From a virus (taxonomy: Duplodnaviria; Caudoviricetes): a DNA stretch of 38,015 bases. The position numbers were made by a program, and so were the translations under genes. How positions within the stretch are numbered: the first letter of the stretch is position 1; each line of letters starts with the position of its first letter. Of the stretch, positions 1 through 38,015 are shown one piece after another. The stretch lies in IMG/VR virus record IMGVR_UViG_3300025133_000299, positions 1 through 38,015 of that record. The stretch is one strand, 5' to 3'. Below the pieces are notes generated by a model that saw nothing but the letters and a program-made list of their open reading frames with translations, had not been told where the DNA came from and made no database searches.

Positions 1-585
1 AATGGGGTAGTTCGATGTGCCATAGTTGCTGCTAGGCACGAATTCCACAACCTCATGCACCCTCTTGGTTGTGGTCGTTTCGTTGCTGTCAACAGTTGTG
101 GTTGTCGCCGCAGGGTAGGTGTGGTTGGCAACGTCCGTATAATAACTACCCTCTTGGTTGTCCAGCTTGTCGGCATTGGTTGCTGTGGTTGCGCTATCCG
201 CTGTTTCAGCTTTTAGGTTGCCGCTAGAATCCCTTTGTGGGATTGCGTTTGAACCTGTGCCAACGCTGACCTCCTTCGGGGTGCCGTCACGTTCACCCAC
301 CAAGGTGTTGCCGTGCTTGATGTCCTTTCCAATTAAACCACCGGCACCCCTGACCTCCTCCTCGGTCACCACCCCTGCCGGTGCCGTGGACGCTACCCTG
401 AACTCCCCGTTGGGGAGCAGGGTAGCGTCACCACGAATCTTTCTCGGAACATACTTGCCGTCACGGTCGGCAATCAGGATCGAGCCTACCTTGTCGCCCT
501 TCAGCTTCGCAGGATCGATCTCGGCACTCTTGGATATGTGAGTGTTACTGATCGCACCCTTGCTTATGTCCTTCTTGGTGATCAT
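1..585 (-). CDS. tail fibre protein, N-terminal part (runs off window edge)
   Basis: Translated by hand: ATG at 585 overlaps the upstream stop and the frame is open for 195 codons to base 1 (MITKKDISKGAI...ATNADKLDNQEGSYY...YGTSNYPI). ADKLD...SYY is a typical tail-fibre motif. Confidence 0.7.
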   Translation of the reverse strand, partial: MITKKDISKGAISNTHISKSAEIDPAKLKGDKVGSILIADRDGKYVPRKIRGDATLLPNGEFRVASTAPAGVVTEEEVRGAGGLIGKDIKHGNTLVGERDGTPKEVSVGTGSNAIPQRDSSGNLKAETADSATTATNADKLDNQEGSYYTDVANHTYPAATTTTVDSNETTTTKRVHEVVEFVPSSNYGTSNYPI

Positions 586-1628
586 CAATAGGCTGCGTAG
601 ACTTTAATCTTCCATTTAGTATCATCCACGGCCACTTTCTCCCCCCCGCCCTTTGGGACCATTAAGATGTTAACGTTACTACCATCACCTTCAACTATTG
701 CCTTAATCTTGGTGGTGCTTGCTGAAAAACAAGCATGATAAACGTCATCGTGTCGGTTAAGAATAGATGAAAAATCCACCTCATCACCCGCAGCGTATCC
801 ATTGTTACCTCCTGTTTGGCAGACCAAAACCCCTCTAACCAAACTTGGGGTTACATCGTTGTCGTCTGCGTCCTTTAAGCCATGAGTGAATTCAACAATC
901 CTTCCCGCAGCATCATCAAGTGTATTTGTTGCGGTGGATGAATACTGAACCACGCTACCAAACGTCAAAGCCTGCTCCTTGCCGTTGCTTTTTAAAACCG
1001 TACCAGCACCACCGGCAACAATAAGGGCTGCCAATCCATAGTTAGCCCCATCAGGGGTATTGCCCCCGTCATATGAAGGAATAGCACTATGGGTTTTTTC
1101 CTTTACGGCAGTCCCGCCATTAGGGCTAAACTTATCCAGATTTATTGCCCGTGAACCGATGTGCGCCGACCTCACCCCAAGGTTCCTTAAATCATACTTG
1201 AACGAGGTGTCTCCGGTGGAAGAGTCGGTGTACTGACTCATGCTAATGGCACCACTCGACGAGTTGTCGAATACCATCGCCTTCACATCGTTGCCGTCAC
1301 CGACAAGAAATCCATTCTCTGGCAGCTTTAGCTTGACTGTGTCGCCCCCATCGATGTTGTCGTCTTCGGATTTAGCCTCACCAGCCAGAACAAACCCCCT
1401 GCCAAGGTTTTGGATTTTTTTAGGTGAAACCGAGTCGTCGGTTAACTTACCTCCATCAACGCTACTATCGGCTATCTTTGCTCCGGTGATAGACAACGCC
1501 TCAATTTCCTCGGTGCCTATAGAACCGGCAACTGCCACGGTGGGCTTCGCTGCCTGATTCATAAGTGCCCGTGTTATGTTGCCGCTAGAAAAGTCGGCAT
1601 TAGGTTTTACAACTACATTTAAACTCAT
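585..1628 (-). CDS. tail fibre/spike-like structural protein
   Basis: 347 aa, G/S/T/D-rich, with 'ITGAKIADSSVDGGKL' repeats and a C-terminal FTHGL..P..V beta domain; follows the nozzle gene. Confidence 0.6.
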   Translation of the reverse strand: MSLNVVVKPNADFSSGNITRALMNQAAKPTVAVAGSIGTEEIEALSITGAKIADSSVDGGKLTDDSVSPKKIQNLGRGFVLAGEAKSEDDNIDGGDTVKLKLPENGFLVGDGNDVKAMVFDNSSSGAISMSQYTDSSTGDTSFKYDLRNLGVRSAHIGSRAINLDKFSPNGGTAVKEKTHSAIPSYDGGNTPDGANYGLAALIVAGGAGTVLKSNGKEQALTFGSVVQYSSTATNTLDDAAGRIVEFTHGLKDADDNDVTPSLVRGVLVCQTGGNNGYAAGDEVDFSSILNRHDDVYHACFSASTTKIKAIVEGDGSNVNILMVPKGGGEKVAVDDTKWKIKVYAAY

Positions 1629-4600
1629 TGTTTCGTATAGGTTAAAGTTTCGCTTGGGATGGCACCAACACTCAATGCGGTGATCTCCTGCTTGCCTGTG
1701 GTATTCTTGATTCTCAACTGCATGTAACGCCCCTCACCCCTGAACGCATACCTGCATTCATGGTCTGCCATCAGGTCAGGATCGAAGATCGCACCCGATG
1801 CGGGGGCATTTGTAAGTGCGGTTGAAAAATCATTAGCTTCGATATGGTAGTCCTGCCTATAAGCCTTAAAAAAACCAGTAGCATCGGTGACAGTAAAATC
1901 GGAAGCGTCATAAGGACGATCATACTTGGTACGATCATAAGTTTTATTGGTAACCAGATTGACTGATTCATTTACCCCCTCAAATTCTGCATCAATGGTA
2001 AAGGTCGGGTCCTGCGTCTTGGTCTGCATCCTTGCAGTTCGCCATTTCTTGAAAGAAATGTCACCTGCAATGTAACCCCTAGAAAGCACCTCGGTTGATA
2101 TCGCCGTTTTTGTCACGACACCTGTTGAGTCATTCGGAACATCGTCGGTGTCGCTCCCATACTTGTCGTCATCGTACATATGGAAGAACCCGTTCTTGTC
2201 TATAAGAAAGACCCTCTTCGCACCGTCATAGGTCAACTCCACAAATCCCTTCATGCCGGTGATGAGTGTGCTAGTGTCATATCCCTGCCAAGATTGGTTG
2301 ATGAACGAATACACCAATATTTTGTTCACCGAGGTCGACCCCTCTGTCGGGATGGCGAGGTAGTAGTGCGAGTTGTTATAAACGGCGCAGGCTACATCTT
2401 TCGCAGCCTCCCAATTAATCGAATCGGTGACCGTCTTGACTGCCTCCGAAACAGGCAGGTCCGCTCCGGTCAATTTCCCATTGTCTGCCAACCCCAAGCT
2501 ACCCACACCTCTCTTGTCCGACAGGAACCAAACGTCCTTGCCTATCGATGTAATCACCTTCGGGTTGATGGCACCGTAATCAAGCGTAATGGTGTCTAAC
2601 ACGACACTCTCTAACGCTCCGTACACATTGGACAGTCTGTAAATAGAATGCTCCTTAAAGGCCAAGATCGTGCCGGTGGTTTCATCGGCAACCTTTAAAC
2701 CCACAAGGGAATCGGAAGTCCCGACATTGATCCGAAATTCGGAGAGGATTTCCATGTACCTCGTCGGGTTAAGGAAGTCTGAAACTATAACCTCGTCACC
2801 TGATGAAACAGGGATCAACATACGGTTTTGATAGAAGGTTCCCGTCTTCGCATTCGGGATAGCCTGCGTCCCGTCCAACTCGTTCTCGTCAAGGTCGGTG
2901 TCGGATTCCTTCTGCTCCACATATTCCAACCCTGTTACCATGTTTCGGAGGATCAACGGACGCTTGTTAAACCCCCTAAACGCTATCACTTCATGGAATG
3001 CCTGAACAAACTCAACCGGCTCGGCAAAGACCTCACCGGTCGGCATGGGAATCAGGGTGAAAGAACTGTTCTCGGATGCCCCATAAAGGCCCGTAGAGGT
3101 GCCTACAAGGACAGTTTCGTTACCGCTAGGGTCATTAAACGTCCCAACCCCATAAATCGTTCCTAGACCGTAAATTTTGTGCCCTGTGACCTCCTCCCAA
3201 TAGGGGTTGTCGTTGCCGTCCTTGTTTATGACTCCAGCTAAAAGGGGAGGGTGGATTGTGCCGGTGTCCAAATTGATTCGCTTAAACACCGGACCTGTGT
3301 CCACATTCGATGCCGGTCCCGTTGTCGATGTCAGGACAACCGATGCAGGCTCGGTCAGGGTGACGCTATCTATCTCACCGGCCCAATGCTCGTTGGCTTG
3401 TATCTTTATCTTTGAGTAATCGTTTCCATCTGATGTGATTATCTGGCTAATGGTCTTCGGGAAAGGCCCGTCAGTAATCCTAATCGGATTACCGTAGCCG
3501 GTGTTGCCTATAAATATCTTTAACTCACCATACCCCTTTGTTTCGATGTCCAGCTTGTTGTTGTGAACTGTCCCCTTGATTGTATTCTGACCAGACCCCG
3601 TGTTGTCAGTTGTGATAAAGGACGCACGGTTATCAAAGTATAAAGCCTTCCCTGCTATGATGGCATTGCCACTAGGGTCATTATGAGTTTCGTGTAAAGT
3701 CTCAACTGTAAGCGTCTGCTCTTGGTAACCCGTCTCACCTTCTGGTGCTTCACCAACGCTCAACGTCCCTGCCAACTTGGTGTCACCAACCGATGCGGCT
3801 GCCGATAACTCCAGCTTTGCATCGATGACGGTGCCGTCAAACCAAACCAACACAGCACCACTTGGAAGGTCGCTTGTTAATGCCTCGACCTCAAATGCAG
3901 GATCGCTTGCTGTCGTAAATGTTCCAACTGCCGAGGTGCCTTCCTTGACAACCTTGACCGACATACCGTAGCCGGTTGTGATCCCGTTGGTGGTGGTCCC
4001 CTTTATGGTGACGGCAGGGATCATGGACTTGATGTCTATATTCACCCCGTACTGAGTGTCAGTAGATGCAGACACATCCTGAACCAAATTGGTCACGGAC
4101 CCTGATGGCTCGGCTATCTTCGCAGCGTTGTTAACTATGGTCCACGCACCGTCCGTGTTGGCTGGTGTCTGGTCGTTGTCCAACTCCCAAGGTGTCGTGC
4201 TAGTGCTTAACGTGGTCTGGTCAGCGAAGTTGGAATCGGATACTGCATTGGCTACATTACTTGAAGCCAGACTGATCCCTTCCTCATTGTCAACTAGGGC
4301 AACCCTCGTAAGGTTACCTGAAAGAGATGTTGCCCCTGAATCGGCAGGAGACGTTAGCGTAAAAAGCCCACCATTAGCGAAAGATATAAAATCCCCTGAA
4401 CCCACCGCCCCCCCAATTGCATCAACCGCAATAGTTATGCCATTGTTAACAGCATAGCCCGAAGAGTTGTTGACGGTGACGACCCCTATGCTGCCGCCCT
4501 TCTTACCCGAAAACAAAACCTTGGCATCTGCCGCATACGTCTTGTTCTCATATGCCTCAATGCCCGACCAATCCATGCACTTGGTACCGGAGCGGGTCTT

Positions 4601-4732
4601 GATTTTGCCTTTTTCAAATCGAACATTGTTGGCAAGTGCAACATGACCCTGCGGGACCACCGAAGGTTCCAAGTTCATGTTAACCCCCAAGAAGGCAGCG
4701 TCACCGTCAGATAATGGATCAGGTATAGGCAT
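1625..4732 (-). CDS. tail nozzle/tubular protein (P22 gp10 / T7 gp12-like) with large beta-rich insertion
   Basis: N-terminal 'FLGVN...ANNVRFEKGKIKTRSG'; C-terminal beta-propeller-like motifs (ILAFKEHSIYRL, YGAINPKVI, VWFLSDKRGV, YYLAIP, GRYMQLRI); podovirus tail position. Confidence 0.7.
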   Translation of the reverse strand: MPIPDPLSDGDAAFLGVNMNLEPSVVPQGHVALANNVRFEKGKIKTRSGTKCMDWSGIEAYENKTYAADAKVLFSGKKGGSIGVVTVNNSSGYAVNNGITIAVDAIGGAVGSGDFISFANGGLFTLTSPADSGATSLSGNLTRVALVDNEEGISLASSNVANAVSDSNFADQTTLSTSTTPWELDNDQTPANTDGAWTIVNNAAKIAEPSGSVTNLVQDVSASTDTQYGVNIDIKSMIPAVTIKGTTTNGITTGYGMSVKVVKEGTSAVGTFTTASDPAFEVEALTSDLPSGAVLVWFDGTVIDAKLELSAAASVGDTKLAGTLSVGEAPEGETGYQEQTLTVETLHETHNDPSGNAIIAGKALYFDNRASFITTDNTGSGQNTIKGTVHNNKLDIETKGYGELKIFIGNTGYGNPIRITDGPFPKTISQIITSDGNDYSKIKIQANEHWAGEIDSVTLTEPASVVLTSTTGPASNVDTGPVFKRINLDTGTIHPPLLAGVINKDGNDNPYWEEVTGHKIYGLGTIYGVGTFNDPSGNETVLVGTSTGLYGASENSSFTLIPMPTGEVFAEPVEFVQAFHEVIAFRGFNKRPLILRNMVTGLEYVEQKESDTDLDENELDGTQAIPNAKTGTFYQNRMLIPVSSGDEVIVSDFLNPTRYMEILSEFRINVGTSDSLVGLKVADETTGTILAFKEHSIYRLSNVYGALESVVLDTITLDYGAINPKVITSIGKDVWFLSDKRGVGSLGLADNGKLTGADLPVSEAVKTVTDSINWEAAKDVACAVYNNSHYYLAIPTEGSTSVNKILVYSFINQSWQGYDTSTLITGMKGFVELTYDGAKRVFLIDKNGFFHMYDDDKYGSDTDDVPNDSTGVVTKTAISTEVLSRGYIAGDISFKKWRTARMQTKTQDPTFTIDAEFEGVNESVNLVTNKTYDRTKYDRPYDASDFTVTDATGFFKAYRQDYHIEANDFSTALTNAPASGAIFDPDLMADHECRYAFRGEGRYMQLRIKNTTGKQEITALSVGAIPSETLTYTKQ

Positions 4733-4920
4733 TATTTACTTCTTATTATCCGGTTCAATCGAGCTACCTCCCTCAATGCTGATCGAGTGAACTCCGGTGC
4801 CTGTTGTGCTGCCCTCGGAAATTGGGGGTGAGCGGTCAGGGTCGAGACTCCATTCAAATCCCCGTACTCTGTCGTCCTGCACCCCGCTGCGAGCATTAGC
4901 AATGGCAGCGTCAATGTCAT
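4732..4920 (-). CDS. putative outer-membrane lipoprotein spanin (Rz1-like)
   Basis: MTLTLPLLMLAAGC lipobox; almost fully nested in 4736..5041; stop overlaps the nozzle start. Confidence 0.55.
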   Translation of the reverse strand: MTLTLPLLMLAAGCRTTEYGDLNGVSTLTAHPQFPRAAQQAPEFTRSALREVARLNRIIRSK

Positions 4921-5041
4921 CCAGTTCCTCCTCATATTTCTTGCCTGCATGTCGGGCTTTTAATTCTTCGCCTATATGTAAAAAAAGCCGTTCCAACGAG
5001 GGAACGGCTCGTAGCAAAGCTAACAACCAGCCTAGCCCCAT
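4736..5041 (-). CDS. putative inner-membrane spanin (Rz-like)
   Basis: Hydrophobic N-terminus then helical charged region; overlaps a lipoprotein ORF in another frame. Confidence 0.45.
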   Translation of the reverse strand: MGLGWLLALLRAVPSLERLFLHIGEELKARHAGKKYEEELDDIDAAIANARSGVQDDRVRGFEWSLDPDRSPPISEGSTTGTGVHSISIEGGSSIEPDNKK

Positions 5042-5043
5042 TT

Positions 5044-5223
5044 TCAGCCTGAAGTGTTTTCTTCAGCCGATGAAGCAACTCCTTTTCTCAGGAAGATGAC
5101 CATCAGGGCGGTGAAGCAACTTTGAATTGTGACCGTGAGATCAGCTTCCCCACCGGCATATAATCCTAGTGCCGTCAAGATCGCTGCCCCTGCCGTTAAA
5201 TAACTCTTTTTACCTTTTAGCAT
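5044..5223 (-). CDS. small two-TM holin-like protein (59 aa, not in ORF track)
   Basis: Hand translation MLKGKKSYLTAGAAILTALGLYAGGEADLTVTIQSCFTALMVIFLRKGVASSAEENTSG; fills the gap between neighbours. Confidence 0.6.
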   Translation of the reverse strand: MLKGKKSYLTAGAAILTALGLYAGGEADLTVTIQSCFTALMVIFLRKGVASSAEENTSG

Positions 5224-5225
5224 AA

Positions 5226-5387
5226 TTATTTCTCTTTCCTATAAAGGTCATACGTTTTTTTCACAACGTACATCAACGAAACGGAACTGATCAACACCTT
5301 GAGGATCACATCTATATCCAACAGGACATTGCCGGTCCCTAGTCCGGTTGCACCCACAACCTTGATCAATTCCAAGTCCCATTTCAT
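5226..5387 (-). CDS. small membrane protein, holin-like
   Basis: MKWDLELIK...VILKVLISSVSLMYVVKKTYDLYRKEK: hydrophobic segment with basic tail; ATG overlaps the upstream stop. Confidence 0.5.
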   Translation of the reverse strand: MKWDLELIKVVGATGLGTGNVLLDIDVILKVLISSVSLMYVVKKTYDLYRKEK

Positions 5388-5572
5388 TTGCCCTTCTTCG
5401 GGGGGATGACATCCACCGGAGTTGTCCCCTCGCCTTTGGCGCAACCTTCGATCTGCTCCAGCAAATCCTTGGCTGCGGAGGTAACTGCCTCATGTTGCGG
5501 TCGGGAAAGGCTTGCCTGACCTGCCGCAATGTATAGCGTATCTAACGCCTGCTTCGCTTTTTCTATGTCCAT
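5384..5572 (-). CDS. hypothetical protein
   Basis: 62 aa ORF packed in the late operon, with upstream GGAGG. Confidence 0.6.
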   Translation of the reverse strand: MDIEKAKQALDTLYIAAGQASLSRPQHEAVTSAAKDLLEQIEGCAKGEGTTPVDVIPPKKGK

Positions 5573-5599
5573 AGTTATAAGTTGCCTCCCGCAAGTAAA

Positions 5600-5869
5600 T
5601 CAAAAGAACTCTGTATAGTTCAAAGATGCCCCAGACTGTGCCCTGCAAGGACCGGCATAATCTTCCAAAAGGAAATGCGCCCCATCAGCAAGTTTAAGAT
5701 GATAGTCGTCACTAGCCGGTGCGTTAGAGTCCTGTGCCGCAGATGAAAACTTCAAGTAAACGACACCGCCCTGCGCCTCAATTAAGAGTTTCTTTCTTCT
5801 GTCGTTCGCCCCTACGTCTTCACTTGTTGTAATTTCAACCGAAGATGCCTTTGCTTGTTGTACGTTCAT
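5600..5869 (-). CDS. hypothetical small beta-rich virion protein
   Basis: 89 aa ORF in the structural operon. Confidence 0.55.
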   Translation of the reverse strand: MNVQQAKASSVEITTSEDVGANDRRKKLLIEAQGGVVYLKFSSAAQDSNAPASDDYHLKLADGAHFLLEDYAGPCRAQSGASLNYTEFF

Positions 5870-5875
5870 AAGTTT

Positions 5876-6487
5876 TTAATAAGTAAACATGTTCACCGAC
5901 CTGATTTGACCGGCTTGCCGATAAACCTTGTCGGCTTCAAGTTGTAAAAGTGATTCTGCATTCGCATCCTCGATCATTGCCTGCTCCACCTGTCCGTTTG
6001 CTTTAAGGTAGTCGGCAAAGACCGACCGGATAAGGTAGCCTTGAAATATCTTCGGGATATCCGTTTGCGAATCAATGTCTCCCGTCGAGTCTTGCGTAAG
6101 TGACGGTTTAGATAAACGATACTCAACGTAAACAGGAGTAGTGCTACTCCGTAAAATGATCCTTCTGTTGGTTCCATCATGTCCGTACTTCCAAGCTACT
6201 GGTGCTGTCTGCGTGGTTGCTTCGGGGTCCTTGTCATAAACATCCAACACCTCCCCGTAGGTGTCGGGCAAATTGGAAAAATAAGGGGCAACATTGTTTG
6301 TCTTGCTGACCGTTGCTTCCGCTATGCGGATCAACTCAGGCCAATACTCAGAGTCCCATGCCATACCCAACCTGTGATCTGCCAAGTCCCGTACTGCCTT
6401 GAAGAAGTGGTTTGGCAACGCATCACGGTCAAGACCGGCAAGTTGCGCTACACCACTAACCACATTGGCAAAGGATAACTGGATCAC
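5876..6487 (-). CDS. head-to-tail adaptor (T7 gp11/P22 gp4-like)
   Basis: 203 aa, after the capsid genes; 'W...WPEL', 'LPDTYGEVLDVY', 'VYVEYR', 'IPKIFQGYL' pattern. Confidence 0.6.
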   Translation of the reverse strand: MIQLSFANVVSGVAQLAGLDRDALPNHFFKAVRDLADHRLGMAWDSEYWPELIRIAEATVSKTNNVAPYFSNLPDTYGEVLDVYDKDPEATTQTAPVAWKYGHDGTNRRIILRSSTTPVYVEYRLSKPSLTQDSTGDIDSQTDIPKIFQGYLIRSVFADYLKANGQVEQAMIEDANAESLLQLEADKVYRQAGQIRSVNMFTY

Positions 6488-6855
6488 AGGCTATATGTCT
6501 TGGAGTATTTTTTGCCGTACCCAAACTTTGGCTTTGCCGGTTTACAGATAACGGATGCGGAAGGATTGTCCCTTCCATACTCCTTGATGAATTGCTCGTT
6601 AGACCAGCACTCGTAACCGAGTCTTTGGCCCCAATAATGATACGAGGTGGGGTCCACCCTTAACCGGTGAACACCCACCCCGTCGATATGCTTGGACTCA
6701 TGCTTGATCTTTGCTTCTTGGAGTTTCTCACGGGTATTAATCTCCGCTTGAACTGCCTGCATTCTCCAGCCAGTTTTCAACTCCTTGACAACGTCCGATG
6801 CTAAATCGGGATCGCTGTTAAACAAGGACTCAGCAACGTCCTTTTCAAACACCAT
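6484..6855 (-). CDS. hypothetical protein downstream of capsid
   Basis: 123 aa, translationally coupled on both sides. Confidence 0.65.
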   Translation of the reverse strand: MVFEKDVAESLFNSDPDLASDVVKELKTGWRMQAVQAEINTREKLQEAKIKHESKHIDGVGVHRLRVDPTSYHYWGQRLGYECWSNEQFIKEYGRDNPSASVICKPAKPKFGYGKKYSKTYSL

Positions 6856-7979
6856 TAATCTGTGCCGTCCGTGAAGTTGATCGACCCGCTCGAAAGAGGA
6901 TTCTTATGAGCCAGACCGGCAATGGTGGTAATGATTCGACCTTCGCCGCCGCCGTTGTTTGTCATCGGCTTGACGTTGGTGGTCATGTTGTATTTTAACT
7001 CCAACATGTCCATCGGAAGAATCATTCCGCAACCTCCGCTGTTGTCTTTCGCTTCACTATTGGTGACGATGTCCTTCTTCTCAAGGAAGTTGGAAACGTG
7101 CAAACGCAACGTGCCAAAATCTCCGGTGAAAATATCGATAGTCGAGACGAATGAACGGTCCGCTTGCTCCTTGTTCAAGGTGCGGATTCGGGTTGAATGC
7201 TTGTCAGCATCCGTAACAGAAACTTCAGCAAAGCCCGTGAAGGCACGTTTGACCTGCGGATCGCAAATCAAATCGTAATCACGAACAACGCCAGTTTGTC
7301 CGTAGATGCTTTCCAAAAGGTCCTGAGCTTTATCAGAAGTGAAAGCTGACTTCCCGTCCATATAAACAGAACCAGTTGGAACCTGAAAATTGTCAGGAAC
7401 CTTGCACGGGCAATCGGCCCCACCTGTTGAAAGGGCTTCGTTTACCACCTTGTTCTGACCCCCAGAGTTCAACCAACTTTGCAACGCTTTGGTCTGGAAC
7501 GCTACGGCCCCAGTTCCGTCCCGTGCATCGTTTTTGGATGATACTGTTTTCTCGATGTCACGCTTTTGCGTGAGGATCAAGCGACTCACCATGTGCGCCA
7601 ACTCGTTGCGAACACCGGCTGGGTTTGCCACGTTCTCAGAAAGAAGGGAAACACGACCAGCACGGCGAAAGATTTGGACATTGTTCTTCAACACCTTTCG
7701 GCCTGCCGAAGTGTCAGTAAACTCATCGTTGTCGTTGGCTGACCCGAATGCCGTTGCGACATCGGTTCCATCTACGGTTCCCGTTGTCGCATTTGCCACA
7801 TGTGCATCGGCTTGCCAATGGAATGTTGTTGCTCCTGCCGCTCGTCCCTTTGGAATCTGGGATATCAGCGGAGTGCTTTTTGCGTCCACAACAGCCAATA
7901 AGTCGCTGAGGTCTTCATGTACTGCGGGACCCGCACCGGGGGCATTCCCGCTGAAACCAGTTTCTACTACACCTGCCAT
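6855..7979 (-). CDS. major capsid protein (DUF5309/SU10-like, HK97 fold)
   Basis: 'EDLSDLL..TPLIS..TFHWQAD..N.VQIFRR..VS..KRDIE..IDIFTGDFGTL' motifs; follows the scaffold gene. Confidence 0.85.
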   Translation of the reverse strand: MAGVVETGFSGNAPGAGPAVHEDLSDLLAVVDAKSTPLISQIPKGRAAGATTFHWQADAHVANATTGTVDGTDVATAFGSANDNDEFTDTSAGRKVLKNNVQIFRRAGRVSLLSENVANPAGVRNELAHMVSRLILTQKRDIEKTVSSKNDARDGTGAVAFQTKALQSWLNSGGQNKVVNEALSTGGADCPCKVPDNFQVPTGSVYMDGKSAFTSDKAQDLLESIYGQTGVVRDYDLICDPQVKRAFTGFAEVSVTDADKHSTRIRTLNKEQADRSFVSTIDIFTGDFGTLRLHVSNFLEKKDIVTNSEAKDNSGGCGMILPMDMLELKYNMTTNVKPMTNNGGGEGRIITTIAGLAHKNPLSSGSINFTDGTD

Positions 7980-8005
7980 AATATTTTAATTCTCCTATTT
8001 ACGGA

Positions 8006-9025
8006 CTATACATAGTCCATCATTAAGTCTGCTAAATCGGATTCTTCTCCAGATTTGAGAAAGCGATTCTTGTTTGCAGTAACCTTTGCGGCAGTTGGTG
8101 GAGTGGTTGTCCGGTCAGCACTAGGTGCCGCCGGTTGCTTCGGTGCCTTGGGCTTTGCCTTGGCCTTGATCTTGGATTCAGGTTTAGGTGTTTCGTTGGA
8201 TATCCTTAACGCCCTTCCCACTAACATGTCTCCTAAAAGGAGTTTGTAATCCGGTAACGCTTTGACCTGCGGAAACGCCTTTAAAGCCTGATTGAACAAC
8301 TTGTTTTCGTTGCTCCCCCGATCTTCGATCCAAGGGTATGCCTTCACCGCTTCCGGTTCCCAATAGGCCGAAGCCTCCAAGAACTTTTCACGTTCAGGCA
8401 AATGTGTGTCCAATGCCTCTTCAGCATTCTCAAGTATATCCTCGATTTGGTCCGAGTCATACTCCACTTCACCATTCTTGCCGTTAACTACTGCACCGTC
8501 TCGGTTCTTTCGGCACCATCGTCGCAAGTCTTTCGCCTTTTGCCTCTCGGCATCGATCTGCTCCTGAGAAATTAAGTGTTTAAAGGGACTGTCGGTATTC
8601 CGTGAAACCGGTGTGTTTGTGTTGTCAGTTACCTGAGTCCGCAACTCCTTGATCTCGCCCCTTAAATCCTTGACCTCGTCTTCGGCATCCCGCCTTTGGC
8701 GTGTCAACTTGTCGATGCGCTTTTGGAACCAAGCCGGTTCTTCGCTTTCATCGTCATCTGTCAAAGAACTGTTTTCGGCTTCAGGCTCATCTGCACCCGC
8801 AGCGTCTTCTGCCGAATCTTCATTCTCATCCGGTTTAGCTTCGTTTTTTTCGGTGGGTTGCTCCGGTTCCGGTGGTACCGGTTGGCTATCGCTCATTTGC
8901 TTTTCCAGCAACGATGCCAAACCACTCTCGTCCAATGCCTGACTTAACTCGTCATTCTTGAACTCACGGTTTTCGGTATTTTCAGAAGAGGACCCGCTAA
9001 CCTCTTCGCTTGTTTCTGTATCCAT
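8006..9025 (-). CDS. capsid scaffolding protein
   Basis: Acidic N-terminus, 'FQKRIDKLTRQRR' coiled coil, P/A/K-rich C-terminus; likely start MDTET at 9025. Confidence 0.75.
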   Translation of the reverse strand: MDTETSEEVSGSSSENTENREFKNDELSQALDESGLASLLEKQMSDSQPVPPEPEQPTEKNEAKPDENEDSAEDAAGADEPEAENSSLTDDDESEEPAWFQKRIDKLTRQRRDAEDEVKDLRGEIKELRTQVTDNTNTPVSRNTDSPFKHLISQEQIDAERQKAKDLRRWCRKNRDGAVVNGKNGEVEYDSDQIEDILENAEEALDTHLPEREKFLEASAYWEPEAVKAYPWIEDRGSNENKLFNQALKAFPQVKALPDYKLLLGDMLVGRALRISNETPKPESKIKAKAKPKAPKQPAAPSADRTTTPPTAAKVTANKNRFLKSGEESDLADLMMDYV

Positions 9026-9071
9026 GCGATTAAAGCCTGCAAGTCGGCAACAGAGTCTTTTGAAGGGAGAC

Positions 9072-9102
9072 AAAGAAAAACCCCGTCAAGGGTTTGACGA
9101 GG
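9072..9102 (-). terminator. intrinsic terminator-like hairpin
   Basis: Minus strand CCTCGTCAA-ACCC-TTGACGGGG followed by TTTTTCTTT. Confidence 0.55.
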
Positions 9103-9193
9103 TGAACACTATAGTGTCGATGTTGTGGTTTTGTTCAGGGGGGCAGGTGCCCGATTATATATGATCAGACTCGTATATAGTTTCTGTCTTTCT

Positions 9194-9415
9194 TCATTGC
9201 CTTGTGGACTGTTCCCTTAACCACCGAAGGTGATCCCTGAAGTCGGTCATACCGGCCAACCTGCCTGCCGAGTATATTCGCCCTTCGCCAATGTTATCTC
9301 GGTCCTGCACCGCAAGGACCTCCGATTCAACAAAAGCCTCTAGATGCCGCATTGTGGCTTCGTAAACAGCATTCTTACCCTTGAAGCCAAACGTGTTTAT
9401 GTCGTCTGGATTCAT
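9194..9415 (-). CDS. small hypothetical protein after portal
   Basis: 73 aa, overlaps the portal stop; common podovirus position. Confidence 0.65.
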   Translation of the reverse strand: MNPDDINTFGFKGKNAVYEATMRHLEAFVESEVLAVQDRDNIGEGRIYSAGRLAGMTDFRDHLRWLREQSTRQ

Positions 9416-11514
9416 GTTACGGGAGATACCCCAATTTTACCGATGGTCTTGTTTTGCTCCTGAGTGACGCTCATTTCCAAGTTCTTTATGTAGTTCTGGA
9501 TCAACTGCCCAAACAACTGATCCTTCTCCGCTGCCTCTTTCACCTTCGGGTTCTTTTCTCCCATCTCTCTTGCGTATTTCAACTTGGTTCCCGCAGTCGG
9601 ATCGTTCTCGGTGTAGTTAGGCTCAAAGCCCAACATCATCCCGCCCATCTCGGACTTGACCTCGTTGTACATTCTTTGGCTTGCGCTATTTTGGTCGGTC
9701 AATATCTCGTCGGCAAAGTCCGGTGAAATGGACCGCACCAGTTTTTCGATCAATCGGTTCCGCTCGATTGAACCACCCACATCCAATGGCACCAATTGCT
9801 GTGCAATGATTTCCATCTTCTTCAGGACGTAATCCTGATCCAGATCGCTCACATCAAACTTCAACACAAAGTCGGGCATCTCTTTATCCCTGTTAATAGG
9901 CACCTGCGCCCCTGTGATCTTCATCAGGTCCTCGTCATCGAGATACTGCAACGTCAACTGGAACATCATCTGGTATATCTCGGTCCACACCGTCAACCAG
10001 TTGTTCATCATCGATTGCTGCGTCATCATCGTCACCTGCGGGGATACGTCAGGGTGGGGGAGTCCAAAATACTTTGCAACGGCACGTTCGATAAAAGCAA
10101 TGGTTTCAAACGCAGTCGTCGCCACACCGGCAGGTGGTTTCATAAACGAATAATCACCGGTCTTGGTCACCGGCAACATCACCGCAGGACCCACCTTGTT
10201 TATAAGGCCAAGCCTCTTGTTGACCTCAATGGCAGGCAGCGTTTCAAATGATGTCCTGTCCATAATCGAGTCGATCTGGTTTTTAAGGAATGTCTGGTAA
10301 CTCCCGATCACCTCGGTGATAGGACGACTCTCCACAACCCTCCTCTTAATCACCTCACGCTTGAACTCAACAAACGGATAGCGGCAATGGTTGTAGTCGA
10401 GCATCTCATGCTTTGCATACAACGCCTTGCCAAGCGCATCCCTCTGGATCATCGGTGCAAACACCGTGGTATATATAGCAGGCACACCATCGTCATTCAG
10501 TTGCTTGGTATATGCCCACACAACCTCCACCAAGTTGTCACGCCTATCGATTGCGTCAGCACTCAATGCTGAAGCCGATGTTGTGATGTCGCTGAAATCG
10601 CTTGAACGTCCGGTGGTCTTGATAGCCTCCTCCACCCAATCCTCATTCCAATCATCGTCGTTGACCATGCTGCGTAGCTCGACCTCGGACATATACTGTT
10701 TCCTGAATATAACCCGTGCTTTTTGCAGGGTTGTCGTTTCCGGTGGAAAGCTGATCTCGTCATAAGGTCGGCAAGCCACAAGCAACGGCTTATTAGCCAC
10801 AATATAATCAATAGGGATCGAGCTTTCTCCGGTTTCTCTCAACTCCTTAACAATCTTCTTTGCCGGTCGCCGCTTGATTCCTTCAACCTGAGTCATCAAC
10901 ATGTCAACCACCACCGACTCCTGAGCAGGGTCAAGGATCAACTTGGGGAAGTCTGCAAAAGCAGGGTCTTGCTGAGACATCTCAACAATCTGCTCCAGCG
11001 TGATCTTCATTGGCATCAATTGGTTTTGCTGCTCCCATCCGACAAACATCGCAGACCACCCATACTGCATGGAATATTGAGCCATCAATTCAGCCTCACG
11101 CCTCATCTCATGGTACAACTTGGTGCCAATCAACCAACGCATCAACGTGTTCATGCTTGCCGCTGCCTCGGTGTCGCTCGACTCGGTCGCTCCCACCTTC
11201 AGTTGGGATTTTTGGAAACCATTCATCATGGTAGCCACAAGCTGATTGATGGTTTCATCTGCAAGCCTGATCCGGTTGTCCGCAGCACCCTCGAAAGGGA
11301 AAGGCTGCGTTCCTTCGCTCAACGCACTTGCGTGTTTCTTGAAATCACTCGTCTGGCTATTCCAACGTGCATAACGCACATCGTCCGCAGACTGTATCCG
11401 TTCCAGAGCATGACCATCGGTCAAACTTCTCCTATACTCAAAAGTCAATGTCTCCACATCAACCTTGCCGTCCTTGTGCTTGACCAATTGGTCCTCTGAT
11501 TCGTTCTTGTTCAT
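9412..11514 (-). CDS. portal protein
   Basis: 700 aa helical protein between terminase and scaffold; 'FPFEGAAD.R', 'H.RYPFVEF' motifs. Confidence 0.8.
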   Translation of the reverse strand: MNKNESEDQLVKHKDGKVDVETLTFEYRRSLTDGHALERIQSADDVRYARWNSQTSDFKKHASALSEGTQPFPFEGAADNRIRLADETINQLVATMMNGFQKSQLKVGATESSDTEAAASMNTLMRWLIGTKLYHEMRREAELMAQYSMQYGWSAMFVGWEQQNQLMPMKITLEQIVEMSQQDPAFADFPKLILDPAQESVVVDMLMTQVEGIKRRPAKKIVKELRETGESSIPIDYIVANKPLLVACRPYDEISFPPETTTLQKARVIFRKQYMSEVELRSMVNDDDWNEDWVEEAIKTTGRSSDFSDITTSASALSADAIDRRDNLVEVVWAYTKQLNDDGVPAIYTTVFAPMIQRDALGKALYAKHEMLDYNHCRYPFVEFKREVIKRRVVESRPITEVIGSYQTFLKNQIDSIMDRTSFETLPAIEVNKRLGLINKVGPAVMLPVTKTGDYSFMKPPAGVATTAFETIAFIERAVAKYFGLPHPDVSPQVTMMTQQSMMNNWLTVWTEIYQMMFQLTLQYLDDEDLMKITGAQVPINRDKEMPDFVLKFDVSDLDQDYVLKKMEIIAQQLVPLDVGGSIERNRLIEKLVRSISPDFADEILTDQNSASQRMYNEVKSEMGGMMLGFEPNYTENDPTAGTKLKYAREMGEKNPKVKEAAEKDQLFGQLIQNYIKNLEMSVTQEQNKTIGKIGVSPVT

Positions 11515-11515
11515 T

Positions 11516-11710
11516 TTATGAAAGCCCTGTGTGTTTCAATAGGTGGTCCCTAAATATCTTGTAGCGGGGGGAACCTTTATCCCCGCCCTGAAGCGTGTAA
11601 GTCTTCAAGACTCCATTGCGCCTCAACTTGGTTAAATATTCTTTTGAGAGTCCGGTCAGTTCCGCTGCCTCGGATAAGCTCAATAATGGTGGGTAGTTAG
11701 CTACTTGCAT
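11516..11710 (-). CDS. HTH_17-like DNA-binding protein
   Basis: 'LLSLSEAAELTGLSKEYLTKLRRNGVL...RYKIFR'; likely start MQVANY at 11710. Confidence 0.7.
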   Translation of the reverse strand: MQVANYPPLLSLSEAAELTGLSKEYLTKLRRNGVLKTYTLQGGDKGSPRYKIFRDHLLKHTGLS

Positions 11711-11715
11711 CAATT

Positions 11716-13329
11716 TTAATATGTCCCTCCTCCTGACGATGCCCATGTTTGATCCGTGATGTGCATCGGGTTTGCGGTCATTATATAGCGGAGACAGTCA
11801 ACGGGGTCCTTGAAGGCGTTTCTCTCCCCACCGGCAGCACTTGCCTCGGTCATGCAGGCTATCGTGTTTTTGCATTCGCTTGATATGAACAACTTGGGCT
11901 GGTTGACACTACTCAGCTTGTCGTCAATGTTGTAATCCAATGCATCGTTCACAACCCCTATGCCCTGCTCGATGTGTATTCCCGCCGCAGGTGTGAAAAA
12001 CATCTCAGGCTCATCATATGCCATCCTTTCAATCAGGGTCACACCATCGTCGGTCATCGCCTTACTGCCTCCTGCACGGGGGTCGATATACCTCTCCTCG
12101 ATCTTCTCGTCCCCTTCAAGTTCCTTGATCAACTCCTTATACATCGTATGACCGGTGCCCACCGGTTTTTGGGCAGGCCCAATCTTCCCGCTCATGTCGT
12201 CACCCCCTACTGCCCACTCCCCATAGGTGGGCATGTCAGGGTATTCCCTATATATGAAAAACCGTTCCTCACCGTCCACAACACAGACCCTTAACCAGAG
12301 GATATACCACGACCGTGCCCCGTGAGGGTCGGCAACCATGTAATTTGTGCCATCCGTTGGTATATCTGCATGGTTTATCACATGGTCCTTACCAAACTTC
12401 GGGAACCATGTGTTGCTAGTCCGGTCACACCACCCATATGCCCTGATCTTGATCTGCGTGGAACTCTCACCCGTCAAGACCCTCTCCATCTGGTCATACG
12501 GATTGTAAGGGTTCATGCTGGTGTGAAAAAACACCACAGCACAACTTGGGTCCATGCACTCCATCTGGTAAGGCATCGTTCCCACCGGACATCCGGTCAC
12601 GTTAACCGTGTCGGGGAGCAGGGGAGACTCAACCGTGGATAAAGGCTTCGCCCCTGCCATGAACTTGTTCACGACAGGGGTCCAGCCGGTGATAGGGGTT
12701 GCCGCTATAATCAGCTTCCCCTTCCGTGTGACCAAGCGGTAGACCGCAGTCTCCACTAAACTCGCTGGCACCAATTCATCACAATATATAAGGTCCGCTT
12801 CCATCCCCTCAAGGATGTCGCTTCTCTGCTCATAATAATGGAAGAAACATTGACTCCCGTTGGGCAGCACAAAACTGGAATTGGTGAACCCGTTTTTTTG
12901 CGTGTAACTGACGTTGCCAACCTTGCCCATCTTCTTCCTGCCTTTGAACTGGTTTGGTAAATACTTGTAAACCGCAGGCTGAAGGTCACGCACACTACTC
13001 TGGTTGGTCATGCTGAAGGCAACCACCTTGGCCTTGGGCTTGGTGACCATCACATCAACAAGTTTCCTGCAACTGTAACTCGTCTTGCCGCTGCGGTTGC
13101 CTCCGCTTATCAACAGGTGGTCATAAGTCTTTAATAAGTCGTCCGCATCCTTCCAATGGTCGGGAATGTAACCGGAATAATATGCGTCCTCCTCCTCCTG
13201 CCTGATGATCTCCTCTCTGGCAGGCTTCAGGACGTTCTCGATGAGGTGGGTGCCCTTCTCTTCACCGTACTGCTCCTTAATCGAAGCAACGGTGTCTGAA
13301 TCGAGGTCCTGAAGTACGGGGTGGTTCAA
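11716..13329 (-). CDS. terL: terminase large subunit
   Basis: Walker A GGNRSGKT, Walker B IYCDE, ATP coupling motif, RNase H-like VADP...DPVDCLRY. Confidence 0.9.
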   Translation of the reverse strand: MNHPVLQDLDSDTVASIKEQYGEEKGTHLIENVLKPAREEIIRQEEEDAYYSGYIPDHWKDADDLLKTYDHLLISGGNRSGKTSYSCRKLVDVMVTKPKAKVVAFSMTNQSSVRDLQPAVYKYLPNQFKGRKKMGKVGNVSYTQKNGFTNSSFVLPNGSQCFFHYYEQRSDILEGMEADLIYCDELVPASLVETAVYRLVTRKGKLIIAATPITGWTPVVNKFMAGAKPLSTVESPLLPDTVNVTGCPVGTMPYQMECMDPSCAVVFFHTSMNPYNPYDQMERVLTGESSTQIKIRAYGWCDRTSNTWFPKFGKDHVINHADIPTDGTNYMVADPHGARSWYILWLRVCVVDGEERFFIYREYPDMPTYGEWAVGGDDMSGKIGPAQKPVGTGHTMYKELIKELEGDEKIEERYIDPRAGGSKAMTDDGVTLIERMAYDEPEMFFTPAAGIHIEQGIGVVNDALDYNIDDKLSSVNQPKLFISSECKNTIACMTEASAAGGERNAFKDPVDCLRYIMTANPMHITDQTWASSGGGTY

Positions 13330-13742
13330 CTGTCCAATTTGACCAACGTGAAGCCCTCCACAGGCACATCAAAAAATGACTCGGTTCCATCAGGCACATA
13401 CTTGTTGGGCACCTGTTCGATGGGGCAACAATCTATATCCTCACTCTGTATGGTCATGGCATGGGTGCATTCCCTGTTTAGCACCCAATAGGTGAAGGAC
13501 TCCTGCATGAGCCTCTTTTTCCGGTAGGGAATGTGGATGGTGTCGAAGGGAAACTTCGCTCCGGTCCAACCGGATCGAATTTCCACCTCATGCCGCAATA
13601 ACTGCAACTCCCTGATGTCATGCTTCTTGTCCTCAGAGGCATTGATCCATGACCCTCCTTTTTGTAGGTGAGCCGTTACCGCAGTTTTACCCTTGGCATC
13701 GTTGGCCTTGTACAAGGAAGGGCTGAACGCTTTTCTCGTCAT
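13326..13742 (-). CDS. hypothetical protein, possible PD-(D/E)XK-like nuclease
   Basis: 'HD...HEVEIR..W...FPFDTIHIPYRK' resembles small phage PD-(D/E)XK-fold proteins. Confidence 0.4.
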   Translation of the reverse strand: MTRKAFSPSLYKANDAKGKTAVTAHLQKGGSWINASEDKKHDIRELQLLRHEVEIRSGWTGAKFPFDTIHIPYRKKRLMQESFTYWVLNRECTHAMTIQSEDIDCCPIEQVPNKYVPDGTESFFDVPVEGFTLVKLDS

Positions 13743-13745
13743 GGG

Positions 13746-14084
13746 CTATCTCCACTTGTCCTCCGATAACAGGCTCAAGATCAACCCGTAGTTGGCAATG
13801 TCCATACAGTTGTCCTCTATGGACTCGTTGTTTGGCGAATCCCTGTTGTCCAGTAAATTGGCTATCCGATGCACCTTGTCCTTCACTCTGGTTAACACCC
13901 CAAACATGTCCTGATTCTTACTACCCCAAGAAGCTATATTCTTGCTTCCGTAGTCCGTTTGCTTTGCGTCAAAGACCTTAATGTTTTTCAGGAACTGCGA
14001 TAACGCAGCCCTCGACATTTCGGTCCTCAAATCCAAAGACTCTGCTATTTCCTTCTCTGTCATAGGCACTACTCCGCTTGTCAT
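13746..14084 (-). CDS. DUF1599 / nucleotide-modification-associated (MazG-like helical) protein
   Basis: 'KQTDYG...RVKDKVHRIANL...ESIEDNCMDIANYG' signature; start uncertain (14084 or 14063). Confidence 0.7.
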   Translation of the reverse strand: MTSGVVPMTEKEIAESLDLRTEMSRAALSQFLKNIKVFDAKQTDYGSKNIASWGSKNQDMFGVLTRVKDKVHRIANLLDNRDSPNNESIEDNCMDIANYGLILSLLSEDKWR

Positions 14085-14203
14085 AAATCTCCCCCCAACA
14101 CCGCAAATACGGGTAGGGGGCCGGTGGTGGTCGCAGCCCAGCAAGCCACAAACAACGTAAACGTAATTCCAGCCTTTCTAACTGGAGGGTTTATGTTTTT
14201 CAT
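14081..14203 (-). CDS. small hydrophobic peptide
   Basis: MKNINPPVRKAGITFTLFVACWAA...; stop overlaps the next ATG. Confidence 0.35.
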   Translation of the reverse strand: MKNINPPVRKAGITFTLFVACWAATTTGPLPVFAVLGGDL

Positions 14204-14219
14204 TGCTATCACCACCAAA

Positions 14220-14429
14220 TTACCAAAATAAAAACTTCCGCTTGGGCTTGCAGTCTTCAGGGTTCCTGATAGCCCTCTCCTGAGCCTTGGCAAGTTGGTG
14301 CTGCGTGAACATGAAAGGCACCCAATCCTTGCCGGTGTTCATCCAAGCCTGAATGTAAACCTCGTTGGCACCTATCTTACGGTTCCTGTTCTCAATCACA
14401 TACAACCTGCCTTTTTTGCACTTCATCAT
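14220..14429 (-). CDS. hypothetical protein
   Basis: 69 aa basic ORF in operon. Confidence 0.6.
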   Translation of the reverse strand: MMKCKKGRLYVIENRNRKIGANEVYIQAWMNTGKDWVPFMFTQHQLAKAQERAIRNPEDCKPKRKFLFW

Positions 14430-14432
14430 AAA

Positions 14433-14702
14433 TCAGTCATCGTCCATGACGATCTTCCAACCCTCTCCCTCGTCATCTCCCTCGTCATCCTCCTCGTTTT
14501 CCGCAAAGGCTTCAGACACCAAGGAGTTTTTCACGACCTCCAACACCCCAATCATCGAGACATAAGTAAGGTCGAACTCCTCCATGTAGATGCATATCAG
14601 CTTCTCCAAAGCCTCGTACACCTTCTCCTGTTTTTCCTCCTCGGTCACAGTCTTCCACGATATCTCGGATGCCTCACCGCATAGAAACTCGACCCGTCCC
14701 AC
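14433..14702 (-). CDS. small acidic hypothetical protein
   Basis: Very D/E-rich; true start probably near 14648. Confidence 0.55.
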   Translation of the reverse strand: MGRVEFLCGEASEISWKTVTEEEKQEKVYEALEKLICIYMEEFDLTYVSMIGVLEVVKNSLVSEAFAENEEDDEGDDEGEGWKIVMDDD

Positions 14703-15013
14703 TTCACCGGAAACACAAAGCCCTTGGAGTACATCAAGTTGTCCTTCACCTTCACCAAATAATCCTCCCCCATAACCTTCGCATTAGCCAACCTCTGGTT
14801 CCGAGGAACCTTACCAACTACCTCGGCTACATGACTCGGCGGGTGAGGAGTCAGGCCCATGTCAAACATCACCTGATCACGCCCCTCCTCAGTCCATTTG
14901 TAAGACCTGCCTGATGGCTCATAGTGAAAACCCTCCTGAAGCCTCTTGCGCCTCACCTGAAGGTCCCTCGCAGTTACCCCAAGCTCCTTAACTAACTTTT
15001 GCTGATCAACCAT
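14645..15013 (-). CDS. hypothetical protein with N-terminal HTH-like segment
   Basis: 'QQKLVKELGVTARDLQVRRK'. Confidence 0.55.
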   Translation of the reverse strand: MVDQQKLVKELGVTARDLQVRRKRLQEGFHYEPSGRSYKWTEEGRDQVMFDMGLTPHPPSHVAEVVGKVPRNQRLANAKVMGEDYLVKVKDNLMYSKGFVFPVKWDGSSFYAVRHPRYRGRL

Positions 15014-15210
15014 TCGTGTTCCTCCTCAAGTACCGACATAACCCACTCATTGATTTGCTCACGGGCCTCCTCTGGCTCGTAATGGCTTTTTAAGCCTATC
15101 TTGAACTGGTCAGCGTCCACACGGACTGCCACAGCACCGGTCACCATCTCGCCCCCATCAATGATCTGGAGGATGTGGATGTGGTTGGCTTTGGGGTTCC
15201 GTCTTTTCAA
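14992..15210 (-). CDS. hypothetical protein
   Basis: 72 aa ORF in operon. Confidence 0.45.
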   Translation of the reverse strand: MKRRNPKANHIHILQIIDGGEMVTGAVAVRVDADQFKIGLKSHYEPEEAREQINEWVMSVLEEEHEWLISKS

Positions 15211-15260
15211 ATTAATTTTTCAAACGTGATAATGCTTCAGCATCCCTGCGGGAAATTGGG

Positions 15261-15797
15261 CTAGGCACCCCCCCCGCCCCCCTTTGCCTCGGATTTGACG
15301 ACCTTATCCTTGCCCTCAACGTCGATTACCCCTGATTTCATTGGGTTTTCTTGGGGTGTTGGTAATCTTCCCTCAAGATGACCAGCCTTGACCTGATCCA
15401 GCAATTTGTTGAAGTCTCCGTGCAAAATGACCTTCTTTTCAGGGGTTTTGCCTACAATTGAATCTTCTAGGACTCCTTTCTTATCAATTAGTATGCATAG
15501 CTGGAGGGCTAATGAGTTGATGTGGACGTTATCGATCTCGTCCTCCAGCCTCTGCAACCCCTTCCCAACAATGCCAGCAATCTTGTTGACATTCCTCCAC
15601 TTCCACTCGGTCAACTGGTCCTTGTTCTCGTACTTAATCTTGTCCACCGTTGGTCTAGCCACTCCACAATCCACGGAGGTCTTGGTCAGGCTATTGCCGT
15701 GCTTCAACGACTCCACAACAGCCTTGTAGCGTTCAGGGTCCTTGACCTGAAGGCTTCTAGGGTTGGGTTTCTTTTTTCCGGTGTCTACACCACCCAC
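15261..15797 (-). CDS. putative terminase small subunit (HTH protein)
   Basis: N-terminal HTH (GNSLTKTSVDCGVARPTV), helical core, 'VIDVE' tail; upstream of terL. Confidence 0.55.
   Translation of the reverse strand: MGGVDTGKKKPNPRSLQVKDPERYKAVVESLKHGNSLTKTSVDCGVARPTVDKIKYENKDQLTEWKWRNVNKIAGIVGKGLQRLEDEIDNVHINSLALQLCILIDKKGVLEDSIVGKTPEKKVILHGDFNKLLDQVKAGHLEGRLPTPQENPMKSGVIDVEGKDKVVKSEAKGGGGGA
15780..15791. promoter_or_regulatory. operator-like palindrome GGTGTCTACACC (copy 1)
   Basis: Exact 12-mer found five times; here at the start of the terS-like gene. Confidence 0.6.
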
Positions 15798-15828
15798 AAA
15801 CCGGTGCCATCAGGCTTGAGAGGGTTTG

Positions 15829-16017
15829 TCAACCCTTTTTCTTGCCGTACACCTTCTTCTTCCATAGCGGCACCTCGGTTGTCTCGTTCTTTGCCAACCA
15901 AGCGTCGAGTTTTTTATTGAGTGCTTTCAGATTCAGGTCCCCGATGCCTTCGGGGTTGTCGTCGATCCTCTCAATACTTTTTCCACCGCCAGCACCGCAA
16001 TTGTTCATTGAACTCAT
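15829..16017 (-). CDS. hypothetical protein
   Basis: 62 aa ORF. Confidence 0.45.
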   Translation of the reverse strand: MSSMNNCGAGGGKSIERIDDNPEGIGDLNLKALNKKLDAWLAKNETTEVPLWKKKVYGKKKG

Positions 16018-16291
16018 ATTCGTGAAAACTCTTCAGCCAAACCCGTTTCTTGTTACGTTGTACCCACTTGCCACAGCCTCGGTAGACACCTCTCTCGATG
16101 TGGGCTTTGAGTTGTGGGTCGTTAGCCCTTGCCGTGTCCGCAAACCCCGTTGTAGTGACCACAAAGTCCCTCAGTCCTGATGGCACCTCATCGTCCGGTT
16201 TTAGCTCATAAACCACCTTTCCTCCAAACTTGGCTATAACAGCCTCTTGAAGCTCTTTATCCCCCCAAGGGGTGTCTACACCCTCCTCCAT
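15971..16291 (-). CDS. hypothetical protein
   Basis: 106 aa ORF. Confidence 0.55.
   Translation of the reverse strand: MEEGVDTPWGDKELQEAVIAKFGGKVVYELKPDDEVPSGLRDFVVTTTGFADTARANDPQLKAHIERGVYRGCGKWVQRNKKRVWLKSFHEYEFNEQLRCWRWKKY
16271..16282. promoter_or_regulatory. operator-like palindrome GGTGTCTACACC (copy 2)
   Basis: Exact copy just inside the start of 15971..16291. Confidence 0.55.
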
Positions 16292-16302
16292 AATAAAAAG
16301 CC

Positions 16303-16518
16303 CTACAGCACCCCTTTCTGGCTCCGCAAGCGCATCTCTCTCTCCTTCAGCCCATCCAACTCCCTTCGCACCACCTTCAGCACCTGATAATGGTACTCTC
16401 TTTCACACTCACCTTTGCAGGCTGAGTCAGCGCAATGAGTGTTGGTGCAATTCTTCTTTTTCAAGCTAACCAAAGCTTCCGCTAATGTTGTTGTTTTTTT
16501 CATGATATCCGCATCCAT
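16303..16518 (-). CDS. small Cys-rich hypothetical protein
   Basis: 71 aa with a five-Cys cluster. Confidence 0.5.
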   Translation of the reverse strand: MDADIMKKTTTLAEALVSLKKKNCTNTHCADSACKGECEREYHYQVLKVVRRELDGLKEREMRLRSQKGVL

Positions 16519-16759
16519 AAACCCTACGGCACTTGCGGGGGGATTCCCCTTTAGGGAATGACCATTGTATTCCCCCCCTAAAGGGGGGGGATACGATGGT
16601 CACCCCGTGGTGCCTTCGGGCGGGGATGTTAAAAACCCCAAGCCCACCACCACTCGGTGGTAGGCACCAACCAGACTGCGAGCGACTTGCAGGAGGGCTT
16701 AACTTACCCGCAGTCGTGTGCGGTTGGCTTGGGAAAATTTGTTGATGACCCATCGGTAA

Positions 16760-17074
16760 TCAGGCTTGTTCGGGCTTGTTCAGAAATGACTTGAGGAAGG
16801 CAACGAAGCCAAGGACCTGTTTCTTGTCGCTAGAATTGTTGCCAACTCTCCCTGCAACTAGTGCCCGACTATGAGTGACTGTGCTGTGGTGCCTTCCCCA
16901 AAATTTACCGACCTCAATGCTTCGGATGCCTGCGTCCACCGCAATAAACATGCAGACTGCCCTTGGCCATGACACCTTACTTTGCCGGTCCCTGCTCATA
17001 AGCCGTTCTAGGGGCAGTTCCCAATACTCTGCCGCAGCCTTGGCCAATTTCTCTAGTTTGGTTTCTTTTTTCAC
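16760..17074 (-). CDS. DnaA C-terminal (domain IV)-like HTH protein
   Basis: 'SRDRQSKVSWPRAVCMFIA...EVGKFWGRHHSTVTHS' matches the Bac_DnaA_C pattern. Confidence 0.8.
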   Translation of the reverse strand: MKKETKLEKLAKAAAEYWELPLERLMSRDRQSKVSWPRAVCMFIAVDAGIRSIEVGKFWGRHHSTVTHSRALVAGRVGNNSSDKKQVLGFVAFLKSFLNKPEQA

Positions 17075-18972
17075 AACCTGATATATTTGCCCTCCTTGTT
17101 GCGGAAAATCTTGTCGGATTCACCGAGTGACTTGCGGAACTTGTAGTAGACCTGCCGCCCAATGCCGCAAGTCTCGTTCGCAGCCTCACGCCACTCTGTG
17201 TCGGTGTAGCCGTCCCTCGGCAGGAGTTGCATCATCTCCTTGTCGGTGAATCCGCTTGGGCTAACCGACCCCTTGTCCCCCTTGAACTTCACCTCAACCT
17301 CAACCTTGTGCATAAGCGGGAAATCCCACCTCAACACAAATGCCTCGACCGGTGCGAATGCCCTCAATGTCGGCTCGACGATAAAATGCTCCTTCTGGTG
17401 GTGATCTGTTAACGCTATGATGGCATCGGGGTCCCGTGCAAACACACCGCTACCACTCATCCGGTCAATGCTCGACTTGGCTGCGGCATCACCCTTCGCA
17501 TAGTGGTGACCAAAGGCAAGCGCAGCACCTGAGAGTTTACAAATCTGCTCCAGCGAATTCATCACCTTCCCAATTTCACCAGCATTGTTCTCGTCTTTGT
17601 CTCCTAAAAGTTTATAGACCGGATCAACAATTATCAGGTCATATTGCCGGTCCTCAACCGCATCGGTAATCTGTGGACCAAGCAACTCGATATCACACGC
17701 AAAGCCTCTCAGGTTCCACACATCCATGTTGCTCGACTCGTTCACCTCCATTGCTGCCATGATCCGTGTGATCCGGTCGTGTGCCGTGAAGTCAGTCAAC
17801 TCGAAATTAATATACAACACCTTCCCCTTGGAGGTCCCGAAACCCCACCAAGTCCTGCCACAAGCCACAGCAATCCCAAGGTGAATCAGGGACCATGTCT
17901 TGCGCCCCTTGGACCCTCCACCTATCACCATCTTGCACCCCTTGTGAAGAACTCCCCTAACCACCTGTGCAGGTGGGGCCATGTCCTGAGATGTGAATAC
18001 CTGCGAGTTGACTATGGAGGGCAGGGACGGTGCCCTGAACCCCACTTTCCTTGCGCTGCAAATACACTCACCAACACTCGACGGTGTGGCACCCTTCCGC
18101 AGCCAATCGTTAAGGTCCTCAAACTCGTTGGGAGTGTCCACAACATAGACCGTCTGGAACTCATCAACCAAACCATCGCACCACTTCTGTGCAGGTGTCT
18201 GACCACCGTCATCGGTCACATCGTTTTGGGGCCAAATATATATAGCAACATCCTTGCTGTCCTTGCCCAATAAAGTCTCAAGATAACCCCGTGCCTTTGA
18301 TATATTGCTGGCACCCCTTGTAATCAGCACAGAGGTGTCTTCAATCCCTGCCAACTCCATCAGAGCGAATGCGTCAAACTGCGACTCAAACACATGCACC
18401 AAGGGAGTGCTGGTCTGACCTATAAACCAAGGCAGTTGCTTGCCGCCCAAAATCCGAAACTTGGGATGCTTCCTCGGACTGTAAATATGAACACCCTTCA
18501 GCTTGCTCAAGGCAGTCAGGATTGGGAAGCATATGTAGCCTTCGTGAAGCCCAACATGCCGGTGGTCAATCAACCACCGACATGTGGACTCACTATAACC
18601 TCGCCACTCAGCAAGGCCCCTTACTAACTCAACATGACCTTCCGGTTCGATGTCGAAACACGCACCGAAATTTTCCTTCTTTGTAAATTTTTCTTCCTCC
18701 ATTGGCTTTCCGCTTAACTCACACCACTTGGCCAAGGCTTGCTTGAAGTCCATGCCGTAGTGTTGCTTTAAAAAATCCAGTTCATCACCCTTGTCCGTGC
18801 TTCCGTGATCCTTCCAGAAGTGTCTCCCTTGAAACTCAAACACGGAGAAGGACGGTTTCTTGTCGTGCCTTAACGGTGACCGTGCAGACTTCTTTGCAGA
18901 CTCTTCCAAGCCCAACGCTTCAAGCATTCTAGGGAGGGGCATGATTGCCCTCAGTTCATCCAAGTCCTTCAC
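17071..18972 (-). CDS. primase-helicase (CHC2-like N-terminus, TOPRIM, AAA_25/RepA-type helicase)
   Basis: 'SPLRHDKKPSF...WKDHG', TOPRIM 'VFESQFDA', 'QND', 'EDLNDW', Walker A GGSKGRKT, Walker B IIVDP, 'SGSGVFARDPD'. Confidence 0.85.
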   Translation of the reverse strand: MKDLDELRAIMPLPRMLEALGLEESAKKSARSPLRHDKKPSFSVFEFQGRHFWKDHGSTDKGDELDFLKQHYGMDFKQALAKWCELSGKPMEEEKFTKKENFGACFDIEPEGHVELVRGLAEWRGYSESTCRWLIDHRHVGLHEGYICFPILTALSKLKGVHIYSPRKHPKFRILGGKQLPWFIGQTSTPLVHVFESQFDAFALMELAGIEDTSVLITRGASNISKARGYLETLLGKDSKDVAIYIWPQNDVTDDGGQTPAQKWCDGLVDEFQTVYVVDTPNEFEDLNDWLRKGATPSSVGECICSARKVGFRAPSLPSIVNSQVFTSQDMAPPAQVVRGVLHKGCKMVIGGGSKGRKTWSLIHLGIAVACGRTWWGFGTSKGKVLYINFELTDFTAHDRITRIMAAMEVNESSNMDVWNLRGFACDIELLGPQITDAVEDRQYDLIIVDPVYKLLGDKDENNAGEIGKVMNSLEQICKLSGAALAFGHHYAKGDAAAKSSIDRMSGSGVFARDPDAIIALTDHHQKEHFIVEPTLRAFAPVEAFVLRWDFPLMHKVEVEVKFKGDKGSVSPSGFTDKEMMQLLPRDGYTDTEWREAANETCGIGRQVYYKFRKSLGESDKIFRNKEGKYIRL

Positions 18973-19441
18973 GTTGTCTCAGTCCTGCCTCTAAAATTAA
19001 TAGTGCGTCTGCGTTCTTCAAGGTCACCGCAACTCCCGCAGGGTACATGTCAACGGCAGCCATCTTCAGGTGCCTCTTCCAATCAGGCTGAGACATTCCT
19101 TTCTCCCTCTTCAAACCAAGCGTCTTCTGCCATGACTGTGGGGTGATGGGAACCACGTTGGTGCCCACCGCAAGGCAGGCACCAACGATTGTTCCATAGT
19201 TCTCTCCCAGCACAAATGAAGTGTGCCCCGTGCTTGGCCTGCCGTGGTAACCCTGCACCTTCTCAATCCACATGGTGAGAGGCTTGAGAAACTGGATGTA
19301 GTCCACGATCAGCTTGGCACGTTCTTCACGGTCGCCCTTCGGCATGTTATGAACCCTGATCCCGTTGCCGGTCTTGTAGCAAAATCCACCACCGACACCG
19401 GCATCGCAGGCCATCTCAATTATATGCCGATTCGTTCCCAT
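18956..19441 (-). CDS. RuvC-like Holliday junction resolvase
   Basis: 'ACDAGVGGG', 'WIEKV', 'PQSWQK', 'ADALLI'; likely start 19441. Confidence 0.75.
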   Translation of the reverse strand: MGTNRHIIEMACDAGVGGGFCYKTGNGIRVHNMPKGDREERAKLIVDYIQFLKPLTMWIEKVQGYHGRPSTGHTSFVLGENYGTIVGACLAVGTNVVPITPQSWQKTLGLKREKGMSQPDWKRHLKMAAVDMYPAGVAVTLKNADALLILEAGLRQREGLG

Positions 19442-20112
19442 ATCTCGTCGGTTAACTCCAAGTCTCGCTCGCAATATTTCAAGGCAAGCTCAGGGTTGTC
19501 CGCATACAGTTTATCGAAGTGCTTACCACCATCCATCAGCTTGGTTCCCAATCCCAACACCCTGCCCAAGTTGCTCAGGCTAATCCGTGCGGTGGGATCA
19601 GGGTTCCACGCCAACATGGTGTCCCTACAATGTTGCCCGAAGTTCACCCAACGGTGACCGGTGATTGAGGTGATGATTCCTGACGGCATAGGCAGGTCGT
19701 TAGCCATTGCACGACCCCTGATAAAAGGCCAATCGAACGCATGGCAATTATGACCCACCCACTTCTGGTCGGAGTGTTTGCGAACAAGATCAAAGAATCC
19801 TTTTAAAACATTCTTCTCGGAGCCTTCCTTGTTCACATGGAGCATAGTGTTGACTCCCTCCACACGAACACCGATGACCAGCACCCTCCCCGTAATCGGG
19901 GAGAGTGCGGCTTTGTCGAACCAATCGTTCTTCTTTCCATCGATGTATGCCGCCTGCTTCACCTCATCCCGAATAGTTTTATGCGGTCTAATGTTAGGGC
20001 AGAACGGCTCAACCTCATCGTGCGGTGCAGCACCCGTCTCTATATCGAAGACAAAGTGCGTCCGCTTGATGGGGAAGTCGTCATTGGGTCGAACGGTTTT
20101 AGAACGGGACAT
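19420..20112 (-). CDS. DEDD 3'-5' exonuclease (PolB-exo/RNase H-like)
   Basis: ExoI FDIET, ExoII GHNCHAFD, ExoIII YCERD; likely start MSRSK at 20112. Confidence 0.85.
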   Translation of the reverse strand: MSRSKTVRPNDDFPIKRTHFVFDIETGAAPHDEVEPFCPNIRPHKTIRDEVKQAAYIDGKKNDWFDKAALSPITGRVLVIGVRVEGVNTMLHVNKEGSEKNVLKGFFDLVRKHSDQKWVGHNCHAFDWPFIRGRAMANDLPMPSGIITSITGHRWVNFGQHCRDTMLAWNPDPTARISLSNLGRVLGLGTKLMDGGKHFDKLYADNPELALKYCERDLELTDEIWERIGI

Positions 20113-20572
20113 CGTTGTCTTCATCCTTCTTGCGATCCTTCTGTCGAACGTACTCACCGGTAGGCTTAAACCCATCGCCCTGAGCAGGACCCGACAGGTC
20201 GGTGTCAACGTAGGACTTCATCCCGTCATCGGTCTTGAACTCCTCGACGTTCACCGTCAGGGACTTGCCGATCAATTCCTTCTCCAGATCGAACTCACCT
20301 TCAGGCTTCAACTGCAAGGTGCGCCTGATAAACAAGCGCAACGCTGCCTTCTCATTGTCCAACACTTTATGAAACGACCGGCGAATGGTCATGTTGTTAC
20401 CGTTGTCGCCCTTCTTATCCAACTCAAAGGTAAGTCGGATGACTCCCTTCGGTTTTCCGTCCACGGGGTCTAGGGACTCGATGTCCACACAGACTCCCTG
20501 ATATGTGCCAACCGGCACCTCTTCCCACTTGCTAGTGGGACCTGTTATTGTTGCGTTTAGCGTTAATGACAT
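20099..20572 (-). CDS. single-stranded DNA-binding protein
   Basis: 'PVGTYQGVCVDIE' OB-fold start; acidic C-terminus ending DDNDVPF-like (EDNDVPF). Confidence 0.7.
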   Translation of the reverse strand: MSLTLNATITGPTSKWEEVPVGTYQGVCVDIESLDPVDGKPKGVIRLTFELDKKGDNGNNMTIRRSFHKVLDNEKAALRLFIRRTLQLKPEGEFDLEKELIGKSLTVNVEEFKTDDGMKSYVDTDLSGPAQGDGFKPTGEYVRQKDRKKDEDNDVPF

Positions 20573-20603
20573 ATATGTCTTCCTTTCTCTACCCCCTTCG
20601 GGG

Positions 20604-20617
20604 TGTAGTTAGCTAGT
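20604..20617 (-). promoter_or_regulatory. ACTAGCTAACTACA motif upstream of SSB
   Basis: Exact 14-mer, one of four copies; followed by a CCCC-GAAG-GGGG hairpin. Confidence 0.55.
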
Positions 20618-20952
20618 TATGGTGTCGCCTGAGTAGTTACGGGCGGCACCTCTTTCTTCCTTAACCCCTTCAGATAATTCAGCACAGCACGGTAGGGGAT
20701 TCGTACTGGACCCTGTTTCCCTTCAAGCAGTTTAACCTTGGTCAACCTGCCTTCAGCCAATAGCCGATCAACGGTCCGTGTGGAGGAGTTAAGCAGCTTC
20801 GCCACTTGCTTCCTCGTCACATGGTCCTGAACGGTAAATAAATTCCCACCACCACCACGACACGGTGCAGAGGATGCAGGCGTGGTATCGCTAGTGTCAT
20901 CGCAGGGGAGTTGAGGCGTGTTAGAGGTGGTGATGGGGAAGATGTTGTTCAT
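20617..20952 (-). CDS. excisionase-like HTH_17 DNA-binding protein
   Basis: 'VTRKQVAKLLNSSTRTVDRLLAEGRL...VRIPYRAVLNYL'. Confidence 0.75.
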   Translation of the reverse strand: MNNIFPITTSNTPQLPCDDTSDTTPASSAPCRGGGGNLFTVQDHVTRKQVAKLLNSSTRTVDRLLAEGRLTKVKLLEGKQGPVRIPYRAVLNYLKGLRKKEVPPVTTQATP

Positions 20953-21038
20953 AGTCCTGTCAAAACCAGCAACGCCACGATCAGGACAAAGCCTGCAAGG
21001 AACGCTGCGTGGAATAGGTCAATAATTTTATTGTTCAT
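20949..21038 (-). CDS. 29-aa single-TM peptide (not in ORF track)
   Basis: MNNKIIDLFHAAFLAGFVLIVALLVLTGL; ATGA overlap with the next gene. Confidence 0.5.
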   Translation of the reverse strand: MNNKIIDLFHAAFLAGFVLIVALLVLTGL

Positions 21039-21044
21039 TGTTTG

Positions 21045-21224
21045 TTAACTGTTCCGGTGTCTACACCTCTTGCCAAATTTTTTTTGGTAGGTGTCTACAC
21101 CTTGGTCTAATAAAAGCCTGCAAAATGATGACAGGCTACGTTGATCCTTTTCGCTCAACGCCCTCAACCTCTCCTTGAGAGAGGCAGGGACCCTGAACCC
21201 TATATGTTCATGTTCTGAATTCAT
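21045..21224 (-). CDS. Arc/CopG-like ribbon-helix-helix regulator (59 aa, not in ORF track)
   Basis: Hand translation MNSEHEHIGFRVPASLKERLRALSEKDQRSLSSFCRLLLDQG...; canonical RHH pattern; ATGA overlap with the upstream ORF. Confidence 0.75.
   Translation of the reverse strand: MNSEHEHIGFRVPASLKERLRALSEKDQRSLSSFCRLLLDQGVDTYQKKFGKRCRHRNS
21056..21101. promoter_or_regulatory. tandem operator-like palindromes GGTGTCTACACC (copies 3 and 4) at a probable promoter
   Basis: Exact copies at 21056-21067 and 21090-21101 flanking an A8 tract and TTGGCA on the minus strand. Confidence 0.7.
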
Positions 21225-21409
21225 TTACACTTGGTCTTGCGGACCGCCTTGAGGTGATGCAGTTGATCCTCAAGTCGAGCTATCCTCTCAGCAAGTGCGT
21301 CGAAGATGGGCTTGAAGTTGTCTGCCGCTCGCAACTGCGCCATGCACCAACAATATTCGGGGGGGATTCCTCCCCCAACCTCACAGTCCGATTTTTTTTG
21401 TTTTGCCAT
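21221..21409 (-). CDS. hypothetical protein
   Basis: 62 aa, C-terminal coiled coil. Confidence 0.5.
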   Translation of the reverse strand: MAKQKKSDCEVGGGIPPEYCWCMAQLRAADNFKPIFDALAERIARLEDQLHHLKAVRKTKCK

Positions 21410-21572
21410 CAGCTTTTTTCTTCATGGTTTTAATTTTCGACTTGAGAATCTCATCGAGCAGGTCGGCAACCGATTTGCCTCGCCGCTGCGCTTCAGCGTA
21501 GAGGGCATCTCTGTTGTCCTCTGCGATCCACGCCGACATGAGTTTCTTACCGGCTTTACGTTGATTGGGCAT
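21381..21572 (-). CDS. ribbon-helix-helix DNA-binding protein
   Basis: 'LMSAWIAEDNRDALYAEAQRRGKSVADLLDEIL'. Confidence 0.7.
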   Translation of the reverse strand: MPNQRKAGKKLMSAWIAEDNRDALYAEAQRRGKSVADLLDEILKSKIKTMKKKADGKTKKIGL

Positions 21573-21638
21573 ATTCCCTGTGTTTCTTCGGAAACGGGCA
21601 GAATAATCATAACTTCCTCCTTCTTTTCAAGAATATTA

Positions 21639-22394
21639 TTATTCAGCAAGTGAAATGTCTCCGATTAGTTGGTTAACCTTTAACTCCTCGTCGAATACAC
21701 GGTGTAGCCGACCCGTCCTGCCCACATGGGTGCCAATCTGGCCTGCGCCCTTCATTGCCTCTGTAAAGGCGTTGAACAGGGACCATGCAGTCCTAGCCTC
21801 AAATGCCTCGTAACGAGGCTTGCGCCACTCCTCAAGGACCGCAGGGACCCGTCTTGGAAGCACCGCACCTGCGTCGAGTGCCTTCACCACGAAGTGGTGG
21901 GCTTTACGGTCAGGCATCTTGGTGCCCTGATAAATCTCGACCCGCCGTTCCTGCCTCTTCTTCTGCTCGGTGGTCCGCAGAAGGGTTTCCATGATCTTGC
22001 CGGTGATGTCCCGCTCGATGTTCTTCGTGTGCTTGCGGTCGAACCGCATCAAGTCACCGTAAAACGACAGGTTGTCGCACACCGTAACGTCGATGCCCAA
22101 CACCAGACCGGCAGACATGGTCTTGTCGTGTGAATTTCTCAAGCCCAACACGGGTGACCAATCGTCTGCCTCCGAGTGGAGTTTCATCAGTCCGAAGTAC
22201 CGGCTACCAAACTTGTCGATGCCGTGCTGCGACTCGACAACGTCCAGCCCAAACTCAGGCATGACCTCCCTCACCATCGAATACAGTTCGTGGTGGGGGA
22301 TGGGGTAGTGGGTGTCCGTAGGCTTGGGGCACGGCACCTGCACCAACTGGTCCCACGGGGTGTCTCTGCACCCGCAATGCAACATCAGGTTCAT
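21639..22394 (-). CDS. DUF932-family protein
   Basis: 'THYPIPH', 'GLRNSHD', 'VCDNL', 'RKHT', 'TAWSLFNAFTE' motifs. Confidence 0.8.
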   Translation of the reverse strand: MNLMLHCGCRDTPWDQLVQVPCPKPTDTHYPIPHHELYSMVREVMPEFGLDVVESQHGIDKFGSRYFGLMKLHSEADDWSPVLGLRNSHDKTMSAGLVLGIDVTVCDNLSFYGDLMRFDRKHTKNIERDITGKIMETLLRTTEQKKRQERRVEIYQGTKMPDRKAHHFVVKALDAGAVLPRRVPAVLEEWRKPRYEAFEARTAWSLFNAFTEAMKGAGQIGTHVGRTGRLHRVFDEELKVNQLIGDISLAE

Positions 22395-22612
22395 GCTGTC
22401 ACCCCCAACTTCTGGTTAGTTGCTGAAGGCACCTTGATGGGGGGCATGACCCCGTTGGGCAACTCACGGTGCGACAAGATTGAGATGCCCTCTCCCAACC
22501 CCTTGCTTGCCTTCTCACGAAGGTGGTTACGGTTCATTTCACGAACCTCTACTGCGTCTGCCTTATCCAAGCAGATGATTTCAATATGATATGTTATTCG
22601 ATCTTTTCTCAT
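22391..22612 (-). CDS. hypothetical protein
   Basis: 73 aa; preceded by the ACTAGCTAACTACA motif. Confidence 0.55.
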   Translation of the reverse strand: MRKDRITYHIEIICLDKADAVEVREMNRNHLREKASKGLGEGISILSHRELPNGVMPPIKVPSATNQKLGVTA

Positions 22613-22638
22613 TGTAGTTAGCTAGTTTGCCCGAAGGC
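22613..22638 (-). promoter_or_regulatory. C(UUCG)G hairpin plus ACTAGCTAACTACA motif abutting the ATG
   Basis: Minus strand GCCTTCGGGC-AA-ACTAGCTAACTACA-ATG. Confidence 0.55.
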
Positions 22639-22640
22639 GT

Positions 22641-22922
22641 TTATGTTTTAACACAAGGGGCAGGACATTGGCTGTCCCACCCCTTAAACTTTTTCCAGTT
22701 ATTTTCGACGACACCCACTTGGGTGTATGCATGGTCGTGAAGTTCAACGTAAGAATCAGTTCCTATTTTCTGGAACCTGACTGTTGACACATCGCCAACG
22801 TCATCCAGCACATCGTACAAACGAGAAATGCTGGCACGACCGGTGCCCTCAACAAGCGCAATAGCTCGGCTTGAGCCATTCAAGCTGCCTTGCCAATCAA
22901 TTAAATAAGCCGTGCTACTCAT
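22641..22922 (-). CDS. hypothetical protein
   Basis: 93 aa ORF overlapping the upstream gene. Confidence 0.55.
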   Translation of the reverse strand: MSSTAYLIDWQGSLNGSSRAIALVEGTGRASISRLYDVLDDVGDVSTVRFQKIGTDSYVELHDHAYTQVGVVENNWKKFKGWDSQCPAPCVKT

Positions 22923-23109
22923 CGCCGTTTGGGATGAACTTTAGTTCGCTTCCCTTGGCCTGATCCAAACCCCTTTTCATTTTTTCCTTCTCGCTCAAGG
23001 GTTTCTTTTTCTTGAAGTGACGGGACTGCATCGACGCTCCGCACTTCCCTTTGATCAAGGGAGTGTTCTCGGCAGTAGCCCAGCCTCTTGGGCTGTAATG
23101 CTTACTCAT
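22915..23109 (-). CDS. small basic hypothetical protein
   Basis: 64 aa, GGAGG RBS directly after the array. Confidence 0.55.
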   Translation of the reverse strand: MSKHYSPRGWATAENTPLIKGKCGASMQSRHFKKKKPLSEKEKMKRGLDQAKGSELKFIPNGDE

Positions 23110-23136
23110 TCCACCACCTCCACTCTCTTCGTTTTT

Positions 23137-23604
23137 GACTCGTTCACCATAAGTGGTTCACTCCCGCTATATGACTCGTTCGGCCCTGATGGTTCACTCG
23201 TATAGCTTGACTCGTTCATTCTTCCTGATTCTCTCTCTCGGATTGACTCGTTCTGTCTGCTTGATTCTCTCATCTCATTAGACTCGTTCCTGTCTTTTGG
23301 GTCCCTCAAAAGCTGTGACTCGTTCGTGGAACTTGGTCCTATCTTGGTGTTTGACTCGTTCGGTCAGGTTGGTTCTCTCCACAATTATGACTCGTTCGCT
23401 TCTTTTGGTTCTCTCGGAGTAAATGACTCGTTCCCCATAAGTGGTTCTCTCCCTACATATGACTCGTTCTGTTATCGTGGTTCTCTCTTATCCAATGACT
23501 CGCTCCCATTTAAAGGTTCTCTCAGGCTGTGTGGCTCGTTCTGTACAAGTGGTTCTCTCTTATCCAATGACTCACTCACGCACCTTGGTTCTCTTGGGAT
23601 GGGT
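23137..23604 (-). ncRNA. TIGR-like guide RNA array: 13 x 36-nt dual-repeat units, each with two 9-nt spacers
   Basis: + strand GACTCGTTC-N9-GGTTCTCTC-N9 at exact 36-nt spacing (23137, 23173 ... 23569), variable spacers, directly downstream of the Nop-domain gene. Confidence 0.88.
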
Positions 23605-23606
23605 GG

Positions 23607-24398
23607 TTAAGCTGCCTTAATGTGGTGTGCGTGACCCTGATGGGCTATCGGGTATGGCAACGGGGGTTCACACTTAAAATGCTCCCTATAGGCAACCTCA
23701 TGCCAATGCGCTAGGAATAGCTTAACTGCGTAACGCTTGGCCCGTGCATGGATGTGCCCCGCTGGCAGCTTGCCCACCGAGTAAGCCTTGTAGGCTTCGG
23801 TCGCCTTGCCAACACGCTTGGCACCTGCGTCTGCCTGCTCCTTGAACTCAAGGTTCTCGTTCTTGAGAATCTCCTGCTCCTTCCGTTGCAAGTAGAACTG
23901 ACCGTAGGTGTCGTTCTTGTTGCCCGACACCTTCACGAACGACTCACCTATCTTCCAACACAGGCACTTCAGGGATGCGTTCCACGGTCGCTTCTCGCCC
24001 TTCTCCCACTTGCAGGTGGGGTCCTGTCCAGCGAACCTCCATATGTGCCCAACGGTGGGTGCCTTGTTGATGTCGATGTGGGCAAGCAATCCTGCCGAGA
24101 TCACCGGACCAATGCCGGTGATACCCATCGCCCATTGACCGATGGGGTGGTGCTTGGCATACACGTTCAATGCCCTTTTAATATTTTTCTCCATCTCCTC
24201 GTTTACATCCCCAACCCAATCCAATAACGAGTGGGGTTCGTCGCTTGTCACCAATGCTCGGACCTGTGCCGTGGCACGAATCCTCGCATCCTGAATTTGA
24301 TAATAAGTGTCAACCAGAAATCGTGCCTGATCAACTGTCATGCGCTTACTCGACTCAAGGAGGTCCTTGGCCAAGGATAGCTTCGGCCTGATGTTCAT
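23607..24398 (-). CDS. tasA: TIGR-associated Nop-domain protein without nuclease domain (TasA-like; IS110 C-terminal/Transposase_20 homolog)
   Basis: Coiled coil 'YYQIQDARIR', 'GITGIGPVISAGLL', 'IWRFAG', 'PWN..LK', 'YGQFY..RK', 'GHIHARAKRYAVKLFL'; no N-terminal DEDD RuvC domain; adjacent array. Confidence 0.82.
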   Translation of the reverse strand: MNIRPKLSLAKDLLESSKRMTVDQARFLVDTYYQIQDARIRATAQVRALVTSDEPHSLLDWVGDVNEEMEKNIKRALNVYAKHHPIGQWAMGITGIGPVISAGLLAHIDINKAPTVGHIWRFAGQDPTCKWEKGEKRPWNASLKCLCWKIGESFVKVSGNKNDTYGQFYLQRKEQEILKNENLEFKEQADAGAKRVGKATEAYKAYSVGKLPAGHIHARAKRYAVKLFLAHWHEVAYREHFKCEPPLPYPIAHQGHAHHIKAA

Positions 24399-24652
24399 GC
24401 TGTCACCTCCACCATCAAGTTGTCATCAGCCAAGTGACCAAGCACAAGGTCGATGGCTTTTAACAAAGCAAATTTCTTTGCCTTGCGGATGCGAAAAGTT
24501 GCGCTGAACACTCCACCACTTCGGTCAATGTCCCGCACCCACCATTCACCTCCATTACAATCCAAAATAAAGGTTGTTCTGTTTGCCTCAATCACAAAGG
24601 CCAACCCGTCTTGCGTGATATCCATTTCAAGCCCTAGTGGTTCGTGTATCAT
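24395..24652 (-). CDS. hypothetical protein
   Basis: 85 aa, ATGA-coupled on both sides. Confidence 0.6.
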   Translation of the reverse strand: MIHEPLGLEMDITQDGLAFVIEANRTTFILDCNGGEWWVRDIDRSGGVFSATFRIRKAKKFALLKAIDLVLGHLADDNLMVEVTA

Positions 24653-24852
24653 GCCGCCACCTCCTTGTCCTCTTCGGTCCGGTCAAACAAAGCCTGCACG
24701 GTCAATGTCTCCTTTGTCTCAGGGTTGGTCAGAGTCTCTGACTTCCCACATGGTTTGCAGAACTCTATCCAGAGTCCCCCGTTATTCAGCACCAAATGGT
24801 TGGTGCCCCCTTCAGGTCTGCGTGTTTCGCAGAGATTACAATAATCACTCAT
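24649..24852 (-). CDS. small zinc-finger-like protein
   Basis: CNLC...CKPC pairs. Confidence 0.6.
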   Translation of the reverse strand: MSDYCNLCETRRPEGGTNHLVLNNGGLWIEFCKPCGKSETLTNPETKETLTVQALFDRTEEDKEVAA

Positions 24853-25136
24853 GCTCCCACCTCCAAATCATGGATTGTGTTACCTGCATTAATTAACATG
24901 GCTTTAGTGCTGAGGCACTCTTTGCGTAGTTCCGTTGCCCAAGTCCACGCCAACTCCCAACCGTTGCTGCCGAGGTAAACATAACAATACAACTCGTACC
25001 GTGCCTCGTCATCCTCAAGGGGATTGTCGTGTAACTTTTTGATCTCAAATTTCCGACGATTGTCGGGAGTCTGTGAGACAATATATTGAGCATTGACGTT
25101 GTCGCCAAAACCCATCTCGTTTCCTAGTTTAATCAT
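24849..25136 (-). CDS. hypothetical protein
   Basis: Likely start MIKLG at 25136, just after the ACTAGCTAACTACA motif. Confidence 0.55.
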   Translation of the reverse strand: MIKLGNEMGFGDNVNAQYIVSQTPDNRRKFEIKKLHDNPLEDDEARYELYCYVYLGSNGWELAWTWATELRKECLSTKAMLINAGNTIHDLEVGA

Positions 25137-25144
25137 TGTGGTTA

Positions 25145-25198
25145 TGTAGTTAGCTAGTCGGAGCATCATCGCTCCCATCTGACTCCCCCTTGGGGGAG
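25145..25198 (-). promoter_or_regulatory. hairpins plus ACTAGCTAACTACA motif downstream of integrase
   Basis: CTCCCCCAAGGGGGAG and GGAGC-GATGAT-GCTCC hairpins, then the motif at 25145-25158. Confidence 0.5.
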
Positions 25199-25216
25199 GC
25201 AGTTGGGAGGGAGGCA

Positions 25217-26542
25217 CTACGCAGCCTTCGGTTCCTTCACCACCGCAACCTGCGGTTGCATGATGTCCACGATCACGGTCGGCTCGACTGTCGAGTCGTG
25301 GTCAGCGTAGACATCGATGGTGGTTTGAATGTTCTTATGTCCCAGTAGCTTTGAGGTGTATGCAATGTCCCGTGTGCGGCTCAGAATCTTGCTGCCGAAA
25401 ATCTTCCGCAACGTGTGCAACCTGCCATCGTCGTCGTCGTTCTGCAACGTGGTGCCAAACTCATCGGCAAGCAACTTGCGGCAACGCTCAAGGACCTGCA
25501 TTCCACCGATGACGAACTTCTCATCACGGTGCCGGTTGGCACCCCGCTTGCCTGCAATCTTCGGCAGGGATGTGACTCTCAGAATCTCGTTAACCAACGA
25601 GGTCGCCATCGGGATTTCACGGGCGACACCGGTCTTGGTGACATGCTTCGGCAGGCACAAGTTGGTGATGGCTGCGTTGTTCCGGTCGGCAACGAAGAAG
25701 TCCTTCGATGTTCCATAAACCTCCTTGCCACGACAACCAGCCGACAGGCAGACCGTCATGAGCGTCCACGCATCGGGGTCAACCACCTTGAGCGTGTTGA
25801 TAAACGCCAGCAACTTTCCGTAAGTCTCCTGAGTGGGTGCCTTGAAGGCAGACTTTTTAGTCTTGGTCTTGTCGAACTTGTTGGGTTCTTTGTTGAAGGC
25901 TTTAGCTTCCTTGATTTTGAAGCAGTCGAAGTTGTGGTGCTTCTCGTAGTAAGGGCGAGCTTGCACTCCGAAGATGGCATGTGCCCTCCGCAACTCGTCG
26001 TCGATGCTGCGCTTGGTCTTGTCCAGCTTGATGTGGTAGGCAACAGGGTCATCCTCCTTCACCATACCTGCCATGTTGGTTTCCAAGCGGACCTGCATGT
26101 AAGTGTCGCTGACCGGTCCGGTGAACGCATCGTCGATCCGCATCTTGTCGAGCTTGCCGGTCGTCGCTTCGGACAACTTCTGACGAGGCACGATAGCCTC
26201 CTTGGTGTGGGTAGCGTTCAGCACACGGTAGAGTGTCTGCACAACCGCAGCGGCAGCGTTCTTGGTGATGTCGATCAACCCGTCCTTGACACCTTGACGG
26301 TACATGGCAACGACCTCACCGATCTTCTCGATTTGGTTGCGGCGAGATGGTGCGACGAACCCTTCAGCACGGAAGTTGTCCACCATAGTTTTGATGCGAG
26401 CTTTGGCGACTCGCTTGTCGGCAGTCTTGAGAGATCGCTTGAACTGGTTGCCCTTCCCGTTACCTCCATCAACGTGGGGGAACTGAAGGGTGACGTAGTA
26501 GCCGGTCTTGCCTGTGGGTATTCTCGGATTTGGGTATTTCAT
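25217..26542 (-). CDS. int: tyrosine recombinase / phage integrase
   Basis: GCRGKE (R), TKT (K), HTLR, LLGH...TTIDVY catalytic residues; N-terminal 'RSLKTADKRVAK' arm-binding-like segment. Confidence 0.9.
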   Translation of the reverse strand: MKYPNPRIPTGKTGYYVTLQFPHVDGGNGKGNQFKRSLKTADKRVAKARIKTMVDNFRAEGFVAPSRRNQIEKIGEVVAMYRQGVKDGLIDITKNAAAAVVQTLYRVLNATHTKEAIVPRQKLSEATTGKLDKMRIDDAFTGPVSDTYMQVRLETNMAGMVKEDDPVAYHIKLDKTKRSIDDELRRAHAIFGVQARPYYEKHHNFDCFKIKEAKAFNKEPNKFDKTKTKKSAFKAPTQETYGKLLAFINTLKVVDPDAWTLMTVCLSAGCRGKEVYGTSKDFFVADRNNAAITNLCLPKHVTKTGVAREIPMATSLVNEILRVTSLPKIAGKRGANRHRDEKFVIGGMQVLERCRKLLADEFGTTLQNDDDDGRLHTLRKIFGSKILSRTRDIAYTSKLLGHKNIQTTIDVYADHDSTVEPTVIVDIMQPQVAVVKEPKAA

Positions 26543-26544
26543 GA

Positions 26545-26640
26545 TGTAGTTAGCTAGTGTTTTGTTTCAAGCACCCCTTCGGTGCTGCCCCCAACGTAGC
26601 AGGTGTCTACACCGGCACAAGCCTTTTTTTAACTTTTTTA
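26545..26640 (-). promoter_or_regulatory. probable early promoter with operator (copy 5), leader hairpin and ACTAGCTAACTACA motif
   Basis: A-tracts, TTGTGC-16 nt-TACGTT with extended TGn, GGTGTAGACACC (26602-26613) in the spacer, GCACC-GAAGG-GGTGC hairpin, motif at 26545-26558. Confidence 0.55.
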
Positions 26641-26923
26641 AACGCCTTTAAAACAGGGTTCAAGGGGGCAAGCTCAAGGGTGCAAAACGTGCGCCTATTT
26701 ATGGCTAATTCTGTCTAATGTTGGCGAATAATCATTCAGCCAGAAGCCCAATGCGCCCAATGTTTATGGGGGCGAAGTGTGCCTTTTTAAGAATTTCCTA
26801 GAATGCGGAAACTAGGCTGGTCATCTCTGGTGAAAATTACTGACACCCCCCAATCAAGGCAAAAACCCCAATGAAAAGCGATTGAAATGTTTCGGGGGTC
26901 AGGTTTAGGGTCCTAAATGGGGG
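26641..26923. other. non-coding region, candidate attP
   Basis: Part of the largest non-array intergenic gap, next to the integrase; short repeats CCCAAT(G) x4 and GGGGTCAG x2. Confidence 0.4.
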
Positions 26924-29900
26924 TCAGTTTTTACCCCTGTTCAGGAGGGCATCCGCTGCCGCTTGAGTAGCTGCCACACCCATCAATTTGCCGCTCAGGT
27001 TGTATGCCCTGAACTTCTTGGGACCGGTCTGCACGATCCTCCCTTTGGTCGGGATCGTGACGACCTTACCGTCCTCCGAGACACGGGGCATGTACCTGTT
27101 CTTGATCTCCACCGCAGAGTCCTCAAACACCACATAGTTGTAGGTCTGCTTGAAGCCTTCCTTCGGCTTGCCCATGCTGGTTGTGGCACGGGATGAGGCA
27201 TCGGCAAACCGGTTGCCTGCTATGCCTATGTTCGCAAGCCTTGCAGATACATCTGACGGTCGCCTTGAGACTGCCTCTAGGTTCTTCACAAAGTGTAGCC
27301 CTTGACCTCTGTCGTTCACAAAGTCGGACAGGTACAAGTCGGAACCAGACTCGGCATCGAACACCCGCTTCCCGCCCTTCAGTAGAGCATCCTTCACATA
27401 CTTCGATTGCTCCTTGAAGGGCTTGTCCAAGTCTAGGAAGTGTTCCTCCTTTGGAGTGATGTCCACTTCGTACATGCTGCCCACCACAGGTTGATCGATC
27501 TCGATATCAAAGTCATCAGGCTTTAAAGATTCCACCGCACTCAAAGCCTTTTTTGCGTCTGCTAGTTTCGCTTTATTGAAATCCTTTTCTCCGTGTATCT
27601 CAATATTACTTGTCCACAAACCAACATCCCACTCCGCAGATTTCTTAAACTTGGGAATTAATTCTTCCTTTAGATACTGCTTTGCCCTAGCCACACTTGT
27701 CCGCTTGCTATTATACCTCGCTCGACCGACCACAAAATCGTCAATCCAAGTCCTTATCTGACTAAACCCTTGCTCCCCAAGTTCTGTCAGGTTTTTGTTT
27801 TTCAGCTTAACCTCGACATTGCTATGAGTGGCCAAGTTGCGATTATCGGTCAACTTATCCCGATACCACTCAGCCACACTCTTCTTCTCAGCAAAGTACA
27901 GTCCGTGTCCGTATGCCTGCGCCCCTTCACCGGTCCCAATCTTGTCGGTGGAGAACCTGCCCAACGGTGCCCCCTCTTCTGCGGCAAACGTATGCGGTGT
28001 GCCGTGGTAGGCTGGTATGTACCTGATGTCATCCGACTCCATGTTGAACCGGTCGTGCAAGGGGATTGGGTTGCCCCCGTCATCAAGCGTCACAGGGTCG
28101 GCAGACTTTATTTGGTTTGACTCAAACGCCGCATATGTGGTCCCGCCCCTCTCGGTTGTGATGTACCCATCATGCCCTAGCTTTTTTAGCAACTCGGTCA
28201 CGCCTGCGGTTTCAAAAAAACCATAGTCGCCTGAAGCAATCCACTTTCTCAGTCGGGAGTTGAACTCAGGCTCATGGGCAGCCTTGTCTTCCATCGCACC
28301 CTTTGACCTTCTCTCCAACTCGTCAACCAACTTAACCATCTTCTCACCCTCGAACGACACGTTAACCTCCCCGCCCCATTCCCTGATTGCATAAAGCGCA
28401 TCATTAATGTGTGACGGGTTTCTGTAGTCGAACGGATTGTCCAGCTTCAGGTAACCCTTAACTATATCCCCTTTGCCCTCGACTAGCTTGCCATAGGCAT
28501 CCCCGACATGCATTTGCCTGCCAGCAAATGTCTTTGCCACATCCTCGCTATCAGATGTCATAATATGCCCCCAAGCATTCTTTGTTGGATCGAACTCTGT
28601 GAACGGTCGGTTTGCTGGAGTGCTGTCATCCTCTGGAATTGTCCTGCCATGATACACCGGACCGGTGTCATACCCCGCCCGTGCCGCAGCCTGATCCACC
28701 GCAGCCTGCATGGTGTCCACATCACCCTTCGCCACAGCATCCATGTAGTCAGATTCCATACGGGCAGTCTCGGCAGGGAAGTATCGGTGCTGGCTTCGGT
28801 CGCCTTCCACCAACCCTCCTTTCTTGCCCACATCATCTGCCCTCACGAATACCGTGTTGCCCACAGAGATAGCCTCTGAGGCACTTTCTATCGGAATGCT
28901 ATGGTTGTCCTTCCGGTAGAAGTATTCGTGCCTGTGGGGGTCCATACCGACCTGCAACCACTTCTCAGGGTTGTGCAGGTCAGCGGGGATGGCATCATCG
29001 AGTAGCTTGCCTTTCTTGTCGTGGATGGGCACCCACTCACCCTCTACGGTTGCCATCGGAAATTTACCCATCCTTCCTTCGGCAATTTTGTTAATGTCCT
29101 TCACCCCTCCGATGGCTTTACTGATAAACATCGTCACGTTTTTGATCCGTGCAATGGAATCATAACCGTATATGTCACGGACGTTGGGTGCGTGGATGGC
29201 TACGGCATATGCCTCCTTGTCCAAGACTCCCGCAGCGGCAAGTTCACGGGTCCGAGTCAGGAAGGGTATGTCCTGCCGCAACCCAACCCGTTCGCCTGCC
29301 GGTAATTGTCGGGCGGCACCTATCAACTCCCGTTGAGCCTTGCTCAACATTTGCAACGAAGCCTTGAGAGGCTTGTCGCCTTTTTTGAAATTTTTCGCTG
29401 CCTCCCTCGCCTCCTCACGGGACAAGCCTTGGTCTGGAACTAGTCCACGCTTGGTCGGGATAGGTGACAGGCTGACCGGACTCCTCCTGTCCACAACCGC
29501 ATCCCAATCCCTGCCGGTGACGTTGTCCCTCCGTGCCTGCCCCATCACAGGGTCGGTGCTGCCTTTAATTGTCTCAGGCATGTAGTTGACAGGATGGTCT
29601 ATGGGTGGACCCATCTTGCCAGCGGTAAGTAAGTCCAATTCAGGGACGATTGTCTGCAAGGGCTGCGGACCCACCGACCCGTCCTTTCCAAACACATTGC
29701 CGCCGGTTAGTTCACCTGTCTTTGGGTTAACTGCCCTGCTTATGCCGCTGGACAAACTACTCAAGGGGTAAAATTCTTTAGCGTATGCTACCGGCTCAAC
29801 CTTAATGGTGTGCCCATAGTGATAATGTAAATTGGGTTCGTGAATGATGGGAGTGTCGGCTTTAACCTTCATCACCGCAACCACAGTCCCGATTGGAAAC

Positions 29901-32900
29901 TTCTTCTCATCCCACAACCCTTTATCAACTCCCATTCTTGCGGTTGCGCTTGGGCCAAAGCCAAGTTCTTCTGCCTGAGCCTTATTGAAATTAAACTTGG
30001 TGCCCTTGGTTCCCCTTTGGCCAGAAATTGCTTCGCCTGCCCTGTGCGTTAATTTGCCTGAGTCAACCGCATCAATAAACTGCTGAACACTTCGTATCTC
30101 TCGCAGGGCATCTCGTTCAGTCTGCAATGCCTTCTTCTGCATACCGGCTATTTGGCGAGTGTTTTCCATCAAGCCTTTGATGTAAGCATCCCCATGCTTC
30201 TTGGTAATGTCTCCACGGGCAACAGCATCCCTCACACTCTCTCCAAACAGCCGCAAACCGTATCGTGTGTTGTTGTGGTTCAGTTCGCCTAACATCGACA
30301 AGGCAACATACTCGGTGCCCACATCCCGAAGGTGTTTAAATAAAGTCTTGAAAGGTGTTGGGTCATACGATGCCCACTTGCCTTCCAGCCACATGAACGC
30401 ACGACCACCCTGTGCTGCAATCTCACTTGATGCACCACTCATTAACTCCCTTACTCCGTGCCCCAATCGATCTATAGACAAGGCAACCATTTTTTCCTGC
30501 TGCATATCACGAAAGTCCATGTACCGTGCCCCTTCGGGGGCAACGGGCATGAACCTCTCAGCCATTGCCTCGTTGAACTCGATGACCTCACCATGCTCCT
30601 TCACCTTCGGAGTGCCATCGGGCATCAGGTTCTCCTTCACCTTGTGGTAATCAAAGTGGAAGTCCTCCCTCATGGTGCTTTCCACACTACCAATCCGATC
30701 CAGCCTGAATGACTTCACAATCGATGTGCGGTCCACCGGTCGGTTGTTCAAGATGTCATGCATCGGACTGACACCACCCGATCCGGTCATGTCCCTCATC
30801 AGGAATGCCCTGAACGCATTGCGCTTGGCTTCACCTATACCCTCGGCACCACCCAATCCTTTGCGGTGGTTGTCCATGTAAATTTTCAGGTCCTCGTAAA
30901 ACCTCTTAACGTCATTGCCCCACAGTTCCAGCTTGGGTCTGCCGTTGGCATCCGTGTCTCTCTGCCAACGGGATACCTTGTCGTGAATCGCATCCACATC
31001 CAAGGACTGCACGGTGATGTTGCCCTCCTTGGTGATCCTATATTCAAACGGTTTGATGTCTCTTCGGGACGCAGCAATGTTTCCCATGAACTTGCGAAGG
31101 TTTCTCCTCCACATCCTTGTCGTTCCACGCAGGTCAGGGGTGCCGTCCTTGGTGGTCTTCACCACCTCGTTCATCTTTATCTTCTTCGACTTGGTTGTGC
31201 TGATCCCGTTGTACCAAACCATCGCAGTCGTTCCGTTGCCCACCAACTCGTTCAGCAACTTTAAATGCTCCTTCATTTGCGGTGGAAGATTGGATGCTTC
31301 TATCACCTCGTCGGGGATAGCCTTACCGGTCACCTCGATGCTGCCGTCAGCACCCTCACGGGCACCTAGCGTGGTCTTGTCGTCCCTTCCTATAAGACCC
31401 TTGGCAACCAACCCTTCACGCAGCCTCCGTGTTCCCTCGGCACGGTCGTGCAATGTCTTGGCAATCTCATCGTGCCCCTTGACGGTTACCTCTCCCTTGG
31501 CATTCTTTGTGGCAAAGTCATTCTCAAACGTACCGTCACCCTTGTCCCTCCAAAACCCTGCACGGTCACCCATGTTCAGGATGTCCTGCTTGGTACCTCC
31601 ACCGTCAGGGTTCTTTGCCCTTCGACTCATCTCATCAAAGTGCCTGCCCCTGTCACGGATATAGTTGCGGAGAGTCTTTTTGAATTTTTTGTCGCCGGTC
31701 ATATCCCCGAAGATTCGGGAAGCATAGGCACCATCCACCCTGCCTAATGGGTCCAGCTTTCCCCCCATCTTCCGTTGGATCGCTGCCTTGGTTCTCAGCA
31801 TGGCACCACGCAGGTGGAATAAATCTTCACCGGTCTTGCCCTTGCGAAGTTTGTTCAGGTTCCTGTCGAGTGTTGACCCGACAAAGTCCTCCGCAAAGAT
31901 TTCGGAATGTACCCAATCCAAACCAAACTGCTTGGTTAGGTCGGCACGTTCTGCGTTCACCGCAACATCGAAGTCGTCAACTCCTTTGGTTGGCTTGCCT
32001 TCCTTCCACCTTTGGACCGCATCGTCCGCAGCCTTGGAGAAGGGGTTCTTAAACCTTCGCCTCACCCTGTTCTCTGCCAACCTCTCAACGTAATTCGTAG
32101 CCATTGCATCGATGCGAGTCTGCCCGTAGACCCCGACAAGTTCTGCCGTCATCTCGGACTTGTTCACCACGGGGCTATCCCATAATGCATGACCAAACTC
32201 ATGGAGGATGTTTTGCCTGCGCCCCTTGACATCGGATGCCTCGATGTTGATGTCAATGGACTTCCTCTCCGGTGACCATGCCGCAGCACCTGCCTTGTGT
32301 GCCTTGTTGTATTGGGCATTGGTTAACAGGTTGATTGCAACATCCCCTTGAAAAATTCTCTCCAACGTTGCGGTCTTCAGCAAGGCATCCCGCCCCAACT
32401 TTGCAAACGCTTGCTTCGGGTCAACACCCTTCTTGGCCTGAGCCTCAAGGAACCGCATCACATCGGCATCCTCCGCTGACCTTCTTGCGTGACCGGTTAG
32501 CTTTGACAGACCGGCACCACCAAGTGCGGCAGGTCCACCAATTCCAATTCCAGCACCTATTCCCTGCAACATGCCTTCCTCTCCCTGTGCCAGATAACCT
32601 AACCCGCCGCCAACCACCATGCCGGTGCCAACACCGAGTGCCAACGTGCCGGTGCCTGAAAGTAACTTGTCTCCAGCACCACCCATGTGAAGGATTCGTG
32701 CTAGTTTTCTCAGGTTGGGGTCAACCGTGGAATCCATTGCAACTCTCTCAAGGACTCCGAACTGTGAAGGCCGCTTGCCAAGGGACTCGCCAACCTTCTC
32801 GCCCAACCTGCCAGCAACATCCAAAGACCTGCCTATAGTTGGTGCCGCTAGTGCAAGACCTATCGCCGGTTGTCCTGATACGGTTGAGCCTGCGATACCT

Positions 32901-33766
32901 AACACCCTTGCTGTCGTCTGGCTTGCTTCAGGGATTACCTTGCCGACCTTCTCTCCGATGGCATCGGTGACCTTTGTGACCCCCCTTCCGGTTCCACCGA
33001 CTGCCTTTCCTGCAACCCCTCCCACTTTGCCTGCCACTTTTGCCCCAAGAGATGGCAACTTGGTGAAGGCACCGGCAGCAGGGATTGCCATTGTGAAGTC
33101 TCCGACATAACCAAACGCCTCGGCACCGGCTACATCTTCTCCCTCGATCTCACCTATTAACGGTAGGGTGGTTTTTGTTTCGCCGGTTCTCCACTTCTCT
33201 CGCTCAACCTCATAAGCACGTTTGAGGTTGAACCGCATCTTATCCTTGGACAGTTGTCGGATGTAGTCCTGCCGTGAATCTTGGTCGTCCTCGCTGCCGG
33301 TGTCTTCCAAGTATTTCTCGTAGGTGTCGGCAGCGTGGAAGTCTTTGGTGAAGATGTCTCCAATGATATGAAACATGTCGGTCCCGCCACGGGCAGAACC
33401 AGACACCAATGTCTTAATTCCTTTTAAGGGGTCAGTTAAATAAAGTCCCTGACTAACTGCACTCCATATTCCACCAAAGAACTCTTCCCCAACCATCTCC
33501 AGCCCTTGGCCAACGATGCCAAGTTTCTCGTCAAAGGTCTTTTCCGGTTCAACCGACTTCGCACGACGATACCGCTCAAACTCCTCGTAGCCCAACTGTC
33601 GGCTTGGGTCGCCTTCAACTGCCTCCACCAACTCCGTTCCGGTGAAGGGGATGATGCCGCCTGCGGCAATTGCTCCACCTTCGGGTGTCGCAGTAGCCGC
33701 ATAAGGACCCAACCCTAACTCTCTGTTTTCTTCATCGGAAAACGGAATCAATTCTTGTGATGCCAT
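26924..33766 (-). CDS. large internal virion/ejection polyvalent protein with zincin (HEFGH) and two ADP-ribosyltransferase-like domains
   Basis: 2280 aa; G/A-rich hydrophobic segment, HExxH motif, 'VYHG...F.EF...YLKLDNP...GHDG...FESNQIKS' and 'AYHGTPH.F...GTGEGAQAYGHGLYFAE'. Confidence 0.75.
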   Translation of the reverse strand: MASQELIPFSDEENRELGLGPYAATATPEGGAIAAGGIIPFTGTELVEAVEGDPSRQLGYEEFERYRRAKSVEPEKTFDEKLGIVGQGLEMVGEEFFGGIWSAVSQGLYLTDPLKGIKTLVSGSARGGTDMFHIIGDIFTKDFHAADTYEKYLEDTGSEDDQDSRQDYIRQLSKDKMRFNLKRAYEVEREKWRTGETKTTLPLIGEIEGEDVAGAEAFGYVGDFTMAIPAAGAFTKLPSLGAKVAGKVGGVAGKAVGGTGRGVTKVTDAIGEKVGKVIPEASQTTARVLGIAGSTVSGQPAIGLALAAPTIGRSLDVAGRLGEKVGESLGKRPSQFGVLERVAMDSTVDPNLRKLARILHMGGAGDKLLSGTGTLALGVGTGMVVGGGLGYLAQGEEGMLQGIGAGIGIGGPAALGGAGLSKLTGHARRSAEDADVMRFLEAQAKKGVDPKQAFAKLGRDALLKTATLERIFQGDVAINLLTNAQYNKAHKAGAAAWSPERKSIDINIEASDVKGRRQNILHEFGHALWDSPVVNKSEMTAELVGVYGQTRIDAMATNYVERLAENRVRRRFKNPFSKAADDAVQRWKEGKPTKGVDDFDVAVNAERADLTKQFGLDWVHSEIFAEDFVGSTLDRNLNKLRKGKTGEDLFHLRGAMLRTKAAIQRKMGGKLDPLGRVDGAYASRIFGDMTGDKKFKKTLRNYIRDRGRHFDEMSRRAKNPDGGGTKQDILNMGDRAGFWRDKGDGTFENDFATKNAKGEVTVKGHDEIAKTLHDRAEGTRRLREGLVAKGLIGRDDKTTLGAREGADGSIEVTGKAIPDEVIEASNLPPQMKEHLKLLNELVGNGTTAMVWYNGISTTKSKKIKMNEVVKTTKDGTPDLRGTTRMWRRNLRKFMGNIAASRRDIKPFEYRITKEGNITVQSLDVDAIHDKVSRWQRDTDANGRPKLELWGNDVKRFYEDLKIYMDNHRKGLGGAEGIGEAKRNAFRAFLMRDMTGSGGVSPMHDILNNRPVDRTSIVKSFRLDRIGSVESTMREDFHFDYHKVKENLMPDGTPKVKEHGEVIEFNEAMAERFMPVAPEGARYMDFRDMQQEKMVALSIDRLGHGVRELMSGASSEIAAQGGRAFMWLEGKWASYDPTPFKTLFKHLRDVGTEYVALSMLGELNHNNTRYGLRLFGESVRDAVARGDITKKHGDAYIKGLMENTRQIAGMQKKALQTERDALREIRSVQQFIDAVDSGKLTHRAGEAISGQRGTKGTKFNFNKAQAEELGFGPSATARMGVDKGLWDEKKFPIGTVVAVMKVKADTPIIHEPNLHYHYGHTIKVEPVAYAKEFYPLSSLSSGISRAVNPKTGELTGGNVFGKDGSVGPQPLQTIVPELDLLTAGKMGPPIDHPVNYMPETIKGSTDPVMGQARRDNVTGRDWDAVVDRRSPVSLSPIPTKRGLVPDQGLSREEAREAAKNFKKGDKPLKASLQMLSKAQRELIGAARQLPAGERVGLRQDIPFLTRTRELAAAGVLDKEAYAVAIHAPNVRDIYGYDSIARIKNVTMFISKAIGGVKDINKIAEGRMGKFPMATVEGEWVPIHDKKGKLLDDAIPADLHNPEKWLQVGMDPHRHEYFYRKDNHSIPIESASEAISVGNTVFVRADDVGKKGGLVEGDRSQHRYFPAETARMESDYMDAVAKGDVDTMQAAVDQAAARAGYDTGPVYHGRTIPEDDSTPANRPFTEFDPTKNAWGHIMTSDSEDVAKTFAGRQMHVGDAYGKLVEGKGDIVKGYLKLDNPFDYRNPSHINDALYAIREWGGEVNVSFEGEKMVKLVDELERRSKGAMEDKAAHEPEFNSRLRKWIASGDYGFFETAGVTELLKKLGHDGYITTERGGTTYAAFESNQIKSADPVTLDDGGNPIPLHDRFNMESDDIRYIPAYHGTPHTFAAEEGAPLGRFSTDKIGTGEGAQAYGHGLYFAEKKSVAEWYRDKLTDNRNLATHSNVEVKLKNKNLTELGEQGFSQIRTWIDDFVVGRARYNSKRTSVARAKQYLKEELIPKFKKSAEWDVGLWTSNIEIHGEKDFNKAKLADAKKALSAVESLKPDDFDIEIDQPVVGSMYEVDITPKEEHFLDLDKPFKEQSKYVKDALLKGGKRVFDAESGSDLYLSDFVNDRGQGLHFVKNLEAVSRRPSDVSARLANIGIAGNRFADASSRATTSMGKPKEGFKQTYNYVVFEDSAVEIKNRYMPRVSEDGKVVTIPTKGRIVQTGPKKFRAYNLSGKLMGVAATQAAADALLNRGKN

Positions 33767-33771
33767 AGCAA

Positions 33772-35736
33772 TTAATAACTACCTGCCCCTGCACTTGTTT
33801 CTGGAATTGTATATGGTCTGTAACCTCCACCCGCAATATCCCTAATATAGACCTTGGTCCCTGCGGGGTGTCCTGATTTCAATGTGTCCTGAATACTGTT
33901 GAACTTCAGGGTCGGTGGAAGGTCTGCGCTGCCAAGCCCTTCACCGGATTTAACCTTGCGGTCATAGTTCGCTTGGTCCTCTGCGGTGAAGGACAACTTG
34001 TTAGAAGCTAACTTGTCACCTTTCTGGAGTTTGTGGTCATAATCCCAAAGGCCAAGGTGTTCGCCTCGGACCTTGACTCCTTGGGTCATTATCTTCTGAA
34101 GCTCGGTCAACCTTGCTCGACTGTTTGCATCGAACTGGAAGAACTTGGTCGGATCGCCTATCACCTCAAGCAGTATTTTCTGCTCGTATTCCGACACGGC
34201 ACCGGGACCGATAACCGCAAGCCTCAACTTGCCTCGCAGCAAATTTAGCTTGGCTTTAATCTTGGCACGTTTCTGGTCGTACCATGCTGTAGGCATTCTC
34301 CTTGTGATGGCATTTAATTCTGCATCCTCATCAAGTGCCTCTTGTATCAACTGGACACCATGTTCTGCGTCAGCGGAAATCAACCTGAAGTCTTTTGCCT
34401 CTTGGTCACTTGTAGCCAAACTTCTTTTGAACTTCAGGTCGGAATGCTCCTTCGCAAACTCCTCGGCTTCGGGAACCGATCTTGGGTCCTGCCCAACCCC
34501 ATAGTTTGCCGTTGTTTTAACCTGACCTGTTTCGGGGTCTATGCTTCGGGTGGTTCCTTTTAAGAACATCCCTTTCATTGGACCGGAAAGTCCCATTGCA
34601 GACTGAAGTCTTTCGGTTAGGACCTGACCTCCTGCTATATACTTGCCGGTGTCTTCCCCGTCCAACTGAATCCTTGCGCCCTTAACTGCCCTTGGGTGGA
34701 AACTCTGTTTGTGCGCCGCTGCCTTTATATACCCTTCAGGACCGAGTCCCTCTGCGCTTCGTGACAAGTATTGTGCTGCCGCAGCCTCTTGCTCCGAAGC
34801 GGTTGGATCACGCATGATGTCACGACTTCCCTTGATGTAATAACTCTCAGGCTGCGGACCAAGTTCTTCTGGAGCCTGAACAGGAGGCAGGTATCCATCG
34901 TATGGATCAGGTTGCAACCCGAATGCATTCCTGCCTGAAATGCCAGCATAAGGGTTAGCAGGTCCTCCACCTGTTCCCGCATATGGATTGGCGGCACCAT
35001 CTGACTGATCAAGTCCAAGCAACTCCATGCCCCGTGGTGAATCTTTCGGCACACCAAAGCCCGAAGCTGGATCGTAAACACTTCCGTGCAAATCCTGCCC
35101 AGCCGCATCCAGTTTCTTCACCCTCTCAGGTGCAGGTGCAACTCTTCCTGACTCATCTCGCCGGTAATAAAACTCAGGTGTGCCAACCTGCGGTTGGTCC
35201 AACTGCATGGGGTCGGTCCAGTAAGGCTCGGTGTCAGGGACCTGCTTCGATGTCTCGCCTGCGTAACCACCAATGAACTCAGTCAGGGACTTGCGCTCCT
35301 TCTGCTTTTGTACAATAGCTTCGTTTGCGAGTTTTGCGCTCAGCAGGTCCTGCTCAAATTTGCCTTTCCGGTAGTCGTTTGTCTCGTTGGCAAAATCAAT
35401 CTGCAACTCTGCCATCCGGTTTTGCAGGCGTTTACTTTTACGGACCTCACCCTTGTCATACTCCGAAATGATTCCCTCGATCTTCTTGGTGGACTCGTCT
35501 CCCAACTCGTCACCTCGCTTGGACCACTTCTCGTACTCGGTCTGTGCCGCCTTTACCACATTCTCACCGGCACCCTTGTCCAAGAGGGACTGAAACTCGC
35601 TATGCAAGTCATCCTCAATAGCCTCATGCTGACCTATCAGCTTTTGCCGTTCCTCCTGCCTCTCCTTGCGGGTGATCAATCCTTCGCCTAACGACCCCAA
35701 CGCTTCAGAAATTCCTTGTCCAATATCGTATGCCAT
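33772..35736 (-). CDS. internal virion/DNA ejection protein
   Basis: 654 aa, helical, 'GPGAVSEYE' motif, between two other ejection-like genes. Confidence 0.55.
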   Translation of the reverse strand: MAYDIGQGISEALGSLGEGLITRKERQEERQKLIGQHEAIEDDLHSEFQSLLDKGAGENVVKAAQTEYEKWSKRGDELGDESTKKIEGIISEYDKGEVRKSKRLQNRMAELQIDFANETNDYRKGKFEQDLLSAKLANEAIVQKQKERKSLTEFIGGYAGETSKQVPDTEPYWTDPMQLDQPQVGTPEFYYRRDESGRVAPAPERVKKLDAAGQDLHGSVYDPASGFGVPKDSPRGMELLGLDQSDGAANPYAGTGGGPANPYAGISGRNAFGLQPDPYDGYLPPVQAPEELGPQPESYYIKGSRDIMRDPTASEQEAAAAQYLSRSAEGLGPEGYIKAAAHKQSFHPRAVKGARIQLDGEDTGKYIAGGQVLTERLQSAMGLSGPMKGMFLKGTTRSIDPETGQVKTTANYGVGQDPRSVPEAEEFAKEHSDLKFKRSLATSDQEAKDFRLISADAEHGVQLIQEALDEDAELNAITRRMPTAWYDQKRAKIKAKLNLLRGKLRLAVIGPGAVSEYEQKILLEVIGDPTKFFQFDANSRARLTELQKIMTQGVKVRGEHLGLWDYDHKLQKGDKLASNKLSFTAEDQANYDRKVKSGEGLGSADLPPTLKFNSIQDTLKSGHPAGTKVYIRDIAGGGYRPYTIPETSAGAGSY

Positions 35737-35745
35737 ATTTCCTCC

Positions 35746-36600
35746 TTAACCGTTTGTTCCACCACCAAATAAACCACCCCAACCACCGGCACCTATTGCG
35801 GCACCACCTAGCTTTCCAAGTCCACCCACAATTCCACCAATCATCGATGACTTGGCCTGCGCCCGTGCCTTGCTTGCGGCAAACGCTTGCGACGAGTTTT
35901 GACCGTGCAATTGCCCCGCATAAGCACTCTCTGGATTGAACACATTTCCCGGTCCTAACCCCTGTGCCTGCGCCCCAACTGCCATCGGGTTGAATGCCCG
36001 TGACTGCCTCCCCAAGATAGCCATCGCAGGATCAGCACCGAGTGCGGCACTCATCCCCATCTGACCTTGGGCAAATTGTTGCCTCGACCTCCTGCGTTGT
36101 TCCATCAGGTCCAACTCAGCCAAGCTGGACATGGCTTGGTCACTCACACCTCGCCCGAAGCCTCGTTGAGACTGCCCTTGAGCCACAGATTGCCGCAGGT
36201 TGCGTTTTTGGGCACCGGTAAGCTGTCCACCTAGTTCCAACTCGGAAAGTGCCTGAGAATTCAATTCTCGGCGTAAGGCGGCAGTCTGTGGGTCCGCTGC
36301 CTCGATTGCTGCCGTGGCACGACCTCCAAATTGTTCCAATGCCTCCACATCGGCTAATCGCTTGGACCGTGTTGCCTCCAAATCCATCCTGCTCATAGCA
36401 GGGTTGATCTGGTTCTCGTACAACTCCATCAACCGTGGACCCATCTCTTCCATGATGCTGGCTTGTAGACCGGCATACATAGGCTGGTACTCTGCCTCCG
36501 ATGCGAAGACTTTGTCCGCATACTCCAGTTGCGTTTCCAAGTTCTTTCGGTACTCCTTTGCATAGTCCCGACTCTCGTTTTTAATTTTAGTGCTGCCCAT
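35746..36600 (-). CDS. internal virion/DNA ejection protein (P22 gp7/T7 gp14-like)
   Basis: Q/A/G-rich with a Gly-rich hydrophobic C-terminus (MIGGIVGGLGKLGGAAIG). Confidence 0.6.
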   Translation of the reverse strand: MGSTKIKNESRDYAKEYRKNLETQLEYADKVFASEAEYQPMYAGLQASIMEEMGPRLMELYENQINPAMSRMDLEATRSKRLADVEALEQFGGRATAAIEAADPQTAALRRELNSQALSELELGGQLTGAQKRNLRQSVAQGQSQRGFGRGVSDQAMSSLAELDLMEQRRRSRQQFAQGQMGMSAALGADPAMAILGRQSRAFNPMAVGAQAQGLGPGNVFNPESAYAGQLHGQNSSQAFAASKARAQAKSSMIGGIVGGLGKLGGAAIGAGGWGGLFGGGTNG

Positions 36601-36973
36601 AATTCTGTTTCTCCATTGCTAGTGCCTTTTTGTAAAATTTCCCCCAAGACCAAATCTTGGGTTCAGGATTATCGCCCCTGTGCCATGACACATAAGGCAG
36701 GGGGAGTGGTGCTATATTGAAAAACCTTGTGACCGCAGCACCGCAGCCCAAGTAAACAAACCAAGTGTCCCAAGTGTCAGGCTTGAATGTAAACTTGTAG
36801 TCGAGAGCAAAGCCGATGTCCCTCGATGAAACCGGCCTAGCCATCACAAAGATGTCATCGCCGGAATAGACATAACCATGCCGCAAGTAGAACGAGAAAT
36901 CCTCCTCGAATGATCGAGGAGATATCTCGTCATAACAGTCCTCCTTGGCTATGTCTACTGGTCGCCTATTCAC
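36587..36973 (-). CDS. GNAT-like small protein preceding ejection genes (T7 gp13-like position)
   Basis: 128 aa aromatic-rich alpha/beta protein; call rests on synteny. Confidence 0.4.
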   Translation of the reverse strand: MNRRPVDIAKEDCYDEISPRSFEEDFSFYLRHGYVYSGDDIFVMARPVSSRDIGFALDYKFTFKPDTWDTWFVYLGCGAAVTRFFNIAPLPLPYVSWHRGDNPEPKIWSWGKFYKKALAMEKQNYGQH

Positions 36974-37487
36974 CGGACTCTTCAGCCTCCTCCTCTTCAG
37001 CCTCCTCCTCTTCAGCCTCCTCCTCTTCAGTCTCTTCTGCGGCTTCCTCTGCGGCTTCTTCAGCTACAGCTTCCTCTGCCTCTACCTCTTCTGCCTCCTC
37101 TACCTCTTCAGCGGGAGCTTCAGCCTCCTCTTCGCTAGGCAACTCGCTGTAGCCGTCACCTATACTCATGCTGGCAAAGTCGGGCATCTCCCTGCTCGGT
37201 GCGGCTACCGGTGCTGTCATCTGTGCTGCAATTCTTGTTTGTAATTCCAAGTACCACCCACCAGACCCGATCACCCCTTCTACGAATGCCTCGGCGGCAG
37301 CCTCAAACTCTTCAAGCGATTGGCATGGAACACTTATGCGTTCGTCTTTGTATGCGGATTTCCCGCTCTCCTGATCCGTGGCAGTTATGCCGAGAATCAC
37401 CGAATCGACACACCCCGATTGAGTCGGATGGCTGTCGTGTACTACTGAAACGTCCCATCGGGTTACGTCATATCGTATATTTGCCAT
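36966..37487 (-). CDS. hypothetical tail-associated protein with Glu/Ala-rich C-terminal tail
   Basis: 173 aa; last about 55 aa are EEEAE repeats. Confidence 0.6.
   Translation of the reverse strand: MANIRYDVTRWDVSVVHDSHPTQSGCVDSVILGITATDQESGKSAYKDERISVPCQSLEEFEAAAEAFVEGVIGSGGWYLELQTRIAAQMTAPVAAPSREMPDFASMSIGDGYSELPSEEEAEAPAEEVEEAEEVEAEEAVAEEAAEEAAEETEEEEAEEEEAEEEEAEESGE
36979..37133. repeat. low-complexity tandem repeat (TCTTCAGCCTCCTCC x3 and variants)
   Basis: 15-nt units encoding EEEAE. Confidence 0.8.
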
Positions 37488-37488
37488 G

Positions 37489-37671
37489 TTATTTGTTCCT
37501 TTGCATCAACCGAGGTTGGCTGATAAAATTCGTTCGTATTATATTCGTATAAATTGTTATTGGAGGAGGCTCATAATACTCAATGTCCAAACCTCCAAAT
37601 CCAGCGTCAATCGTCCTTACGTTTTGACAACCGATTGTCAATGTGCCTGTCAGAAATAATAAACAGATCAT
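37489..37671 (-). CDS. putative small lipoprotein
   Basis: MICLLFLTGTLTIGC lipobox-like, Pro-rich; overlaps the 3' end of the upstream gene. Confidence 0.45.
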   Translation of the reverse strand: MICLLFLTGTLTIGCQNVRTIDAGFGGLDIEYYEPPPITIYTNIIRTNFISQPRLMQRNK

Positions 37672-37900
37672 GGTAATTCCTATGCTGTTCTTTAAGTTCA
37701 GCCAGTTCGATCTTGAGTTGATTAAGTTCAACCCGCAATGCATTAAGCCCGTCGATGAGTTTGATGGTGATGTCCTTATGTTCATCCAATGATCCCGTTA
37801 AATTCGTAAACAGAAAATTCGTCAAGCGCACCACATAGTAGGACACTCCCAACAATGCCACTACCGATATGCCCTGTTCTAATAGCTGCTCCAGTTCCAT
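37607..37900 (-). CDS. single-TM coiled-coil protein (BhlA-holin-like or i-spanin-like)
   Basis: N-terminal TM (GISVVALLGVSYYVV) followed by a heptad coiled coil. Confidence 0.55.
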   Translation of the reverse strand: MELEQLLEQGISVVALLGVSYYVVRLTNFLFTNLTGSLDEHKDITIKLIDGLNALRVELNQLKIELAELKEQHRNYHDLFIISDRHIDNRLSKRKDD

Positions 37901-37911
37901 TCATCATCATC

Positions 37912-38015
37912 CTACGTTATCCCAATAATAGACAAAACGTACCCATCGCCCTCGCCCAACTCGCCTGTGTGAGCAAACGTAATGCGAACATTATCCTCAT
38001 CAACAACCTTCACCG
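37912..38015 (-). CDS. C-terminal fragment of a tail fibre-like protein
   Basis: Hand translation ...VKVVDEDNVRITFAHTGELGEGDGYVLSIIGIT*, open to the window edge. Confidence 0.55.
   Translation of the reverse strand, partial: VKVVDEDNVRITFAHTGELGEGDGYVLSIIGIT

Follow-up and report, generated by a model that had tools for sequence, protein, structure and literature searches.

A nuclease-free, dual-repeat TIGR-TasA locus in an integrase-bearing phage and the turnover of guide units among its relatives

The 38-kb window (the whole stretch of DNA analysed here, 38,015 nucleotides) belongs to an integrase-bearing phage and carries a dual-repeat TIGR-TasA locus, an identification that we regard as practically certain. 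In our reading TasA, which is nuclease-free, probably cuts the array transcript into 36-nt guides and would use these to bind DNA targets of 16 bp that it leaves intact. The likely effect is repression of genes carried by rival phages or by other mobile elements of that host; this reading as a whole is given a probability of roughly 0.55. The locus and its surroundings comprise the following features.

25217..26542, minus strand: tyrosine integrase at the head of the gene run that contains tasA (PF00589, E 8.5e-9; phrog_1)
23607..24398, minus strand: tasA, 263 aa, with a coiled coil and a Nop domain and without a nuclease domain
23931..23957, minus strand: W148 to K156, aligned with the aromatic/basic pair of the DNA unwinding junction of SpTasH (W203/K211)
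23631..23654, minus strand: Y249 to H256, predicted tigRNA-processing dyad, aligned with SpTasH Y289/H296
23604..23608, minus strand: first edge repeat, 5'-truncated; the last two bases of the stop codon complete the half-edge
23136..23603, minus strand: TIGR dual-repeat array, 13 x 36 nt, each unit consisting of spacer A (8 nt), loop repeat GAGAGAACCA, spacer B (8 nt) and edge repeat GAACGAGTCA
23573..23608 and 23141..23176, minus strand: first and last predicted guides, with a mid-edge cut placed by analogy
23123..23135, minus strand: remnant of a 14th unit, consisting of spacer A (23128-23135) and the first half of a broken loop repeat
22641..23121, minus strand: RBS followed by two small ORFs of 64 and 93 aa, neither assigned to a family at the curated cut-off, 3' of the array with no predicted terminator between

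The original prediction had described the 263-aa protein as IS110 C-terminal/Nop-like and devoid of a RuvC or HNH domain, and both points hold. The sole Pfam match is the IS110 C-terminal domain (PF02371), which stays below threshold (E 0.011), and phmmer against the PDB returned two hits in all, TaTasR (9MTY, E 1.3e-14) and SpTasH (21KL, E 5.1e-13). Structure prediction and sequence search, which had been proposed as checks for a Nop fold, were both run and gave TasH and TasR as best matches. The AlphaFold2 model (119 sequences, mean pLDDT 91.4) consists of helices only, its best ten Foldseek rows are all TasH or TasR (TM 0.57-0.68), with IS110 recombinases next (0.40-0.43), and its two long helices (residues 22-51 and 57-82) correspond to the coiled coil of Tas proteins. 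The model is helical from residue 11 onwards, with no room for RuvC or HNH, the HNH segment of SpTasH has no counterpart in TasA in an 8-sequence alignment, and no RuvC or HNH Pfam family was found in tasA or its three upstream ORFs. That alignment, on which the SpTasH residues were also numbered here, provides the two residue pairs listed above, of which, in the published work on Tas proteins, the Y/H dyad serves tigRNA processing (PMC13421893) and the W/K pair belongs to the DNA unwinding junction (bioRxiv 10.64898/2026.08.11.744272). H256 is invariant and Y249 is conserved in at least 90% of the 119 sequences; the wider set holds 6,466 homologues out of 6,819 candidates, restricted to candidates of a length similar to that of TasA.

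An identical protein of 263 aa is found in row 118 of Table S1 of Faure 2025 (PMC12045711; 23606-24398, minus strand, cluster node14253). The protein is thus a solo-Nop TasA: fold, motifs and array all match TIGR-TasA, as the layout had led the original prediction to propose, and the protein itself stands in a published Tas table. The label ‘transposase’ that PHROGs gives to the tasA family is a misnomer. An IS110 transposase was considered and rejected, as Pfam, the model and Foldseek all lack the N-terminal DEDD RuvC-like catalytic domain. One tasA relative (L013, G008:C1:19949-20728) contains a single in-frame TAG under table 11, pointing to either recoding or a broken gene.

Directly past the stop codon of tasA, 13 units follow each other on the minus strand (23136-23603) with start-to-start distances of exactly 36 nt, in full agreement with what had first been noticed; the period-36 identity over 432 nt amounts to 0.59, whereas 200 shuffled versions of the window did not exceed 0.37. 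Column conservation divides the unit into two variable stretches of 8 positions, each followed by 10 conserved ones, and here the initial description has to be corrected, in which 9-nt spacers started with A in 24 of 26 cases. The count itself is right (A in 12 of 13 units at each of two columns), but this A is the last base of box C, which precedes the spacers as CCA or TCA, and the spacers are therefore 8 nt long with 10-nt repeats. Accordingly, the predicted read-out is 16 bp and not 18 bp, as the spacers are 8 nt long like those of SpTIGR.

As the two repeats closely resemble those of phage CGphi29, whose published guides run half-edge, 8 nt, loop, 8 nt, half-edge (PMC13421893), GAACGAGTCA is assigned as the edge repeat and GAGAGAACCA as the loop repeat, and the cut is predicted in mid-edge (GAACG|AGTCA) by analogy with the SpTasH tigRNA oligonucleotides. 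In relatives L001, L061, L062 and L125 the last element of the array is the first half of GAACGAGTCA, which agrees with this edge assignment. TasR repeats contain a box C/D pair and an additional pair in the edge repeat (PMC12045711). In the window, box C stands before and box D after each spacer, the C/D pair is present and the extra pair is confined to the edge: positions 4 and 7 pair in 13/13 edges vs 3/13 loops, and the edge 3:8 pair occurs in 12/13 units and covaries in relatives (A-T, G-C, G-T). The array also agrees with the published description of dual-repeat arrays, namely two alternating repeats of 8-12 nt, short variable spacers and a 36-nt unit (PMC12045711).

The 5' end of the array fits the typical TIGR layout, with the first box C (CCA, 23604-23606) adjoining the TAA stop codon of tasA (23607-23609). 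At the 3' end, the truncated edge and the terminator, which are typical and not defining, are absent from the window: the array passes through the remnant unit into the RBS and ATG (23109) of the next gene, and no terminator-like site was found 3' of it. This 3'-truncated edge is present in L125, L061, L062 and L001, and the spacer A of the remnant is identical to that of unit 7 of L061. Unit 1 (23568-23603) belongs to a position-fixed family in the marine group, and its spacer B and edge spell an RBS-like AGGTG five bases 5' of a GTG that opens a 17-codon frame. Many relatives have a G-U-rich variant, GAGTGAGTCA, as their first edge repeat (first units of L001, L002, L060, L061, L125, L007 and L017). 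A conserved hairpin in unit 1 (mean -4.8 vs -3.7 kcal/mol, p 0.007) was not accepted, the rows being related and some of them mis-parsed. Spacers A and B displayed neither similarity nor complementarity to each other (largest overall z 2.3). A CRISPR array was rejected on account of the two 10-nt repeats, the 8-nt spacers and the lack of any Cas family among the 31 ORFs of the window scanned with Pfam, the last of which is in line with the original statement that cas genes are lacking.

Arrays were recognized in 80/126 loci of relatives, a set that includes the record of the window itself and duplicates, by a template parser that misses divergent repeats. The first spacer lies 1-7 nt past the tas stop codon in 29/36 distinct downstream arrays, and in 40/56 arrays, redundant copies included, an ORF of at least 60 codons starts no more than 100 nt from the array end. 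Edge positions 3 and 8 form a Watson-Crick pair in 558/682 distinct units vs 333 expected from the margins, a count inflated by relatedness and by parser templates that contain both edge variants, and positions 4 and 7 are paired in 647/682 edges vs 43/682 loops. Several arrays deviate from the common form: two edge-repeat variants alternate in L023:4702-4970 and L028:5808-6200, resulting in a higher-order period of 72 nt, a TasA relative of 44% identity is accompanied by an array with a 34-nt period (L018:5850-6020), and an unrelated ORF separates tasA from its 24-unit array in L003:5780-6613.

The window encodes an SU10-type capsid and portal, a terminase, a primase-helicase, the tyrosine integrase and an excisionase-like gene, and tasA lies within the run of genes that starts with the integrase and extends to the replication genes. 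Three sequencing runs that contain at least half of the window stretch are labelled marine metagenome, one of them a possible source of it, and no RNA runs are listed among the sequencing runs with this stretch; no relative of the integrase was found in IMG/VR. A protein with a DnaA C-terminal DNA-binding domain (16760-17074; PF08299, E 2.5e-10) directly follows the primase-helicase, and a polyvalent protein of 2,280 aa is encoded at 26924-33766. It contains an ADP-ribosyltransferase domain (ART-PolyVal), has a 57% identical counterpart in L062 and is likely an injected or early host-modifying protein. L125 and L062 lack the cassette of 64-aa and 93-aa genes at the corresponding place. The module is flanked on either side by small accessory ORFs (24395-24652 and 22641-23109) that some near-identical strains have and others lack, which marks the region as an exchange hotspot. 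TasA proteins of 82-83% identity occur in L062 and L088, which have the backbone of the window phage, as well as in L001, L002 and L061, whose backbone is different; the primase-helicases of the two backbones are about 29% identical, and the module lies 5' of differing genes in differing phages.

By analogy with characterized Tas systems, TasA dimers would bind boxes C and D of the array transcript, and the Y249/H256 dyad would cut each edge repeat in its middle, releasing 36-nt guides. The resulting complexes may then open targets of 16 bp with no need for a PAM, and each spacer would pair with its own DNA strand, A with one and B with the opposite one. Bound TasA would sterically block transcription and leave the DNA uncut. 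Repression is the probable output of TasA on this analogy. Published TasA repression reportedly concerns a stem-loop TasA in a heterologous host. The original prediction had been aware of no established role for nuclease-less members; RNA-guided repression by TasA in E. coli, including that of an endogenous gene when programmed, has since been reported (bioRxiv 10.64898/2026.09.09.750476), as has repression by dead TasH in E. coli (bioRxiv 10.64898/2026.08.11.744272). For a dual-repeat solo TasA, binding of a 36-nt RNA is the only activity reported (PMC12045711).

Targets were searched as spacer A followed by the reverse complement of spacer B, an order derived from the published 8-nt 3' overhang, with the same units in control orientations as control. 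The 13 window units have no match in the window at 0-1 mismatch, the best being 2 mismatches for 1/13 units. No exact match was obtained for 126 close units in 298 kb of kin DNA (gaps -2 to 3, arrays unmasked; 6 one-mismatch matches vs 6, 7 and 9 in controls), for 656 units in 2.1 Mb of loci (53 one-mismatch matches vs 24-52) or for 100 units in the six records or prophage regions that carry them, and 135 units remained at control level in 103 kb and 205 kb of kin DNA. For L028, a locus with a 56% identical TasA on a 915-kb contig of genome G003 (a relative's host), 2.69 of the 3.06 Mb (88%) of the host genome were searched with 11 units, which had no exact match, 8 matches with one mismatch (controls 3-5) and 105 with two (controls 94-108). 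A single unit searched against IMG/VR hit 102 loci in 66 clusters, none related to the window phage, vs 62 loci for its reversed control; 16-bp patterns are thus uninformative at that scale. The original suggestion of rival phages, mobile elements or host genes as targets therefore keeps the standing of a suggestion, no search having risen above its controls.

Modified target rules fared no better: a one-base overlap of the halves (152 vs 163 +/- 10) and guides directed against repeats (31 vs 23.5 +/- 5) were not supported, and targets that combine an RBS with a start codon were rejected (16 vs 12.7 +/- 3 in 647 units; 5 vs 2.2 +/- 1.2 in the close group, in part from related first units). The best site of the first-unit family lies at 21293-21311 (minus strand, within ORF 21221-21409), where unit 1 of L061 matches with 1 mismatch and gap 3, that of L001 with 2 mismatches and that of the window with 3 mismatches and gap 2. 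About two such hits are expected among 126 units by estimate, so this site is only a lead at chance level overall.

The arrays of relatives show gain, loss, duplication and reshuffling of entire units as well as half-swaps. L124 and the window do not differ in their arrays, and L060, with 3/789 bases of tasA different, deviates in units 1-2 only. L125 has 4/13 unit families in common with the window, at other positions (window units 2 and 8 are its units 4 and 2, respectively). Single window units also appear among other neighbours in contigs of runs X4, X5, X6, X8 and X9, and unit 2 of L060 precedes window unit 13 in X5 and X6, all of these contigs being short and of low depth. Unit families are also common to L062 and L001, L002 and L061 (2, 2 and 3, respectively), with 57-59% of tasA third positions different. 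L062 and L001/L061, which represent two different phage lineages, have some units that are identical. The L004 group has preserved most of its unit order, with units gained, lost or duplicated inside the arrays, and spacers of common units diverge by 0-0.09, mostly below the tasA third-position divergence of 0.02-0.22, a comparison biased low because unit matching was capped by distance.

Of the 644 distinct 8+8 units, 118 could be grouped into 51 families. The 106 differences between related spacers are transition-biased (A/G 31, C/T 27) and spread evenly over the 8 positions (chi-square p 0.44), so that no seed-like constraint is visible; adenine-specific, DGR-like mutagenesis was not seen in them. 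Half-swaps amount to 21 pairs with one identical spacer and the other differing at 6-8 positions, vs about 7 expected. Strict CRISPR-like polarity was not seen either, the changes leaning gene-proximal in some pairs and occurring throughout. One tentative proposal, which we hold to be possible with the odds somewhat against it, is that this clade can do without adaptation machinery for its TIGR arrays. A pool of units common to unrelated phages of one host would generate new specificities through whole-unit exchange at the 10-nt repeats, A/B half-swaps and duplication with point mutation, which would make the array a combinatorial library of guides, antibody-like in kind, rather than a CRISPR-like memory. 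Most units have no relative in the sample, which leaves room for capture from foreign DNA.

Who is repressed is the point on which the readings part. Rapid turnover of units fits moving targets, and because of this and of the elimination of the alternatives other mobile elements are preferred as targets, with odds slightly better than even. Silencing of host chromosomal genes (e.g. defence genes) by the TasA RNP during infection or lysogeny is unlikely: it would suit the position of the locus in the early gene run and the repression of an endogenous E. coli gene by programmed TasA (bioRxiv 10.64898/2026.09.09.750476), yet slowly changing host genes fit such turnover poorly and the L028 units lack an exact match in the 2.69 Mb covered of that relative's host genome. 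The cassette might instead regulate the phage itself, with edge processing severing tasA from the replication genes on the early polycistronic mRNA, or with guides aiding lysis/lysogeny control or the integrase, the latter an idea raised by Faure et al. (PMC12045711). The absence of a terminator-like site past the window array, the ORFs that follow so many arrays closely, the adjacency of box C to the tasA stop codon in most relatives and the weak self-site of unit 1 (21293-21311) all speak for this. Self-regulation has, however, no need for changing spacers, the module precedes different genes in different phages, and neither the 13 units in the window at 0-1 mismatch nor the 100 units in their own six records or prophage regions (exact matches) found a self-target, which leaves it as doubtful as host silencing.

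Most units may also be without a current target, the module being a mobile hitchhiker whose spacers drift and recombine and of which few units are functional at a time. Target searches at control level throughout, transition-biased differences spread evenly along the spacers and a module common to two phage backbones are what this would produce. Repeats, period and catalytic residues are nevertheless conserved, the spacers of the L004 group diverge mostly less than tasA third positions (with the low bias given above) and targets may merely be unsampled, so that idle spacers are improbable as the general explanation. Translation of the array into a 12-aa repeat protein, named by the original prediction as a refuting outcome, is almost certainly wrong. 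Although 36 is a multiple of 3, the antisense frame of the window array has a single stop and the 656 units together contain slightly fewer antisense stops than expected (105 vs 128 +/- 10), stops interrupt all six frames and the longest sense frame contains 4 spacer-derived ones. Moreover, relatives have 64 steps of 37 nt, 35/56 arrays have a step not divisible by 3 (some of these being parser gaps), and the edge repeat covaries as a base pair. Repression of rival phages or other mobile elements stays the preferred reading.

The family (2025), its repressor activity (2026 preprint) and the window protein (catalogued) are already known; since the system is published and the protein catalogued, the locus adds no new kind of biology. 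The one added element is the strain comparison, with its unit swaps, duplication, drift, half-exchange and units common to two lineages. Near-identical strains and sister phages bear on spacer acquisition and natural targets, questions that both TIGR papers name as open, and their value here is modest; no published work on TIGR array evolution or natural targets was found in a search that left most subscription journals outside. If unit exchange, duplication, drift and half-swaps make most new spacers, TIGR guides would diversify without Cas1/Cas2-like enzymes. With 263 aa and its own predicted processing dyad, this TasA is also a compact candidate for a programmable repressor.

Among known systems, dual-repeat TIGR-TasA (PMC12045711; FpTasA) is the same in kind, its solo Nop protein being encoded in a tailed phage next to an array of 5-15 edge/spacer/loop/spacer units of 36 nt each; the window array differs from typical members in running into the next gene without a 3'-truncated edge and terminator. 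SpTIGR-TasH of Salicola phage CGphi29 (PDB 9W04, 21KL; PMC13421893) has the same 10-nt repeats and 8-nt spacers with near-identical repeat sequences, and SpTasH is the best fold match of TasA (TM 0.68), with the Y/H dyad and the W/K pair aligned. It differs in its N-terminal HNH nuclease and DNA cleavage, with 29% identity over 173 residues, and its array, unlike that of the window, ends with a terminator-like hairpin. MbTasA and PlTasA are likewise nuclease-free Tas proteins with RNA-guided DNA binding, repression being demonstrated for MbTasA (bioRxiv 10.64898/2026.09.09.750476; 10.64898/2026.08.11.744272). PlTasA differs in its stem-loop guides and 9-bp heteroduplexes, and the stem-loop clades lack the Y/H loop, whereas the window locus is of the dual-repeat type. 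The IS110 bridge-RNA recombinases (IS621, ISCro4) have a Nop-like RNA-binding domain in common with the window TasA, as indicated by the sub-threshold PF02371 match and the Foldseek TM of 0.40-0.43; TasA differs from them in being without the DEDD/RuvC-like N-terminal domain and in using a guide array in place of one bridge RNA.

What the first reader, a model, noticed from the sequence alone, without database searches (positions are those of the whole stretch)
23137..23604. Spacer co-variation fixes the guide register and predicts 18-bp targets
Seen (+ strand X/Y spacers either side of GGTTCTCTC): units 23461 (tgttatcgt/ttatccaat) and 23533 (tgtacaagt/ttatccaat) are related in both spacers, as are 23137 (accataagt/ccgctatat) and 23425 (cccataagt/cctacatat). 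Pairing across the other repeat shows no such similarity. Inference: GAGAGAACC is the internal loop repeat and GAACGAGTC the processed edge. If target = spacer A + reverse complement of spacer B, predicted targets include ATTGGATAATGTTATCGT, ATTGGATAATGTACAAGT, ATATAGCGGACCATAAGT, ATATGTAGGCCCATAAGT, AAGCTATACGGCCCTGAT, AATCCGAGAATTCTTCCT, TAATGAGATTGTCTGCTT and ATTTACTCCGCTTCTTTT. Related guides suggest tracking of target variants or unit duplication, which bears on how spacers are acquired.
Basis: partly seen in the sequence, partly recalled or inferred. Interest (0 to 1): 0.75.

Follow-up and report, generated by a model that had tools for sequence, protein, structure and literature searches.

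The report
Phage TIGR guides: register proven, 16-bp
This is a new member of a known phage RNA-guided DNA-binding system (TIGR-TasA): the boundaries of its 13 guides can be read from matched changes in the repeats, each guide is predicted to bind a 16-letter DNA site rather than an 18-letter one, and no real target was found.

Summary
The 13 units of 36 nt are real. They lie on the minus strand directly after a 263-aa nuclease-less Tas gene (PDB hits TasR and TasH), so this is a dual-repeat TIGR-TasA locus of a marine phage.

Two Watson-Crick pairs form between the 3' half of one edge repeat and the 5' half of the next in 13 of 13 window guides, with compensatory variants (363 of 427 guides in related arrays, 323.5 after permutation). 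All 13 listed strain breakpoints fall at edge repeats.

The spacers are 8 nt, not 9. Pair 1/9 is related in both halves; pair 10/12 shares only spacer A convincingly.

No target was found: not in the own genome, kin phages, or a relative's host genome. Public hits for 4 of 13 guides showed no co-occurrence above controls. In related arrays, copies and half-guide swaps are common, which favours duplication and recombination over variant tracking. The scan noted an 8-nt-spacer TIGR array before, on other DNA.

The parts
23607..24398 (-). tasA: 263-aa Nop-domain Tas protein without a nuclease domain (P0001); Y249 and H256 near the C-terminus
   Evidence: phmmer to 9MTY (TasR) E 1.3e-14 and TasH E 5.1e-13; model pLDDT 88, no strand of 3 or more residues; best 10 Foldseek ranks are TasH/TasR; Y249 and H256 invariant in 40 of 40 aligned homologs
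23141..23608 (-). TIGR array: 13 predicted 36-nt guides, each half edge (5) + spacer A (8) + loop (10) + spacer B (8) + half edge (5); first guide 23573-23608, last 23141-23176, step 36
23604..23608 (-). 5' half edge repeat AACCA, overlapping the tasA stop codon; pairs with the variant next edge GAGTG
   Evidence: sequence; compensatory pairs G:C and T:A
23136..23577 (-). 13 full edge repeats, consensus GAACGAGTCA, at 23136-23145 + 36k; predicted cut between positions 5 and 6
   Evidence: 5-nt half edges end related arrays L002, L003, L004, L023, L031, L032
23154..23595 (-). 13 loop repeats, consensus GAGAGAACCA, at 23154-23163 + 36k
   Evidence: position 4:7 unpaired in 404 of 427 loops, position 3:8 paired in 379 of 427
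23465..23500 (-). guide 10: spacer A identical to guide 12, spacer B 4 of 8 alike
23537..23572 (-). guide 12: partner of guide 10, two units away
23429..23464 (-). guide 9: spacer B 7 of 8 alike to guide 1 (8 of 8 in an allele with A at 23434 in run X2), spacer A 5 of 8
23141..23176 (-). guide 1: partner of guide 9
23501..23536 (-). guide 11: begins AGCCA and ends GAGCG, a C:G pair in place of the usual U:A (compensatory change inside the window)
23118..23140 (-). orphan half unit at the 3' end: rest of the edge, one 8-nt spacer and a degenerate loop that runs into the purine-rich ribosome-binding-like site of ORF 22915-23109
   Evidence: no terminator-like site found there

Best explanation
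This is a dual-repeat TIGR array of 13 guides behind a nuclease-less TasA gene in a marine phage; the transcript is predicted to be cut in the middle of each GAACGAGUCA edge repeat into 36-nt guides with two 8-nt spacers, which likely direct a TasA dimer to 16-bp sites in other mobile elements, where it would block transcription without cutting. Shown here: the protein family, the repeat anatomy, the guide register (paired and co-varying edge halves) and the guide as the unit of gain and loss. Inferred from published relatives: processing by the C-terminal Y249/H256 dyad, the target geometry A + reverse complement of B, and repression. Inferred by exclusion and analogy only: that the targets are competing phages. 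The related guides 1/9 and 10/12 most likely arose by copying a guide within the array, followed by drift or exchange of one half at the loop repeat.
For: Protein. Register: both Watson-Crick pairs (edge position 8 with next-edge position 3, position 7 with 4) in 13 of 13 window guides, including variant guides 11 and 13; 363 of 427 unique guides against 323.5 +/- 4.1 in 2000 within-array permutations, none reaching it. Between arrays, an identical spacer A keeps its own B in 105 of 111 cases, while an identical B keeps the next A in 53 of 97. All 13 listed loose ends of strain contigs (8 distinct boundaries; 5 more rows not shown) lie within 1 base of an edge repeat boundary. Spacer length: 489 of 539 parsed units are 8 + 8; the flanking repeat positions are G/A in 427 of 427 loops and 426 of 427 edges, and A in about 82%; SpTasH also has 8-nt spacers. 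Copying: 22 related within-array pairs in the set that includes the window, 4 identical and 9 with one identical spacer and 4 to 7 differences in the other; L006 unit 23 joins A of unit 21 to B of unit 16. Repression by TasA: Xu et al. 2026, section 12. Not self-targeting.
Against: No RNA was seen, so processing is not shown. No target was found in any pool, so the target class is unsupported by direct data, and kin phages showed no enrichment (383 guides against 726 kb: 0 exact, 7 at one mismatch, 6.0 shuffled). Repression was shown for MbTasA in a study of stem-loop systems, not for this dual-repeat clade. The match of Y249/H256 to SpTasH Y289/H296 rests on spacing and position; the phmmer alignment to TasH ended at residue 188, and TasR has W opposite Y249. 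The 427 guides and the link counts include related arrays and are not independent. The array lacks the usual 3' half edge plus terminator.
Confidence: 0.7

Rival explanations
1. Related guides were each acquired from variants of one target site (escape tracking or primed re-acquisition), possibly one spacer at a time in a copied unit.
For: In both window pairs the differences form one block of 3 or 4 adjacent bases in one spacer. One of six reading frames puts some differences at third codon positions (post hoc). Strain contigs share the end guides and continue with other spacers after the edge repeat of unit 9. For most half-identical pairs I did not identify a donor unit for the differing half.
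Against: Exact hits of guides 10 and 12 (20 and 42 loci) and of guides 9 and 1 (5 and 68 loci) share no homologous target ORF across the pair. Exact copies and a demonstrable chimera exist in relatives. An allele makes spacer B of guide 9 identical to guide 1. Shared spacers differ less than third codon positions of tasA (e.g. 3 of 240 against 26 of 259 for L004/L007; biased by the 4-mismatch cut-off).
Confidence: 0.2
2. The effective target is 18 bp, either with the conserved A pairing at both ends or with a 2-bp gap or fixed dinucleotide between the two 8-bp halves.
For: TasR and FpTasA use 9 + 9 nt, and TasR tolerates 1- and 2-bp gaps (PMC12045711). Aligned on the paired bases, the 10-nt repeats here have one extra 5' purine relative to the 9-nt TasR repeat (inference).
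Against: Both flanking positions are conserved like repeat bases, the A is the last base of the box C motif, and SpTasH pairs 8-nt spacers. Gaps of 1 and 2 gave no enrichment either. No A8 x B8 covariation that would point to an overlap (P = 0.92, n = 350).
Confidence: 0.08
3. TasA acts on host genes or on the phage's own life cycle (repression of host defence genes, or an aid to the nearby integrase).
For: tasA lies about 0.8 kb from an integrase gene (25217-26542). Faure et al. raise the integrase-aid idea and Xu et al. raise host silencing. This phage's host is unknown and was not searched.
Against: No site with 0 or 1 mismatch in the 38-kb contig in either geometry or register, gaps 0 to 2. 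Synonymous-only self matches: 2 of 185 guides against 1 to 3 in controls. For a relative in a bacterial genome (L032, Tas 56% identical), 11 guides gave 0 exact and 1 one-mismatch site (0.6 expected) in 2.62 of 3.06 Mb of its host assembly. Fast guide turnover fits moving targets better.
Confidence: 0.12

Closest known systems
Dual-repeat TIGR-TasA (FpTIGR; Faure et al. 2025, PMC12045711)
   Same: Solo Nop-domain Tas, adjacent array of edge-A-loop-B units of 36 nt, half edge at the 5' end, A-rich loop, extra base pair in the edge.
   Different: 8-nt rather than 9-nt spacers and 10-nt repeats; the 3' end here is an orphan half unit running into the next gene's ribosome-binding-like site, without a terminator. 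The two repeat 10-mers were not found in the four supplement files held as text.
SpTIGR / SpTasH of Salicola phage CGphi29 (PMC12045711, PMC13421893, bioRxiv 2026.08.11.744272)
   Same: 8 + 8 nt spacers; best structural match (TM 0.69); Y...H pair 7 residues apart near a flexible C-terminus.
   Different: SpTasH has an N-terminal HNH nuclease and cuts DNA; this protein starts directly with helices. About 23 to 29% identity.
MbTasA and inactive TasR repressors (Xu et al. 2026, bioRxiv 2026.09.09.750476)
   Same: Nuclease-free Tas that binds DNA by guide and represses transcription: the model for what this protein would do.
   Different: That study's focus is stem-loop systems, which lack the Y/H loop; repression was not tested for this clade in the sections I read.
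VIPR systems (bioRxiv 2026.04.26.720920)
   Same: Phage-borne guide arrays acting by repression against competing phages: an analogy for the target class.
   Different: A different protein family (described as RAMP-related) and a non-contiguous GGY/NN code; natural targets were found there, none here.
IS110/IS621 bridge-RNA recombinases
   Same: Related RNA-binding fold (Foldseek E 0.02 to 0.07); PHROGs labels the protein 'transposase'.
   Different: No DEDD RuvC domain, a much weaker match than Tas, and a multi-unit guide array instead of one bridge RNA.

Membership tests
TIGR-Tas, dual-repeat | Nop-domain Tas protein next to the array | tested here: met
   the array starts at the stop codon
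TIGR-Tas, dual-repeat | Two alternating 8-12-nt repeats separated by 8-12-nt spacers, about 5-15 units, 36-nt period | tested here: met
   10 + 8 + 10 + 8, 13 units
TIGR-Tas, dual-repeat | Box C/D pair in both repeats and an additional co-varying pair in the edge, formed between successive edges | tested here: met
   position 3:8 paired in 412 of 427 edges (guide register) and 379 of 427 loops; 4:7 in 425 of 427 edges and 23 of 427 loops
TIGR-Tas, dual-repeat | 5' truncated edge at the start; 3' truncated edge and terminator at the end (typical, not universal) | tested here: inconclusive
   5' half edge present; the 3' end is a full edge plus an orphan half unit and no terminator; six related arrays do end in a 5-nt half edge
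TIGR-Tas, dual-repeat | C-terminal Y/H processing dyad | tested here: met
   Y249 and H256 invariant in 40 of 40; same spacing as SpTasH Y289/H296; equivalence inferred, not aligned
TIGR-Tas, dual-repeat | Processing into 36-nt RNAs bound by Tas | not testable with these tools
   no RNA holder listed
TIGR-Tas, dual-repeat | Tandem-spacer binding of dsDNA, A and B on opposite strands | tested here: inconclusive
   no natural target found
TasA subtype | No N-terminal HNH or RuvC domain | tested here: met
   263 aa; helices from residue 11, no strand of 3 or more residues; residue 51 aligns to TasR residue 136; longer fused forms were not searched
IS110 transposase | N-terminal DEDD RuvC domain | tested here: not met
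CRISPR array | One 25-36-nt repeat alternating with spacers of similar size | tested here: not met
   two 10-nt repeats and 8-nt spacers; no Rfam match in 20500-27000

The most novel reading that the evidence does not exclude
TIGR arrays of this clade renew their guides without a dedicated adaptation enzyme and without a leader end: an existing guide is copied, often two units away, and one spacer at a time is then replaced, the retained half anchoring the guide at a known site while the new half is taken from the adjacent DNA of a variant target. Guides 10 and 12, and 9 and 1, would be snapshots of this. Basis: 9 of 22 related within-array pairs keep one spacer exactly; 7 of 22 lie two units apart against 8.4% expected (P = 0.002, post hoc); end guides are shared among strains while inner guides differ.
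Probability: 0.15. Interest if true: 0.8.

Novelty: new member of a known kind. Interest (0 to 1): 0.3.

Why it matters
Natural targets and spacer acquisition are the two stated open questions for TIGR-Tas. This locus does not answer them, but it gives a secure guide register from sequence alone, a corrected 16-bp target length for a large TasA clade (6466 homologs), and a small comparative set showing how arrays change: whole guides gained and lost at edge repeats, inner rather than end turnover, exact copies, half-guide exchanges and an excess of two-unit spacing. A 263-aa PAM-free programmable DNA binder with 13 ready guides is easy to test in a laboratory strain.

Tried and rejected
Self-targets: none at 0 or 1 mismatch in 38 kb, both geometries, both registers, gaps 0-2; best was one site at 2 mismatches. 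A 3-mismatch site of guide 11 at 28733 has all mismatches at third codon positions, but the guide version would read a stop, so I rejected it (worked by hand).

Kin phages: 258 guides against 294 kb, 2 at one mismatch against 1.8 shuffled; 383 guides against 726 kb, no enrichment at gaps 0-2.

Public collections: only 4 of 13 window targets were scanned in IMG/VR (guides 10, 9, 1, 12: 20, 5, 0, 42 loci) and 1 of 13 in metagenomes (guide 1: 68 loci). No shuffled-pair scan was run in these collections, so the counts are uncalibrated. Co-occurrence of other guides at up to 2 mismatches: 5 in 875 kb against 5-17 in controls, 4 in 490 kb against 3-8. Recurrent hits were single gene families: 4 of 20 (ribonucleotide-reductase-like LDNVI), 7 of 42 (HD-hydrolase-like KLADRLDN) and 11 of 68 (aldo-keto-reductase-like); these three labels are recalled from motifs, not from a call. 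None of the 16 window proteins tried matched the hit loci.

Host targets in a relative: none exact in 2.62 of 3.06 Mb; 0.44 Mb not examined.

Guides aimed at other tas genes (target 9 reads LWAYI): 8 of 383 guides give a Tas 5-mer against 8.9 shuffled. Spacer overlap: no A x B covariation (best P 0.002 of 64 tests). New guides inheriting the neighbour's repeat variants: no excess at distances 1-6.

No RNA holder listed. Units 9-10 have almost no cover in runs X4 and X8; lack of cover proves nothing. Host not identified: no tRNA, no close cultured phage, integrase scan of viral contigs empty. Four capsid-related records lack a TasA match but are 11-53% complete fragments. One search was uninformative.

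Full report
Setting. The window is a 38,015-base virus record with SU10-type capsid and portal, terminase, primase-helicase and an integrase. Two marine metagenome runs hold half or more of the sampled words, one of them possibly the source. The host is unknown.

Observation. Thirteen 36-nt units start at 23137. Pairs 1/9 and 10/12 match at 14 of 18 positions, the next pair at 9, and the best pair in the other register at 10. One of the nine bases in each spacer is T in 12 of 13 units, so it belongs to the repeat. On the variable 8 nt both pairs score 12 of 16, which is rare under partner shuffling (P 0.003 to 0.009), while the all-pairs correlation is not significant (P 0.16). Pair 10/12 has one identical spacer and one at 4 of 8 (chance 0.14); pair 1/9 has 7 of 8 and 5 of 8.

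Identity. The ORF 23607-24398 (minus) ends at the array. It matches TasR (E 1.3e-14) and TasH (E 5.1e-13) by sequence and by fold (best 10 ranks). The model has helices from residue 11 and no strand of three or more residues, so no nuclease domain. Y249 and H256 are invariant in 40 of 40 homologs, with the spacing of the SpTasH processing residues Y289/H296. There are 6466 homologs. Of 52 homolog loci fetched (21 viral; 31 in genomes), 33 gave four or more parsable units of this repeat type. This is a dual-repeat TIGR-TasA locus.

Register. Faure et al. describe pairs formed between different edge repeats of one processed guide. I tested that here. Edge position 8 pairs with position 3 of the next edge, and 7 with 4, as Watson-Crick pairs in 13 of 13 window guides. 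Guide 11 starts AGCCA and ends GAGCG, and guide 13 starts AACCA and ends GAGTG: compensatory changes that fit only this register. Over 427 unique guides, 363 have both pairs against 323.5 +/- 4.1 when next edges are permuted within arrays (0 of 2000 reach it; four near-duplicate arrays, L005, L009, L012 and L052, were left out). Loops keep pair 3:8 (379 of 427) but not 4:7 (23 of 427). The same rule explains the alternation of two edge sequences over eight units of L032. The pairs place the cut between edge positions 4 and 7; 5-nt half edges at array ends point to 5|6. Two further lines agree. Between arrays an identical A keeps its B in 105 of 111 cases, an identical B keeps the next A in 53 of 97 (counts not independent). 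In strain contigs all 13 listed loose ends lie at edge boundaries, none at a loop (8 distinct boundaries, 5 rows not shown, likeness cut-off 80%).

Spacer length. 489 of 539 parsed units are 8 + 8. The base before each spacer is A in about 82% and the base after is a purine in all but one case. SpTIGR is the published 8 + 8 case. The geometry A + reverse complement of B is my inference from the TasR C-5 rule and 8-nt 3' overhang. There is no A x B covariation suggesting overlap.

Targets. Every test was negative. Own genome: no site at 0 or 1 mismatch. Kin phages: 383 guides against 726 kb, 0 exact and 7 at one mismatch, shuffled 0.3 and 6.0. Four of 13 window targets in IMG/VR gave 20, 5, 0 and 42 exact loci, and one in metagenomes gave 68; the hits lie in unrelated ORFs and several frames, the paired guides share no target gene family, and other guides co-occur no more than in controls. 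A relative's 11 guides have no exact site in 2.62 of 3.06 Mb of its host assembly. Synonymous-only self matches: 2 of 185 against 1 to 3. These results do not show that targets are absent; 16-mers are too short to call singly, as Xu et al. also note.

Origin of related guides. Among 22 related within-array pairs (two in the window; L005 and L012 left out as duplicates), 4 are identical, 9 share one spacer exactly and differ at 4 to 7 bases in the other, and one unit joins halves of two other units of its array. Seven of 22 lie two units apart, as do guides 10 and 12, against 8.4% expected (P 0.002, noticed post hoc). Run X2 carries an allele that makes spacer B of guide 9 identical to that of guide 1. 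In seven related arrays the shared guides keep their order and losses or gains occur throughout, with the first guide shared by five of seven; strain contigs share guides 1 and 12-13 and continue with other neighbours. So I see no CRISPR-like leader polarity. Shared spacers differ less than tasA third positions (biased by the similarity cut-off). Copying and recombination explain the pairs without a target; re-acquisition from variants is not excluded.

Mechanism. Shown: family, anatomy, register, unit of turnover. Inferred: co-transcription with tasA on the minus strand, cutting by Y249/H256, binding of 16-bp sites by a dimer, steric repression as for MbTasA. Weakest step: that targets are competing mobile elements; it rests on the absence of self and host matches, fast turnover, and analogy with VIPR.

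Literature seen. PMC12045711: parts 1-4 of 12 of the text, passages, and a two-term search of four supplement files; its figures were not visible. bioRxiv 2026.09.09.750476: abstract and sections 5, 10, 12, 13. PMC13421893, bioRxiv 2026.08.11.744272 and 2026.04.26.720920: passages only. Yang et al. 2026 (Mol Cell) is known to me only through citations. Preprint supplements are closed, so this locus or its repeat type may be among the 6685 arrays of TIGRFinder. Three searches listed no paper on natural TIGR targets or on two-unit spacing; that is not proof of absence.

Verdict. A new member of a known system. Interest 0.3.

Noticed in passing
L032:4826-5113 and L022:3738-3950: Two different edge repeats alternate unit by unit in L032 (eight units with unrelated spacers); L022 uses the same two edge types. 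Each guide remains internally paired, so two guide scaffolds are interleaved.
   Followed up: partly
window 22688-24406: One low-depth contig in run X3 joins these two places with 24 other letters between, as if a relative lacked the whole tasA-array cassette; only 26 bases align on the left side.
   Followed up: no
window 22389-22417, 24393-24421, 24847-24875: A repeated 29-nt motif spans the stop and start junctions of several small minus-strand genes around the cassette; it could aid exchange of gene modules.
   Followed up: no
window 23573-23608; L001:8690-8730; L002:2075-2115: The first guide after the stop codon is similar in the window, L001 and L002 (C-rich spacer A, variant edge GAGTG) although no other parsed guide is shared with the window: an old, fixed leading unit.
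   Followed up: partly
L003 unit 1 and L006 unit 15: The same guide (15 of 16) occurs in two arrays with different edge repeats, whose Tas proteins are 75% and 63% identical to the window's; both are followed by the same variant edge start, which suggests transfer between arrays.
   Followed up: no
L003:7234-8050: A gene-like stretch of about 0.8 kb lies between tasA and its array in L003.
   Followed up: no
L014, L020, L024, L025, L035, L045: Arrays split into blocks, lying on both sides of tas, or containing many 37-38-nt units.
   Followed up: no
window 26924-33766 (-): 2280-aa protein with an ART-PolyVal ADP-ribosyltransferase domain at residues 1720-1890, a polyvalent-type phage protein.
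   Followed up: no
window 21639-22394 (-): DUF932 gene about 0.7 kb downstream of the array in the same direction.
   Followed up: no
window 25169-25212: 21-nt inverted repeat with a 2-nt centre just after the integrase stop codon.
   Followed up: no
window 36978-37109: Short tandem repeats (15-, 12- and 18-nt periods) inside ORF 36966-37487.
   Followed up: no
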